This document shows positions 1-64,000 of a stretch of DNA of 64,000 bases, one piece after another. Under the pieces are notes generated by a model. It had not been told where the DNA came from and made no database searches. It saw nothing but the letters and a program-made list of their open reading frames with translations. The translations under genes and the position numbers were made by a program. The stretch covers positions 672,001 through 736,000 of the forward strand of contig CAVTHK010000011.1 of NCBI GenBank assembly GCA_963734495.1. The letters run 5' to 3'. Numbering within the stretch: position 1 is the first letter of the stretch; every line of letters starts with the position of its first letter. The stretch comes from an uncultured Spirochaetota bacterium (lineage in GTDB: Bacteria > Spirochaetota > Spirochaetia > SZUA-6 > CAVTHK01).

Positions 1-1
1 G

Positions 2-2089
2 CTCGGCATTCCCTACGCGGTGTACACGCGCACCGGCCCGACCGACGCCTCGCTTTTCTACTGGGTAGGGCTCGACGGAACGCGAAAGCTCGTCTGGTAC
101 TCGCTCAAGGGGTATGGCTGGGCCCACCGGGTGGGCTTCGAGATCAGCGCGGACAAGGCCATCGAGAACGGTCTCGAAACGACGATGCGCGAGGTCCTCG
201 CTCAGGGCGTTGAGCCCATCTTCGTGCACTGGGGAACGGACCTGCTCCTGCCCGGGAAAAAGCTGGCCGAGAACCTGCGCGACTGGAACGCGAAGTCGGA
301 TCTCAAGATGGCCTTTGCCACTCCGACCGAGTACTTCGAAGCCGCGCCCAGGGAGGGCCTGCGCGAGCTCTCGGGGGAGATCCCCTCAGCCTGGCCGTAC
401 AGCGATCCGCAATACACGTACCACATGGTGCTGACCTTTCCCGCGGTGTCCGCTCTGCTCAACGCCGAGAGATTCTCCGAGCTCGCCCGCTGCCGCGGCA
501 TCATGGACGGTTATCCGGCAGACAAGATCCGGGAGTCCTGGCTCCAGGTCCTCGAGACGATGGATCACAACAACAACGGCCAGGGAAATGACCAGACCAA
601 CGAACGGAAGAGATCGTACTACGAGATGGCCATCCGCACGGCGGATCGGATCCGCGAGGACGCCCTGCGCCGGATGGCGGAGAACGTCGCGAATCCCTTT
701 GGCCGCGACGCCTACCCGATCGTGGTCTTCAATCCCATGAGCTGGCCGCGCACCGAGCTTGCCAGCACTCACGTCACCTACCACGGCGACATCAAGCCCA
801 CCAACATCGCGGCCTACCGGCAGGTCACGCTCGTCGACGAGCATGGCACGGCAGTGCCTTTCCAGACGTACGACACAAGGGAAGGTGTGGCGCGGGAGGA
901 GACCATCCGCTTCGTGGCGGAGGCAGTGCCCGCGGGTGGATACCGCACCTACTACCTCAGGCCGTCGGACAAGCCGGTCGAGCACGGTCCTGCGTTTCAA
1001 TGGGACGGCGCTGCGCTCACGACCCCCTTGTACAAGCTGGTCGTCGACCCGGTCACCGGGAGCCTGTCCGTGACTGACTTGAAGAGCGGGCAGCCGCTGG
1101 TCAGCGGCTTGTGCGTAGTCGCCGTCGAGGAAAAGCTCGACCAGGGGTCGTTCCGCGACGAGACGACCGGCAGGCGCCTCGAGTCCGTGCTGGAGTCCGT
1201 CGAGCTCGTCGAATCCGGCGCCGTGGCCGCGCGCCTCGACCTGCGAGTGCGGGTCGCCGAGTCGGTCGTCACCGAGCACATCATCGTGCAGTCGCGCAAT
1301 CCGAAGGTGGAGATCTCCGTCGACGTCGATTTCCGCAAGTGGCGGCCCATGCGCCTGTGCCTGGAGATGTCGACGGGGATCGCGGATCCCAGGATCAACT
1401 ACGGCGTTCCCTACGGCGTGAGCTGGACCGAGAACATCATGGCGAACAGCGCCCCCTTCAGGCACGACGAGATCCCCGTTGAGTCCTGGAACCGGCTTCG
1501 GACCGCCATCCACTGGATCGATCTGAGCGACGGCAGCCGCGGCGTGACCGTGGGCAGCAAGCATCGCTGCTTCAGGTTCGAGGGACCCATCCTGCAGGCG
1601 GTCATGCTCCGCGCCGTCGTCTCCGGACAGTGCTGCTACATCCGCGACGGAAAGCGCGAGCGCCACCTGCGGCCGTACCCCGGCAGGTATTCGTTCGACT
1701 ACTGTCTCCTCCCTCACACCGGCGGATGGCAGCAGTCCAAGAGCTATCGTGCCGGCTGGGAGCTCAGCTATCCCCTGCTGCCGGTGGTCGTGAGCGACAG
1801 CGCGAGCGCCAAGCGCCTGCCGAGCAGCGAGCAGCTCCTGACGCTCGAGTGCGACACCGACAGCGTCCTGCTGGACGTCGTGAAGAAGGCGGAACGGGGC
1901 GAGGAGACCGTCGTGCGCTTCCACGAAACCGAGGGCAGGGCCGGCAGCGCCCGGCTGAGCCTCCCCGGCAAGGCCATCAAGGCGCTCGCCGTCGCCGACC
2001 TGCGGGAGCGCGAGATCCGCAAGCTGCGTCCCGCGGACAGGATTCCCTACAAGGCGTACGAGATCGTCACGCTGCGCGTCGGATGGTGA
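2..2089 (+). CDS. GH38 alpha-mannosidase-like glycoside hydrolase (5' partial)
   Basis: Frame is open from the window edge. It has GH38-like middle and C-terminal segments (VFNPMSWPRTE, VPAGGYRTY, HWIDLSDG, VKKAERGEETVVRFHETEG). Confidence 0.75.
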   Translation, partial: LGIPYAVYTRTGPTDASLFYWVGLDGTRKLVWYSLKGYGWAHRVGFEISADKAIENGLETTMREVLAQGVEPIFVHWGTDLLLPGKKLAENLRDWNAKSDLKMAFATPTEYFEAAPREGLRELSGEIPSAWPYSDPQYTYHMVLTFPAVSALLNAERFSELARCRGIMDGYPADKIRESWLQVLETMDHNNNGQGNDQTNERKRSYYEMAIRTADRIREDALRRMAENVANPFGRDAYPIVVFNPMSWPRTELASTHVTYHGDIKPTNIAAYRQVTLVDEHGTAVPFQTYDTREGVAREETIRFVAEAVPAGGYRTYYLRPSDKPVEHGPAFQWDGAALTTPLYKLVVDPVTGSLSVTDLKSGQPLVSGLCVVAVEEKLDQGSFRDETTGRRLESVLESVELVESGAVAARLDLRVRVAESVVTEHIIVQSRNPKVEISVDVDFRKWRPMRLCLEMSTGIADPRINYGVPYGVSWTENIMANSAPFRHDEIPVESWNRLRTAIHWIDLSDGSRGVTVGSKHRCFRFEGPILQAVMLRAVVSGQCCYIRDGKRERHLRPYPGRYSFDYCLLPHTGGWQQSKSYRAGWELSYPLLPVVVSDSASAKRLPSSEQLLTLECDTDSVLLDVVKKAERGEETVVRFHETEGRAGSARLSLPGKAIKALAVADLREREIRKLRPADRIPYKAYEIVTLRVGW

Positions 2090-2174
2090 GCCTGGCACGG
2101 CCCAGGCAGGGAGGCGGAGTCGTGGATCTCACGTTGTTGCTCGAGAAGGCAGAAAGCGACGGGAGGTTGCTGAA

Positions 2175-2942
2175 GTGGCAGAGCTGACGCAGGAAGTCAA
2201 AGACGCCGTGCTCGGGCTCGGGGCAAGCCTCGTCGGCATCGCGAGCGTCGACCGGTTCGATCGGGCCCCTGTCGGGCACAGGCCCAACGACCTTCTCGAG
2301 GGAGCGAGATCGGTCGTCGTGCTCGGCGTTCAGCTGCTCGAGTCGGTCTCGGGATGGAATCGCCTCTTTCGCAACTCGGAGATCTACGAGACGGAGCAGC
2401 AGCGGATCGCCGTCGCGGAGCGGCACTTCTACGGGCGCAGCGGTTACGAGACGATGAACATCTTTATCGAGCAGCTCGGGCTGCGAACCGCTCTCTCTCT
2501 CGAAGGGCGGGGCTACAGGTCCATGTACTTCCCCGCCACCTTCGCACACCACGCTCCGATCATGGAGAAGATCCCCGGCTACCACGCGCCTTTTTCGCAC
2601 CGCCACGCCGCGGTGCGCGCGGGCCTCGGCGAGTTCGGGCTCAACAACCTCGTGCTGACAAAGCGCTTCGGGCCCCGCGTGCGGTTCATGTCCGTCATCA
2701 CGCGCGCCCCGCTCGATCCGGATCCTCTGCTCGCGGAAAAGCTCTGCCTCGGCTCGAGCTGCCGCCTCTGCGTCGAGGCCTGCGGCGTCGATGCGCTGCA
2801 GCCGATCGAGGGGCTGGACGACAGCCGGGTGTTTCTCGACATGCCCACGGTAGTCGACAAGCCGGCGTGCTACTTCAAGCATGACCGCGGCGCCGACTGC
2901 TGGGGCTTCTGCATGGATGTCTGCCCCGTGGGCAAGGCCTGA
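2175..2942 (+). CDS. QueG/epoxyqueuosine reductase-like Fe-S protein
   Basis: GASLVGIA, SHRHAAVRAGLGEFGLNNL and FGPRVRF motifs, plus two Cys clusters (CLGSSCRLCVEAC and CWGFCMDVCP). Confidence 0.75.
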   Translation: MAELTQEVKDAVLGLGASLVGIASVDRFDRAPVGHRPNDLLEGARSVVVLGVQLLESVSGWNRLFRNSEIYETEQQRIAVAERHFYGRSGYETMNIFIEQLGLRTALSLEGRGYRSMYFPATFAHHAPIMEKIPGYHAPFSHRHAAVRAGLGEFGLNNLVLTKRFGPRVRFMSVITRAPLDPDPLLAEKLCLGSSCRLCVEACGVDALQPIEGLDDSRVFLDMPTVVDKPACYFKHDRGADCWGFCMDVCPVGKA

Positions 2943-3015
2943 CCGCCGCGTCCGGGTCGCTTGATCCCCGCCGGTCTCGCGACGCACAATCGCACCGGCG
3001 GGAGGCGCGATCACA

Positions 3016-4245
3016 GTGTCTGACTCGGGGTCTCACAGGCCGATTCGCATCGGGCTCGTCGGCATCGGCGGCTTCGCGAAGACGCACCTCGCGGCGATCA
3101 GGCACGCCGAGGCCGCGGGGATCGCGAAGCTCGCGGCCGCGGTCAACATAGAGACGGTCAGGGACGCGGAGGAGGAGCGGCGTCTGCGCGAAGCTGGCGT
3201 GGCGATCTACCGGTCGCACGGCGAGATGCTCGACCGCGAGCGCGGCGTGGACCTGGTGGGGATCCCGTGCGGCATCGACCAGCACGCACCCCTGTCGGTC
3301 GAATGCCTGGACGGGGGCTTCCACGTGCTGTGCGAGAAGCCCGCGGCCGGCGACACCGCGCAGGCGCTCGAGATGGCGACGGCCCGCGAACGCTCAGGCA
3401 AGGTGCTCGCGATCGGCTACCAGCACATGTATTCGGCATCGATCCGGCGCATCAAGGCGCTCACGGTGAGCGGCCGCCTGGGGAAGCTCCTCAGGGCGCG
3501 ATCCTATGTCCTGTGGCCGAGGACCCTCGACTACTACACCCGCCACGGCTGGGCCGGAAAGCTCAAGGCCAACGGCCGCTTCATCTTCGATTCTCCGGCG
3601 CAGAACGCCGTGGCCCACTACCTGCAGAACCTGCTCTACGCGGCGGGCGCCGACGAGCGGAGCAGCGCCGAGCCGGTCCGCGTCTACGGCGAGAACTACC
3701 GGGCCAACGACATCGAGTCCGCGGACACGCAGTACCTCCGCGTCGGCACGCGCGAAGGGTGCCTGATCATCTTCGCGGCAACGCACGCCACGAACGTCCG
3801 GCGCGATCCCGTCGCCGACTTCCAGTACGAAGGCGGCCGGGTGACCTGGGAGCTCGAGGGGAACGGCCGGACGCGGGTCTACGAGGGCCGCGCCGCGAGT
3901 CCCTCGGAGGAGCTCGACAACGGCCCGGCAGACGTCCACGACCTTCCGTACCTCGGCGTCATCGGCGCTCTGAGCCGCGGCGAAGAGCCGATCGCGACCA
4001 TCGACAACTGCATCCAGCACACCCGCTGCATCGACGCGCTCTTCACCAGGGCATCCGGGATCGCGAAGATACCGGCCTCGGCGATCCGCGTCGCGCAGTC
4101 CTACGGGCCGGAGAGCGGCCCAAAAGCGCCCCTCACCTATGTGCCGGGCATCGAGGACCTCATGGCCCTCATGTACGAGAAGGACCTGAGCTTCGTGGAG
4201 GCCGGCGCCGCGTGGGGCAGGGCCGGGAGCGAAGTGACCCTGTAG
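3016..4245 (+). CDS. Gfo/Idh/MocA family oxidoreductase
   Basis: IGLVGIGGFA Rossmann motif and HVLCEKP. Confidence 0.9.
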   Translation: MSDSGSHRPIRIGLVGIGGFAKTHLAAIRHAEAAGIAKLAAAVNIETVRDAEEERRLREAGVAIYRSHGEMLDRERGVDLVGIPCGIDQHAPLSVECLDGGFHVLCEKPAAGDTAQALEMATARERSGKVLAIGYQHMYSASIRRIKALTVSGRLGKLLRARSYVLWPRTLDYYTRHGWAGKLKANGRFIFDSPAQNAVAHYLQNLLYAAGADERSSAEPVRVYGENYRANDIESADTQYLRVGTREGCLIIFAATHATNVRRDPVADFQYEGGRVTWELEGNGRTRVYEGRAASPSEELDNGPADVHDLPYLGVIGALSRGEEPIATIDNCIQHTRCIDALFTRASGIAKIPASAIRVAQSYGPESGPKAPLTYVPGIEDLMALMYEKDLSFVEAGAAWGRAGSEVTL

Positions 4246-4275
4246 GCCCCCCGCCCGCCGCCGCGCGCGGCCGCT

Positions 4276-4902
4276 TCAGCGCGGGCCGCGGTGCGCGCGC
4301 GGGTGCGCCTGCTCGCCGAGGGCGACGCCGGCGAAGAACGCGACCTGGAAGCGCTCCACCGGGTAGCTCTCGAGATCGCTCCACGGCGGCGCCCCCGCCT
4401 CGGGTATGAACGCAAGGCGGCCGCCGAAGTAGAAGCCGTGGAGGTCGAAGGCCAGGCCCGCGGAGAGCATCGGGAAGATCGACACCAGCACGGGCGTGTC
4501 GACGTCGGGGCCTTCCTCCCCGGCCCGGCCCGCGCTGCCCACTGCTACGTGCACGAACGGGTCCACAAAGTGGCCCGCGCCCACCAGGTGGTAGCTCAGG
4601 AACAGCGCCTCGGTCATCCAGTCGACCGACCAGCGGTCGAGGGAATCCCTGGAGAAGCTCACCATGTAATTGCCGCCGAACCCGATGTGGTCGACCACGA
4701 CTTCCCACCCCGGCCCGTAGAAAAGCGGCTGGTCCGGCTCGGCGAACGCGTCGATGGCCTCTCCCGCCGTCGGCCGCTCGGAAAAGGGAAGGGCCATGTT
4801 GCCCACGATCCTGACCTGCTCGAGCGCGGACGCCTTCGTGGCAGCCGTCGCGGCCGCCAGCGCGACCAGGAAGACGACTGCCGACCTTCTTCTATTGCCC
4901 AT
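4276..4902 (-). CDS. Secreted hypothetical protein, probable outer-membrane beta-barrel
   Basis: Signal peptide (VVFLVALAAATAATKASA), amphipathic aromatic-rich strands, C-terminal FFAGVAL strand. RBS GGAGG lies upstream. Confidence 0.6.
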   Translation of the reverse strand: MGNRRRSAVVFLVALAAATAATKASALEQVRIVGNMALPFSERPTAGEAIDAFAEPDQPLFYGPGWEVVVDHIGFGGNYMVSFSRDSLDRWSVDWMTEALFLSYHLVGAGHFVDPFVHVAVGSAGRAGEEGPDVDTPVLVSIFPMLSAGLAFDLHGFYFGGRLAFIPEAGAPPWSDLESYPVERFQVAFFAGVALGEQAHPRAHRGPR

Positions 4903-4973
4903 TCGTGAACCTCCTTTGGCTCAAGCGCCTGGCCGTCCGTTACCCGCACACGGAGCGGCAGGGTCTATACTGG

Positions 4974-5040
4974 AACACGGAGCGGGCGGGCGGCTGTCAC
5001 CGCCGGTTTCCCGGTGACAGCAACGCGGTCGGCGGGTGTT
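4974..5040. promoter_or_regulatory. Back-to-back putative ECF promoters, GTGACAG-N15-GTGTT on both strands
   Basis: Plus strand: GTGACA 5014-5019, 16 nt, GTGTT 5036-5040. Minus strand: GTGACA 5000-4995, 16 nt, GTGTT 4978-4974. The -35 boxes form the inverted repeat GCTGTCACCG-N9-CGGTGACAGC (4993-5021). Confidence 0.7.
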
Positions 5041-5074
5041 GAACTTTGCGAGGAGCCGGAAAGGTTCGGTCCGT

Positions 5075-5554
5075 TTGGCAGTCGATGTCGAAGCCCTCTA
5101 CAGGCGATACGGGCCGATGGTCCTCAGGCGCTGCCGCCGGCTTCTGCGGGACGAGGAGCGAGCCGTGGACGCGATGCAGGACACGTTCGTGCAGGTGCTG
5201 AGGCGGGAACGCGCGCTCGACGAGAGGGCGCCTTCGAGCCTGCTGTACACCATCGCCACGAACGTCTGCCTCAACGTCCTGCGATCCGACCGCAGCCGGC
5301 CGCGGAGCGCAGGCGCGGAGCTGCTGGACACGATCGCCGGCCCGGACGATCCCGCCCGCAGAGCGGTGGACAGCCATCGGCTCGCGCGCATCTTCGCGAA
5401 GGAGAAGCCCTCGACCCGCGTCATCGCCGTGATGCACTTCGTCGACGGGCTGACCTACGAGGAGACCGCCGCGGAAGTGGGCCTTTCCGTCTCGGGGGTG
5501 AGGAAACGGCTGCGCTCGCTGCGGGCGCGCGCCAGGGCGCTGGAGGAAGGATGA
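5075..5554 (+). CDS. ECF RNA polymerase sigma-70 factor
   Basis: Region 2 (LYRRYGPMV...DAMQDTFVQV...LLYTIATNVCLN) and region 4 (DGLTYEETAAEVGLSVSGVRKRL). TTG start at 5075 chosen; the ORF track starts at 5036. Confidence 0.9.
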   Translation: MAVDVEALYRRYGPMVLRRCRRLLRDEERAVDAMQDTFVQVLRRERALDERAPSSLLYTIATNVCLNVLRSDRSRPRSAGAELLDTIAGPDDPARRAVDSHRLARIFAKEKPSTRVIAVMHFVDGLTYEETAAEVGLSVSGVRKRLRSLRARARALEEG

Positions 5555-6328
5555 AGCCGATGTCGGACCGTACGCTGGAACGGTACCTGCTCAGTGAATT
5601 GCCGGAAGATGAAATGGAAGAAGTCGCCCGCGCGGTCGACCAGGACCCGGACGTGGCGGCGCGCCTGGAGGCGCTGCGCCGCTCGAGCGCCGGGATCCTC
5701 GAGCGCTACCCGCCGTCGATGATGGCCGCGCGCATCCGCGACCGCTGGGACGCCGCCGAGAAGGCGGAGCAGGCCCGATTGCAGAGCCGCTGGCGCGGGC
5801 TGGCGTTCGCGCTGCCCGGGGCGGCGCTCGCGGCGCTCCTCCTGGTCGTGCTGCTGCCGATGCAGCAGGAGTCGACGCGGCTCAAGGGGCTGGAAGGCAG
5901 CCTGGCGCTGCACCGCAAGAGCGGCGCCGGGGATCGAGGCGCTCGCCGACGGCGCGCGCGCCTCAGCGGGCGACGTCATCCAGATCAGCTATGTGGCAGG
6001 CGGCGCCCGCTACGGCGCGATCTTCTCCATCGACGGCAGGGGTGCGGTGACCTGGCATCTCCCCCTGGGGCTTCGCCCGCGGGCCGAGTCGGCGCAGGTC
6101 CAGCCCGGCGGCGAAGTCCCTCTGGGAGCCGCGTACGAGCTCGACGACGCGCCGGGCTTCGAGCGGTTCTTCTTCGTCACTTCCGACAAGCCCTTCCCGC
6201 TGGACCGCATCGACGCGGAGGCGAAGCGCCTGGCCGCCGATCCCGCGGGCGCGCGCGGAGGGAGCCTGCGCATCGCGCGGGGGCTCGCGCAGGCTTCGTT
6301 CCTCCTGGTGAAGGCGGCCGGCCGATGA
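5551..6328 (+). CDS. Membrane-anchored anti-sigma factor-like protein with DUF4384-like C-terminal domain (1-nt frameshift near 5930)
   Basis: ATGA overlap with the sigma stop. N-terminal helical domain LERYLLSELP, one TM helix, then RLKG. Removing one G from the 5929-5932 run joins the two frames (IEALADGARASAGDVIQISY...YELDDAPGFERFFFV) into 258 aa. Confidence 0.75.
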
Positions 6329-8457
6329 AGAGACTCCTCGTCCCGTTCTGCCTCGCGCTGGCCGCTGCGGGGCTCGCCGCCGAACCGGCGGGCACGATCC
6401 GGCGCTTCGCGCTCGTGGCCGGCGCCAACGACGGGGGCTACGACCGCGTGCGCCTGCGCTACGCGGCGAGCGACGCGCGCGCCTTTGCGGCGGTGATCGG
6501 GGATCTCGGCGGGGTGAAGTCCGAGGACAGCATCCTGCTGATCAACCCCGACATCGGCGTCTTCGAGGACGCGCTCCGCCGGATCCGCTCGCGGATCCAG
6601 GCCGCGGCGGGCGGCGAGCGGCACGAGCTCATCGTCTACTACTCGGGCCACGCCGACGACGAAGGCCTGCTGCTCGGGCGCGAGCGTTTCCCCTACAGCC
6701 GGCTGCGCCGCGAGGTTTCGGAGATCGAGGCCGAGGTTCGCATCGCGGTGGTCGACTCCTGCTCGTCGGGCTCGCTCACGCGCGCCAAGGGCGGCTCTCC
6801 GCGGCCCGCCTTTCTCCAGGATTCGTCGACGGAGATGAAGGGCTATGCCTTTCTCACCTCCAGCTCCGCGGACGAGGTGGCGCAGGAGTCGGACCGCATC
6901 GGCGGGTCCTACTTTACGCACTTCCTCGTCGGGGGCCTGCGCGGCGCGGCCGACGCCAACGGCGACGGCGTCGTGACGCTCAACGAGGCGTACGCCTACG
7001 CCTTTACCGAGACCCTCGCGTCGACCGAGCGCACGCAGTACGGGCCGCAGCACCCCGCCTACGACATCGCGCTCACGGGCAAGGGCGACCTCGTGCTGAC
7101 CGACGTGCGCGAGGCGGCCGCGCGCCTCGTGATCGGCCCCGACGTCGCGGGACGCGTCTTCGTGCGGGACCGCGGCGGCGCGCTCGTGGCGGAGGTCGCC
7201 AAGAAGCCGGGCGACGCGCTGCAGCTCGCACTCGAGCCCGGCACCTACACCGTGCGCGTGCAGGAGCAGGATCGCTGGGCGGAAGGCTCGGTGACGGTGA
7301 GCCGCGACGCGCGGCGGGGCACCCCTCTGGATCGCGCGGACCTGCGGACGATCGCCGGCGAGCCCACCGTGGGCCGGGGCGAGGACGGAGAGCCGGGCCG
7401 CAGGCCGGCGGACGACTACGAGAAGCAGACCTTCCACTTCAGCTTCCTTCCGGAGATCAGCTCCCAGGGAATCTACGGCTCGCGCGAGGAGCAGGCGATC
7501 TCGATCAACCTCCTCGCCGGCAACGCCGCGGCCGTAAACGGCGTGGTGCTGGCGGGCGTTGCCTCCTTCGTGGGCGACCGCGTGGACGGGGCGCAGGCGT
7601 CGGGCGTCGTGAACGTGGTCGGCCAGGACGCCTGGGGCGCGCAGCTCGCCGGCGTGGTGAACTGGGTGGGCCGCGACGCCGGGTTCTACCAGGGGGCCGG
7701 CGTGCTGAACCTGGCCCGCGGCTCGCTGCTGGGCGTGCAGAATTCCGGTGTGATGAACTTCGCTTTCGGCGGCGTCCAAGGCCTCCAGCTCGCCGGCGTG
7801 GGCAACGTTTCGGGCGAGCACGCCTCGGGGGCGCAGGCGGCCGGCGTCTTCAACTACGCGCGTTCGGTGACGGGCGCGCAGCTTGCCGGCGCGGTGAACG
7901 TCGCGGGCCCGCTGCGCGGCGTGCAGGCGGGCGTGGTCAACATCGCAAGCGATGTCACGGGAGCGCAGGTCGGTCTCGTCAACATTTCGCGGCACCTCGA
8001 CGGCGTGCCGATCGGGCTCATCAACTACGAGCGCGACGGCAGCCGGCACCTGGAGGTTGCGTGGCAGGGCGACCGCATGACCGGCGCCATCAGGCTCGGC
8101 GCAGGCTACGTCTATTCGCTGCTGCGCGGCGCGGTCGTGCCCGACAGCGACCCGCTGGAGTGGTCGTACGGCTTCGGGCTCGGCGTCGAGGTTCCGCTCT
8201 TCGAGCCCGTCTTTATCGACGTGGACGCTTCGCTGTCGCAGTGGCTGGGCGGTCCGGGGTCGCCGTCGATCAACGACCCCGCGTCGGTCAAGCCCGATCT
8301 GCGGGTCGCGGCGAGGATTCTCCGCCGCCCGGGATTCGCCTTTCTGGCGGGCGCGAGCTTCGAGCTCGCGATCCCGGGATGGCACGACACCTCCGACCTC
8401 AAGATCACGCCGACCGCGTTCGTCGGCATGCAGTTCGGACGCGAGCGGAGCAGGTAA
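6325..8457 (+). CDS. Exported caspase-family (peptidase C14) protease with G-x-Q-x-A/G-G-x-x-N repeats and a C-terminal beta-rich domain
   Basis: ATGA overlap and signal peptide MKRLLVPFCLALAAAGLAA. RRFALVAGAN, YYSGH (His, 6649), VDSC (Cys, 6760), GSYFTHFLVGGLRGAADANGDG. About 10 repeats at roughly 7530-8030. Confidence 0.85.
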   Translation: MKRLLVPFCLALAAAGLAAEPAGTIRRFALVAGANDGGYDRVRLRYAASDARAFAAVIGDLGGVKSEDSILLINPDIGVFEDALRRIRSRIQAAAGGERHELIVYYSGHADDEGLLLGRERFPYSRLRREVSEIEAEVRIAVVDSCSSGSLTRAKGGSPRPAFLQDSSTEMKGYAFLTSSSADEVAQESDRIGGSYFTHFLVGGLRGAADANGDGVVTLNEAYAYAFTETLASTERTQYGPQHPAYDIALTGKGDLVLTDVREAAARLVIGPDVAGRVFVRDRGGALVAEVAKKPGDALQLALEPGTYTVRVQEQDRWAEGSVTVSRDARRGTPLDRADLRTIAGEPTVGRGEDGEPGRRPADDYEKQTFHFSFLPEISSQGIYGSREEQAISINLLAGNAAAVNGVVLAGVASFVGDRVDGAQASGVVNVVGQDAWGAQLAGVVNWVGRDAGFYQGAGVLNLARGSLLGVQNSGVMNFAFGGVQGLQLAGVGNVSGEHASGAQAAGVFNYARSVTGAQLAGAVNVAGPLRGVQAGVVNIASDVTGAQVGLVNISRHLDGVPIGLINYERDGSRHLEVAWQGDRMTGAIRLGAGYVYSLLRGAVVPDSDPLEWSYGFGLGVEVPLFEPVFIDVDASLSQWLGGPGSPSINDPASVKPDLRVAARILRRPGFAFLAGASFELAIPGWHDTSDLKITPTAFVGMQFGRERSR

Positions 8458-8493
8458 CGCGCGCCCGGCGTGGCGCTCGGACCCGAGGCCGGC

Positions 8494-9039
8494 CTACCTG
8501 AGCGGAACGGCGAGCGACGTGCGGAACGAGTGGTAGGACGCGAAGGAGTCCTGGCTGCCGTAGGCCGCGATCAGCTCGAGCTCGGTCGCGCCCGCCGCGA
8601 TGACCCGCGAGGCGTCCAGCTCGACCTCGAGCACCGTGCGGCCGCCGCTCTCGGTGAGCGCGTGTGCGGTCGCGAACGGCGCGTCGGACGCGTCGGGCGC
8701 GGCGCTGTGACGGTGGCCGCTGCCGAGGTCCTCCTCGAAGGTCGCGGTCCCGTCCTTGACGTAGCCGATAAAGATGCGGGAGCCGTCCATGCGCCCGGTC
8801 CCCGTGCCGACGGCCACCCAGCCGGTCGTCTGGGCGGACAACGCAATGTAGACGCGGTCGGCCGTCCTCGCGAGCGACAGCGTCGCGCCGCGCAGCTCAC
8901 GGGTGAGCGTGTACTCGCCCTGGTGCACGACGCCGTCGACGACCGGATGCGTCGACGACACCGCGAGCGCCGTCTCCTGGGCGCCCGCCATGGTCGCGAC
9001 CGCGGTCGCGACGAGAATCGCGGCAATCTGGATTCGCAT
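8494..9039 (-). CDS. Secreted DOMON-domain protein
   Basis: Signal peptide, TTGWVAVG...RMDGSRIFIGYV, and a C-terminal YH (Met/His pair typical of heme-type DOMON). Confidence 0.75.
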   Translation of the reverse strand: MRIQIAAILVATAVATMAGAQETALAVSSTHPVVDGVVHQGEYTLTRELRGATLSLARTADRVYIALSAQTTGWVAVGTGTGRMDGSRIFIGYVKDGTATFEEDLGSGHRHSAAPDASDAPFATAHALTESGGRTVLEVELDASRVIAAGATELELIAAYGSQDSFASYHSFRTSLAVPLR

Positions 9040-9048
9040 TTCGCCTCT

Positions 9049-9413
9049 TCAGTATGCGGATGGGTCTTCGGGGCGCGCTTTCCGCCCCTGCTTGATATGT
9101 CCAAGGTCGTCGTGCAGGTCCTCGAAGCGCTTCATCACGTCGTCCTCCACCTGCTTCCCGCCATCGAGGTCGTCCGTCAGCGCCCCCATGACACGGTTCA
9201 TGCGGATCTCGGACTCCCTCCACTCGATCATGATCGCGCGCAGGAGCCCGGCCGGTATCCCTCTCTCGAGACACGCGGACACCAGGTCTCCGCCCATGAC
9301 GTCGTAGACGGGCTTGAGGTTGGCGTAGATGCGACGGGCTTCGTTCGGGTCCAGATGCGCCTCACCCCGGCCTGCTTGCGGCCTGTGTCCACAAGATATC
9401 GTTCACGCCGCAT
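9049..9413 (-). CDS. Hypothetical protein (probable frameshift near 9365)
   Basis: The 9049-9297 ORF extends upstream in frame to about 9400. An ATG at 9413 lies in the adjacent frame. Confidence 0.45.
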
Positions 9414-9540
9414 GCGGACAAGCGGCTCGATGCCCTCCCCGGTCCCGGCGGGAGGCGCGCGAGGCGCGGCGCCGAGGGCTCGACGCACCCGCGACTTTCA
9501 CGATAGTGTTCGGTGACCTGAAAACGGAAGGAAGCATCGA

Positions 9541-10725
9541 ATGGACGCACAGAGAAAGGTGAAGATCGGGCTGATCGGCCTGGGCAACATCGGAGGCAAG
9601 ACTCACGCGGTCAACCTCAAGAGCATGGCCGGCATCGAGGTCGCGGGCGTCTGCGACATCGACGCGGCCTGCGCCGACAAGTTCGCGGCCGAGCTCGGCA
9701 CGACCGCGTACCACGATCACGCGAGCCTGTTCGCCCGCTCGGGCCTGGAGGCGGTGATCGTCGCGGTCCCCCACTACCAGCACACTCCCATCGCCATCGA
9801 GGCGCTCGGCCGGGGACTGCACGTCCTGTGCGAGAAACCGATGGCCGTCCACGTCAACGACGCGCGCAGGATGCTCGAAGCATGGGAAAAGGCGAAACGC
9901 CGGAATCCCGGGCTCATCTTCGCCATGATGCTGCAGGAGCGGACGCTCCCGCTCAACAGGAAGCTCAAGGACATCGTGACGGGCGGCGAGCTCGGCAGGC
10001 TCCTGCGCGTGACGTGGATCAACACCGCGTGGTTCAGGTCCCAGGCGTACTACGACAGCAGCGGGTGGCGGGCGACCTGGGCGGGCGAAGGGGGAGGCAT
10101 CCTCACGAACCAGTGTCCGCACAACCTGGACCTCTACCAGTGGCTGTTCGGCGTCCCCTCGAGAGTGAGCGGGTTCGCGCACCTCGGCAAGTATCACGAC
10201 ATCGAGGTCGAGGACGAGATCACCGCCTACTTCGAGCACGACAACGGCATGATCGGGCATTTCGTCGCAACGACCGCCGAGAGCCCCGGCACGAACCGGC
10301 TCGAGATCGTCGGCGAGTACGGCAGCCTCGTGAGCGAGAGGGGCAAGCTCATCTTCCACCGCAACCGCATGTCGATGCTGGAGTTCTCGAAGCAGACCAA
10401 AGAGGCGTTCGCGAAGATCGAGTGCTGGCCGACGGAAATCCCGTTCGAGTCGAAATCTCCCGCCAGCCACAAGCTGGTCGCCGAGAGGTTCGTGGACGCG
10501 ATCCTCGGCCGCGGGGAGCTCGTCGCGGACGGCAACGAGGGGATCAAGTCCGTCACGATCGCAAACGCCATCATGCTGTCTTCGTTCAGCGGGCGGCCGG
10601 TCGAGATCCCCTTTGACGCCGACGCCTACGAGCGCAAGCTCCAGGAGCTCGCGCGGAGCTCGACCTTCGCCAAGACGGTGCGGGACGACGTCGGGGTGAA
10701 CATGACGAGCTCGTTCTCGCACTAA
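9541..10725 (+). CDS. Gfo/Idh/MocA family oxidoreductase
   Basis: IGLIGLGNIG, HVLCEKP, GGGILTNQCPHNLD. Confidence 0.92.
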   Translation: MDAQRKVKIGLIGLGNIGGKTHAVNLKSMAGIEVAGVCDIDAACADKFAAELGTTAYHDHASLFARSGLEAVIVAVPHYQHTPIAIEALGRGLHVLCEKPMAVHVNDARRMLEAWEKAKRRNPGLIFAMMLQERTLPLNRKLKDIVTGGELGRLLRVTWINTAWFRSQAYYDSSGWRATWAGEGGGILTNQCPHNLDLYQWLFGVPSRVSGFAHLGKYHDIEVEDEITAYFEHDNGMIGHFVATTAESPGTNRLEIVGEYGSLVSERGKLIFHRNRMSMLEFSKQTKEAFAKIECWPTEIPFESKSPASHKLVAERFVDAILGRGELVADGNEGIKSVTIANAIMLSSFSGRPVEIPFDADAYERKLQELARSSTFAKTVRDDVGVNMTSSFSH

Positions 10726-10853
10726 CGCGTCTGCTCCGCGGGTTTGCGCGTGACCGGCAATGCTGACTGCAGCACTAATCGATTGACGATCCTGCAGCGT
10801 TGTTGACTGCTGCTTCTTCGCGTCAGTAGCCTTGTGTCAGAGCGGGCACACCT

Positions 10854-11576
10854 ATGGTCCACACAGAGACGGTCCTGCTGCGCTTCGTGCTTGGGACCGT
10901 CGATCTTTCGATTACAACGACGATCGCATGGACGCTGTGCGGGACTCTCGTCCTCGTGGCGGCTCTCGTCCTCTGCACGCGCCGCGTTTCGATCAGACCG
11001 GACGGAGCGGCGCAGATCCTGATCGAGTACGTCGCGGAGTTCGTCGAGAAGCAGATGCTCGCCCCGATCGGACTGGACCCGGCACGGTGGACTCCGCTGA
11101 TCTTGAGCCTCTTTCTCTTCATCCTCGTCAACAATCTCACCGGGATCATCCCCGGGGGCCTCGCGTCGACCTCCAATATCAACCAGACCGGCGCGCTCGC
11201 GGTCCTGGTCTTTCTGGTCGGCTATTTCCAGATGTTCCGCCACAGGGGCGCGTCCGGGTTCGTTCGCAGCCTCGTCCCCCGGGGCGTCCGAGGTCCGGTC
11301 CTCGTCATCCTGGTACCTGTCGAGTTCGCGAGCCAGCTCCTTCGGCCTTTCTCGCTCGCGGTGAGGCTCTTCGCCAACATGTCCGGAGGCCATCTCCTTC
11401 TGCTCACGATCGTCGGGTTCACGGTGGTCTTTGCGAACGCGGTCGTGGACGTGCTCGCGGTCGGCGGCGCCGTTTTCGTATTCCTCTTCGAGATCTTCGT
11501 GGCCTTCATCCAGGCCTACGTGTTCGCTTTCCTGAGCGCGCTGATGATCAGTCAGAGTCTCGAAGAGGAGCATTGA
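10854..11576 (+). CDS. atpB: F0F1 ATP synthase subunit a
   Basis: RPFSLAVRLFANM (essential Arg) and IQAYVF. Confidence 0.95.
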   Translation: MVHTETVLLRFVLGTVDLSITTTIAWTLCGTLVLVAALVLCTRRVSIRPDGAAQILIEYVAEFVEKQMLAPIGLDPARWTPLILSLFLFILVNNLTGIIPGGLASTSNINQTGALAVLVFLVGYFQMFRHRGASGFVRSLVPRGVRGPVLVILVPVEFASQLLRPFSLAVRLFANMSGGHLLLLTIVGFTVVFANAVVDVLAVGGAVFVFLFEIFVAFIQAYVFAFLSALMISQSLEEEH

Positions 11577-11624
11577 GATCGAAGGCCCGTCTTCGCGCCG
11601 CGGAAACAGGATAAGGAGACAGCC

Positions 11625-11855
11625 ATGGACAATCTGGTGGGCGCTTTTCTGGGTTCGGGGATCGGGATCGGGCTGGCCGCTCTCGGCGGGGCGATCGGGA
11701 TCGGCATCCTGATGGCCAAAGCCTTCGAGAGCATGGCGCGACAGCCCGAGATCGTGAGCACGATGCGGCCGCTGATCTTTATCGGGATCGCATTCATCGA
11801 GGCCGTCGTGCTGTACGCGCTCGTGATCAGCATTCTTCTCGCGACCAAGCACTGA
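11625..11855 (+). CDS. atpE: F0F1 ATP synthase subunit c
   Basis: Gly-rich helix, ARQPE loop, FIEA carboxylate. Confidence 0.95.
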   Translation: MDNLVGAFLGSGIGIGLAALGGAIGIGILMAKAFESMARQPEIVSTMRPLIFIGIAFIEAVVLYALVISILLATKH

Positions 11856-11917
11856 GGCGGCCGGCCGCGGGGGTCGCCGCAGACCGCGGCGGCCCGCTGG
11901 CGCCGGGGGAGACAGCA

Positions 11918-12412
11918 GTGTTCGAATTCCAGCCGGGCGTCGCCGTGTGGACGCTCATCTCATTCGCCGTCGTGTATCTGGTCGTCCTCAAAGCCGTGTT
12001 CCCCGTCATCCGCAAGACCGTGCTCGACCGGCGGGCGCAGATAGAGCGGAGCCTCTCCGACGCGAGCGCAAAGCAGGCCGAGGCGCATGCGAAGGCCGCG
12101 GAGGTCGAGCAGAGGCTGCAGCGGATCAGGCAGGAGGAGCACGAGGTCCTCGCCGAGGCGCGGGACAGGGCCAAGCGGCTCTACGAGGAGCATGAACGAA
12201 AAGCGCTCGAGGACTTCCGCCTGATGAGGAAGCAGCGGGAGAGCGACCTGCAGAAGATGCAGGAGGGCGCCTTTCAAGGGCTGCAGACGGCGTTCGCCCG
12301 CACCGTCATCGAGGCCTGTCGCAAGGTCATGCGCAGCGACCTTTCCGCCGAGCAGCAGCGCAGGATCATCGACGATCGGATCACCGAGCTCGAACGGATG
12401 CGGGAGCTCTGA
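11918..12412 (+). CDS. atpF: F0F1 ATP synthase subunit b
   Basis: N-terminal TM helix (WTLISF) followed by a coiled coil; operon position. Confidence 0.9.
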   Translation: MFEFQPGVAVWTLISFAVVYLVVLKAVFPVIRKTVLDRRAQIERSLSDASAKQAEAHAKAAEVEQRLQRIRQEEHEVLAEARDRAKRLYEEHERKALEDFRLMRKQRESDLQKMQEGAFQGLQTAFARTVIEACRKVMRSDLSAEQQRRIIDDRITELERMREL

Positions 12413-12419
12413 AAAGGCG

Positions 12420-12956
12420 ATGCTCAACTACCGCTACGATCTGGATCGCCTGGTCGACCGCCTGCAGGCCGGGGGGGATCTCGAGGCCTTCCTGGACGAC
12501 CTCTTCGCCTTCAAGGCGGCCCGCAGCGGCAGCCGGGAGATCGAGGACGTGCTCTCCGATCCGCAGGTCACCGCCGAGAGCAAGCTCGGGTGGATCCAGC
12601 GGGTCTTCGACGGCCTGTTCGGCGAGCCGTTCTTCCAGTTCCTCCTCCAGCTTGCCAGGAACGGCGATGTGCATGCGGTGGACCTGCTCGCCGACCGGAT
12701 CCTCTCGGCGGTCGGCGCGCGCGGGATCGAGACTGCCGAGGTCTCCTCGGTGGTGCCGCTCTCCGCGGAACAGGTGCAGCGCGTTCGAAACGCGCTGCTC
12801 CGGATCACGGGCCGCGAGATCTACGTCTACAACACGCTGTCCGCGCCGCTGCTCGGAGGCTTCGCCGTCCGGTACGGCGGCCGGACGCTCGACATGAGCG
12901 TGCGGAGGGACCTCGAGAAGCTGCGCGACGAGATCGCAGTCGGGCGAGGGGGGTGA
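12420..12956 (+). CDS. atpH: F0F1 ATP synthase subunit delta
   Basis: AEVSSVVPLS...LLGGFAVRYGGRTLDMSV; operon position. Confidence 0.88.
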   Translation: MLNYRYDLDRLVDRLQAGGDLEAFLDDLFAFKAARSGSREIEDVLSDPQVTAESKLGWIQRVFDGLFGEPFFQFLLQLARNGDVHAVDLLADRILSAVGARGIETAEVSSVVPLSAEQVQRVRNALLRITGREIYVYNTLSAPLLGGFAVRYGGRTLDMSVRRDLEKLRDEIAVGRGG

Positions 12957-12960
12957 CACA

Positions 12961-14464
12961 GTGGCGCTGGACACGAGCTTTCTCGACAGCATCCAGAGCA
13001 GGATAGAGAGATTCTCCAACGTTCCGCGCAGCGAGGAGGAAGGGGTCGTCGTCGAGACGGCGGACGGGATCGCCCGCGTCCGAGGGATGGCCTCCGCCGG
13101 CATGGACGAGCTCGTGGAGTTCCCCGAGAACGTCCACGGCGTTGTGTTCAACCTGGAGCGTGACGAGGTGATCTGCTCGATCCTCGCCAACCACACCAAG
13201 GTCAAGGAGGGGGCCTGGGTCAGGCGGACGGGCCACGTCGTCAGCGTTCCCGTCGGCGACGCGCTCCTCGGCCGGGTCATCAACCCCCTGGGCGAGCCGC
13301 TCGACGGCAAGGGCCGCATCGAATCGACGACGAGCTATCCGCTGGAGCGGCCTTCACCAGGCGTCGTGGAAAGGGAGCCGGTCAAGGTGCCTCTGCAGAC
13401 CGGCTACAAGGTGGTGGACGCGCTGGTCCCGATCGGGCGGGGGCAGCGGGAGCTCATCATCGGAGACCGCCAGACCGGCAAGACCACGCTCGCGCTGGAC
13501 ACGATCATCAACCAGAAGGACACGGGCGTGCTCTCGGTCTACGTCGCGATCGGGCAGAAGGACGCGACCGTCGTCAAATTCGTCCACAAGCTCAAGGACC
13601 TGAACATCCTGAAGAATGCCGTCATCGTCAACGCGCCGGCGGCGGCGCCGGCGATGATGCAGTACCTCGCCCCTTACGTCGGCTGCGCCATCGCGGAATA
13701 CTTTATGTACGAGCAGCACAGGGACACCCTCGTCATCTACGACGATCTCACCAAGCACGCCGCGGCCTACCGGAACGTGTCGCTGCTCATGCGCAGGCCG
13801 CCCGGCCGCGAGGCCTATCCGGGCGACATCTTCTACCTGCACTCGCGCCTGCTCGAGCGGGCGGCCAAGCTGTCCGCGGCTCTCGGGGGCGGATCGATGA
13901 CGGCCCTGCCGATCATCGAGACGCAGAGCAACGACATCTCGGCCTACATTCCGACCAATGTCATCTCGATCACCGACGGCCAGATCTTTCTCGAGTCGGA
14001 CCTCTTCAACGCGGGCGTCCGGCCGGCGGTCAACGCGGGGATCTCGGTGTCCCGCGTCGGCGGCCACGCCCAGATCAAGGCGATGCGCCAGGTGTCGGGC
14101 ACGCTGCGCATCGACCTGGCCCAGTACCGCGAAAAGGAGGCGTTCTCCATGTTCGCCTCGGAGCTGGACCCGGAGACGGTCCGCCAGCTCAAGAAGGGCG
14201 CGGTGATGGTCGAGCTGCTCAAGCAGGACAAGAACGCCCCCATGCCGATCGAGGACCAGGTCGTCGCGTTGTACGCCGGCGCCGGCGATTTCCTGATGCA
14301 GATCCCCGCCAACCGCGTCGCCGAGTACGAGGCGCAGCTCCTGAACGTCATACGGCTCAAGCACGCGGACCTCCTGCGGGAGATCCGGGAGAGGGGCGAG
14401 CTCTCGTCCGAGCTGCGCGCGGCCCTCGACGAAGCCATCGTCGATTTCACCAAGGGGTTCTCCG

Positions 14465-14487
<23 letters not shown>
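12961..14487 (+). CDS. atpA: F0F1 ATP synthase subunit alpha
   Basis: GDRQTGKT and PPGREAYPGDIFYLHSRLLER. Confidence 0.97.
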
Positions 14488-17061
<2,574 letters not shown>

Positions 17062-17065
<4 letters not shown>

Positions 17066-18462
17066 GCGCCGGCCGCCTGCCGCTCCCTCGCGAAGAGATC
17101 GCGCTCTTCGAGGGCGCGGGGTTTTCCGCGGAGGAGTGCAGCCGGCTGCTGCGCTTCTACCGGTCGTACCAGGAACGGAACCTCGCGTATTTCGTCTCGC
17201 TGCGCCGGCTCTGGACGGACCGCCACCGGGGGCAGCGTTTCCCCGGCCTGTGCGCCAACGTCCATCCGCTCACCGGCGAGCTCCGTCCGGACGCCGAGCA
17301 ACGCCTCTGGGGGTGGGGCGACACGCGGGCGCTGGCGACGTGGTGCTCGTTTCTCGCAGCGGACCGCGTCCCGGCGAAGCAGGTGACGCTCGAAGGCGGC
17401 GGGACCGTGGACCTGCGCGAGGCCCTGAGCCGCTACGCCGATCTGCTGTGGGAAGCCCTGGCCGAGCGTTACCGCCTCAACGGCCGGATCCCTTTTACCG
17501 CGGACCTGCGCACCAACCTGGCGGATGATCACCCCGCGAACCGGGCGTCGCCGGAGGGCCCCGACATCACGAGCATGTTCGCGGCCAACGCCTTCGTCCA
17601 GTACGGGCTATGGCGCGGCGACGCGGAGGCGCTCGCGCTCGGTACGGACCTGCTCGAAAAGCAGCTTCGGGCCGTGGCCGGGGCGAGCCTCCAGCGGAGG
17701 CCGGGTCAGACCCACGGACCGTGGATGATCCTGCTCGGCGTGATCGTCGAGATCCGCCGCAACCCGGCGGCGGCGAGGCTCGGCGAATCGCTGGCCGGGG
17801 CCGCGATGCCGCTCGTCGACCACATCCTCGCCGATCACTACCGTGAGGACGGCAGGGAGGTGGGCGCCCCGGGCCGGGGTGCCGCATTCTGGGAGCGCAG
17901 CGACGGCGCGGGCGGCCCTGCGGCTGATCCCTCGGGGAGCGTCGTCGTGGACCCGGGGCATGCCACGGAGCTGTCCGGGTTCCTCGCGGAGCTGACGCGG
18001 TTCCTGGAGGCTGAAGCCCGCGGGCGTGTCCTCGCCGCGGCTCTGAACATTCACCTCTTCGCGGACCGCATCGGGTTCACCCCGGCGGGCGCGATGAGCA
18101 AGCTCGTCGAGCTCTCGACGGGGCGCTTCCTCCCGGACACGCAGGCGGCCGCGGCGTCGCAGGGGCCCGCCCGGCCGACGGCCCCGTGGTGGAACGTGCG
18201 CGAGCACTCGGCCGCCGCCCTGCGCCTGTACACGCTCACGCGCGACGAGCGGCTGGTCGAGAGCTACCGCAGGGCGCAGCGCGCCTCCTATCTCTTCTAC
18301 CCGAGCCTGCGGATCGGCGGCCAGATGATCCAGACGATCGACCCTTTCACGCTGGAGCCGCTCGACATCGCGCCCGCGACCGGCAACCTGGACCCGATGC
18401 ACGACGCGCGCTCGCGCGTCCGCGAGATAGAGTGCCTCGAGGAGCTGCTGGCGGGAGCGTAA
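17062..18462 (+). CDS. AGE/N-acylglucosamine 2-epimerase-like (alpha/alpha)6 protein
   Basis: DPGHATE, WWNVRE and DPMH resemble the PGHxxE, WWxxxE and terminal His motifs of the AGE family. GTGA overlap with atpC. Confidence 0.6.
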
Positions 18463-18471
18463 CCGCGGATG

Positions 18472-19539
18472 CTACTCGAGCACGCGGCCCAGCGCCCGCA
18501 TCCAGTTGCGCGCAAAGACGTTCTCGATGTCCTCGGCTCCGAAGCCGCGGGCCTCGAGGATGGAAGCCACTTGCGGCACGTCCGCGATCGTCTCCAGGCC
18601 GGCCGGCGACTGCTCGACGCCGTAGCCCCCGTCGAGGTCGCTGCCGATGGCGGCGTGGCGGCTGGAGCCCGCAAGCTGGCAGACGCGGTCGATCTGGTCC
18701 GCCACCGCCTCCAGGCCGACGGCGCGCGCGCCGGAGCCGCGGACGAACTTGGGGTCGAGCATCCACAGGTCGAACGAGGTGCCGATCACGGCGTCGCGCT
18801 GGACCAGAGCCTTGATCATGTCGTCGGCGAGCTGCCTCTGGCCGGGCACCAGCGAGCGGCAGTTGTGGTGGGAGGCGACCAGCGGGCCGTCGTAGGCTTC
18901 CAGGACTTCCCACAGCCCCTGGTCCGTGAGGTGGGTGACGTCCACGAGGATCCGCGCGGCCTTGAGCGCCGCGAGCAGATCGCGGGCGCGGGGCAGCAGG
19001 CCGCCTTCGGTGCCCGTCCCGTGCGCGTAGGCGCCGGTGCCGTAGTGCGAGAGGCTCACGCAGCGCAGTCCGATCCGGTGCCAGTCCTCGGCCTGCTCGG
19101 GGTCCACGATCGGGTCGGCGCTCTCCATCGAGATGACGATCCCGATGCGCCCGGGCTCCTCGAGCGTGCGCCACTCGGCCGCGACCTCGGCGAGGTCGGC
19201 AGCGGTGCGGATGATGCGCGCCTCGCCGGCGCGCTCGAGCGCTTCGTACCAGGCGGCGTGTCCCCTGCCCATCGCGTAGCACTGGAGCTGCGTGCGCATG
19301 CCCGTGCCCGCATAGCTGCCGGCGGGGTCGATGCGGATCATGACGGTGGCGAAGACGATGCCGACGCGGCCGCGGCGAAGAGCCGGCAGCGTGACCGTGC
19401 ACGTGCCGAACTCCTTGCGGACCGCGTCGTTGTCCTGCGCGCGGACCTCCTCGACCGGAAGCGTCAGGTCGCGCCGGATCTGCATGGCGTTGGTGGCGAT
19501 GTCGAGGTGCCCGTCGATGATGAGCGAAGGCCGGGTCAT
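18472..19539 (-). CDS. Membrane dipeptidase (M19) family amidohydrolase
   Basis: IDGHLD, SMESAD, VDVTH, ASHHN, IGSDLDGG. Confidence 0.9.
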   Translation of the reverse strand: MTRPSLIIDGHLDIATNAMQIRRDLTLPVEEVRAQDNDAVRKEFGTCTVTLPALRRGRVGIVFATVMIRIDPAGSYAGTGMRTQLQCYAMGRGHAAWYEALERAGEARIIRTAADLAEVAAEWRTLEEPGRIGIVISMESADPIVDPEQAEDWHRIGLRCVSLSHYGTGAYAHGTGTEGGLLPRARDLLAALKAARILVDVTHLTDQGLWEVLEAYDGPLVASHHNCRSLVPGQRQLADDMIKALVQRDAVIGTSFDLWMLDPKFVRGSGARAVGLEAVADQIDRVCQLAGSSRHAAIGSDLDGGYGVEQSPAGLETIADVPQVASILEARGFGAEDIENVFARNWMRALGRVLE

Positions 19540-19652
19540 GAACGCTCCTTGGCCGCCCCGATGGCGAAGAGGGCGAGCGGCGGCATTTTAGCAGACGCGC
19601 GCCGCGGCGTAAACGCAGTGGCCGCGCGGCGCCCGGCCGCGCGGCGCAGCCC

Positions 19653-20499
19653 CTATCCCTTGAGGCCCGTGGAGGCGATGCCCTGAACGAGGTAGCGCTG
19701 AAACGCGACGAAGAGGAAGAGCACGGGGATCAGGGAGAGGAACGACATGGCGAAGATGGCGCCCCAGTCCGTGAGCCCGCCGGGGTCCGCGAAGGACCGC
19801 AGCGCGAGCGAGATGGTGTAGATCGTCGGGTTGTTGAGGTAGATCAGGGGCGTGAAGAAGTCGCTCCAGGTCCAGTAGAACGAGAAGATCGCGGCGGTGA
19901 ACATCGCCGGCTTGAGCAGCGGCACGATGATGCGCAGAAAGGTGGCGCCGAGGCCGCAGCCGTCGATGTCCGCAGCCTCGTCCAGCTCCCGCGGTATGCC
20001 CCGGATGAACTGCATGATCATGAAGATGAAGAAGGCCTGGCCGAAGAGGCGCGGCACGATCAGGGGCAGGTACGAATTGATCCAACCGATCCGGTTGAAC
20101 AGGATGTACTGCGGGATGATCTGGATCTGCGATGGGAGCATCAGCGTGGCGATCATGCAGGAGAACCAGATGTTCTTCCCGGGGAAATCGATGCGGGCGA
20201 AGCCGAAGGCCACCACGGCGGAAGAGATGATCGCGGCCAGGGTCCCCACGGTCGCGTAGAAGATGGTGTTGCGGTAGTAGACGGCGAACGACACGCCGCC
20301 GAACCCCCGCCATCCGTTCAGGTAGTTCTCCAGCGTCGGCGCGCGGGGGAGCAGGGAGGCGACCCGGGTCCAGATTTCGCCGGCCGGCTTGAAGGAGCTT
20401 CCTGCCAGCCAGAGTATCGGATAGATCATCGCCAGGCAGAGGAGGCTCAGACCTGCGTGGTAGCCGAAGGTTTCCAGGAACCGGGGAGGCGCGCTTCAT
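19653..20499 (-). CDS. Carbohydrate ABC transporter permease (frameshift near 20484)
   Basis: EAA loop IPRELDEAADIDG. The ATG at 20499 overlaps the upstream stop and joins the main frame if one base of a C run is removed. Confidence 0.88.
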
Positions 20500-21410
20500 C
20501 GCTCTCCTCCCCGGTCCGACGCGTAGAACACCCAGCGGGAGGAGGTCCGGAAGATGACCAGGGTCAGCGCCGCCGCGACCGCCAGCAGCACCCACGCCAT
20601 GCCCGAGCCGTAGCCCATCTGGAAGGTCTCGAAGGCGCGCCGGTAGAGGTAGAGGGCATAGAAGTTGGTCGTGTCCAGGGGCTTGCCGCCGGTGATGATG
20701 AGGGCGGGGGTAAAGACGATCAGGCCATTGATGGTCTGCATGACGAGGTTGAACAGGATCACCGGAGTCAGCAGGGGCAGCGTGATGGACCAGAACCGGC
20801 GGACGCCCGAGGCTCCATCGATGGCCGCCGACTCGTAGAGCTCCTCGGGGATCTGCTTGAGGCCCGCCAGGAAGATCAGCATGGAGGAGCCGAACTGCCA
20901 GGCCGCGAGGAGGATCAGCGTCCAGATCGCGAAGCTCGGCTCCCCGAGCCAGGCGGTCTTCGAGGGAAGGCCGACCAGCGCGAGCATCCCGTTCACGAGG
21001 CCGTCGCCGCCGAAGAGCTGCCGCCACATCACCGCAACGGCCACGCTGTCGCCGATGATGGACGGCGCGTACACGAGGGCGCGGTAGAACGCCATCCCCC
21101 GCCGCTTCGTGTTGAGCGCCATGGCCACGAGCAGGGCGACGACGAGGCGCAGCGGCACGGCGGCAACCGCGTAGTAGAACGTGGCTCCGACCGACTTCCA
21201 GTACCGCGGGTCGTCCGTGAACATCCGGCGAAAGTTGTCGAGGCCCGTCCAGGACGGCGGGCTCAGCAGGTCGTAGTCGGTAAAGGAGAGGTAGAAGCTC
21301 GCGGCCGTCGGGATCAGGGTGAGCGTGAAGAATCCGATGAGCCACGGGGAGATGAAGAGGTACCCCTGGATCGAGTTGGTCCGTCTTCGGCGCGAGAGCG
21401 CATGGCTCAT
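20496..21410 (-). CDS. Carbohydrate ABC transporter permease
   Basis: YLFISPWLIGF and LYESAAIDGA. Confidence 0.92.
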   Translation of the reverse strand: MSHALSRRRRTNSIQGYLFISPWLIGFFTLTLIPTAASFYLSFTDYDLLSPPSWTGLDNFRRMFTDDPRYWKSVGATFYYAVAAVPLRLVVALLVAMALNTKRRGMAFYRALVYAPSIIGDSVAVAVMWRQLFGGDGLVNGMLALVGLPSKTAWLGEPSFAIWTLILLAAWQFGSSMLIFLAGLKQIPEELYESAAIDGASGVRRFWSITLPLLTPVILFNLVMQTINGLIVFTPALIITGGKPLDTTNFYALYLYRRAFETFQMGYGSGMAWVLLAVAAALTLVIFRTSSRWVFYASDRGGER

Positions 21411-21430
21411 CTTTGGGGGATCCTTTTAAG

Positions 21431-21457
21431 CGGGACGGCCGGCTGCCGGCCGTCCCG
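21431..21457 (-). terminator. 12-bp hairpin between the binding-protein and permease genes
   Basis: CGGGACGGCCGG-ctg-CCGGCCGTCCCG is a perfect stem. It may be an mRNA-stabilising or attenuating structure. Confidence 0.55.
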
Positions 21458-21468
21458 TCACACGCGCG

Positions 21469-22785
21469 CTACTTGGTGGCCGCGAGCAGCTCGGTCGCCT
21501 TGTCGCGCAGGACCTTGGCCCCCTGCTCGGGCGTGATGACACCGAAGAGGACCTTCTCGATGACCTGGGGCCTCCAGACGTTGGTGTAGATGTCCGTGTT
21601 CTTCACAGGGTCTGGCGGCGGACAGGGGCTGGCCTCCTTCGCCACCCACCCCACGAAGTTGAACACCTCCTGCGTGATCGGCGGCACCAGGGGCGACAAC
21701 GCCGTCCGGATCTCGGAGGAGATGGGGACTCCCCGTTCGGCCATGAGGATCTTGTTTGCGTCGATGTCGTTCGTGAAGTAGTCGATGAACCGCGCCGCCT
21801 CCTTGGGGGTCTTCGACTGGTTGCTCACGGAGAAGAACATGGAGGCCTTGATGTAGTTGGGCGACGGGCCGCCCCTGCGGGTGCGCGGGAGGCTCATGAG
21901 GACGAAGTGGCGCCCTTCGCCGGAGGCCTTGTTGACCGCGAAGGCCTGGTTGCTCCAAAGGAACTGCATCCCCGCCTTCTTCTGGATGATGGGCGTCTGC
22001 TCCGGGTTATCTCCGTCGCCCCAGGTGGCGATGGCCTCCTGCTTGCTCGGGATGGCGCCGGCTTTCATCAGGCGGAGCATCATGGCCAGATGATCGGCGA
22101 ACGGCTTGTCGTCGGTGTATCCCAGCGCCGTGCCTTCGTTGTTGTAGGCCCACTGGCCGAGCCCCAGGTAAATGTTCTTCCAGAGCTGGATGTTGTCCAG
22201 GCCGGGGCCGTGGCCGTAGAGGCCGGTCTTCTGGTGGATCTCCAGGACGATCTTCTCGAAGTCCTCCCAGGTCCAGTCGGACTTCGGCAGAGCCACTCCG
22301 GCCTGCTTGAAGACGTCGGTGTCCAGGATCATCGCCTCGGAGTTGGAGCCCAGGTTGACGGCGTAGAGCTTTCCGCCGATGCGGCCTGAGGAGATGAGCG
22401 CGTCGGTCACATTGGAGAAGTCGAGCACTTTGGACTGCACGTACTCGTCCAGCGCGTGCAGCAGGTTGCGCTTCTGCCACTCCGCCACGTAGGCGTAGTC
22501 CTGTTGCATGACGTCGGGGAGCTGGCCGCCCGCCGCCATGGTGGTGACCTTGGTCCAGTAGTCGTTCCACGCGGCGAACTCGTACACGGCGGTCACGTTG
22601 GGGTTCTTCTGCTTGTAGAGATCGATGGTCTTGATCGTGCCTTCGTGGCGGGTCTGGGAGCCCCACCAGATGACCTTGAGGTCCACCTTCTGCGCGGGCT
22701 GCGCGGATTCCGTGGTGCCGGTGGCCCACAGGAACGAGCCGGCCGCGATCAGGAGCACCGACACGACGAGGAACACTCGTTTCAT
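21469..22785 (-). CDS. Sugar ABC transporter substrate-binding protein
   Basis: Signal peptide, WWGSQTR, YWTKVTTMAAGGQLPDV, DWTWEDF. Confidence 0.92.
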   Translation of the reverse strand: MKRVFLVVSVLLIAAGSFLWATGTTESAQPAQKVDLKVIWWGSQTRHEGTIKTIDLYKQKNPNVTAVYEFAAWNDYWTKVTTMAAGGQLPDVMQQDYAYVAEWQKRNLLHALDEYVQSKVLDFSNVTDALISSGRIGGKLYAVNLGSNSEAMILDTDVFKQAGVALPKSDWTWEDFEKIVLEIHQKTGLYGHGPGLDNIQLWKNIYLGLGQWAYNNEGTALGYTDDKPFADHLAMMLRLMKAGAIPSKQEAIATWGDGDNPEQTPIIQKKAGMQFLWSNQAFAVNKASGEGRHFVLMSLPRTRRGGPSPNYIKASMFFSVSNQSKTPKEAARFIDYFTNDIDANKILMAERGVPISSEIRTALSPLVPPITQEVFNFVGWVAKEASPCPPPDPVKNTDIYTNVWRPQVIEKVLFGVITPEQGAKVLRDKATELLAATK

Positions 22786-23000
22786 GATTGCCTCCTATTG
22801 CGGGGCCAGTATAGCACCGGCGCACCGGGCCGCAACATGGGGTGTGCGCCCGCTCGGCGGAGCCGGCGGCCGGCCCGCGCGCTCCGCGGGGATGCGCGCC
22901 CGGGCCGAGCCGGGGGCCGCGCGGCGCGCGGCCGCCGTGGCGGCGCATCGACGCTGGCCGCTTCCGAAGCGCGCGGCTATATTGGCTCGAGGCGGGACCC

Positions 23001-24107
23001 TTGGCGATCAGCGGGCATACGGACGATCTGCGTCGCAGGAGGCCGCGCCGCGCGGCGGCGGCAGCCTTCACTTTGACGTTCTTGTTCCTCCTTTCCGGCT
23101 GCTACGTCCTCAAGCAGGGCACGCGCCTCTTGTCATACGAGCTGCGCGCCGAGGACATCGAGCGCGTGCTCGCGGACCCGGCGACGACGCCGGAGGTGCG
23201 CCGGCTCCTCGAGCTGGTCCGGGACGTCCGTCGCTTCGGCGTCGCAGAGATCGGTCTCTCCGAGGACCGCAACTACACCACCTACGTCAGCATCGACAAG
23301 GACCACCTGGTGGACGTCGTCTCCGCGACCGCCGACGACTCGTTCCGCAGGCACACGTGGTGGTTCCCGATCGTCGGCCGCGTTCCGTACAAGGGGTTCT
23401 ACGATCCGAAGGACGCGGAGCGCCTGGCGGCGAAGCTCAAGAAGCAGTCCCTCGATGTGATCATCCGCCCGGTCGACGCGTTCAGCACGCTGGGCTTTTT
23501 CCGCGATCCCGTCTACTCGTTCATGAAGAGCTACCCCGTGTTCGAGGTGGCTTCTCTCGTGCTGCACGAGGAGACGCACGCCGCCCTGTATCTCAAGAAC
23601 CAGGCGCAGTTCAACGAGGAGCTCGCGAGCTTCGTGGGCAACGAGGGCGCGCTGCTGTACATGCGCAAGCGTTACGGCGAAGACTCGGAGCTCTACACAA
23701 AGACGCTCCTCGAGCAGCACGACGACCAGGCGTTTACCGAATATCTCAAGGGCATCCACGCCAGGCTCGAGGCGGTGTACGCGAGCGACCTCGATCGCGC
23801 GGCGAAGCTCGCGGCCAAGCAGCGCATCCTCGACGACGAGCGCGATCGCTTTGCGCAGGACTACTCCACGCGCTTCCGCACCGAGCGCTATCGGGGGTTC
23901 TCCAAGGCGCGGATCAACAACGCCTACCTCGACCTCTACGCGACCTACACGCAGGACCTCGGGGTCTTCGAGCGGCTCTACGAGAAGGACGGACGCGACC
24001 TTCGGCGCATGATGGAGCAGATGAGGCAGCTCAAGGACTTCAAGGGCGACGCGAAGGAGCACATCCGCACCGCGCTGCTCGGCGAGCCGGCGGGCGAAGG
24101 CCGGTAG
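23001..24107 (+). CDS. Predicted zinc aminopeptidase lipoprotein (DUF2265-like)
   Basis: Lipobox LLSGC, WWFPIVGRVPYKGFY, AFSTLGFFRDP, HEETH...FNEELA. Start codon uncertain. Confidence 0.8.
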   Translation: MAISGHTDDLRRRRPRRAAAAAFTLTFLFLLSGCYVLKQGTRLLSYELRAEDIERVLADPATTPEVRRLLELVRDVRRFGVAEIGLSEDRNYTTYVSIDKDHLVDVVSATADDSFRRHTWWFPIVGRVPYKGFYDPKDAERLAAKLKKQSLDVIIRPVDAFSTLGFFRDPVYSFMKSYPVFEVASLVLHEETHAALYLKNQAQFNEELASFVGNEGALLYMRKRYGEDSELYTKTLLEQHDDQAFTEYLKGIHARLEAVYASDLDRAAKLAAKQRILDDERDRFAQDYSTRFRTERYRGFSKARINNAYLDLYATYTQDLGVFERLYEKDGRDLRRMMEQMRQLKDFKGDAKEHIRTALLGEPAGEGR

Positions 24108-24134
24108 GGCTGCGCCCGGCCGCCCTCATCGCTC

Positions 24135-24962
24135 TCATCGCTCGCGCAGCGAGGCGCGCACGAATGCGAGCAGGCGCCTCTTCTCCTCGGGCGGACCATC
24201 TTCTGCGATTCGCGCGGCCGCGATGGGCACCATGAGCTCGCCCAGGGCTGAGAGGCCTTCGCCCGACGCTGTCGCGTAGGCCCGCAGATAGATCCGCAGG
24301 TAGAGGCGCTTGACCGCTTCCAGCGCGAGCCTCGCCGCGTGAGGCAGGTGGGGCGGGGCAGCGCTGAACCTCATGATCACAGCGGTCCTGGCGACGTCCA
24401 CGAGCGGCCTGCCGCGCGTGGCGGTCATCCAGTCGATGATCACCGGGCCGCGCGGAGACAGAAGGATGTTGTCGGGATGGAAGTCGCCGTGGCAGAGAAG
24501 GTCGGCCGCGGGCCAGGAGCGGACGCGCTCGATCATCGCCCGCAGCAGCGGCTCCTGCAGCTCCGCGCGGGCGAGCGCCGCCGCCAGCGCCTCCCGCTGC
24601 TCCGGCAGCGGCGAGCCGGGGAGCCGCAGGCGGTGGACCCGAGCGTGCAGCGACGCCGCGAGACGCGCCTGCCGTCCGAGCAGCAGCGGGTTGGCCGCGA
24701 TGGTGTCCAGCTGCGAGGGCCCCTCGATGCGCTCGTAGACGAGCCCCGGCCGGCCGTCCCGCTCCATCGGTCCGAGGAAGCGGGGACACGGGACCTCCCC
24801 GTGCTTCGAGAGCGCCTCGGCTATGAGCCGCTCCCTCTCGACCGCGCGGAGAGGGAAGCCGGGCCTGAAGAGCTTGAGTACCCTCCCATCGCCGAGGTCG
24901 AAGACCTCGGCCGTGCGTCCCTGCCCGCTTCCGGTCCCGCCAGGCTTCCCCGTGTCCGACAT
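24135..24962 (-). CDS. Aminoglycoside phosphotransferase/kinase-like protein
   Basis: GQGRTAEVF, CHGDFHPDNI, IIDW. Confidence 0.85.
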   Translation of the reverse strand: MSDTGKPGGTGSGQGRTAEVFDLGDGRVLKLFRPGFPLRAVERERLIAEALSKHGEVPCPRFLGPMERDGRPGLVYERIEGPSQLDTIAANPLLLGRQARLAASLHARVHRLRLPGSPLPEQREALAAALARAELQEPLLRAMIERVRSWPAADLLCHGDFHPDNILLSPRGPVIIDWMTATRGRPLVDVARTAVIMRFSAAPPHLPHAARLALEAVKRLYLRIYLRAYATASGEGLSALGELMVPIAAARIAEDGPPEEKRRLLAFVRASLRER

Positions 24963-25058
24963 GCGTCCCTCAGCGACCGGCGCCCTGAAGTGTCCTCGCG
25001 CCCTCGGGTCCTCGCGCCCTCGGAGGCGACCCTCTCGCAGGCCGAGCGCGAGGCCCCT

Positions 25059-25946
25059 TTAGCGGCTCCCTCGCCTCGCAGCCTCGAGGTGCGCCGCGAT
25101 CTTTTCGGCGAAGCGCCGCTCGCTCGAGTCCTGGGGGGCGAAGCCGATGACGCGACGCGCGTTGGCGATGCTCCAGAAGGCGTGAGGGTTGGCGCTGATG
25201 CCGTAGAAGATCTGGAACGGCACGCCGTGCTCGTCGCGGATGTCCTCCGCGTCGATGCTCTTGACGAAGAGCTGCAGCATGTCGCGCGCGCTCATGTACA
25301 CGGCCAGCGCGCGCCGCATGCGCACCAGGTCGCCGGGGGGCACGCGGTCGATATCGGTCTCCCTCGGCCCGCCGATGCGGATCTGCACGTTCTCGAGCGG
25401 CCGGCCCAGGACGCCGCCGACGGCGAACACGAACCCGAGGTGCTCGTACGCCTCCTTGGCCCAGCCGTAGTAGTTGTCGGAGAGCGCCCGCATGTCGGGG
25501 CCGACGAAATCCCATTCGCCATGCAGCACCAGCCGCTCGAAGTAGTCGGCCGCGTGGTTGGAGCTGAGCACGACGACCCGCCGGACGTTGGCCTCGAAGC
25601 TCGCCATGTAGACGTTGTAGGCCATCTCGACATTCGCGAGCTCCGCCCGGAACCTCGCATCGGGCTCCCCCGTGTCGATCCGGATGGGGCCGGTGCCCGA
25701 CTCGGGCGCCCGGACGAATGCTCCGTGGACGACCGCATGTGCGTCCCGGAACAATTCGCGATAGCGGCCGCGGTCGCGCTGCGTCAGGTCGACCACCTGC
25801 ACGCCCGCGATCTCCCGGCCCTCGCGGTCGCGGGTGCGCGCGTCGATCAGGACGCAATCGTAGCGCTCGCGCAGGCCGTCGAGGATCAGCCCGATCATCT
25901 CGCCGCACGCGCCAGTGACGACAACTTTGCGTTTGGCTGCTGCCAT
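25059..25946 (-). CDS. NAD-dependent epimerase/dehydratase (uronate dehydrogenase-like)
   Basis: VVVTGACG, SSNHA, YGWAK, IRIG. Confidence 0.8.
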   Translation of the reverse strand: MAAAKRKVVVTGACGEMIGLILDGLRERYDCVLIDARTRDREGREIAGVQVVDLTQRDRGRYRELFRDAHAVVHGAFVRAPESGTGPIRIDTGEPDARFRAELANVEMAYNVYMASFEANVRRVVVLSSNHAADYFERLVLHGEWDFVGPDMRALSDNYYGWAKEAYEHLGFVFAVGGVLGRPLENVQIRIGGPRETDIDRVPPGDLVRMRRALAVYMSARDMLQLFVKSIDAEDIRDEHGVPFQIFYGISANPHAFWSIANARRVIGFAPQDSSERRFAEKIAAHLEAARRGSR

Positions 25947-25959
25947 GCCGGCGCCTCCT

Positions 25960-26343
25960 TTACCTGCGCGCCGCGATCGCTTCGATCTCGACGTTGATCC
26001 CCATGGGCAGCCGCGCCGCCTGGATGGTCGTGCGCGCGGGATACGGCTCGGCGAAGTACGTCTTGTAGATGTCGTTCATCCGCGCAAAGTCGTCCATGTT
26101 GGCGAGGTAGACCGTGGTCTTGAGCACGCGGTCGAGGCCGCTGCCCGCAGCCTCGAGGAGGAGGCGCAGGTTCTCCATGACGATCTTCATCTCGCTCGCC
26201 ACGTCGCCCTTCTCGATCTTTCCCGTGTCCGGGTTGCCGGGGCCCTGGCCCGAGACGAAGACGAGATCGCCGTACACGATCGCCGGCGAATACGGTCCGA
26301 CCGGCTTGGGGCCGCGCGCGGGCCTGACTGCCTGCTTCTCCAT
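25960..26343 (-). CDS. ridA: RidA/YjgF family enamine deaminase
   Basis: GPYSPAI, FVSGQ, YPARTT, VEIEAIA; RBS AGGAGG. Confidence 0.88.
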   Translation of the reverse strand: MEKQAVRPARGPKPVGPYSPAIVYGDLVFVSGQGPGNPDTGKIEKGDVASEMKIVMENLRLLLEAAGSGLDRVLKTTVYLANMDDFARMNDIYKTYFAEPYPARTTIQAARLPMGINVEIEAIAARR

Positions 26344-26356
26344 GGAATCCTCCTAT

Positions 26357-26443
26357 GACTTGGCGTCCTCGCCAAGTCCCAAGTCCCGTTTTGAGGGGCC
26401 CTCCTTGGCGTCCTCGCCAAGTCCCAAGTCCCGTTTTGAGGGG
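26357..26443. repeat. Tandem direct repeat, two identical 40-bp copies at 45-bp period, each with a hairpin
   Basis: CTTGGCGTCCTCGCCAAGTCCCAAGTCCCGTTTTGAGGGG at 26359 and 26404. Stem (GA)CTTGGCG-tcct-CGCCAAG(TC). Confidence 0.9.
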
Positions 26444-26560
26444 TCCCGAGGCTTCGAGGGGCCCTGCGTGGCCACCATACCACACGGGAAGCCGCGGCGG
26501 CAAAGGCAGGCTCGCGGCGCGCGTCCCCGGCGGCTATAATGCGGCGCCTGAGGGGACAAG

Positions 26561-27358
26561 ATGAAAGTTGAAGGGAAGGTCGCCTGGGTCACCGGCGCCT
26601 CGTCCGGGATCGGCGAGGCGCTCGCGTGCGCCCTCGCGGCGCGGGGGGCGCGCGTCGTGCTTTCCGCCCGGCGTGTCGACCGCCTCGAGCGAGTGCGCGC
26701 CCGCTGCGGCGAGGGGCGGTCGGCCGTGCTCCCGATGGACGCCGCGGACATCTCCTCGTTCTGCCGGCAGAAGGTCCGCGAGGCGGCGGCGCTCTTCGGC
26801 CGCATCGACCTGCTCGTCAACAACGCCGGCGTGAGCCAGCGCTCGCTCCTCGAGGAGACGGACCCCCGCGTGATCCGCCGGCTCCTCGAGATTGATCTCC
26901 TTTCGCCCATTCTTCTCACACGGGCTGTCGTGCCGCTGCTCATCGAGCAGAAGTCGGGTCACGTCGTCTTCGTCAGCAGTCTCGCGGGAAGGATCGGCGC
27001 GCCTCTGCGCACGATCTACGGTGCGGCGAAGCACGGGCTGTGCGGTTTCGCGGACTCGCTGCGCGCGGAGCTCTGGCGCCACGGCGTCGGGGTGACGCTC
27101 GCGGTCCCGGGCTTCGTGCGGACGGAGGTGTCGCTCGCGTCACTCGACGGGCGCGGCCGCGCGCGTGGTGTCATGGACCCGGGGCAGGGAAAAGGCATCA
27201 GCCCGGAGGCGTGCGCGGCCGCCATCCTCGCCGCGATCGAGAAGGGCAGGCGCGAGGTGCTGGTCGGCATGGGCGTGCGCGGGACGCTTGCGCTTGCGCT
27301 CAGCGCCGTCGCGCCGGGGCTGCTGGCCCGCTCGCTGCGGAACGCGCGCGCCACGTAG
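26561..27358 (+). CDS. Short-chain dehydrogenase/reductase
   Basis: TGASSGIG, NNAG, YGAAK. Confidence 0.92.
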   Translation: MKVEGKVAWVTGASSGIGEALACALAARGARVVLSARRVDRLERVRARCGEGRSAVLPMDAADISSFCRQKVREAAALFGRIDLLVNNAGVSQRSLLEETDPRVIRRLLEIDLLSPILLTRAVVPLLIEQKSGHVVFVSSLAGRIGAPLRTIYGAAKHGLCGFADSLRAELWRHGVGVTLAVPGFVRTEVSLASLDGRGRARGVMDPGQGKGISPEACAAAILAAIEKGRREVLVGMGVRGTLALALSAVAPGLLARSLRNARAT

Positions 27359-27481
27359 GCGCACCGCGGCGGCGCAGCCCGCTCCGACCGCCGCTATGCC
27401 GGAGCAATCGCCAACGTACGGCTCCCGAGGAAGGGGACAGTGCCTTTTCGGTCTGGCCCGGCGCAGTGGCATCGCCTTGAG

Positions 27482-27835
27482 CTATTGGCGGTCCCACTCT
27501 TCAAGTATCCGATTCAGTTCGTTCACCAGCGCCGGAAGGTCTGACTGAAGCGTCTCCCACACAATGGTGAGGTCAACACCGAAGTAGTCGTGGATGAGCA
27601 CGTCCCGCATACCGGCCATGTCAACCCACGGAACAGAAGGATGTTGCGCGCGAAACGCGTCAGGCATGTTCTTGGCCGCTTCGCCTACCACTTCCAATGC
27701 CCGTATCGTGGCGAAGACTGTCTTGGCATCGGAGGCGAATGCCTCGTGGGTCATTCCGGCGGAAAACGACAGCGCCTTCTGTGCCGCATCCAGCATGTCG
27801 CGAAGGTAGACGCGCAGATCACGCTCAGTTGCCAA
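27482..27835 (-). CDS. HepT-like (DUF86/HEPN) RNase toxin
   Basis: RDVLIHDY (Rx4HxY) and LEVVGEAAK. Confidence 0.9.
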   Translation of the reverse strand: MATERDLRVYLRDMLDAAQKALSFSAGMTHEAFASDAKTVFATIRALEVVGEAAKNMPDAFRAQHPSVPWVDMAGMRDVLIHDYFGVDLTIVWETLQSDLPALVNELNRILEEWDRQ

Positions 27836-28121
27836 CGTACTGCACCGTTTCCAGCACGCGCTCGCGGATACCGGGCTTCAACGCCGCGACCGTCACCAGG
27901 TCGACTCGGGCTCCCAGGCGTCGCGAAAGATGATTGCGCAGACGTACGAATCGAAACAAGCCGACAGGTCGCTCGAAATGAACCAGAACGTCCACATCAC
28001 TGCCTTCTCGTTGCTCTCCGCGGGCATACGAACCAAACAGGCCGATGCGTCCCACCGAGTACTCCCGTCGAAGGGTGCCGAGCTCGGCGGCAAGGGCGTT
28101 ACGCAGATCAGGCGCCGTCAT
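27825..28121 (-). CDS. MntA-like minimal nucleotidyltransferase antitoxin
   Basis: FGSYARGEQREGSDVD (GSx10DxD); overlaps the HEPN gene start. Confidence 0.9.
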   Translation of the reverse strand: MTAPDLRNALAAELGTLRREYSVGRIGLFGSYARGEQREGSDVDVLVHFERPVGLFRFVRLRNHLSRRLGARVDLVTVAALKPGIRERVLETVQYVGN

Positions 28122-28464
28122 AGGCATAAAGTTCTGCGAGAAACCGAGCGCTGTCAATAGCGCCTCGTCACCTCTTTTGCTGAACCCTTGCGTTTGCAGG
28201 AAACCCGTGCAGGCGGCAGATGTGATGAGGGCTACGCGAGTGTGATCGGCCGCGGTATTGCGCTTTCCATCAAAACGCCCAACGCGGGCTTCCGGCGGAA
28301 AATGATAGAGGAGTGGACCGATGAGGGCGTCTTCGCGCACGTCGGTGCGCTTTTCCGCTGGAGCTGCACGTTGGCGATCTCCGCGACCCGTTGCTTTGAG
28401 CCACCGCGTTTGACGCCTCCTCTTCACTTGGTTATTATTCAAGCAATCAATTCAGCAAGAGAAT

Positions 28465-29148
28465 TTGGTGATGCACGCCAGGGAGTTCAAGGACGCAGCC
28501 TTTGCGCAGTTCGCCCGCATCGCGGCGGCCTTTGCCAGCCCCAAGAGGATCGAGATCATCGACGTGCTGGCTCAGGGTGAACGGAACGTCGAGACTCTCG
28601 CGGCACAAACCGGGCTGACGATCGCCAACGCGTCCCGGCATCTGCAGGTGCTCAAGAGCGCGGGTCTGGTGAATGCGCGGAAAGACGGCGTGCAGGTCAT
28701 TTACCGAACCGCGAGCCGTGGAGTCCTCGATGGATACCGCGCGCTCAGGTCTCTTGCCGAGGAGCGGCTCGCTGACGTAGACCGTCTCGTGCGCGACTAC
28801 TTTGGCGACGCCGACGGCGTCGAGCCTGTCACGCGCCGGGAGTTGATCAAGCGCAGCCGTCGCAGTGAGGTGACCGTCATCGACGTGCGTCCGGACGAGG
28901 AGTTCTCGGCCGGGCACATCGCAGGTGCACTTTCACTCCCCCTCGGATCCCTGGAGAGGCTTCTTTCGAAGGTACCCCGTGACAAGGAGGTGGTGGCGTA
29001 CTGCCGCGGACCTTACTGCGTGCTGGCCGCCGAAGCTGTGCGCATGTTGCGGAAGAAAGGGTACGGCGCACGGCGGCTCGAGGAAGGCTATCCGGAGTGG
29101 CACGATGCCGGCTTGCCCGTGGCGTCGGGGTCGACGGCTGCCCGTTGA
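28465..29148 (+). CDS. ArsR family regulator fused to a rhodanese domain
   Basis: N-terminal wHTH (ANASRHLQVL); C-terminal IDVRP..EF..GHI and YCRGPYC. Confidence 0.9.
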   Translation: MVMHAREFKDAAFAQFARIAAAFASPKRIEIIDVLAQGERNVETLAAQTGLTIANASRHLQVLKSAGLVNARKDGVQVIYRTASRGVLDGYRALRSLAEERLADVDRLVRDYFGDADGVEPVTRRELIKRSRRSEVTVIDVRPDEEFSAGHIAGALSLPLGSLERLLSKVPRDKEVVAYCRGPYCVLAAEAVRMLRKKGYGARRLEEGYPEWHDAGLPVASGSTAAR

Positions 29149-29172
29149 GAAAATGCAACAGGAGAATGCCAG

Positions 29173-29526
29173 GTGAAGATGTTGTTGATTCTGAATGACC
29201 CGCCGTACGGCAGCGAGCGGTCCTATAACGCGCTGCGTCTGGCTTCATCCGTGGCGAAGGCGGACCCGTCGGCCGAGCTTGTCGTCTTCCTCATGGCAGA
29301 TGCCGCGTCAGCGGCCAAGTCCGGCCAGCAGCCGCCCAACGGCTACTACAACCTGGAGCGCATGCTCAAAGGCCTCACCGTCAAAGGTGCCCGGGTGCTG
29401 CTGTGCGGGACGTGCATGGATGCGCGCGGCCTGCAGGACGACGATCTGCTGGAAGGCTGCAAGCGGAGCTCGATGGATGAGCTCACCCAGATCACGCTCG
29501 CTGCCGACAAAGTCCTGGTGTTCTGA
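29173..29526 (+). CDS. DsrE/YchN family sulfur-relay protein
   Basis: PPYGSERSYNALRLA, FLMADA, CGTCMDARG, ADKVLVF. Confidence 0.88.
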   Translation: MKMLLILNDPPYGSERSYNALRLASSVAKADPSAELVVFLMADAASAAKSGQQPPNGYYNLERMLKGLTVKGARVLLCGTCMDARGLQDDDLLEGCKRSSMDELTQITLAADKVLVF

Positions 29527-29539
29527 GGAGGGCACATCG

Positions 29540-30685
29540 ATGGCCGTGCTGATTCTGGGAGGAGGGGTGGGCGGCCTGGTAGCCGCGCGATCGCTGCGGC
29601 GCCGCCTTTCACGACGGCACCGCATCATCGTCGTAGACCGCGAGCGCGACTTCTCCTTTGCTCCCTCTTATCTCTGGGTCATGACGGGCTCGCGTCTCCC
29701 AAAGCAGATCACACGGTCGAGGAGTCGGCTCGAGGCGGCCGGCATCGAAGTAGTCACCGGCGAGCTGCAGCGGATCGACCCAGCCAAACGAGAGGTCGTG
29801 GTGGACGGACGGCCGATCTCCGCGGACACCATGGTGGTGGCGCTCGGCGCAGAGCTCGCTGAGGGCGCCATTCCCGGGCTCTTTGAGGGTGGCGAGACCT
29901 TTGCCACGCTCGACGGGGCCGTGAGGCTGAAGTCAGCCCTTTCGAGTCTGCGGGATGGACGCGTGCTTTTCCTCACCGCTGCGCCGTCGTACAGGTGCCC
30001 TGCCGCTCCCTACGAAGCCGCGCTCCTGCTCGACGCGTACTGGCGCCATCAAGGGGTCCGCGACAAGGTGACTCTCGAGTTCTACGCCGCGGAGCCGGGC
30101 CCGATGGGAGTCGCGGGGCCGGAGGTTTCGGCCGCCGTACGGGCGATGATTCAGTCACGAGGGATCGGGTACCATCCGGAGCAGCAGGTCACTGCCGTGG
30201 AACCGGGCGCCCGGGTCGCGCGGTTCGCCGGCGGCAACACCATCCCGTACGACCTGCTGATCTTCACGCCCCCCTACCGCGCGCCTCGTGTCGTGCGGGA
30301 CAGCCAGCTTGCTGGTGACGGTGGCTGGATCGCGGTAGACCGCAATAGTCTCGAGACCCGATTCCCGCAGGTCTACGCAATAGGCGACGTCACGTCGATT
30401 CCGCTCTCGATGGGCAAGCCGCTGCCCAAGGCGGGCGTCTTCGCCCACGGTCAGGGGACAGTTGTGGCTGCGAACATCGCAGCCGCGATCAGCGGCAGGC
30501 GCGGCGATGCGCGCTTCGACGGCCACGGAGGGTGCTTTGTCGAAGCCGGGGCCGGGCGAGCAGGGTATGGCGCGGGCAACTTCTTTGCGGAGCCCAAGCC
30601 CGCCGTGCGACTTCGCGGTCCCGGTGTCGGCTGGCACCTGGCGAAGGTTGCCTATGAGAAGTACTTCCTCCGGACGTGGGCATGA
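29540..30685 (+). CDS. Sulfide:quinone oxidoreductase-like flavoprotein
   Basis: ILGGGVGG, YRCPAAPYE, AIGDV, PKAGVFA, GGCFVE; RBS GAGGAG before ATG 29540. Confidence 0.78.
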   Translation: MAVLILGGGVGGLVAARSLRRRLSRRHRIIVVDRERDFSFAPSYLWVMTGSRLPKQITRSRSRLEAAGIEVVTGELQRIDPAKREVVVDGRPISADTMVVALGAELAEGAIPGLFEGGETFATLDGAVRLKSALSSLRDGRVLFLTAAPSYRCPAAPYEAALLLDAYWRHQGVRDKVTLEFYAAEPGPMGVAGPEVSAAVRAMIQSRGIGYHPEQQVTAVEPGARVARFAGGNTIPYDLLIFTPPYRAPRVVRDSQLAGDGGWIAVDRNSLETRFPQVYAIGDVTSIPLSMGKPLPKAGVFAHGQGTVVAANIAAAISGRRGDARFDGHGGCFVEAGAGRAGYGAGNFFAEPKPAVRLRGPGVGWHLAKVAYEKYFLRTWA

Positions 30686-30725
30686 CGATCCTGTCTCCTG
30701 GACCGCAATGCGGCGGCGGCCGCCT

Positions 30726-31855
30726 TCAGATGAAGGCTTCTCGCCCCGTGTACTTTGCCACCGCTGCCGCGTCGAGCGCGATCCCCAGGCCGGGCTTGTC
30801 GGGGATCGCCAGCATGCCGTCGGCGTCCAGCTTCCACTCGTCGGCGACGATCTCGTCCACGTAGGGCGAGCCGATCAGGTACTCGACGAGGTCGGTGCCG
30901 GCGAACGCCGAGGCGAGCTGCAGGTCGGCCGCCAGCCCGACCGCGGTGTTCCAGCCGTGCGGGATGAAGCGCACGCCGTGGTCCTCGGCCATCCAGGCGA
31001 TGCGCCGCTCCTCGCTGATGCCGCCGACCTTGGTGACGTCGGGCTGCACGATGTCGAGCGCGCCGGCCTCGAGCCAGGGCAGGAAGGACTGCCGGCGCGT
31101 GAGCACCTCGCCGCCGGCGATGGGGACGCGCGACCTGCGGCGCAGCTCGACGTAATCCTCGAGGGCGTCGGGCTTGAGCGGCTCCTCGAACCAGGCGACG
31201 TCGTACTCCGCGAGCATCTCCGCGGTGCGCAGGGCCCACTTGTAGCCGTTCGCCCAGAAGGCGTCGCTGCCGCCGGCATCGACCATGAGCAGCACGTCGG
31301 CGCCGACGGCGTCGCGGGCCGCGCGCACGATCGCCTCGTCCAGCGCGGCGCTTCGCCGGCCGAACGGGCCCCAGCCGATCTTGAAGGCCCGGAAGCCCCT
31401 GGCCTTCCACGCAAGCAGCACCTCGGCCAGCGCCGCAGGCTCCTGCATCAGGAGCGAAGCGTAGGGCCTCACCCGCTCGCGGTAGCGGCCGCCCAGCAGC
31501 CGCCCGACGGGCTGGCCGGTTGCCTTGCCCAGGATGTCCCAGAGGGCGATGTCGATGCCGCTGATGGCGTGGGTGATCGAGCCGCCGCGGCCCAGCCAGA
31601 AGGTGTTCTGGTGCAGCTTCTCGCTGACCCGCTCGGGCTCCAGCGCGTTCTCGCCCTCGTAGAGCGGCCGCAGCACCGCGAGCGCGGCGCGCACCAGGTC
31701 GTCGTTGGTGAAGACGCTCCCAAGCCCGTGAGCCCTTCGTCGGTGAGCACGGCGACCAGCGTGTGGACGCAGTCGTCGGGCTTGAGCTCCTCGGTCCAGC
31801 CGCCTTCGGGCGTGGCGCCGCGGAGACCGACCGCGCGGATTTCGCGGATCTTCAT
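30726..31855 (-). CDS. Mandelate racemase/muconate lactonizing (enolase superfamily) enzyme (frameshift near 31720)
   Basis: AISGIDIALWDILGK, FKIG, MVDAG, WFEEP, AGGE, PHGW. The N-terminus MKIREIRAV is in the adjacent frame. Confidence 0.85.
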
Positions 31856-31869
31856 GACGCGCCCTCCTC

Positions 31870-32685
31870 CTACCAGCGGATGTGCGACTGCACCGGCCCC
31901 GAGTGCTGGTCCGATCGCTCCGCGATCGGCCAGTCGCGCCACTCGTCGACCAGCTCGACCAGGCGCGAGACGGCGGCCTCGAAGACGATGCGCCCCTTTT
32001 CGGCCGTGGCTTTCGTCGGGTCGCCGTGGACGCCGATCTTCGTCCAGCGGCCCCAGTAGTCCGAGTGGCGCGCCGGGAACTCGGACGTGCTGTCCGAGCT
32101 CACGAAGCGGCCGTCCACGTCGTTGCCCGCCACGGCCCTGTCCATGCGCACCCGCTCGGGCGCCAGGTGCAGGTAGAGCGAAGTCTCGAACTCGTCGGCG
32201 TGGGCGATGGTCCTGGTTTCGCGCACCTTCTCGAACGCGTCGAGGCAGAGCGCGAAGTAGTTCAGCGACGCGCAGAGGGACTTCGTGGCCAGGACCGTCT
32301 TGCGCGCGACCAGGTCGACCAGCGGCGTGTTCGATCCGTGTCCGTTGACGACGAGGATCTTCTGGAAGCCGTGGTACGCGACGCTCTTGGTGATGTTCAG
32401 GCAGAAGGCGATGAAGATCTCGGGCTCGATGTGGATCGTCCCGGGAAAGTCGATGTGGTGCATGTTCAGGCCGTAGCAGATCGGCGGGAGCACGAGGGCC
32501 CTGCCGGCCGCGCGGCGCGCAGCTTCGAGGCAGACCGACTCGACGAGGAACGAGTCCACGTCGAGCGGCAGATGGGGCCCGTGCTGCTCGGTCGAGCCGG
32601 TCGGGAGGATCACGACCCGGTTCTCGCGGATCGCCTCGTTCATCTCCTGCCACGTGAGCCGGTTGTAGCGGTGCTCTGCATTCAT
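31870..32685 (-). CDS. Creatininase family amidohydrolase
   Basis: PTGSTEQHGPHLPLDVD, NGHGSN, HADEFETS. Confidence 0.9.
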   Translation of the reverse strand: MNAEHRYNRLTWQEMNEAIRENRVVILPTGSTEQHGPHLPLDVDSFLVESVCLEAARRAAGRALVLPPICYGLNMHHIDFPGTIHIEPEIFIAFCLNITKSVAYHGFQKILVVNGHGSNTPLVDLVARKTVLATKSLCASLNYFALCLDAFEKVRETRTIAHADEFETSLYLHLAPERVRMDRAVAGNDVDGRFVSSDSTSEFPARHSDYWGRWTKIGVHGDPTKATAEKGRIVFEAAVSRLVELVDEWRDWPIAERSDQHSGPVQSHIRW

Positions 32686-32795
32686 GACAGCAGTGAATCG
32701 CATCGCGGGCCAGCGGTCAACCGTGCGCGCCGCCATCAGCCGCATCCGCCGCCGTCCGCCTTGACGGCCGCGGCCGCGGGCGGCAAGCTCGCCGC

Positions 32796-33227
32796 ATGAC
32801 CATCGACGCGCTTCGGCTCGAGGACTACGAGGACGCGTACGCGCTGTGGAAAGGCTCCCAGGGCATCGGCCTGAGCAGCGCCGACTCGCGCGAGGCGATC
32901 GCGCGCTACCTGGCGCGCAACCCCGGCATGAGCTCGGCGGCCCGCGACGGCGGCCGGCTCGTGGGCGCGGTGCTCGCGGGCCACGACGGGCGGCGCGGGT
33001 TTCTGCACCACCTCGCCGTGGCCGCCGACCGGCGCGGCGCGGGCACCGGCCGCGCGCTCGTCGAGCGCTCGCTCCGGCTGCTCAAGGCCGAAGGCATAGC
33101 CAAGTGCCACATCTTCCTGATGAAGGACAACGACGACGGCCGCGGTTTCTGGCAGGCCGTCGGATGGAAGCCTCGCGCTGACATCGGGGTCTGCTCCCGC
33201 GACCTGGAAGACGCGGCCGGGGCGTGA
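32796..33227 (+). CDS. GNAT N-acetyltransferase
   Basis: GHDGRRGFLHHLAV...RGAGTG...FWQAVGW. Confidence 0.9.
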   Translation: MTIDALRLEDYEDAYALWKGSQGIGLSSADSREAIARYLARNPGMSSAARDGGRLVGAVLAGHDGRRGFLHHLAVAADRRGAGTGRALVERSLRLLKAEGIAKCHIFLMKDNDDGRGFWQAVGWKPRADIGVCSRDLEDAAGA

Positions 33228-33246
33228 GGAGGCCGCTCGTCCGCGG

Positions 33247-33906
33247 TCAGCGCCGCCTGAGGCTGGCCGCCAGCCCGGCCGGGTGACGGAAGAGCTTTCC
33301 GGAGCCCCGCTTTGCCTTCTCATCGAGCGCGCGGTGGACGAAAGCCGCGTAGTCCTCGGTGTTCGACGAGGTGGACTCGAATCCGTTGACGCACACGTTT
33401 TCGGCCGCCGCGCCGGTCGTGCGCAGAAGCGCCTCGACGAGGCCGCGGAAGCTCGCTCTCGCGATCTCCCCCAGGACGCCTCCGCCGTGAGGACTGTTCT
33501 GGCCCACGAGCGCCGCGAGTCCGGCGCGCCGGCGGGCGAAGTAGGCGAGCAGCTCCCGGGAGAGGAACAGGCTCCCCTTGACCCACGAGTCGATCTCTTC
33601 CTCGATGTCGGCTGACTCGGCCTGCAATAGGGGGGCGCTGCCCAGGTCGGGAGGACCGAGCTGGACGAGGACGTCGATCGCGTCGAAGGCGGTGATGGCC
33701 TTGAGCACCACGTTGCGGACGCTCACGGGCGAGCGTCGGTTCCACTGGAACACTTTGAGCGAGTCGCCCGCCACCTTGTCGAAGGAGGAGAGCGCGTCCT
33801 GGTTGGTCGTCGTGGCGAACACGCGATCGCCCGACTCCAGGAACAGGCTTACGAGCTGGTTGCCGAGAGACGTATCTATATCCGTGACAAAGACGACGCG
33901 GCTCAT
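33247..33906 (-). CDS. Degenerate SDR-fold protein
   Basis: VVFVTDIDTSLG at the TGxxxGxG position, AFDAIDVLV; no YxxxK. Confidence 0.65.
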   Translation of the reverse strand: MSRVVFVTDIDTSLGNQLVSLFLESGDRVFATTTNQDALSSFDKVAGDSLKVFQWNRRSPVSVRNVVLKAITAFDAIDVLVQLGPPDLGSAPLLQAESADIEEEIDSWVKGSLFLSRELLAYFARRRAGLAALVGQNSPHGGGVLGEIARASFRGLVEALLRTTGAAAENVCVNGFESTSSNTEDYAAFVHRALDEKAKRGSGKLFRHPAGLAASLRRR

Positions 33907-34117
33907 AAGCACTTGCCCCCTGTACTCGGGGGCTCGCCCGAGTTTAGGAGAACGCGTTTGCTTGGTCAATTGCGCGAACGCGAGCGAAAGGGGCTCGAGG
34001 GCAGGCACGAAGGCCGGGGCAAGCGCGGCGAAGCAGCCGCGGGGAGCGCGCGGGCGGCGGAAACGCCCCGGGGGAACGGGTTGCCGGCAGGCCCGGCGGG
34101 CCGCCGGCCGGGGGCCT

Positions 34118-34561
34118 TCAATCCAGATCGACGATCTTGTCCGGCGAGGTCTCGTTGACGAAGATCTCGGCGTACCGGCCGGACGACTTCGCCTTCTGCT
34201 CGCCGGGGAAATAGGTCTCGACGAAGAAGAACAGCAGGTCCGACATGTCGTTGAACGACCGCACCGGCGCGAAGCGGTACCAGGTCTCGTAGTCGCCGAG
34301 CAGGGCGCGGTGCTTCCCGTTGCGCACGAGCTCCGGGTCTGTCGTCTCGCGGATCGAGTTGCGCAGCCCGCCGTACCAGGCGCGCGCCACGTTGAAGAGG
34401 CGCAGCGCCTTGCCCTCGTCGCGGTAGTAGAGCTCGTAGATGCCCGCGACCGAAGGCACCACCTTGATGATCTCGTGGCGATCGGTCTTGCGTAGCTCGG
34501 ACCAGTTGATCGTGTAGTAGGCGTTTTCGCCGTCGACCTGCTTGCTGACGCCGGGCTCCAT
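34118..34561 (-). CDS. Hypothetical protein with a GIY-YIG-like N-terminal pattern
   Basis: Clean ORF with host-like codon usage; VPSVAGIYELYY...WYGGLR. Confidence 0.6.
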   Translation of the reverse strand: MEPGVSKQVDGENAYYTINWSELRKTDRHEIIKVVPSVAGIYELYYRDEGKALRLFNVARAWYGGLRNSIRETTDPELVRNGKHRALLGDYETWYRFAPVRSFNDMSDLLFFFVETYFPGEQKAKSSGRYAEIFVNETSPDKIVDLD

Positions 34562-34605
34562 TTCTCACCAAGGTAAGCCGTTTTGCGGACTGTGCCAAGG
34601 ACAGG

Positions 34606-34908
34606 ACCCCTGGTGGGGGGAGGTCTCCCCCTCGAAGACCCGGGGAGCGAAGCGAGCCGGGCTGGCCTTCGCCCCGCGCAGCCCCGGCAGAGCGCGGGGC
34701 GTGTCGTTTGAGCGAGCCTGCGCGCGGCTCCGGCCACCCCCCTCTTCGGGGGCTTTCGGCCCCGAACCCCCGCGTCCGGCTCGCGCGCTCGCGTCCGCGA
34801 AGCCGGCCGCGCAACGATCGAACCGAGCTCGCGGGCTGCGGGATCCGCTCGGCGTCCCCAAGGACCATCCCCCACAGGCAGGAACCCCGATACCCACGCA
34901 CCAGGGGT
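34606..34908. repeat. Palindrome-rich intergenic element bounded by 10-bp inverted repeats (MITE/REP-like)
   Basis: ACCCCTGGTG 34606-34615 and CACCAGGGGT 34899-34908; internal hairpins such as GGGGGAGGTCTCCCCC and GCCCCGCGC...GCGCGGGGC. Confidence 0.45.
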
Positions 34909-34937
34909 TTGACACAACGCAAGCGCTTGCGTATGCT
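34909..34937 (+). promoter_or_regulatory. Sigma70 promoter with a perfect 16-bp palindromic operator
   Basis: TTGACA-N17-TATGCT; ACGCAAGCGCTTGCGT at 34917-34932; ATG 7 nt after the -10. Confidence 0.8.
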
Positions 34938-34943
34938 TGATCC

Positions 34944-35318
34944 ATGCGCAGGTCGATCAGCGCTTCCGCGGCGGCGCTCGGCTCGCGGGGCGGCCGGGCC
35001 GGCGTCGGCGCATCCAAGCGGAGGGGCGACTCCGAGTTCTACAGGCAGCTCGTCGCCCGTCGCGGAGACCGCAATAACAGCGGCACCGGGATGCGCCACC
35101 GTCATCTCAACCACCAGGAATACACGCTCGCCGCGATCGATGACGTCATCGGCAACGGCCGGCGGGCTTCCTGGGAGCGGCTCCGCATGGCGGTCATCCG
35201 GGAGCCCGGCGTAAGGGGAAAGGTGCTGAGGGTCTGCCGGGCCCGGATGCAGGAACCTTCGGCGCAGCGACACCACTTCTGGTGGCATTATGCCCAGGCC
35301 GCCCGCGCGCGTTCCTGA
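34944..35318 (+). CDS. Putative antitoxin of the AbiEii-like toxin
   Basis: Small basic ORF overlapping the start of the nucleotidyltransferase gene; internal ATG at 35091 (MRHRHLNH). Confidence 0.6.
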   Translation: MRRSISASAAALGSRGGRAGVGASKRRGDSEFYRQLVARRGDRNNSGTGMRHRHLNHQEYTLAAIDDVIGNGRRASWERLRMAVIREPGVRGKVLRVCRARMQEPSAQRHHFWWHYAQAARARS

Positions 35319-35982
35319 CTGGGAAAAGGTCCTCTTCGCCGCTGCCTATCTGCAGCAGGTGCTGCCCGACGCTGTTCTTGTCGGCGGAACGGCATCCGCG
35401 CTGCACGCGCGACACCGCATCTCGCTGGACGCCGACCATGTGCTCACCGACCTCACCAAGCGGTTCGATGCCGTGCTGGCGCAACTGGAGTCGGTGGCCG
35501 GCTGGCAGACGGGCCGCGTCCAGCGACCTGTCCAGATCCTTGGCAAGCTCGACGGCATCATGACCGGTGTGCGTCAGCTCATCAGGAAGAAGCCGCTGGA
35601 GACTCAGACGGTTCGATGGAAGGGGCGCACCATCAAGGTGCCCACCCTGGCGGAGATGCTGCGGATCAAGGCTGTTCTGATCCTCAAGCGCAACGCGACG
35701 CGGGACTACCTCGATTTCGTCGCGATCCACGACAAGCTCGGCGAGCGGGCCGGGGCGGATGCTCTTCGGCCTCTGGACCGGCTCTACCCTCAGCCGAACG
35801 GAGAGTCGCCCGTGCAGCAACTGATCGTCCAGCTCGCGAACCCCCTGCCTTACGACCTCGAGGAGACGAGGCTCGGAGAGTACAGGCGCCTCGTCCCGCG
35901 GTGGCGCGACTGGAACGTCGTCAAGCGCGCCTGCGCGGAGCACGCCACGTCGCTTTTCGATCGTCTGTCCGAGCGGCGTTGA
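35290..35982 (+). CDS. AbiEii/MenT-like nucleotidyltransferase toxin
   Basis: LVGGTA...HRISLDAD, LRIK, RNATRDYLD. Confidence 0.78.
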   Translation: MPRPPARVPDWEKVLFAAAYLQQVLPDAVLVGGTASALHARHRISLDADHVLTDLTKRFDAVLAQLESVAGWQTGRVQRPVQILGKLDGIMTGVRQLIRKKPLETQTVRWKGRTIKVPTLAEMLRIKAVLILKRNATRDYLDFVAIHDKLGERAGADALRPLDRLYPQPNGESPVQQLIVQLANPLPYDLEETRLGEYRRLVPRWRDWNVVKRACAEHATSLFDRLSERR

Positions 35983-36005
35983 GCCGCCCCGAGGGTCGGC
36001 AGAGC

Positions 36006-37274
36006 TCACGCGCCGCGCGATCGCGCCTCGTGCGCCTCCATCGCCGCCACGCGCTCGGCGAGCGTCGGGTGCGAGTAGTGGTAGAAGCTGTACAGCGGGT
36101 GCGGCGTGAGGTTGCTCAGGTTGCTGCGCCCCAGGCCGATGAGGGCGGCCTTGAGCCCGGCGGCGCTCCCTGTCGCGTCCACTGCGAATCGATCCGCCTC
36201 GTACTCGTGCTTTCGGCTCCACATGGCAAAGAGCGGGGCGAGGAAAAAGGTGAAGGGCCCCGCGCAGAAGCTCATGATCACGAGCAGCGCGTACGTGCTC
36301 ATGCGGTCGAAGCCGAACGCGTGGTAGAACGGCTCGTAGCCGAGGAGCAGGCTGAGGATCCAGAACCCCGCGAGCGTCATCGCGAGCGAGAATGCGAGCC
36401 CCTTGCGGATGTGGTGCTTCTTCTCGTGCCCGATCTCGTGCGCGAGCACGGCGACGAGGCTCTCCTCGGACATGCTCGCCACCAGCGTGTCGAAGAGCAC
36501 CACGCGCTTCACCTTGCCGAGCCCCGTGAAGTAGGCGTTGCTGTGGCGCGAGCGCTTGCTGCCGTCCATGACGAAGATGCCCTTCGTGGCAAAGCCGAGC
36601 TTGTCCGCGAGGGAATGGATGGCCGTCCGGAGGCTGCCTTCTTCCAATGGGGTGAATTTGTTGAAGAGCGGAGCGATCACTGTCGGATAGATCACGGTGA
36701 CGATGAGCTGGAAGAGGCTCACGCCCGCGAAGGCGAGGAGCCACCACCACCGGCCCGCTCGATCCACGAACCAGAACAGGCCGAGCAGCACCGGCGTCAG
36801 GAGGACCGCGGAGATCGCGAGGTTCTTCGCGAGGTCGGCGAAGAACAGGCGCGGCGTCATCTTGTTGAATCCGAAGCGCTGTTCGATCACGAACTGAAGG
36901 TACAGCGAGGCGGGGAGCGACACGACGGCAGAGAGCAGAGAAATGACAAAGAAGTACGCCAGCCCCTCCGTGTAGCCGGGAAGCCGCCAGCTCACGACGA
37001 GGCGGTCGAGCGCACCGAGAGCGCCGCTCAGGACCACGGCCAGCACGATCGCCGAGGAGACGAGGCCCGACACGAGCGAGAACCGGCTGCGCGTGAGCGT
37101 GTAGTCGATGGAGCGGGCGTAGGTGTCACGGTCCATCACCTGCAGCACGAAGTCGGGAGGGGAGGCGCTCACGCGTTTGACGTGCCTCGCGTTGAGAAGC
37201 GTGAGCGAGCTCTCCCAGCCGAGGCGCACCACGAAGAGCGCGACGTACAGGGCGAGGATCGCGGCCGCGCTCAC
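36006..37274 (-). CDS. M48 (Ste24-like) membrane metalloprotease
   Basis: MDGSKRSRHSNAYFTG, AHEIGH, EYEAD, YSHPTLAERV; GTG start overlaps the glyA stop. Confidence 0.92.
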   Translation of the reverse strand: MSAAAILALYVALFVVRLGWESSLTLLNARHVKRVSASPPDFVLQVMDRDTYARSIDYTLTRSRFSLVSGLVSSAIVLAVVLSGALGALDRLVVSWRLPGYTEGLAYFFVISLLSAVVSLPASLYLQFVIEQRFGFNKMTPRLFFADLAKNLAISAVLLTPVLLGLFWFVDRAGRWWWLLAFAGVSLFQLIVTVIYPTVIAPLFNKFTPLEEGSLRTAIHSLADKLGFATKGIFVMDGSKRSRHSNAYFTGLGKVKRVVLFDTLVASMSEESLVAVLAHEIGHEKKHHIRKGLAFSLAMTLAGFWILSLLLGYEPFYHAFGFDRMSTYALLVIMSFCAGPFTFFLAPLFAMWSRKHEYEADRFAVDATGSAAGLKAALIGLGRSNLSNLTPHPLYSFYHYSHPTLAERVAAMEAHEARSRGA

Positions 37275-38770
37275 TTCAGGAACGCCTCGAGCAGCCCGAG
37301 GTCGAGCTGCGGGTAGACCGGGAAGCGGCCGAGCAGCCGGTGGATGCGGTCGCGCGCCTGCGTTCGCGCCGCGGCGTCGATTACGAACTTCGCCTTGCTT
37401 GGCTTGCCCTTGGAGACCTCCGCCTTCGTGCTCGCGAGCACCAGGCGCAGCACGTCGGCGATCTCGTCCATCTCCGGCTCCTTCATGCCGAGGGTGGTCG
37501 CGGCCGGCGTCCCGATGCGGAGGCCGCTGGTGTACCACGGCCCGTTCGGGTCGAAGGGCAGCGAGTTGCGGTTGAGCGTGATGGCGCAGTCCCGGACCGC
37601 GCTCTCGGCCTGGCGGCCCGTGAGCCCGAAGGGCCGCACGTCGATCAGCATCAGGTGGTTGTCGGTCCCGCCGGTGGCGAGCGTCACGCCGCGCTTGACC
37701 AGGGCGGCCGCCAGGGCGCGCGCGTTGGTCACGATCGCCTTCTGGTAGGAGCGGAACTCCGGCCTGTTCGCCTCGCGGAACGCGACTGCCTTGGCCGCCA
37801 GCACGTGGGGCAGGGGCCCGCCCATCACCATGGGGCACCCTTTGTTCACGTACTCGGCCAGCTCGCTCGTGCAGAGGATCAGCCCGCCGCGCGGACCGCG
37901 CAGCGTCTTGTGCGTCGTGCTCGTGACGATCTGCGCGTGCGCCACCGGGTTGTACGGGCCCTCGAACACGCCGCCGGCCACCAGCCCCGCGAAGTGGGCC
38001 ATGTCGACCATGAGCACGGCGCCCACGCCGTCCGCGATCCTGCGCATCCTCTGGAAGTCGATCAACCGCGGGTAGGCGCTGTAGCCCGCGAGCAGGATCA
38101 GCGGCTTGATCTCCTTTGCCTGCGCCTCGATGGCGTCGTAGTCGATCAGCCCGCTCTCGCGGTTCACGGCGTAGGTGTGCGCCTCGAAGATCTGGGCCGA
38201 GACGTTGTGGCGGTAGCCGTGGGTCAGGTGGCCGCCCGAGTAGTAGTCCATGCCGAGCAGGCGCTGGCTGCCGCAGCGGCGGCGCACTTCGCCCCACTGC
38301 TCGACCGTCATCTTCGAGGGGTCCTCGGCGCCGAGGTCCGCGAGCGCGGGCGCCTCGACCTTCGCCGAGATCACCGCCCAGAAGGCGATGAGGTTGGCGT
38401 CGGCGCCGCTGTGCGGCTGCACGTAGGCGTGCTCGGCACCGAAGAGCTTCTTCGCCTCCTCCGCCGCCAGCCCTTCGACCGCGTCGACGTTGTCGCAGCC
38501 GGCGTAGAAGCGGTGCTGGGGGTAGCCTTCGGCGTACTTGTCCGTGAGGAGGTTCCCCATGGCGAGCTGCGTCGCGAGCGATGAGTAGTTCTCGCTCGCG
38601 ATCAGCTTGAGGTTCGACCGCTGGTCGGCAAGCTCCTTGACGATCGCCGAGGCCGTCTCGGGCGATGACTTCGCGATCTCGGTCAGAGCCGCGAGGTAGG
38701 CCAGGAAGCCGGAGTCGACCTTTTCGGGGGTCGTACGCTGCAGATAAGAAACGAGAGGATTCGAGGCCAT
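37271..38770 (-). CDS. glyA: Serine hydroxymethyltransferase (long form)
   Basis: LIASENY, KYAEGYP, GGHLTHG, TSTTHKTLRGPRGG. Confidence 0.97.
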   Translation of the reverse strand: MASNPLVSYLQRTTPEKVDSGFLAYLAALTEIAKSSPETASAIVKELADQRSNLKLIASENYSSLATQLAMGNLLTDKYAEGYPQHRFYAGCDNVDAVEGLAAEEAKKLFGAEHAYVQPHSGADANLIAFWAVISAKVEAPALADLGAEDPSKMTVEQWGEVRRRCGSQRLLGMDYYSGGHLTHGYRHNVSAQIFEAHTYAVNRESGLIDYDAIEAQAKEIKPLILLAGYSAYPRLIDFQRMRRIADGVGAVLMVDMAHFAGLVAGGVFEGPYNPVAHAQIVTSTTHKTLRGPRGGLILCTSELAEYVNKGCPMVMGGPLPHVLAAKAVAFREANRPEFRSYQKAIVTNARALAAALVKRGVTLATGGTDNHLMLIDVRPFGLTGRQAESAVRDCAITLNRNSLPFDPNGPWYTSGLRIGTPAATTLGMKEPEMDEIADVLRLVLASTKAEVSKGKPSKAKFVIDAAARTQARDRIHRLLGRFPVYPQLDLGLLEAFLK

Positions 38771-38806
38771 TATGTGCTCCGTGTCCGGAGAATGGAGGGC
38801 AGGCTC

Positions 38807-38835
38807 AATTTAGCCGCAGCGCCGGGGCGGGTCAA
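38807..38835 (-). promoter_or_regulatory. Putative sigma70 promoter of glyA
   Basis: TTGACC-N17-TAAATT on the minus strand. Confidence 0.55.
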
Positions 38836-38865
38836 CAGCGCACAGGTCGCCCTCCTGTGCTTCCA

Positions 38866-39045
38866 CTGGGCGCGTCCCCGCCAAGGCTCGCTCGCTGCGG
38901 GGCGAGGACCGGGCTGCTGCGGGCTCCGCTTCGCTTCGGTCCTCGCCCGCCCGCGCCTGGATCAGGGCGTCCGACTGCACGCCACGGGCTCGGACCCGGG
39001 TCGGCCTGCGGCCGCCCCGGCCCTCCGCATCCCTCGCGCGAAGAT
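38866..39045. repeat. GC-rich palindromic REP-like intergenic element
   Basis: GGGCGAGGACCG...CGGTCCTCGCCC stem enclosing GGGCTGCTGCGGGCTCCGCTTCGCTT; followed by GGCCCTCCGCATCCCTCGCGC. Confidence 0.45.
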
Positions 39046-39123
39046 CTACCGCGCCAGTCTGCGTATCTTGCCGAGCACGGAGGCCATGTTCCGCCTGCGG
39101 ACGGAGGGACGGGTGCCGTCCCT

Positions 39124-40062
39124 TTACCGCATGGGCGCGTCGGCGGCGAGGCCGATCTGCCGGAGCACCGCCTTGGCCATCTTGCAGACCACCGTGTACG
39201 CAGGGTCGAACATGTTGCCGATCTCGTACTCGACGCACTGGCCGAGCAGGAGGTGCGGCTCGTTGCCCTCCAGGCCGAGCTCGTTCAGCCAGCGGACCAT
39301 CTCCGTGGTGGCGTGCTGCGTCGCCTGGTCGAGCGGTCGCGCGTTGCCCACGGCAAAGATGTGGGTCTCGTTCTCGCCGCGCGGCCAGAGGATCTTTCTG
39401 TCCTTCACGACGCGCAGGGTGATCTCGACGTCGAACGAGGTCTCGATGCCGGTGCCCACGATCTCCCCGTCGCCCTGGACCGCGTGGCCGTCGCCGATGT
39501 GGAGCAGGGCGCCTTCGACGAAAACCGGAAAGTAGGCGGTCGCCCCCTGCCGGAAGCCGCGGTAGTCCATGTTCCCGCCGTGGGGGCCGGCGGTCGAGGT
39601 GGAGATCGCCTGGCCGTTGGCCGGCGCGACTCCGAAGCAGCCGAGCATCGGCGCGAGCGGAAGCACCAGCGACGCAAGCCTCGGCGGCGGGCTGGAAAGG
39701 CGCGCCGTGGAGTTCGCGGCGTCGATGGTCCACTCCGTGGTTTCCGAGCCCGGCCGCTCGCTCGCCACGTAGTCGGGATCGAGGATGTTCGCCGCCACGG
39801 CGCTCCCCGTCCACCCGGTTCTGCGGGTCGGCTCGAGCGTCTCGAAGCGCACCGCGAGCGCGTCCCCGGGCGTTGCCCCCTCGACGAAGAAGGGTCCCGT
39901 CTGCGGATTGCCGGGCTCGGTCACCTGCCTGCCGGCGGCGTCGTAGCCGCGCGCGTCCACGGTCGTGGTGACGATGGTGTCCCCGCTTCCCACCCGCAGC
40001 ACCGGCTCGTGAGCCCCGAGCGTGCGGTGATAGATCTTCGGATTGAAACGATGTTTGGCCAT
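39124..40062 (-). CDS. Acetamidase/formamidase family protein
   Basis: NPQTGPFFVEGA, HGGNMD, GDGHAVQGDGE. Confidence 0.9.
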   Translation of the reverse strand: MAKHRFNPKIYHRTLGAHEPVLRVGSGDTIVTTTVDARGYDAAGRQVTEPGNPQTGPFFVEGATPGDALAVRFETLEPTRRTGWTGSAVAANILDPDYVASERPGSETTEWTIDAANSTARLSSPPPRLASLVLPLAPMLGCFGVAPANGQAISTSTAGPHGGNMDYRGFRQGATAYFPVFVEGALLHIGDGHAVQGDGEIVGTGIETSFDVEITLRVVKDRKILWPRGENETHIFAVGNARPLDQATQHATTEMVRWLNELGLEGNEPHLLLGQCVEYEIGNMFDPAYTVVCKMAKAVLRQIGLAADAPMR

Positions 40063-40193
40063 GCAAGCCCCCCGCAGAATGGTAGCACGGGCGGAGCGCG
40101 CCCGCACCTCCGGGACCGCTGTGCGGTCCCGCCAGCCCATAATTTACGCGGAAGACGGGCGGGCGTCCGGCGAGGCTGCGAAGCGCCAGGAGC

Positions 40194-41504
40194 TCAATTG
40201 CTGTTGTTCCACTGGAATGCGTGCGGCCAGCTTGCCGTGGCGGTCGGGGTCGAGGTGTGGCAGGCGTTGCAGCCTGTCGTCTGGTCAGGAGACGGGCCGC
40301 CGTGCTCCCCCGCGAAATCGGCGATGGAGGGGTCGCCCCGCGAGCTCGTGTGGCAGACGCCGCAGCTGCCGATGCTCTTCACCTTTCCTGTGAAGCCCTG
40401 GTACTGCTGCGACTGGTAGGCGTCGGAGTTGGGGTAGCCGGCGACCTGGTTGGTCGGGATCATCGCGTGCGGGCTTCCGTGGCAGGCGGCGCACGCGAGG
40501 CCGCCGTGACCCAACGCGTTGCGGTACAGGATGGCTCCGGTGTCGACGTCCGCGACCCCGGGATGGCACGTCACGCACTTCGGCTCCTCGGCCCAGGGCG
40601 CGCGGCCGCCCGCCAGCCCGGCGGCCATCGCGGCCAGGTCGCCGTGGCAGCTCGCGCAGTTGCCGCCGCTCGCGGTGTGGCGCGTGCTGCGGCTGCACTG
40701 CGTGAGGGGGCCCGGGTGGCACTGGTAGCAGGTGGGGCTGGCCTTGCTGCTGTGCCAGCCGTGCATCGCGCGGGACAGGTTGTGCCGGACTCCGTCGCCG
40801 GGAGCCCCCAGCGCGGGGTCGGCGTGGCACTCGGCGCAGATCACCGGTGCCGCGAGCGTCGTGCCGTGGTTGGTGTTGTGCTTCGCGATCATGTCTCCGT
40901 ACGGGTCTGTCGTACCGTGGCAGTCGGCGCAGCTCATCTCGTCCGAGACGGGGACCGTCGCGCGGGTCTGCGCGATCGTCGCGCCGCCGGAGTCCTTCAC
41001 CGTGATGACCGCCACCTGGTAGGGATTCCACACGCCGGAATCCAGGACGGGAGTCACAGGGATCCCCACGGCGACGAAGTGACCGCCAGCCGCGGTCATC
41101 GCCCCCGAAAGGTCGTTGCCCGTGAGGCCGACGTCCGTCGCCGGGACGGGCGTGATCCCGAGGAGCCCGGCCAGGGGCGTCATGATGGTGGTCCAGAACC
41201 CGCCGTAAGCGCGCTTGCCGCTCGAGTAGGTGTTGACGGCGATGCTGTACTCCACCGTGATACCCGAAGTGACGAGGGCGGGGGGATCGCCGCGCTTCAC
41301 GACCTGGGCCCAGACGGTGTTGAACGGCGGAAGCACGAGCATCTTGTCGAACGTCGGGTTGATGCAGTGCATGCCGAGGTCGTTCCAGGCGAGCACGGCG
41401 TACGCGCCCGACGGCGTCGCGCCGTCGGATGAGGAGCCGCCGCCCGCGCACCCGGCGAGCACGAGCAGCGCGATGCCGATCGCTGGAGCCAAGGAGCGTC
41501 CCAT
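40194..41504 (-). CDS. Octaheme c-type cytochrome lipoprotein
   Basis: Lipobox VLAGC, AWNDLGMHC, and eight CxxCH motifs (CADCH, CAECH, CYQCH, CASCH, CVTCH, CAACH, CGVCH, CNACH). Confidence 0.9.
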   Translation of the reverse strand: MGRSLAPAIGIALLVLAGCAGGGSSSDGATPSGAYAVLAWNDLGMHCINPTFDKMLVLPPFNTVWAQVVKRGDPPALVTSGITVEYSIAVNTYSSGKRAYGGFWTTIMTPLAGLLGITPVPATDVGLTGNDLSGAMTAAGGHFVAVGIPVTPVLDSGVWNPYQVAVITVKDSGGATIAQTRATVPVSDEMSCADCHGTTDPYGDMIAKHNTNHGTTLAAPVICAECHADPALGAPGDGVRHNLSRAMHGWHSSKASPTCYQCHPGPLTQCSRSTRHTASGGNCASCHGDLAAMAAGLAGGRAPWAEEPKCVTCHPGVADVDTGAILYRNALGHGGLACAACHGSPHAMIPTNQVAGYPNSDAYQSQQYQGFTGKVKSIGSCGVCHTSSRGDPSIADFAGEHGGPSPDQTTGCNACHTSTPTATASWPHAFQWNNSN

Positions 41505-41664
41505 GCGCGGCCTCCCTGAAGCTTGCGCGAATCGATCTCCCGAAGCATCGTCCGGACCGGACGCGCCGTCAAGAGCGCGGCGCGGCCGTTGCGCGATCGG
41601 GTCCCGCGGACTATAACTCGCATCATCGGCCGCGCCGCCCGCCGGGTGTCAGGCCGGCACGGAG

Positions 41665-42579
41665 GTGACGATGCCCGCTTTCGAGCTCTACGATCGCCGC
41701 TACCGGGACTTCGTTCCCGGCAACTCCCTGCTCGAAAAGCTCTGGACGGGAGGCCGCTGGCTCGAGGGGACGGTCTACTTCGGCGACGCGGACCACGTCC
41801 TGTTCAGCGACATCCCGAACAACCGGATGCTGCGCTGGGTCGAAGGCGGCGGGGTGAGCGTCTTTCGGGCCTCCTCCAACTACAGCAACGGCAACACGCG
41901 CGACCGCGAGGGACGGCTGGTCACCTGCCAGCACGGCACGCGCAGCGTGACCCGCACCGAGCCCGACGGCACGATCACGACCCTGGCCGACCGCTGGAAG
42001 GGCAAACGCCTCAACTCGCCGAACGACGTCGTGGTCAAGTCGGACGGCACCGTCTGGTTCACCGACCCGCCGTACGGGATCCTCACCGACTACGAGGGGT
42101 ACAAGGCCGAGAGCGAGATCGGCGCGAGCTACGTCTTCCGGCTCGACCCTCGCACGGGCGACCTCGACGTTGTGGCCGACGATTTCGAGCGGCCCAACGG
42201 TCTCGCGTTCTCGCCGGACGAATCCCGGCTGTACGTGTCGGACACCTCGCGCTCCGAAGACCCCAACGGCCCGCCCTTAATCCGCGTGTTCGACGTCGTC
42301 GACGGCGGCAAGCTCGCGAGGGGACAGCGCTTCGCCGACATGAAGCAGTTCGCCTTCGGACGGCTTCCGCCTCGACACCGAGGGCAACGTCTGGACGAGC
42401 GCCGGCGAGGGCGTCAACTGCTACACGCCCGCGCGGGGAGCTCGTGCTGCGCATCCCGCGTGCCCGAGCGGGTCGCCAACGTCTGCTTCGGCGGGCCGAA
42501 GCGGAACCGTCTCTTCATCGCCGGCCACACTTCGCTGTACTCGATCTTCGTGGGCAAGAACGGCGTCCAGAAGCCGTAA
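41665..42579 (+). CDS. SMP-30/gluconolactonase family protein (compensating frameshifts at about 42350-42450)
   Basis: WLEG, FSDIP, SNGN, LNSPNDVVV, PNGLAFSPD. The DG..LDTEGNVW motif appears in another frame. Confidence 0.85.
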   Translation: MTMPAFELYDRRYRDFVPGNSLLEKLWTGGRWLEGTVYFGDADHVLFSDIPNNRMLRWVEGGGVSVFRASSNYSNGNTRDREGRLVTCQHGTRSVTRTEPDGTITTLADRWKGKRLNSPNDVVVKSDGTVWFTDPPYGILTDYEGYKAESEIGASYVFRLDPRTGDLDVVADDFERPNGLAFSPDESRLYVSDTSRSEDPNGPPLIRVFDVVDGGKLARGQRFADMKQFAFGRLPPRHRGQRLDERRRGRQLLHARAGSSCCASRVPERVANVCFGGPKRNRLFIAGHTSLYSIFVGKNGVQKP

Positions 42580-42590
42580 GGAGCGCGCTC

Positions 42591-44033
42591 GTGGGAGGTT
42601 TGTTCGCCGTCGCTTCGCGCCGGGACTGCGTGGATGCCCTCTTCTACGGGACGGACTACCACTGCCACCTCGGCACGCGGCGCGGCGGGCTCGCCGTCGT
42701 CAACGGCGAGGGCTTCACGCGCTTCATCCACGACATCACCAACGCGCAGTTCAGGAGCAAGTTCGAGACCGACATCTCGCGGATGACGCGGCGCGACCGG
42801 CATCGGGGTCATCAGCGACACCGAGGATCAGCCCCTGATCGTCGGCTCGCACCTGGGCGTCTACGCCATCGCGACCGTCGGCGCGGTGCGCAACCTCGAG
42901 CCGCTCGCCCGCGCGCGGCGTTCGAGAAGCGGACGACGCACTTCTCCGAGATGACGGGCAACGTGATCAACCCGACCGAGCTCGTCGCCACGCTCATCAA
43001 CCAGGAGGCGAGCTTCGAGGAGGGAATCCGCAGGGCTCAGGAGTCAGATTGAAGGCTCGTGCTCGCTGCTGATCCTCAGCCGCGACGGGATCTTCGCGGC
43101 CCGCGACCGCCTCGGCCGTACGCCCCTCGTCCTGGGGCGGAGCGGCGAGGGTCTCGCCGTCGCCTCGGAATCGTGCGCGCTGCCCAACCTCGGCTTCGAG
43201 CCGGTGCGGGACCTCGGGCCCGGCGAGGTCGTCCGGATCACGGCGGACGGCGCGGAGACGCGCGTGGCGCCCCGCGAACGACCTTCAGTATTTGCTCATT
43301 CCTCTGGGTCTACTACGGCTACCCCGCGTCGTCGTACGAAGGCGTCAACGTCGAGCAGATGCGCTACAGGAGCGGCGCCGCGCTCGCAGCGGCCGACCGC
43401 GCCGCGGACGGCGGCTTCGCGATCGACACGGTCGCAGGCATCCCGGACTCGGGCACGTCCCACGCGCTCGGCTACGCGCGCGAGGCGGGGCTGCCGTACG
43501 CGAGGCCCTTCGTGAAGTACACGCCGACCTGGGCGCGCAGCTTCATGCCGCAGAGCCAGGGCGGCGCGCGACCTGGTCGCCCGCATGAAGCTCATCCCCA
43601 TCCGCGAGCTCGTGGAGGGGAGGAGGCTCCTGTTCTGCGACGACTCGATCGTGCGGGGCACGCAGCTGCGCGACACCTTTGCGCGGCTCTTCGACCTCGG
43701 CGCGCGGGAGGTGCACCTGCGCATCGCCTGCCCGCCTCTGCTCTTCGGCTGCCCCTTCCTCAATTTCTCGCGCTCGCGGCTCGGAGATGGACCTCGCGGC
43801 GCGCAAGGCCGTGGCGCAGCTCGAAGGCGGCGCCGCCCCGGCCGCGCGCGGGAAGCCTGTGCCCGACGCCTACCTGGACCCTTCGACGCGCGGAGTACCG
43901 CGAGATGGTCGGCCTCATCGCCCGCTCGCTCGGCGTGACGTCGCTGCGCTACCAGACCCTCGATGGGATGGTGTCGAGCATCGGCCTCGCGCGCGAGCGC
44001 CTGTGCACTCACTGCTGGGCGGACGGCCGCTGA
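42591..44033 (+). CDS. purF: Amidophosphoribosyltransferase, Cys1-less type (multiple frameshifts)
   Basis: Fragments across frames: MGGLF...GTDYHCHLGTRRGG, RDRLGRTP, ICSFLWVYYGYP, GIPDSG, CDDSIVRGT, RIACPP, LCTHCW. Confidence 0.82.
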
Positions 44034-44052
44034 CGGCTGCCGGCCCGGAGCG

Positions 44053-45301
44053 CTACCGGCCGCCGAGGGCGAAGATCGCGCCGTCCCACAGGCGGCGCAC
44101 CAGGCCTCCGCGGGGCACGTCCTTGCCGGGGACGAGCGGCACGCGGAGAATCTCGTCTCCGCGCAGGCTTACGACCACCCAGCCGAGCGGCTCGCTCGCG
44201 GCGAGCGGCGCGCGGAGGCGCTCGCGGTACTCGCGCCGCGTCGTGACAAAGACGGTCGACTCGCGGGGCACGGTCACCACCGGCCGCTCCAGCACGACCG
44301 CCACGCGGCCGCCGGGCGCCCCGTACACGCGGGCCTTCGGAAGCGCAGGCAGCCTCGGCGCGAACGTGGTCCAGGCGTAGAATGCGTAGGTGAGGACGCT
44401 CGTGGAGTCGACCGCGCGGTTGATGCCGCCGTCGCGGGCGGAATCCCCCTGGCCGCCGAGGATGACGGCGACGACCTTCATCTGCCCGCGCCCGGCGTAC
44501 AGCGCGATGTTGTAGCCCGATTCTTCGATGTAGCCCGTCTTCAGGCCCTCGACGCCGTCGAGCCTCCCGATGAGCTCGTTGTGATTCGGCCTCGTCACCG
44601 TGGGCCGCGAGCCCCTCATGAAGGGGGCGAGGTTCTCGGGCCGCGGGTAGGAGAACTCGGCGAGCGCGTGGAGGCTCGCGATCGCCTGGGGGTGCGCCCG
44701 CACGTAGAGCCGGCAGAAGCGCGCGTACTCGCCCGCGGTCGTGGTGTTCTTTTCGCTGTATCCCGACGGGTCCACGAAGCGCGTGGCCTGCAGCCCCAGC
44801 CGCCGGGCCTCGGCGTTCATCCGCTCCACGAAAGCCGGCAGGCTGCCGCCGATGTACTCCGCCACCGCCACCGCGGCGTCGTTGCCCGACGGGAGAGCGA
44901 TCCCTTCCATGAGCTCCCGGAGCGTGACCTGCTGGCCGGGCTCCAGGAACATGAGCGAAGAGCCGGCCGGCTGGTTCTTGGCCCACGCCCGGATGCTGAC
45001 CGGCACCTTGTCGGCGAGGGAGACTGTCGCCGGCTTCGACCTTGAGCCAGGCGAGGTGGAGCGTCATGAGCTTCGTGAGCGAAGCGGGCGGGATGACGAG
45101 GTCGGGCTCCTTGGAGTACAGGACGGCGCCCGTATCGACGTCGACGGCGACCGCGGACCGCGCCAGGAGCGCGGGCGGCGGGGTTTCGGGCGGCGCGTCC
45201 TCGTCGCCCGCGTCCCGCTGCGGGCCGCGCGCGCAGGCCGAGAGCGAGAGCGCGCAGGCGGCGGCGGTCAGGAGCCGGAGGGCGTATCGCAGGCGGAGCA
45301 T
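44053..45301 (-). CDS. D-alanyl-D-alanine carboxypeptidase (S11) (frameshift near 45020)
   Basis: PASLTKLMT (SxxK), SGNDAA (SxN), LKTG; lipobox LSAC. Confidence 0.88.
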
Positions 45302-45499
45302 CGGGTCTTTCCTTTGTGCGAGTCGTCTCGAGATCGACAGTGGTCCGTTAGGCGCCTTCTTATACCATGTTCCCTTCGGGGGCATCCAGAGCGGGGCACC
45401 CCCGCGGGCAGCGGTTCCCGGCGAGGGGGTGGCGGGGCGGGGCGGGCTTGGGCTGCGTCGGGAACGGCCGAGCCAAGGGGGAATGGGGGGCCTACAAGA

Positions 45500-46290
45500 G
45501 CGGAGTAGCGCGGGTTTGGCGGGTCAGCGTCGCAAAGACCGGCAGACCCCTGGCCAATCGCACGCTGGTGGTGAGGATGAAGGCCGTGAAAGCGCTGTTC
45601 TCCTTCCTCACCCGAGAGGGCACGGTGCTGCGGGACCCGACGTCGGACGTGGCTTCACCGCGTGAACAGGTCATCCTGAGCCGCAACGTGCTCTTGCAGG
45701 ATGAGGTTCGCGAGCTGATCCAGCGCACGCGCCCCGTTGATCCGCTCTCGATGAGGAACCGGGCGATCGCGGAGCTGTTCTACGCTTGCGGGGGGTGCGG
45801 ACCTCGGAGCTCTGCGACCTGAAAGTTGGGGACCTGGACCTCAAGGAGCAGACGGTCACGATCGTTCCATGGCAAGGGTGGGCGACCTCGTATCGTGCCC
45901 ATCGGGAAGTACGCCGTGCACTACATCGAGCTGTACCTCGCGGATTCCCGAAAGCACATGCTGGCGGGGCGACGGGAAGATCCCGGTAACCTGTTCCTTT
46001 CCGGCAGAGGCAATCCGTTTGACCGGTCGTCGATCAACAAGACGGTGATGCGATCCGTGGGGAAGGCGCTTTCGGACGGCAAGAGAATCTCTGCCTACAC
46101 GTTACGTCACTCGATCGCTATGCATTTGCGCGGCAACGGCCTCGACGTAGTCCACATCGCGAAGCTACTCGGTCACCGCTCGCTGCGGACCACGCAGCGC
46201 TCCCTCAACGTCGAGATCGGCGACCTGAAACGGCCGCACGCGCGTTTGCATCCCAGAGAGGTTGGCACAACGCGCGTCGGACAACTGTAG
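45500..46290 (+). pseudogene. XerC/D-like tyrosine recombinase remnant
   Basis: RNRAIAELFYACG.RTSEL, GKGG, LRHS, LLGH. N-terminus missing, frameshifted, and the catalytic Tyr position reads TTQRS (TCC at 46201). Confidence 0.82.
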
Positions 46291-46328
46291 TCTCTGACGC
46301 TCGACCCTGGAACGCCGTCGTCCACCGC

Positions 46329-46357
46329 TTGACTGAGGTTAGCATATTTGCTAACTT
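46329..46357 (+). promoter_or_regulatory. TA promoter with inverted-repeat operator
   Basis: TTGACT-N17-TAACTT; GTTAGCA-tatt-TGCTAAC at 46338-46355. Confidence 0.75.
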
Positions 46358-46363
46358 CATGGC

Positions 46364-46690
46364 GTGCCGTATGCCGTCGACTACTTCAACCGGCGCGTAC
46401 TCGACGAGGTCGAGTCGTGGCCGGTCGGTATCCTGGCGCACTACGCGCGGCTTGTCGAGCTTCTCATCGAGTTCGGCCCGGACCTGAGAATGCCACACTC
46501 CCGTCCGATGGGCGGAGGGCTCTTCGAGCTGCGCCCTCGTGGACGGGAAGGCATCGGACGGGCGCTGTACTGCTTTGTGGCGGGGCGGCGGGTCGTAATC
46601 CTTCATGCGTTCGGCAAGAAGACGAGGGCCACGCCTCTGCGCGACCTGGACATCGCCCGCAAACGGATGAGGGAGGTGCGCAATGGCTAA
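46364..46690 (+). CDS. RelE/HigB-type (Gp49/DUF891) toxin
   Basis: PHSRPMGGGLFELR...GRALY...ILHAFGKKT. Confidence 0.88.
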   Translation: MPYAVDYFNRRVLDEVESWPVGILAHYARLVELLIEFGPDLRMPHSRPMGGGLFELRPRGREGIGRALYCFVAGRRVVILHAFGKKTRATPLRDLDIARKRMREVRNG

Positions 46691-47048
46691 GAGCGAATGC
46701 AGTCCGGTCTCCCACGACCATGACGCGTTTCTCAAGCGGGCCCTCAAGAGAAAGGGTTTCCGCGAAGCCTACGATGATCTGGAGGACGAGTACCTGCTGG
46801 TGCGCGAACTCCTGGCGGCCCGCGCGCAAGCCGGCCTCACGCAAGAGGAGGTCGCGGCGTCCATGGGCACCACCAAGAGTGCGGTCTCGCGGCTGGAGGG
46901 CGCCGGCAAGCACTCGCCGTCGGTGAGTACGCTGAAGAAATACGCGAAGGCCGTCGGGTGCGACGTCAAGATAAGGATCGTCCCAGCTCCTCGGCGAGCA
47001 GGCGCATCCAGAAGACGGCGCACTCGCTCGGGTGTTTCCGGCCCGTAG
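46683..47048 (+). CDS. XRE-family HTH antitoxin (HigA-like)
   Basis: AGLTQEEVAASMGTTKSAVSRLE...PSVSTLKKYA. Confidence 0.9.
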   Translation: MAKSECSPVSHDHDAFLKRALKRKGFREAYDDLEDEYLLVRELLAARAQAGLTQEEVAASMGTTKSAVSRLEGAGKHSPSVSTLKKYAKAVGCDVKIRIVPAPRRAGASRRRRTRSGVSGP

Positions 47049-47091
47049 GCTGGCGGCGACGTGCACGCAGCGGGCAGCCAAGACAGCCGAA

Positions 47092-47577
47092 ATGCAGAAA
47101 CTGACGCCGGCAAACTACACGACTGACAGACTCTATCCGCGCGTGGCGCGTGCCGTAACCGAGCTCTTGGCCAGCGGTTTGCCAGTTTCAACACCCGCGG
47201 TGTTCGTGAAGATGGGGATGCTGTCGGAAGGGAGTCTGAAGGCGTGGCGTGATGGCAAGGTTCCCCACTTGGAGCGCGTCATTGCGGGTAGCCTCGGCAA
47301 GACGAGCCGGATCGTGCGTATCGTTTCCCTCTACGCGCACGATTTGAACCTTCCGCCTGCGCCGCCTCATGTGGCGGGACCCATCAAACACAAGGGGCAC
47401 GCTCTGCGTTTCTGCAAGACCGGCGAGCCCCGCGTTGAGGAAGCCTACCGGAGGGTCTTCAGCCCTCGTCTACCTGGCTGGAAGGTCGTGCCGACACCCG
47501 AGGAACGACACGCAAGAGCCAAGTCCGGGGGTGTCCTACAAGGCGGGGAACTCGACGGGACCGATTGTTTCGGATGA
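47092..47577 (+). CDS. Hypothetical protein
   Basis: Clean ORF (W..G.VP.LERVI...LRFCKTG...EEAY). Confidence 0.6.
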   Translation: MQKLTPANYTTDRLYPRVARAVTELLASGLPVSTPAVFVKMGMLSEGSLKAWRDGKVPHLERVIAGSLGKTSRIVRIVSLYAHDLNLPPAPPHVAGPIKHKGHALRFCKTGEPRVEEAYRRVFSPRLPGWKVVPTPEERHARAKSGGVLQGGELDGTDCFG

Positions 47578-47589
47578 CGTAGTGGTCAC

Positions 47590-48122
47590 CTTGATTTACT
47601 AAGAACATCCGGGAGGAACAGCCCAAGAAGGCGGCCGTGCTGCCGCAGCTCGCCGGAAGGCGGACGCCTCGGTGGGTGGTGGTCTCCGGCCACGTCGCGG
47701 AAGACGACGCACGCATCAGCGACGGCCGAGACCGGTCACTCTCCCCGCATGATCTGCGGCTCGCTCGCGGGGTCGACCTGTACCTGCTGCCTGCCACCAG
47801 GGGCGAGAAGCGATCCGGCAGAAGTGGGCCGACGAAACGAACGCGACCGTCCACGGCTGCGAAAGCGAGACCGAGAGCGCCCTGAGCACGTTGTCCGCTG
47901 ATGGCGCTGCTGGAGAACGCCCCGCATTGGTTCGCGCGCTGGCGGGAAGCGAAAGACCGGCGGCGCCCACACTTCCCCGAGCTGCGGCGGCTCTGCGATG
48001 AACTCCGGACGGACTTCGCCGCGGCTAACGACGCCATCGGCGCCGCCGTTGACCTGGGCGCCTTCCGTGATATTCTGGCCGCGGCGCAGCGCCACGCGCC
48101 GATCCTCAACGACCTCGGCTGA
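47590..48122 (+). pseudogene. Fragmented hypothetical gene
   Basis: Consecutive short plus-strand ORFs (47637-47885 and 47901-48122) with protein-like composition, interrupted by stops. Confidence 0.3.
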
Positions 48123-48159
48123 TCACCACCACATCCGGCGGTGCCTGAAGGAACAGTGA

Positions 48160-48495
48160 ATGGCGGAATACGGTGAATGGAATCGAAAAGGGGCAACCCT
48201 GAGCGAGGTCACCGCGCAGAAGGAATACGGCGTGAGCCGCGACTTTATCGTTAGGGGCATCCAGAGCGGAAAGCTCGAATACAGAGATGGAGCGATATGG
48301 GGTAACCCGTATCTGCGGATTCTGAGGAGTCAGCTTGAGCAGTACATCGTTGTGGAGCTTGGGTCGGCCTACTTGGCGAGCAAGAGGAACAAGACAGAAC
48401 TGCGCATGATCAAGAAGGAAATGGCCGACCTGAAAAAGAGACTGGATCAACTTCAGGCGCGAAGAACAGAGCTTGAGGAACAGATGGGGGAATAG
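48160..48495 (+). CDS. Hypothetical protein (excisionase-like HTH plus coiled coil)
   Basis: LSEVTAQKEYGVSRDFIVRGIQSGKL followed by a heptad-rich C-terminus. Confidence 0.65.
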   Translation: MAEYGEWNRKGATLSEVTAQKEYGVSRDFIVRGIQSGKLEYRDGAIWGNPYLRILRSQLEQYIVVELGSAYLASKRNKTELRMIKKEMADLKKRLDQLQARRTELEEQMGE

Positions 48496-48767
48496 GGAAC
48501 GGACCAAGGCACTTTCTCCGTTCCAGAGCGTGATGGATACCCCTGCCGCGCACTGCGCCTCCAAGCCGCGGAGGCCACCTGGTCGGTTTCCGCCGGACCC
48601 GCGCATTGCCCGTTTCCGGCCAACTCGGGAAACCGCGCGTTGTCGTGCGGCGTATTGCCGGCCGTTCCCGACGCAGCCCAAGCCCGCCCCACCCCCGCCA
48701 CTCCCTCGCCGGGAACACGCAGCCCGCGAGCGTTGACGCTTCGAGCGCGGCGTCGGTAGACTGTCTC

Positions 48768-49133
48768 GTGCTCATTCTGAAATCCAGCAGAGTCCTCGCG
48801 GCCGCGGTGACGCTGGCCATCCTCGTGCTGTCGCTCGTGCCGCAAAGCTCGGCGCCCGACCCGCTGCACAACGACAAGGCCGAGCATGCGACGGCCTACG
48901 CCGCGCTGGGGCTGCTCGCGTTCCTCGCCACCGGCAAGAGGAGCGCCGCGGTCATCCTCGCCACCATCGGGGTCTGCAGCCTGTACGGGGGCCTCATCGA
49001 AATCATCCAGCCCTGGTTCGGCAGGAACCGCGAGCTCGGGGACTGGGTCGCCGACATCGGCGGGGCGCTCGCCGGGACGCTTCTCGGAGCGCTCGCCCGG
49101 TCTCTGCTCGACCAGCGCGCGCGAGCTCGTTGA
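48768..49133 (+). CDS. VanZ family membrane protein
   Basis: DKAEHATAY...GGLIEIIQPWFGR...DWVAD. Confidence 0.85.
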   Translation: MLILKSSRVLAAAVTLAILVLSLVPQSSAPDPLHNDKAEHATAYAALGLLAFLATGKRSAAVILATIGVCSLYGGLIEIIQPWFGRNRELGDWVADIGGALAGTLLGALARSLLDQRARAR

Positions 49134-49143
49134 CCCGCGCGGG

Positions 49144-50346
49144 TCACTCCAGCTTCACTGTGGCCTGAAGCCGCTTGATCACCAGCGTCGCGTAGCAGCC
49201 GCGAGGCAGGAAGAAGGCGAGCGTCAGCTTCGCCCGTCCCGGGTAGAGGTCGTCGCCGGCCTCCTCCAGCACCTCGAGCCGCTCCGGCAGCGCGAGGGCC
49301 GACCGCGTCACCCCGTGCACCTCCATCCGCGGGAGCTGCCTCACGCGCAGGTCCGCGAGCGCGACGCCTTCGCGCTGCAGCACTTCGGCCGCCGCCTCGG
49401 CCGCCAGCGGGTCGGCGATGACGCTGTCGTGGCCGGGCACGGGCAGCTCGAGGCCCCGCAGCAGCCCGGAGAGCTCCTCGGGCAGCGACTCGGGCAACAG
49501 CAGGTCGCCCCAGCGCGTGCGGTAACGCAGCGCGGGGAACGGGCACCGGGCCCGCAGGCGGACCAGCACCCCCGAGAGGATCTCGTTGAAGAGGAACGAC
49601 TGGTACGCGTTGATCATGAGCAGCAGCAGGCGCCGGTCGATCATGAGGAGCGCCCTGCGGAACGCTCGCTTGTTCGCCGCGAGGTATTCGAGCATCGGGC
49701 GGTACTCGCCGAACGCGAGCGGGAGGCAGGCGTCCCACTTTCCCCAGTTCTCGGTCACGCACGTCTTGAGCCGCCGCACCCGGCTTTCGTCGTGCCCCGA
49801 GGGCTCGAAGTACAGCCGCAGCGCCTGCTCGCGCCTGCCGAGAAAGATCTCCTTGCCGACCCAGCCCTTGCCGTGGCGCGCGGAGCCGAAGCGCTGCTCG
49901 TCGTAGTAGTTGGGCACGCCCCACCGCGCGACCGCGTCCACGCGCGAGCGCGCCTGCGCCAGCTCGGCGCCCGGCATGTCGCGCAGCGTGATGGTAAAGT
50001 GATTGCCGCGGATCAGGGCGGCGGTGACGGGCTCGGCCATGTAGCCCAGCGGCCGCAGGCTGAAGTTGCGCTCCTCGACCGTCTTCGGCCCTCCGCCGCG
50101 CGCGCGCAGCGCAGCCGCGCGGATCGAAACGAGCTGCTCCGTCGCGCCGAACCGGTCCTTGATCCCCCCGTACGAGATGTCCGCGCGCGCGACGCCGAGC
50201 CTGCGCGAGAGCAGGCTCACCAGGTCGAAGGTGTCCCACTGCCGCTTCGCCAGCGCGAACACCGCAAAGCGGTCCGGCGCGGGGCGCGGCGCGACGAGCG
50301 GCTCCTCGCGGACCACGAAGTCCTCGGGCCGCACCTTCACCTTCAT
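49144..50346 (-). CDS. truD: tRNA pseudouridine(13) synthase
   Basis: KVRPEDFVVRE, GIKDR, GNHF, PNYYDEQRFG, AYQSFLFN, FFLPRGCYAT. Confidence 0.92.
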   Translation of the reverse strand: MKVKVRPEDFVVREEPLVAPRPAPDRFAVFALAKRQWDTFDLVSLLSRRLGVARADISYGGIKDRFGATEQLVSIRAAALRARGGGPKTVEERNFSLRPLGYMAEPVTAALIRGNHFTITLRDMPGAELAQARSRVDAVARWGVPNYYDEQRFGSARHGKGWVGKEIFLGRREQALRLYFEPSGHDESRVRRLKTCVTENWGKWDACLPLAFGEYRPMLEYLAANKRAFRRALLMIDRRLLLLMINAYQSFLFNEILSGVLVRLRARCPFPALRYRTRWGDLLLPESLPEELSGLLRGLELPVPGHDSVIADPLAAEAAAEVLQREGVALADLRVRQLPRMEVHGVTRSALALPERLEVLEEAGDDLYPGRAKLTLAFFLPRGCYATLVIKRLQATVKLE

Positions 50347-50511
50347 CATGGCCATTATAGGGAAGGCGGCCCCGGCGGGTAAACGCCGCATCCCGCGGCC
50401 GTTTCCGATTCGCCCGAGGGAACCCGCGCGCCGTGAGACACGACCTACCGAGTGCGCTACCATTGCATCCGGCCGGCGGCCGCACGCCGCTCCGGCCGGG
50501 CGGAGGCTCCC

Positions 50512-53325
50512 ATGAAGCTGTGTTGGGCGTGGCTCGCGGCGCTGACGCTGCTGGTTCAGGCGGTTGCGGGCGCGGGGGGCGACGAAGGCCGCGCGCCGCA
50601 GGCGGTCCCGTTCCGCCTCGAGGCCGACGCGATGCTCGGCCGGTGGGAGACCGAGGGCACCGCGTCGCCCGGTGTCTGGCGGCCCGGCGACCACGTCGCG
50701 GTCACGGCAAAGCTGCGCCTCACGGATCGGCACCTCGACGCGTTCGCGGCCGAGCGGGCGGCAAGAGCCACGGACGCGGTCATGCTCGTGACGGCCGAGC
50801 GCACCTTTGACGCGGACGGCTGGCTCCGCCTCCCGATCGACGAGCGCATGTCGACGCTCGTCACGCCGGCGGGGATCGCCATCGAAGGCGGCGTGCCCGG
50901 CGCGGTGACGAAGCGCTTCGGCTACACGTGGTCCACGCCGCTGGACCTGATGGCGAGCCGGCCGCTTGCCGATTCGCCGGGCGCCGGCGGCATCCGCCAG
51001 ATCGCCTTTGCGCTCGAGGGCGACCTGCCCAAAGACCTCCCGCCAGGCATCTACCGCCTGCGCATCGACTACGGCCTCGCCGCCGGCAAGCGCCTCGCGA
51101 GCCTCGCGGGCGGGAGCTTCGCGCAGCGGCCTTCTTCAAAAGACAGGGATTCCGTGTCCTATTTCTACACGGGGACGATCCCCGCCTTCGGGACCACGAC
51201 GGGCGGGCGCAGCGTCGATCCGCTTCGCTTGAGCCGCCGCATCCCCTGGGTGCTGCTCGCTCAGTACAACTCCAACGGCTACCGCGGCGCGGTCGCCGAG
51301 GAGGACCGCGGCCGCTTCGCGCTCTCGGACCGCAACATCATCCCCGACGAGGTGATCCTCCCCCGCTACGGCTCTTCGGGCGAGCGGCTCGCCTATTCGC
51401 TGGAGCCGCAGTTCCCCGCGGACGGAATCGATCCGCGGTGCAACATCCCGTGGAACTGGGAGCGCGGCGAGCTCACGGTCTCGATCACGGGGCCCGACGG
51501 AAGAAAGGTCGACCTCGGCACCGCGGCCTTCAAGGGCCGCAAGGCGCTCGGCCCCACGACCGGGAGCCCCGCCTTCGCGGCCTGGAAGCCGCCTGCCTAC
51601 GGCCGCTACACGGTGCGCGCCACCGGCTGGATCGAGGACCTGGCCGGCAACCGTTACGAGGGCGGCGGCACCTACCGCTTCTGGATCGCGAAGCGCATGA
51701 CCATGGCCACCGCGACGTTCCAGGGGCAGCCTTACCCGGTCGGAGGCCGCTACGGACGCGACATCGCCTTCTTCCCGGCCCTGCCCGCGGACGTCACCGT
51801 CAAGGTGGACCTCTACCCGGACTCCGATCCCGCGAAGCTGCGGACGCTCACCTACACGGGCCGGGCGTCGGCCGCCGGCCTCTTCGGGGCGGCGCAGGGC
51901 GCGAAGCCGTTCCCGCTCGACGCACCGGGCGAGTACCACGCCCAGATCACGGCCACGGCCGTCGACGGCGACGGTGCCCTGTGGGTCTGCTCGATGCGCC
52001 ACGCCGGGGTCGTCTTTCCCGAGCCGAGCCCCATCGTCGCGCACGGCAAGAAGCTCGTGGTCGGCAAGCAGCTTCTCGACCGCGGCGAGACGCACACCGA
52101 GGGCGCCCTCGACGCAGCGGGCGAGGGGACGCTGGCGCACATCAACTTTCCCTACAACGCGGGCGACGCGATCCTGATCGCGAGCGAGCAGCAGGGCGCG
52201 AACAAGATCGAGCCGGTGCTGACCTGGTCGACGGCGGGCGCCGAGGAGCCCTACGACCCGAAGCTCAGCACCATCGGCGCCTCCAACGCGCGCATCCGCA
52301 CCTCCAGCGGATACTCGCCGCACCTCTACCCGGAGCACATCACCTCGATGGAGTACTACTACGGGAGCGCGCCGAGGCCCGGGTTCATGAGCCGCTTCCT
52401 TGTCGGCGAGGACGGGGTGAGGGCGCCCTACTGGCCGACCAGCCGCACCAATTTCGGCGGCCAGATCGGCGCCTCGGGCAACGGCGACCTGCCCGGCGAC
52501 ATCTACCGCCTGTTAGGCGGCGTGGTGGTTCGCAGGCCGGGCGAAGCGCCGCGGTACGCGGGGTACATGGCGAGCGCCTTCATCCTGCCGAAGGGCACGA
52601 ACAACAACCGGGTCATCGCGGCAGGCGGCGAAGACCTGATCGGACCCGATGGAAAGCGCGCCCGCTTCTTCCTCGTCGGCCTGCGGCCCGGGAGCACCTT
52701 CGACGTGGGCGCCTCGCTGCGGGCCGCGCTCCAGATCGACCCGATCCTGCCCGCGCGCGTGCGGGTGGAGCTCGAGTACCCCGACGGCCGCGTCAAGGCC
52801 GCCGAGGGGGTCGGAGACCGCACGGGCAGCTTTGCCGGCGCCGACGCGTGGGTGATGGACGCACCCGGCGTGTACCGCCTCCGCGTCAAGGGCGACTGGG
52901 AAGGGCACCCCGGCCTGATGCCCGGCCTTCCGGCCGGCGGCGGCTTCGTGTACGTGGCGAACGGCGGCCGCGGGCCCGACATCGACCTCGCGCCCGAGGC
53001 CTGGTTCGACCCGGTCAAGGGCCTGCGCATCACGGGCTCGAGCACAGCGGGCAAGGTCGCCTACGCCGTGCTAATGCCGGGCGCCGTGCTCGACCAGGGC
53101 GAGGTGGCGGTCAAGGACGGGCGCTGGGAGTATTTCTTCGACGCGAAGACCGTGAGCGCCGCGTTCCCGATCTACGACACGGCGGACCTCGTGAGCGGCA
53201 AGCCGCAGATCGGCCGCGTCGTGCACCTCACGTTCTTCTCCGGCGAGCGCGGCCCGGACGGCAAGCCGCTCTACGGCGCGAGGCGCGTGATCCTCCGCGG
53301 CAACCGCGCGATCACCGCGGATTGA
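50512..53325 (+). CDS. Large secreted hypothetical protein (937 aa, beta-rich, Ig-like modules)
   Basis: RBS GGAGG, signal peptide MKLCWAWLAALTLLVQAVAGA, recurring (P)GxY strand motifs. Confidence 0.75.
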   Translation: MKLCWAWLAALTLLVQAVAGAGGDEGRAPQAVPFRLEADAMLGRWETEGTASPGVWRPGDHVAVTAKLRLTDRHLDAFAAERAARATDAVMLVTAERTFDADGWLRLPIDERMSTLVTPAGIAIEGGVPGAVTKRFGYTWSTPLDLMASRPLADSPGAGGIRQIAFALEGDLPKDLPPGIYRLRIDYGLAAGKRLASLAGGSFAQRPSSKDRDSVSYFYTGTIPAFGTTTGGRSVDPLRLSRRIPWVLLAQYNSNGYRGAVAEEDRGRFALSDRNIIPDEVILPRYGSSGERLAYSLEPQFPADGIDPRCNIPWNWERGELTVSITGPDGRKVDLGTAAFKGRKALGPTTGSPAFAAWKPPAYGRYTVRATGWIEDLAGNRYEGGGTYRFWIAKRMTMATATFQGQPYPVGGRYGRDIAFFPALPADVTVKVDLYPDSDPAKLRTLTYTGRASAAGLFGAAQGAKPFPLDAPGEYHAQITATAVDGDGALWVCSMRHAGVVFPEPSPIVAHGKKLVVGKQLLDRGETHTEGALDAAGEGTLAHINFPYNAGDAILIASEQQGANKIEPVLTWSTAGAEEPYDPKLSTIGASNARIRTSSGYSPHLYPEHITSMEYYYGSAPRPGFMSRFLVGEDGVRAPYWPTSRTNFGGQIGASGNGDLPGDIYRLLGGVVVRRPGEAPRYAGYMASAFILPKGTNNNRVIAAGGEDLIGPDGKRARFFLVGLRPGSTFDVGASLRAALQIDPILPARVRVELEYPDGRVKAAEGVGDRTGSFAGADAWVMDAPGVYRLRVKGDWEGHPGLMPGLPAGGGFVYVANGGRGPDIDLAPEAWFDPVKGLRITGSSTAGKVAYAVLMPGAVLDQGEVAVKDGRWEYFFDAKTVSAAFPIYDTADLVSGKPQIGRVVHLTFFSGERGPDGKPLYGARRVILRGNRAITAD

Positions 53326-54502
53326 CGGTTCGCGGCACGAGCCCTCGCCCGCGCAGCTCTTCGACCTTTTCCTTCACCAGCGCGGCGAGCTCCGAGCCGG
53401 GCTCCAGGCCCGAGACCTCGCGAAGCACGGCGTCGATGCCGTCCGTCTCGCGCCTGCGCGCGAGCTCGAGCGCGATCGGGTCCGAAGGCTCGTCGTAGAA
53501 GAGCGCCGCCGCGATCGAGATCGCCAGGCTCTCGGGACGGCCGCCGTACTGCAGCACCAGGCGCGCGGCCCCCACCAGCCTGTCGGAAGGGCCGAGCTTG
53601 CGGATGGGATCGCGGGCGTTGCGCTCGATCGAGTCCACGATGGTGCGGTCCTGGAACTTGGCGAGCGAAGCGGCCGCGAGCGCGGCCTGCTCTTCGGCGC
53701 TCACGCGGTGTCTGGCGGCGAGCGCTGCGCCGGTCTCGCGGTAAACTCCCCGCACGACTTCGAGGATCTCCGCGTCGTGCCCGGCTTCGGCGAGCACGGT
53801 GTGGCCCTTGAGATAGCCGAGATACGAGACGGTCGCGTTCGCCGCGTTGTAGGTGTAGATCTTGCGCTCGAGGAAGCCCTCGAAGCCGGCCTTGGGATCG
53901 AGGCCCTCGAGCGGCGGAAGCGCGCCGCGGATCGCGGCCGCGTCGATGGGGAGGTGCGGGTAGTCCTGGATGTTGACGGCGAGCGGATCGGCCGCGCGGA
54001 CCGCGGGGTCCGGATCGATCGCGGAGCAGAGCACGGCGGACTCGACAAAGCCGACGCCGCGCACGAGCGCCTCGCGCTCGTTATGCGGGAGGCCGGCCTC
54101 GACGGCTTCGCGCAGGGCGGCCGCTGGGTGGATCCAGTTCTCGCACGTGATGATGTTGAAGGGAAGGTTCCCGCCCGCGATCCTCCGCCGCAGCGCGGGC
54201 GCCAGGGCCGCGCCCAGCTCGCCCAGGTTCTTGCCGCCCACGCAGGTAAAGGCGAGCGGCGCCGACGCGATCGCGCCGCCGAAAGCGGCGGAGTCGGCGA
54301 GCGCGACCGCGCGGACCCCCGTGATCCGCCGGCTCTTCTGCGGCGCGCCGAGCACGTGCACCGTCCATCCGCCCGCCGCGTTGATGCGCTCGACGAGGGC
54401 GCGGTCGCGCTCGGCGAGCACGAAGGGCACGCCGCTCGCCGCGAGCAGCGAGCCGAGGAAGCCGCGGCCGATCTTGCCGGCCCCGATCACGACGCAGCTC
54501 AT
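53312..54502 (-). CDS. Mannitol-1-phosphate 5-dehydrogenase-like polyol-phosphate dehydrogenase
   Basis: GAGKIGRGF, ITCEN, ERKIYTYN, RDPIRKLGPSDRL. Confidence 0.85.
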   Translation of the reverse strand: MSCVVIGAGKIGRGFLGSLLAASGVPFVLAERDRALVERINAAGGWTVHVLGAPQKSRRITGVRAVALADSAAFGGAIASAPLAFTCVGGKNLGELGAALAPALRRRIAGGNLPFNIITCENWIHPAAALREAVEAGLPHNEREALVRGVGFVESAVLCSAIDPDPAVRAADPLAVNIQDYPHLPIDAAAIRGALPPLEGLDPKAGFEGFLERKIYTYNAANATVSYLGYLKGHTVLAEAGHDAEILEVVRGVYRETGAALAARHRVSAEEQAALAAASLAKFQDRTIVDSIERNARDPIRKLGPSDRLVGAARLVLQYGGRPESLAISIAAALFYDEPSDPIALELARRRETDGIDAVLREVSGLEPGSELAALVKEKVEELRGRGLVPRTVNPR

Positions 54503-55925
54503 CGAGCCTCCTTCCTGATCGCCGCCAGGCGCGCAAAGCTCCCCCTGAGGGCGGGGTAGAGCGACGCGTACAGCGCGTAGCGCGCCTCCAGCAGCGAAGC
54601 GCGCTCGGGCCGCGGCGCCACCTCGGCTTCGAGCGCGACCCAGGCCCCGGCCGCCTCGGCAAGGTCCGCGAAGCGCCCGGCGCCGACCGCCGCGATCATC
54701 GCCGCCCCGAGGGCGGCGCACGCCTTCTGCCTGACCACGACAAAGGGCCTCTGGAACGCGTCCGCTTTGGCCCGTGTGACCGCCTCCGCCAGCGGTCCGT
54801 CGGGGGCCGTTCTGACCGGGCCGGGGGCGTGCGCGTCGATGAGCGCGGCGATCTGCCGCAGGCTCAAGGCGACGCCCTCGCAGACCGCGGCGAGCAGGTC
54901 GCCCGGCTCGTGGCCGCGCCCCAGGCCGAAGAGCACGCCGCGGGCGTCCGGGTCGAAGTGCGGCGCCCGCTCGCCCTGCAGGTACGGCAGGAACAGGGGC
55001 GTGTCCGGGCCGGTGTCGGCCGGCGCCCGCGGCCCGAAGGTGCGCAGGCCCCAGTCGAGCGAGACTCCGCTCGCGGCCGTCACGCCGTAGTGCACGTTGT
55101 GCAGGAGGCCGGGCCCGTAGACGAGCGGTGTCGTCACCGAGAGCGGGCTGCGGGTCTCGATGCGGGCCAGATGCTCGGAGCTCCCGACAACGTCGGCCCA
55201 GTCGCCGGGCGCGAGCGCGCCCATGCCCGCGAGGGACGCGAAGAAGTCGTTGCAGCCGAGGTACGCGGGCGTCTCCCGCCGGAGGCCGAGCAGGCGCGCG
55301 GCTTCGGCCGTGAGCCGGCCCGGCGCGGACCACGGCGGTTGCAGCTCCGGGAGCCGGCCGGCACCGATGCCGAGCCGCTCGAGCAGCTCGCGGTGGAACG
55401 TGCCGTCCCCGAGATGGGCCAGCCCCCGCCATGTGAAAGGATCAGACACCACCCGCCCGGTCAAATTGAAGTAGACCCAGTCCTTGGGCTGCAGCACCCT
55501 CGCCGCCCGCTCCCATCCGCTCCCCGGCGTCCGCGCCATCCACAGGATCCGCGGCGCGGGGTACGAGACCATCGCTGGGTGCGGCATGGAGATGTGCTCG
55601 ACCCAGAACGCCGGCGGCAGCCGCGTGAGCTCGGCGAGAGCCTCGCCGCCTTCGCCGGCGCTCCAGGGGACGACCCGCGGCTCGCCGCCGCGATCGGGGT
55701 CCCAGAGCAGGTAGGTGTTCGTCTGGCCCGCGAGGCCGATGGCGGCGACGGCGTCGAGCCTCCCCGCAGCCGCGCGACCGCGGCTTCGATCGCCGACATC
55801 CACGCGCGCGGTCCCGTCAGGTCGGGCGCGTACGGCACGCGCACGCTCTCTTCGCTCGACTCCGTGCGCAGGAGGGCCTTGACCGATGAGGTGCCGATGT
55901 CGATGCCGAGAAACGAGTCGCCCAA
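54499..55925 (-). CDS. FGGY family carbohydrate kinase (xylulokinase-like; frameshift near 55770)
   Basis: LGIDIGTSSVK, QPKDW, FLPYLQGERAP, AVCEGVA, AALGAAMIA. Confidence 0.87.
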
Positions 55926-56018
55926 TCCGGCTTCCCACTATACGGGCGCGGGCGCCGGCGTGTCACGCGGTGCGCGCGCTCCTTGACCGCGGCCGCGGGC
56001 GAGCCTATCTTCCGTGAA

Positions 56019-56408
56019 ATGGAAGAAACAGACCATCTCCGGGAGGAGCTCGAGAGCTTCCGCAGGGAGCGCGACCGGGTCCGGCAGATCATCGGGCAGA
56101 TCGGCGGAAACGTCTCTCCGGCCAGGGAGCGCGCGGTGAACGCGGCGTTCCTGACCGCGGTCGGGCTGCTGTTCGCGGCGAGCCTCGCTCGCGAGGCGTT
56201 CGGGCTCGACGTGGCGCATCTCTCGGCGACGCTCTCCATGGAGATCGCCGTGCTCCTCGTCTCGCTGAAGATCGCATGGATGATGCGCAGGCAGACGCGC
56301 GTGGACCACTTTCAGTTCTGGATCCTGAACTCGATCGAGTTCAGGATCGACGCCATCGACCGCAGGCTCTCCGAGATCCGGAAGGGCGCGGGCGCGCGGG
56401 ACAAGTAG
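56019..56408 (+). CDS. Hypothetical two-TM membrane protein
   Basis: Clean ORF with two hydrophobic helices, preceded by TTGACC-N17-TATCTT. Confidence 0.7.
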   Translation: MEETDHLREELESFRRERDRVRQIIGQIGGNVSPARERAVNAAFLTAVGLLFAASLAREAFGLDVAHLSATLSMEIAVLLVSLKIAWMMRRQTRVDHFQFWILNSIEFRIDAIDRRLSEIRKGAGARDK

Positions 56409-56409
56409 C

Positions 56410-56851
56410 CTATCGCGGCGCGGGCGTGGCGCTCTTCTGCTCCACGGCGATGCTCAGCCGCTCGGCGCCGGACTTCTTGACCGCCTCCAGCGCCTGCACG
56501 ACGCGATCGAAGACGACGCTGCGGTCTCCCGCGGATGATCACCATCGTGCTGAGGTCGCCCGCAAGGAGCGCCTGCACGCCCACGGTCAGGTCTCCCAGC
56601 GCGATCGGCTTGCCCTGGAGGTAGGTCTGGCCGCGCGCGTCGATGGTCACCTCGATCGGTTCCCGCGGCGCCGCCGGGGCGCGCACGTCCGCCTGCGGCA
56701 GCTTGACCTGCACCCGCGACTCCCGCGCCGGGTTGAAGGTGTAGACCAGGCTGAAGGAGGTGAAGAAGAAGATGAACATGTTGAGGATGATGTCCGTGAT
56801 CGCCACGGACTCCAGGGAAGCCTGGCCCCGCATGTGCGTGCGGATCTTCAT
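56410..56851 (-). CDS. exbD: ExbD/TolR biopolymer transport protein (frameshift near 56530)
   Basis: ITDIILNMFIFF (TM Asp) and VKLPQA; GDRSVVFDRVVQALEAVK lies in the next frame. Confidence 0.82.
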
Positions 56852-57471
56852 ACGACGACTTCCCTCGTCTCACCCGCGAGCGCGCCGATGATCTCGTCGC
56901 CCGCGGTCGACATGTCCCTGGCGTGACGCTCGACGCTCGCGAGCAGCAGGTGGTAGCAGATGTAGTACGGGATCGCGACGATGAGGCCTCCCGCGGTCGT
57001 GATCATCGCCTGGTAGATGCCTGCGGCCAGCGTGCTGACCGTGATGTTCGCGCCGAGAGCCTCCCAGTCCATGAACGCCTTGATCAGGCCCACGATGGTC
57101 CCCAGGAACCCGAGCATCGGCTCGACGCCGATGATGACGAGCAGGCCGGGGAGCCGGCGCTCCAGGCGGCGGATCTGCTCGCCGCCCTCGCGCTCGAGCA
57201 TGCGCTCCAGGCCTTCACGCTTGAGACCCTTGTTCGCGATCGCGAGGGAGAAGAGGCGTCCGATCGGATGGCGGACGTCGCGGCAGCGGGCAAGCGCTTC
57301 CTGCTCGCGCCCCCGCTGCACCAGGAGCAGGATCTCCTGGGTGAACACGGGCAAGTTGAGCCGGATCGACCGGAGGACCCAGACCCTCTCGAGCAGGATA
57401 GCAAGGGCCACGACGGAAAGGGCGATGATCGGGACCATCACCCACCCGCCCTTGATGATGAGAGCCAGCAT
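56848..57471 (-). CDS. exbB: ExbB/MotA/TolQ proton channel
   Basis: GGWVMVPI, PMLGFLGTIVGLI, GIYQAMITTAGGLIVAIP. Confidence 0.88.
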   Translation of the reverse strand: MLALIIKGGWVMVPIIALSVVALAILLERVWVLRSIRLNLPVFTQEILLLVQRGREQEALARCRDVRHPIGRLFSLAIANKGLKREGLERMLEREGGEQIRRLERRLPGLLVIIGVEPMLGFLGTIVGLIKAFMDWEALGANITVSTLAAGIYQAMITTAGGLIVAIPYYICYHLLLASVERHARDMSTAGDEIIGALAGETREVVV

Positions 57472-57575
57472 CGATACCCCCTTCGGGTTAACATACCATC
57501 CGGCGGAGGGTTTGACCGCCGGCGCGGGCATGCGCCGCCTTACAGCCTGCGGCGGAAGCTTCCGAAAATCGGAGT

Positions 57576-58061
57576 GTGAGCCGGTATCCCCTCGTGTTCG
57601 CCGCCGCGGCGGATCCCGCCGACGGACCCGCCGAAGGACCGCAGACCGCGTCGGTGCGCCTCCGCCTCAGGCAGATCGCCGAGCTCTTCCATTCGCAGTT
57701 CGAGCAGAACTGGCTCGTGCTCCTCCTGGAGCGCTTCCCGATGGACGCGGTCGCGATGAACGAGATCCGCGGCCTGCTGCGCCGCGACGCCGCGTTCCTC
57801 GAGCCGGCAAGGCTCGCCGAAGGGCTCGCCGTGCTCGAGGCCTACACGCAGCACCTGCGCCGCTGCCTGCTGCCGGGGCTGCGGGAAAAGCTCGGCATCT
57901 CCGGGCTGCTCCCCGGCGCGCGCCGCGTCTGGGGACGCGAGCAGCTGCTGCTGCGCAGGCTCGTGGCCTATACCTTCCCCTTCAACCTGGAACGCCTGGA
58001 GCGCCTCGCCTCGCAGCTCAAGGATGCCCTCGAAGGCTTCGACGCCGCCAAGAGCGCCTGA
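57576..58061 (+). CDS. Hypothetical protein
   Basis: Helical 161-aa ORF with host-like codon usage. Confidence 0.6.
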   Translation: MSRYPLVFAAAADPADGPAEGPQTASVRLRLRQIAELFHSQFEQNWLVLLLERFPMDAVAMNEIRGLLRRDAAFLEPARLAEGLAVLEAYTQHLRRCLLPGLREKLGISGLLPGARRVWGREQLLLRRLVAYTFPFNLERLERLASQLKDALEGFDAAKSA

Positions 58062-58139
58062 CGGGAGCGCCAGGGGAGCGCCTGAGAGCGCCCCGACGGG
58101 TTTGACACGGCTCGGGCCGCTCCGTAGACTCCGACGCCG

Positions 58140-59063
58140 GTGACACTCCTTCGCGCGGCCGCGGTCGCCGCATGCGTCGCAGTCGCCGCGCGGGCCGGCG
58201 CCTATCCGCTCGAGGTCGTCGACGGCCTGGGCGGACGCGTGACGATCCGCCAGGCCCCCGCCCGCATCGCCTCGCTCACGCTGATGACCGACGAGATCCT
58301 CCTCGACATGGTCGGGCCCGAGAGGCTCGTCGCGGTCACCACCATGGCCGACGATCCCGGCATCTCCAACATCGCGGGCCGCGTGGGCCGCGGGCCGGCG
58401 CGCCTCGCGCTGAACGTCGAGCGGCTCGTGGCTCTGGCGCCGGATCTCGTGTTCCTCGCGAGCTGGAGCGACGCGGACAGCGTCCGGCAGCTCCGCGACG
58501 CGGGACTCGCCGTCTACCGGGTGGGCTCCCCCCGCTCCATCGCGGAGGTGGAGCGGACGATCACGGACATCGGGCGCGTCGTCGGGGCGCCGGAGCAGGC
58601 GCAGGCTCTCGTCCGCGGCATGGACGAGCGGCTCGCGCGGGTCGCGGCCCGGGTCGAGGGGCTCGAGCCCGAACAGCGCGTGCGCGTCCTCGACTACGAC
58701 CTCTCCGGCAGCTCGTTCGGGACGGGCTCCTCGTGGGACGACATCGTGCGCCGCGCGGGCTGCGTCAACGCCGCGGACGGCCTCGCCACCGACGCGTGGG
58801 GCGAAGCGAGCCTCTCGCAGGAAAAGCTCATCGAGCTCGATCCCGACGTCATCGTGCTTCCCGGCTGGAGATGGGAGGACCCGCAGGGCGCCCGCAGGGC
58901 GTACGAGGCGTTCGTGCGCGACCCCGCCTTCCGCGTGCTCGAGGCGGTCCGCGGCGGCCGCGTCCTGCTTGCCGACGAACGGCACAGGCTCGCCACCTCG
59001 CAGTACGTCGCAGGCGCCGTCGAGGACCTGGCGAAGTTCGCGTACCCGCAGCTTTTCCGCTAG
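58140..59063 (+). CDS. Cobalamin/Fe-siderophore ABC substrate-binding protein (BtuF-like)
   Basis: VVDGLG..VTI...PARIASL, NVERLVALAPDLV, EKLIELDPDVI. Upstream promoter TTGACA-N17-TAGACT at 58102-58130. Confidence 0.87.
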   Translation: MTLLRAAAVAACVAVAARAGAYPLEVVDGLGGRVTIRQAPARIASLTLMTDEILLDMVGPERLVAVTTMADDPGISNIAGRVGRGPARLALNVERLVALAPDLVFLASWSDADSVRQLRDAGLAVYRVGSPRSIAEVERTITDIGRVVGAPEQAQALVRGMDERLARVAARVEGLEPEQRVRVLDYDLSGSSFGTGSSWDDIVRRAGCVNAADGLATDAWGEASLSQEKLIELDPDVIVLPGWRWEDPQGARRAYEAFVRDPAFRVLEAVRGGRVLLADERHRLATSQYVAGAVEDLAKFAYPQLFR

Positions 59064-59133
59064 AGCCGCGCCGCGAGGCGCCATGAGGCGCCATGAGGTT
59101 GAGCCGCGCGGTGCCCCGTGCTATACAAGTCGA

Positions 59134-59697
59134 ATGGAAACAACCGCCGCGTGGTTTGAAGCGGGCGGGCCCGCCGACACCGACGAGACGCTCCGCCTCG
59201 CTGCCGCGCGGGCGCGGGCGCTCGGGGTGCGGCACGCCGTCGTCGCTTCCTACAGCGGGGAGACGGGGGCGAAGGCCGCGGCGCTCTTTCGCGGCACGAA
59301 CCTCGTGGTGGTCGGGGGCGTGTACGGCTTCCGCGAGCCGAACCGCGTCGCCATGCAGCCGGGCCACCGCTCCGTCATCGAGACCGCGGGAGGGCGGGTC
59401 CTCTTTGCCGGCCATGCCTTCGGCATGCTGGGCCGCGCCGTCCACAGGAAGTTCGGCGCGCTGCAGGCCGACGAGCTCATCGCGCACGTGCTGCGCCTTC
59501 TGAGCCAGGGGCTCAAGGTGGCCTGCGAAGTGGCCTGCATGGCGGTGGACGCCGGGCTCGTCCCGGCGGGCGAGGAGACTGTCGCGATCGGCGGCACGGG
59601 GCAGGGCGCCGACACGGCGATCGTCCTGCGGCCCAGCAACACGCACGCCTTTTTCGAAACGCGCATCCTCGAAATCGTCTGCAAACCCAGGGGCTGA
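59134..59697 (+). CDS. Stand-alone pyruvate-kinase C-terminal-like protein (COG1751-like)
   Basis: VVASYSGETG, GLKVACEVACMAVDAG, AIGGTGQGADTA, EIVCKP. Confidence 0.78.
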   Translation: METTAAWFEAGGPADTDETLRLAAARARALGVRHAVVASYSGETGAKAAALFRGTNLVVVGGVYGFREPNRVAMQPGHRSVIETAGGRVLFAGHAFGMLGRAVHRKFGALQADELIAHVLRLLSQGLKVACEVACMAVDAGLVPAGEETVAIGGTGQGADTAIVLRPSNTHAFFETRILEIVCKPRG

Positions 59698-59699
59698 CG

Positions 59700-60914
59700 G
59701 TGACGACCGCCGGGATCGCGACGCAAGCCGGGCGCCCCGGGGAGATGCTCGGCACCTGCGCCGGCGCCCTGCTCGAATTCCTCGTGGTCTCGATGAGCGG
59801 CCTCCTCGTTCCGCTGATGGCCATGGAGCTGGGGGCCTCGGCCGTGGCGATCGGCGTGCTGATCGGCGTCACGAACGTCGGCGCCCTGGTCGCCGCGGTC
59901 CCCGCGGGCTTCCTGGTCGCGCGGATGGGCACGCGGCGCCTCATCGTCGGCTCGTGCCTGCTCGCCGGAGCGAGCTGCTTTTTCGTCTACCTGTTTCCGT
60001 CGATGGCGAGCCTCTACCTCGGGCTCACCGTGTTCGGCGTCGGCTGGACCGTCTTTGCCGTGGCCGTGCAGTGCCACATCGGCGCGCTCGGCGGCAAGGG
60101 CGACGTGAACACGAACTTCGGGTGGTACGGGACGTCGGTGGCCGTGGGCCAGATGGTCGGCCCCCTCCTTTCCGGGATCCTCATCGACACGGCGGGCACC
60201 TCGGTCGCGTGGCTGGTGATGGCGATCCTCGTGACCGCGACGGGCGCGGGTCTCACGTTCGTCATCGGGCCGGGCACGATCGAGGGCCCCGCCCCGGGAG
60301 CCGAAAAGCGCCCGCCTTTCCGCCTCGCCTCCCTCATGAACCTGGCGATCGCGGTGGGGATCCTCTCGAGCTTCGTCTCGATCTTCGCGCTCGGGGTGCG
60401 CACTTCGTTCTTTCCCGTCTTCCTGATCGAAGCCGGCTACACCGCCTCGCTGATCGGCGCCATCGACTCCGTGCGCGGCCTCACCTCCGTCGCCTCGCGC
60501 GCGTCGATCGGTCCGGCGCTCAAGCTGCTCGGCGGCCGTTTTCCCCTCCTCACCGTCTGCCACGTGATCCTCGCCGCCGGGATCGCGGCGACGCCCTTCT
60601 GCGTCTCCGTCCCGCTCCTGATGGCGAGCGCGGTCCTCATCGGCATCGGCTTCGGCGTCGTGACCCCGGTCTGCCAGGCGATCGTGTTCGACGGAGCGCC
60701 GCTGGAGCACCGCAGCGTAGCCATGGGGGTGCGCATGACGGGGAACCGCCTCGCGCAGATGGCCAGCCCTCTCGCCTTCGGCTTCGTCATCGCGAAGCTC
60801 GACATGTCCGCCGCCTTCGTTGCGAGCGGGATCCTGCTGTTCGCGCTGACATCGCCGATGATCTTCTGGTGGGTGCGGGCTCAGCGCGCCACCGGCCGCG
60901 CGCCCGCGCTGTAG
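59700..60914 (+). CDS. MFS transporter
   Basis: About 12 hydrophobic segments; GFLVARMGTRR motif A. Confidence 0.88.
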   Translation: MTTAGIATQAGRPGEMLGTCAGALLEFLVVSMSGLLVPLMAMELGASAVAIGVLIGVTNVGALVAAVPAGFLVARMGTRRLIVGSCLLAGASCFFVYLFPSMASLYLGLTVFGVGWTVFAVAVQCHIGALGGKGDVNTNFGWYGTSVAVGQMVGPLLSGILIDTAGTSVAWLVMAILVTATGAGLTFVIGPGTIEGPAPGAEKRPPFRLASLMNLAIAVGILSSFVSIFALGVRTSFFPVFLIEAGYTASLIGAIDSVRGLTSVASRASIGPALKLLGGRFPLLTVCHVILAAGIAATPFCVSVPLLMASAVLIGIGFGVVTPVCQAIVFDGAPLEHRSVAMGVRMTGNRLAQMASPLAFGFVIAKLDMSAAFVASGILLFALTSPMIFWWVRAQRATGRAPAL

Positions 60915-60927
60915 CGGAGGCAAACCG

Positions 60928-61986
60928 ATGCCGGCCGCCGTCACGAATCGATCGAAACCCTCGCGCCTCGCGCTGCCGCTGCTGCTGGTGCTGCTCGCGC
61001 TCATCGTCCCGTTCGCCTGCGGTCTGGGCTCGGTGCCCGTCGCGCCCGCCGAGGTCGTGCGCTCCGTGGCCTCCGCGCTCGGCGTGCGCGCGTTCGGAAG
61101 CCCGTCCGCCGCTTCCGCCGCCATCGTGCTGCAGGTTCGCCTGCCGCGCGTCCTGGTGGCGCTGCTCGTCGGCGCGGGCCTCGCGCTCGCGGGCGCGGTG
61201 ATGCAGGGCCTCTTCCGCAACCCGATGGCGAGCCCCGACGTGCTGGGCGTTTCCGCGGGCGGGAGCCTCGGCGCCGTGCTGGCCATCGCGACCGGGCTCG
61301 CCGACCTCCGCCTGGAGGCCCTGCCCCTGTTCGCCCTCGCGGGCTCGCTCGCGGCCGCGCTCGTCGTGTACGCGATCGCCACGGGCAGGGGCAGCACGTC
61401 GCTGCTCTTTCTCATCCTGGCGGGTCTCGCGGTCTCCTCGCTGCTCAACGGCCTGATCAGCGGCGTGCTCCTGCTCGCGCGCGAGCAGGAGGTGAGCCGG
61501 TTCATTTTCTGGACCATGGGCGGCCTCGACGGCCGCAGGTGGGTGCACGTGCAGATGACGCTGCTCGTCGCCGTCCCCTGCGGGGCCGTGCTGCTCGCCT
61601 CGAGCCGGGAGCTGAACCTGCTGATGCTCGGCGAGGAAGGCGCGCACGCGCTCGGCCTCCGCGTCGAGACCGCCAAGCGCGTCCTCCTCGGCGTCGCGGC
61701 GCTGCTGACCGGGGCGGCCGTGGCCGTGAGCGGCACCATCGGCTTCGTCGGCCTGCTCGTGCCCCACCTGCTGCGGCTGCTCGTCGGCCCGGACCACAGG
61801 CGCCTGCTTCCCGCCTCGGCCGCGGGCGGCGCCCTCTTCCTCGTGCTGTGCGACCTGATCGCGCGCACCGTGCTCGCGCCCTTCGAGCTGCGGGTCGGGA
61901 TCGTCACCGCCCTGATCGGCTCGCCCTACCTTCTCTTTCTGATCCTGAGGTACAGGGGAAGGGGGACGCTTGACCCCTTCCGTTGA
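60928..61986 (+). CDS. FecCD/BtuC family ABC permease
   Basis: RLPRV, QGLFRNPMASP, GEEGAHALG, IGFVGLLVPH. Confidence 0.92.
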   Translation: MPAAVTNRSKPSRLALPLLLVLLALIVPFACGLGSVPVAPAEVVRSVASALGVRAFGSPSAASAAIVLQVRLPRVLVALLVGAGLALAGAVMQGLFRNPMASPDVLGVSAGGSLGAVLAIATGLADLRLEALPLFALAGSLAAALVVYAIATGRGSTSLLFLILAGLAVSSLLNGLISGVLLLAREQEVSRFIFWTMGGLDGRRWVHVQMTLLVAVPCGAVLLASSRELNLLMLGEEGAHALGLRVETAKRVLLGVAALLTGAAVAVSGTIGFVGLLVPHLLRLLVGPDHRRLLPASAAGGALFLVLCDLIARTVLAPFELRVGIVTALIGSPYLLFLILRYRGRGTLDPFR

Positions 61987-62759
61987 GCTGCGCGCGGAGG
62001 CCGTGAGCTACGCGATCCGCGGCCGTCCGATCCTCTCCGAAGTGAGCCTCGCGGTCCGCGGGGGCGAGCTCGTCGGCCTGGTCGGCCCCAACGGCGCGGG
62101 CAAGTCGACGCTGCTGCGGCTGCTCGACCGGATCCTGCGGCCGACGTCGGGCAGCATCGCGCTCGACGGGCGGCCGCTCGCCGCCTTCGGCCCGCGGGAG
62201 CGTCGCGCGGCGGATGACGTTCATGAGCCAGGACATGCAGCCCGCCTTCAACCTGCCCGTCCTCGAAGTGGCTCTGCTCGGCCGCTATGCCCACGTGCGG
62301 CGGCTCGAGGCATTTTCGGAGGCCGACCGCGCCGTCGCGGCGGCTGCCCTCTCGACCGTCGGGCTCGACGGCTTCGACGAGCGGCCGTTCCACGAGCTGT
62401 CGACGGGCGAGAAGCACCTCGTGCTGTTCGCGAGGGTCCTGGTGCAGGAGGCCGCGGTGCTGCTGCTCGACGAGCCCACCGCGAACCTCGACATCACGCA
62501 CCGCGAGCGGATCTTCTCCCTCGCGTCGCAGGCGGCAGGCAGGGGGTGCGCCGTCGTCGCGGCCATTCACGACCTCAACGAGGCCGCCGCGCACTGCTCG
62601 CGGCTGGCTCTCCTGCACCGGGGGCGGATCGTCGCCGACGGCGCCCCGGAGGCCGTCCTCAGGCCCGAGGTGCTCGAGCCCGTCTACGGGGTGCGCGCCG
62701 TCGTCACCCGCAGCCTCGCGACCGGCGCGCTGCTGGTCGAGGTGCCGAAGCCGCGCTGA
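61970..62759 (+). CDS. Fe/cobalamin ABC ATPase (frameshift near 62210)
   Basis: GPNGAGKST in one frame; LSTGE, LLLDEPT and HDLN in the next. Confidence 0.87.
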
Positions 62760-63796
62760 CCCGCGCGGGAGCCGCGGCCCGCGAGGCGGCGCACCGCGGT
62801 CCCGGGCACGAGCTGCGAGTCGACGATCACGTCGCGGTTCTCGAGGTCCGGCTCGCCGAGCCGCTCTAGGATCAGCTCCCCCGCCCTGGTCCCGATCTCG
62901 CGCGCGTCGAGCGTCACGATGCTCGGCTGCGTGTACATCAGCTCCGCGCCCGCGATGCTGCCGTAGGCCGCGACCGAGACGTCCTGCGGCACGCGGATGG
63001 CGCTCGCGCGGAGGTATCGCAGCGCGCCGATGGCCATGGCGTTGTTCATGGCGATCAGCGCCGTGGGCCTCGCCCGGCGCGAGCAGAGGGCCCGCGCGCC
63101 GTCGAAGCCGGACTCTTCGCCGAAGTCGCCGTCGTGCCTCAGGGGATAGCGGTCGTCGACGGCGAGTCCGCTCTCCCGCATCGCGTCGACGAATCCCCTG
63201 TACCGTTCCCTGCCCGTGCTGAGCGTCTGCGGACCGTTGAGCACGCCGATGCGCCGGTGCCCGAGCCCGATCAGGTGCCGCGTGAGGACGCCCGCTCCCC
63301 GCCGGTTGTCGCTGTCGACGAAGTCGCCGCGGAAGCCGGGCGATCGCCGCAGCCTCCGGGACACGAGCACCACAGGCGTCGTCCGGCTGATGCCCGAGAT
63401 CATCGCGTCGTTGCTCCCCGTCGTGTTGATGATCAGCCCGTCCACCCTGCGGCTCACGAGCGTCGTGAGGTACGAGGCCTCGCGCTCGCGCAGCCCGTCG
63501 GTGCTGCAGACGATGATGTTGTAGCCCTCGCCGGAGACGCGGTCCTCGATGGCCCTCGCCATGGACGTGAAGTGCACGTTGGAGATGTCGGAGACGACGA
63601 AGCCTATGATCTTCGTCTCGCTCTTCTTGAGGCTGCGGGCGATCTCGTTGGGGTGCCATGCGAGCTTCGCGATCGCGCCGAGGACGCGGGCCCGGGTGCC
63701 GCCGGCTACGGGGTAGTTGTCGTTCACCACCCGCGAGACGGTGGCCGTCGAGACCCGCGCGGCCCTCGCAACGTCCGTGATGCTCGCCCGCCGCAT
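62684..63796 (-). CDS. LacI family transcriptional regulator
   Basis: SITDVARAARVSTATVSRV HTH and VPQDVSV. Confidence 0.93.
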   Translation of the reverse strand: MRRASITDVARAARVSTATVSRVVNDNYPVAGGTRARVLGAIAKLAWHPNEIARSLKKSETKIIGFVVSDISNVHFTSMARAIEDRVSGEGYNIIVCSTDGLREREASYLTTLVSRRVDGLIINTTGSNDAMISGISRTTPVVLVSRRLRRSPGFRGDFVDSDNRRGAGVLTRHLIGLGHRRIGVLNGPQTLSTGRERYRGFVDAMRESGLAVDDRYPLRHDGDFGEESGFDGARALCSRRARPTALIAMNNAMAIGALRYLRASAIRVPQDVSVAAYGSIAGAELMYTQPSIVTLDAREIGTRAGELILERLGEPDLENRDVIVDSQLVPGTAVRRLAGRGSRAGQRGFGTSTSSAPVARLRVTTARTP

Positions 63797-63799
63797 TTC

Positions 63800-64000
63800 T
63801 TACATCACCGTCTCGTCGGGCTTCATGCCCATGGCGTCGTAGAGCTTCCTGCGGCCGATCTTGTCGTGCTTGAGCTCCTGGTGCGCGTACTTCGCCACCT
63901 CGGCCGCCATCGCGCGCGGCACGATCACCACGCCGTCGCCGTCCGCCACGACCACGTCGCCCGGCTTGACGGTCACCCCGCCCACGCACACGGGGATGTC
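63800..64000 (-). CDS. RraA/HMG-aldolase family protein (5' partial)
   Basis: VGGVTVKPGDVVVADGDGVVIVP. Confidence 0.8.
   Translation of the reverse strand, partial: DIPVCVGGVTVKPGDVVVADGDGVVIVPRAMAAEVAKYAHQELKHDKIGRRKLYDAMGMKPDETVM

Follow-up and report, generated by a model that had tools for sequence, protein, structure and literature searches.

The window, by which we mean the whole stretch of 64,000 nt analysed here, carries a three-gene unit encoding an ECF sigma factor, a membrane anti-sigma factor and a C14 protease, and this unit is conserved. As the first-pass annotation had noted, both junctions are ATGA overlaps: the anti-sigma gene starts at ATG 5551 in an overlap with the sigma stop codon, and the protease gene at ATG 6325 in an overlap with the anti-sigma stop codon. 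The triplet had been placed at 4276–8457; its genes stand, but its start does not, since 4276 belongs to a divergent gene on the minus strand. The features of the locus are as follows.

4276–4902, minus strand: divergent gene (ORF) for a 208-aa protein with a signal-peptide-like N-terminus
4974–5000 (contig 676974–677000), minus strand: promoter-like motif GTGACA-N16-GTGTT toward the divergent gene (motif match)
5014–5040, plus strand: promoter-like motif GTGACA-N16-GTGTT before the sigma gene, a candidate autoregulatory ECF promoter
5075–5554, plus strand: ECF sigma factor, 159 aa from TTG 5075 (Pfam Sigma70_r2 and r4_2)
5551–5931, plus strand: anti-sigma, first part, with cytoplasmic anti-sigma domain, TM helix and juxtamembrane linker (frame 1)
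5875–5889, plus strand: T-R-L-K-G in the anti-sigma linker, candidate cleavage site (read from the sequence)
5929–5932, plus strand: GGGG run with one extra base, +1 frame break in the anti-sigma gene (reading-frame comparison)
5933–6328, plus strand: anti-sigma, second part, periplasmic DUF4384-type Ig-like domain (frame 2; stop overlaps the protease start)
6325–8457, plus strand: exported C14 (caspase/metacaspase-like) protease, 710 aa, predicted to be outer-membrane anchored (profile matches and model)
6388–7116, plus strand: caspase-fold domain, residues 22–264, with His109 and Cys146 (structure comparison)
6778–6792, plus strand: T152-R-A-K155-G156 in a protease loop, candidate autoprocessing or pseudosubstrate site (alignment)
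6952–6987, plus strand: canonical 12-residue EF-hand loop D210-x-N-x-D-G-x-V-T-x-x-E221 (sequence and model)
7117–7359, plus strand: Ig-like beta-sandwich domain, residues ~265–345 (strand pattern, pLDDT 87–93)
7417–8037, plus strand: beta-solenoid of LA_2272-type GxQxxGxxN repeats, residues 365–571 (model and NCBIfam)
8038–8442, plus strand: predicted C-terminal 8-stranded transmembrane beta-barrel, residues 572–706 (model)

Conservation analysis showed that the order sigma, anti-sigma, protease is kept in all 11 loci of relatives. The neighbourhood survey proposed in the first-pass annotation likewise found the triplet conserved: in 72 wider loci, each with at least 1400 nt of upstream sequence, the DUF4384 part of the anti-sigma adjoins the protease gene in 70 (tblastn identity 37–56%), and a sigma gene is additionally present in 58 and not adjacent in 14. 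The anti-sigma and protease genes are translationally coupled by ATGA or GTGATG junctions. Among 40 relatives, 25 carry protease and anti-sigma on one contig and 14 carry neither gene, while a single one, on a short contig, has the anti-sigma without the protease. The module occurs in at least 572 stretches of the genome collection, with hosts in Spirochaetota, Myxococcota and other groups; we found no published experiment on any of its members. Twelve loci, L070 among them, have the protease and an anti-sigma-like gene without an adjacent sigma gene. Two myxobacterial genomes (L097 and L098) have the orthologous sigma and an anti-sigma, but the retrieved flank contains no protease gene after them, the next gene in L098 encoding a barrel-only protein; therefore, anti-sigmas of the module type exist without an adjacent protease.

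The sigma factor identity is confirmed by Pfam (Sigma70_r2, E 4e-14; r4_2, E 4e-7) and by TIGR02937 (74.9 bits, cut-off 42.9). Mechanical ORF calling gives 172 aa from GTG 5036, the listed start; because this GTG sits in the −10 element of a conserved promoter, the gene most likely starts at TTG 5075, in keeping with the conserved MA(V/L)DVE start shared by the sigma proteins of relatives. The two intergenic copies of GTGACA-N16-GTGTT face outward and have an identical spacing of 16 nt. A regular expression for this motif matched in 48 of the 64 loci that have upstream sequence, and in this genome it gave 6 matches compared to 1 for a reversed control pattern. The motif is kept across phyla, and loci L014–L016 show the same two-way arrangement as the window. 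This arrangement, the constant spacing and the cross-phylum conservation make it probable, as had been proposed, that the sigma factor directs transcription of both its own operon and the divergent gene, the latter being a predicted member of its regulon. The divergent gene probably encodes a small outer-membrane beta-barrel protein: Pfam and NCBIfam searches returned no match, and its ESM Atlas features reach 0.96 to clusters named outer membrane protein beta-barrel, which we treat as a lead only. Homologues are found in 12 of 80 loci, plus L006 and L008, placed either upstream in divergent orientation or immediately after the protease gene.

The middle protein had been described as having an anti-sigma-like domain, a single TM segment and a beta domain in one open frame; the domains hold, but the frame is broken at the GGGG run. 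Its first part scores 33 bits with the NCBIfam anti-sigma family NF052375, under the cut-off of 100. The cytoplasmic domain is helical and lacks a zinc motif, and in the model of an ortholog this N-domain has four helices, with VIA Z-scores of 6.4–6.7 to RsiW, MucA and RslA. The suggested check for DUF4384 remained below threshold (Pfam E 0.002, 18.6 bits, cut-off 27); the modelled fold of this part matches Ig-like and macroglobulin domains at Z 8–9.

In all 11 loci of relatives the two anti-sigma parts share one frame, and the break in the window is probably an assembly error. Were it real, which we regard as unlikely, the anti-sigma would be inactivated in this strain, and either the sigma factor would be constitutively active or the module would be in decay. 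The extra base does stand in the given sequence, and a genome search recovers the anti-sigma as two pieces. However, the break falls in a homopolymer, both halves are fully conserved without a second lesion, and no residue is lost across the break compared to a same-genus ortholog. G runs interrupt further genes here too; the coding sequence for an efflux adaptor at another place in the genome is spread over three frames, with breaks at GGG and GGGG runs. Moreover, near-identical environmental DNA has an intact frame, with three contigs lacking the extra base (two in run X1, one in run X3), one of which spans 483 nt with 7 differences to the window. These contigs are environmental, and coverage of the window's sampled words is at most 0.17 in every run. 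Not all environmental contigs speak for an error, since at position 5929 the deletion contigs of X1 account for a depth of 9.2 out of 23.6, so that other X1 contigs cover the position without the deletion, and for run X5 (depth 7.74 there) no deletion is reported.

The third gene encodes, as previously read, a C14 protease with an N-terminal signal peptide and an intact dyad: Peptidase_C14 scores 29.2 bits (cut-off 21.4), and His109 (YYSGH) and Cys146 (VDSC) are invariant in all 80 homologues, in which DANGDG is also conserved. In the model, the caspase-fold domain matches caspases, MALT1 and metacaspases at VIA Z 17–19.4, with a Foldseek E-value of 1e-5 to MALT1. The D-S-C-x-S-G and Y-S-G-H motifs presumably resemble those of metacaspases, enzymes that cut after Arg or Lys. 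The DANGDG stretch, described earlier as EF-hand-like, belongs to a canonical 12-residue loop that is flanked in the model by helices 196–208 and 219–234; D210 never varies, and conservation of D214, G215 and E221 is 90% or higher, whereas comparison with the EF-hand loops of a calcium-binding protein gave a weak, non-significant match. The repeats were verified as LA_2272-type (NCBIfam LA_2272_repeat, 45.6 bits, cut-off 25). About ten GxQxxGxxN units had been counted; they do form a continuous solenoid, but the strict pattern G.Q..G..N is found in 6 places and Q..[GAS]..N in 7. The modelled solenoid superimposes on the beta-helical antifreeze protein 3p4g (VIA Z 19.4, rmsd 2.0 over 199 residues), with TPS secretion domains and antigen 43 as further matches. 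The terminal amphipathic strands, 7 of 8 of which alternate hydrophobic and polar faces, are predicted to form the 8-stranded barrel, with VIA Z 12–16 to OprF-N, OmpA, NspA, PagL, OmpW and designed TM barrels.

In the barrel model, two-residue turns (594–595, 627–628, 669–670) are set against longer loops (606–611, 643–654, 683–692). Because this pattern fits the rule for outer-membrane proteins with the N-terminus of the barrel in the periplasm, the protease domain and the repeats would face the periplasm and not the exterior, and only three loops of 6–12 residues would point outward. The earlier proposal that the repeats sense an outside ligand is therefore not supported by the modelled topology. 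The protease and repeats could instead be displayed on the surface like an autotransporter passenger and act on external substrates, with the sigma/anti-sigma pair a mere neighbour controlling expression. As with autotransporter passengers, the C-terminal barrel is immediately preceded by the solenoid, which resembles antigen 43 and TPS domains, and the NCBIfam label of the repeat family is surface repeat-containing protein. We nevertheless consider surface display very improbable: the barrel has eight strands of the OmpA, OprF and PagL type, no autotransporter barrel is among the 50 structural matches listed, and the turn and loop lengths predict a periplasmic barrel N-terminus. Eight-stranded outer-membrane barrels have no pore of a size that would pass a polypeptide.

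Protease and anti-sigma share an R-x-K-G motif. In the protease, T152, R153, K155 and G156 are invariant in 80 of 80 homologues and lie in a loop (residues 148–173) that starts two residues after the catalytic Cys146 and is modelled with pLDDT below 50; caspase-family enzymes are processed in a loop of this kind. In 58 anti-sigma orthologues K and G are invariant and R is present in 55, and in the ortholog model the motif falls in an unstructured segment that joins the disordered linker to the initial DUF4384 strand. This position just before DUF4384 makes it a candidate cleavage site. Each of the 80 proteases, and 55 of the 58 anti-sigmas, contains the pattern R.KG a single time, and two distant paralogous modules retain it in both partners. 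Going by the sequences, it is plausible that the caspase cuts the anti-sigma here, and the motif common to inhibitor and protease offers a testable candidate target for bacterial caspase relatives. Structural or catalytic constraints could, however, explain why the protease copy is conserved, and its match to the anti-sigma could then be coincidental. The geometry would also be awkward, with the motif near the inner membrane (10–45 residues from the helix, median 17) and the protease anchored in the outer membrane; linker length does not compensate for protease length (Spearman −0.01, n = 55).

We give even chances to the model that the three co-transcribed genes form an envelope signalling module in which the protease cuts the anti-sigma at R-x-K-G and frees an autoregulated sigma factor. 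The protease would hang into the periplasm from its barrel on the solenoid stalk and be activated by a signal, either calcium at the EF-hand loop or a changed envelope state. It may then process its own T-R-x-K-G loop, and would go on to make the site-1 cut in the anti-sigma, between linker and DUF4384. An RseP-type protease (the genome holds a Peptidase_M50 gene, 173 bits, as a site-2 candidate) and cytoplasmic proteases would clear the remaining anti-sigma, and the freed sigma would transcribe its operon, the divergent gene for the small outer-membrane protein and a few further genes with GTGACA-N16-GTGTT. The analysis establishes the order of the genes, their domains and conservation, the two motifs and the topology in the model, and protease activity, cleavage site, order of events and signal are put forward as inferred steps. 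Alternatively, and in our view somewhat unlikely, the sigma factor merely switches on a periplasmic protease, an output of the module whose targets are other proteins of the envelope. The anti-sigma would then be inactivated by a DegS- or Prc-type protease or by direct sensing through DUF4384, and DUF4384 and R-x-K-G would dock or inhibit the protease instead of being cut. The place of the protease gene downstream in a sigma-dependent operon makes it at least a regulon member, and the partial loci fit an output as well: sigma and anti-sigma without an adjacent protease (L097, L098), and the 12 loci without an adjacent sigma, including L070 in an act-type operon. DUF4384 is often fused to protease domains, according to Kato et al. 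(bioRxiv 10.1101/2022.08.17.504292), which suits a partner domain as well as a substrate. Against the output reading stand the nearly perfect co-occurrence of anti-sigma and protease (25 both, 14 neither) and their translational coupling. A further argument is the shared motif in a disordered protease loop of the kind where caspase-family enzymes are processed. Input and output roles are in any case compatible, as positive feedback.

In the E. coli Sigma-E/RseA/DegS/RseP pathway, an anti-sigma factor undergoes regulated intramembrane proteolysis. The proposed module would resemble it in its two steps, first a periplasmic site-1 cut in a single-pass anti-sigma and then the action of an M50 site-2 protease; in contrast to DegS, an inner-membrane serine protease, the candidate here is a caspase-fold cysteine protease tethered to the outer membrane, and an RseB-like partner is absent. 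FecA/FecR/FecI is a cell-surface signalling system, with which the module shares a trans-envelope unit of outer-membrane protein, inner-membrane anti-sigma and ECF sigma. In Pfam scans the protease showed no match to a TonB-dependent transducer domain and the anti-sigma none to FecR, and the outer-membrane partner, unlike FecA, is a protease.

The Sigma-E pathway is also summarised in PMC11506125, which describes a close likeness, DdvS/DdvA of Myxococcus xanthus. There, an ECF sigma is held by a single-pass anti-sigma whose juxtamembrane linker is the proposed site-1 target, followed by RseP (PMC6061681, PMC11506125), and a periplasmic caspase-fold domain with a His-Cys dyad is the proposed site-1 protease (PMC11506125). 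The first-pass annotation had named the cytoplasmic type III CRISPR effectors as cases of protease–sigma coupling and missed this periplasmic precedent. DdvA works as a dimer with its TPR-CHAT protease fused to the anti-sigma, whereas our module has a separate, predicted outer-membrane C14 protein, no TPR, no zinc motif in the anti-sigma domain, and an additional DUF4384 domain; DdvA-like proteins are narrowly distributed (PMC11506125), in contrast to the breadth found here. In the type III-E Csx29/Csx30/RpoE system, a caspase-fold protease similarly cleaves the protein that sequesters an ECF sigma, and some Csx30 proteins end in a domain of the DUF4384 family (bioRxiv 10.1101/2022.08.17.504292). 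That system is cytoplasmic, RNA-guided and uses a TPR-CHAT protease, whereas our module is predicted to be extracytoplasmic and its locus lacks CRISPR genes.

NCBI names Myxococcus homologues of the middle gene ActD or 'ActD-like protein', a name that the earlier annotation had also overlooked. The tblastn identity to ActD of locus L070 is 50% over the DUF4384 part, and as in our module the Myxococcus gene is followed by one for a caspase family protein, with overlapping stop and start. The act operon is the subject of papers by Gronewold and Kaiser. Mutations in act genes reportedly change the timing and level of C-signal. In contrast to the window, the L070 pair follows genes for an NtrC-type sigma-54 activator and a GNAT acetyltransferase and has no ECF sigma beside it; that genome encodes the orthologous sigma at another locus.

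Conservation analysis of the C14 protease gene showed that it is widespread: of 8000 scored candidates at least 2873 are homologues, and in a collection of species-representative genomes at least 572 stretches encode a relative, from Spirochaetota, Myxococcota, Eiseniibacteriota and others. Its neighbourhood was counted in the best 80 loci, of which 72 have at least 1400 nt of upstream sequence. The DUF4384 part of the anti-sigma gene adjoins the protease gene in 70 of these 72, and the sigma gene is present too in 58, so that the sigma/anti-sigma/protease triplet recurs elsewhere; the first-pass annotation had named similar triplets in myxobacteria and Leptospira. Neither the anti-sigma part nor the sigma gene is found in loci L029 and L032, and an adjacent sigma gene is absent in 12 myxobacterial loci. 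Of 40 same-order relatives, whose genomes are related and therefore not independent samples, 25 have a strong protease match together with an anti-sigma gene on the same contig, 14 have neither, and one (G022) carries the anti-sigma gene on a short contig without the protease.

Features of the module, its surroundings and one further locus of the same genome (G000)
3016-4245 and 9541-10725, + strand: two GFO/IDH/MocA-type oxidoreductase genes flanking the module
4276-4902, - strand: divergent ORF, 208 aa, signal-peptide-like N-terminus
5000-4974, - strand: second copy of the dyad with equal spacing, pointing at the divergent gene
5014-5040, + strand: promoter-like dyad directed at the sigma gene, a conserved motif
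5551, + strand: ATG start of the middle (anti-sigma) gene, in an ATGA overlap with the sigma stop codon
up to about 5931, + strand, frame 1: anti-sigma domain, TM helix and linker
from 5933, + strand, frame 2: DUF4384-like part
6325, + strand: ATG start of the Peptidase_C14 gene (710 aa), in an ATGA overlap with the middle-gene stop codon
8494-9039, - strand: convergent gene, product exported and with a DOMON domain (31.2 bits; the Pfam cut-off of 32.7 is narrowly missed)
G000:C1:511500-514300 (locus L093), - strand: split HlyD-type efflux adaptor gene with the dyad GTGACA-N16-GTGTT upstream

The first gene encodes an ECF sigma factor, as had been read from the sequence: the protein (159-172 aa) exceeds the cut-offs of both Pfam Sigma70_r2 and Sigma70_r4_2, which places it among the ECF (group 4) sigma-70 factors, and scores 74.9 bits with TIGR02937 (cut-off 42.9). 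In 48 of the 64 loci with enough upstream sequence, in Spirochaetota as well as Myxococcota, the sigma gene is directly preceded by a GT(G/A)ACA-N16-GTGTT dyad. In the window, the position of this dyad places GTG 5036 within the -10 element. The gene likely starts at TTG 5075, behind a GGAAAGG ribosome-binding site, and this start agrees with the conserved MA(V/L)DVE N-terminus of the relatives. The predicted promoter motif upstream and the ATGA overlap with the anti-sigma gene together point to a self-directed promoter and a co-transcribed anti-sigma factor, as in ECF sigmas. Scans for consensus elements gave no promoter of the sigma-70 type and a single terminator-like site, which falls within the protease gene.

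Six exact dyad matches were found in the whole genome, compared to one for a reversed control pattern. Two of the six are at this locus. Of the others, one lies ahead of the split efflux adaptor gene, one ahead of a gene for a signal-peptide protein (L096, G000:C13:375300-378100), one ahead of a small membrane ORF (L095, G000:C6:12200-15000) and one ∼260 nt ahead of groEL (L094, G000:C2:87500-90300). The last three are possible regulon members or chance matches. The divergent arrangement of two dyads is also present in L014-L016, where the two promoters appear to use one palindromic -35 element (GTGACAC, on the opposite strand GTGTCAC). The divergent 208-aa protein has no family match in Pfam or NCBIfam searches and no significant similarity to the protease barrel (best E 0.61); its language-model features resemble those of outer-membrane beta-barrel proteins, which we take as a lead only.

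The first-pass annotation described three genes joined by ATGA overlaps. Both overlaps are present, but the middle gene is divided between two frames, which that annotation did not notice: a single surplus base in the GGGG run at 5929-5932 separates the frames of its two parts. Both parts share one frame in all 11 fetched loci of relatives, and the alignment of the window to a same-genus ortholog crosses the break with zero residues lost. The break probably is an assembly error, since it sits in a homopolymer, since one base is missing at 5929-5932 in three contigs of environmental DNA, from two runs (one of these contigs spans 483 nt with 7 differences), and since the efflux adaptor gene of the same genome is likewise split at G runs. 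The latter occupies three frames with breaks at GGG and GGGG runs, and its Pfam HlyD_D23 match begins only at profile position 25, in the middle piece, which suggests homopolymer indel errors across this assembly, a draft of 18 contigs that is 83% complete and has the window on contig 11. G+C content is about 70% over the interval. That the gene is genuinely broken is unlikely, although two of the environmental runs count in favour of this: in run X1 other contigs span 5929-5932 without the deletion, which is carried by a depth of 9.2 of 23.6, and run X5 has no deletion at this site. Each of the runs compared contains at most 0.17 of the sampled words. Apart from this probable assembly error, the window's copy of the module has nothing special. 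As frame 1 remains open as far as the protease gene, a mechanical ORF list gives a spurious 1147-aa frame; at 5014-8457 on the + strand (1147 open codons) a gene caller could report a false anti-sigma/caspase fusion.

The structure model of the same-genus anti-sigma ortholog (pLDDT 88) comprises four helices (residues 6-68), a TM helix (83-95), a disordered linker and an Ig-like domain. Its four-helix domain matches RsiW, MucA and RslA (VIA Z 6.4-6.7), and the Ig-like domain matches S-layer, AGS-C and macroglobulin domains (Z 8-9). The NCBIfam antisigma profile scores 33 bits on the middle gene, below its cut-off of 100; the protein may belong to the class I anti-sigma factors (ASD), which have an N-terminal helical anti-sigma domain and one TM helix. 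The ZAS zinc motif H-x3-C-x2-C is absent: the window's N-terminal domain contains neither Cys nor His. In 60 orthologues the anti-sigma protein is 254-302 aa long and ends after DUF4384; a search for longer, fused relatives returned one weak match of 469 aa (E 4.5e-13, 41% query cover), which says little for or against fused forms.

The protease starts with a signal peptide and belongs to family C14 (Peptidase_C14 PF00656, 29.2 bits, cut-off 21.4), with a caspase fold and a His-Cys dyad, His109 and Cys146, that is invariant in 80 of 80 homologues. The YYSGH, VDSC and DANGDG motifs noted at first reading are all present and conserved in this alignment, and two of the profile checks proposed there, Peptidase_C14 and the LA_2272 repeat (NCBIfam NF047436, 45.6 bits in two stretches, cut-off 25), both came out positive. 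In the AlphaFold model (mean pLDDT 86), the caspase fold (residues 22-264) matches caspases, MALT1 and metacaspases with VIA Z of 17-19.4 and includes a canonical EF-hand loop flanked by two helices (210-221). By sequence search, no solved structure was significantly similar to the caspase domain (best E 0.13, EF-hand loop only). An Ig-like sandwich (about 265-345) and a disordered linker are followed by a beta-solenoid (365-571) that superimposes on a beta-helical antifreeze protein (Z 19.4, rmsd 2.0 over 199 residues), with further structural matches to TPS domains and antigen 43. The protein ends in an 8-stranded transmembrane barrel (572-706; Z 12-16 to OprF-N, OmpA, NspA, PagL and OmpW), in which seven of the eight strands have alternating hydrophobic and polar faces.

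The MALT1 caspase-Ig3 arrangement ranked first in Foldseek, but the two-domain alignments have an rmsd of 13-15 and this likeness is not claimed. Type Va autotransporters have a C-terminal 12-stranded barrel through which a passenger is exported, whereas the model is 8-stranded and matches OmpA-, OprF- and PagL-type barrels. The profile of the EACC1-associated caspase (NCBIfam NF047832) scores 62 bits compared to a cut-off of 140, and a signal peptide is also present here.

The barrel has two-residue turns at 594-595, 627-628 and 669-670 and longer loops at 606-611, 643-654 and 683-692. Under the rule that usually holds for outer-membrane proteins, this pattern would put both ends of the barrel in the periplasm, and the solenoid, Ig-like and caspase domains are predicted to extend into it. 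This topology speaks against the suggestion that the repeats sense an outside ligand; the repeat region would instead form a stalk.

Protease and anti-sigma share an R-x-K-G motif. In the proteases, T152, R153, K155 and G156 are invariant in 80 of 80 and lie within a low-confidence loop (pLDDT <50) that starts two residues past Cys146. The anti-sigma motif follows the variable linker and precedes the first strand of DUF4384; in 58 proteins from several phyla K and G are present in all and R in 55, and the preceding residue is most commonly T (28/58). R.KG occurs exactly once per protein in all 80 proteases and in 55 of 58 anti-sigmas. Two distant paralogous sigma/anti-sigma/caspase modules of myxobacteria (L099 and L100) differ in active-site context (DACESG and DSCQSG) and are 34-39% identical in the sigma and 38-44% in the protease, and both keep R-x-K-G in both partners. 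Metacaspases cut after basic residues, and we take the active-site motifs YSGH and DSC.SG of the protease to resemble theirs; by this analogy a basic P1 preference is inferred. The conservation and placement of R-x-K-G together with the metacaspase-like active site make it a candidate cleavage site in both proteins, and it is plausible from sequence that the protease acts on the anti-sigma at this precise candidate site.

Complex prediction for the same-genus pair (protease residues 19-600 and anti-sigma residues 97-254, each with its own alignment) scored 0.08, compared to a mark of 0.32; it was run without controls and speaks neither for nor against binding. A test for a periplasmic ruler gave no relation between the length of the anti-sigma linker and that of the protease after its Cys (n=55; Spearman -0.01, p 0.92). 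The other five of the 60 pairs were left out, three for want of R.KG and two for a truncated protease; stricter anchors retained seven pairs.

Our working model, which is tentative and may well be wrong, is that an outer-membrane-tethered, calcium-binding, metacaspase-like protease is dedicated to the site-1 cleavage of an ECF anti-sigma factor. Its recognition sequence would be T-R-x-K-G, present both in the activation loop of the protease itself and in the linker of the anti-sigma. With the protease on a rigid solenoid extending from the outer membrane and its target beside the inner membrane, the module would read out envelope state, for example the integrity of the outer membrane, calcium in the periplasm or inter-membrane distance. 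For the second cut of regulated intramembrane proteolysis, the genome encodes an M50 site-2 protease (PF02163, 173 bits, G000:C8:38609-39895). Bacterial caspase homologues are widespread; to our knowledge none has a defined physiological substrate, and for most ECF anti-sigma factors we know of neither a site-1 protease nor a signal. In hundreds of species, from Spirochaetota, Myxococcota and further phyla, the module offers a specific candidate pair of enzyme and substrate with a candidate site of five residues. If the model holds, this would be the first defined physiological substrate for bacterial caspase homologues and would provide a mechanism for ActD in Myxococcus development. One carrier is Myxococcus, which is genetically tractable and in which a name for the middle gene already exists: NCBI uses ActD protein for the matching Myxococcus proteins and ActD-like protein for the Archangium and Corallococcus ones. 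Protease homologues are named caspase family protein or ICE-like protease.

In line with these names, the DUF4384 part is homologous to the ActD family, with 50% identity (tblastn, E 1.8e-31) to locus L070, whose protein is a member of a cluster named ActD protein. There the pair of ActD and protease genes is preceded by genes for an NtrC-type sigma-54 activator and a GNAT acetyltransferase, an act-type context, whereas in the window an ECF sigma gene lies upstream. The L070 genome has the orthologous ECF sigma elsewhere, adjoining another ActD-like anti-sigma, with a barrel-only protein next to it and no protease. The closest mechanistic precedent is DdvA/DdvS, in which, according to PMC11506125, a periplasmic TPR-CHAT domain is fused to the anti-sigma and is proposed as the site-1 cutter before RseP. 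In contrast, the anti-sigma of the module described here ends after DUF4384, and the protease is encoded by a gene of its own. DUF4384 C-terminal domains are also present in some of the Csx30 proteins, substrates of Csx29, the type III-E protease (bioRxiv 10.1101/2022.08.17.504292). The main text of an ECF classification (PMC7826278) mentions neither DUF4384 nor a peptidase neighbourhood. We found no paper on the combination of ECF sigma, DUF4384 anti-sigma and C14 protease, which the neighbourhood supplements of that classification may already record. We read the module as a widespread form of proteolytic anti-sigma control for which we found no published description.

Orthologous sigma and ActD-like anti-sigma genes also occur in L097 (G042:C1:7910619-7914089) and L098 (G041:C154:50389-53856), with no caspase gene in the fetched flanks; both genomes have an ActD/caspase pair elsewhere. 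In L098 the two genes are followed by a stand-alone protein resembling only the C-terminal barrel of the protease. The two oxidoreductases flanking the window's module are 35% identical over a 71-residue stretch.
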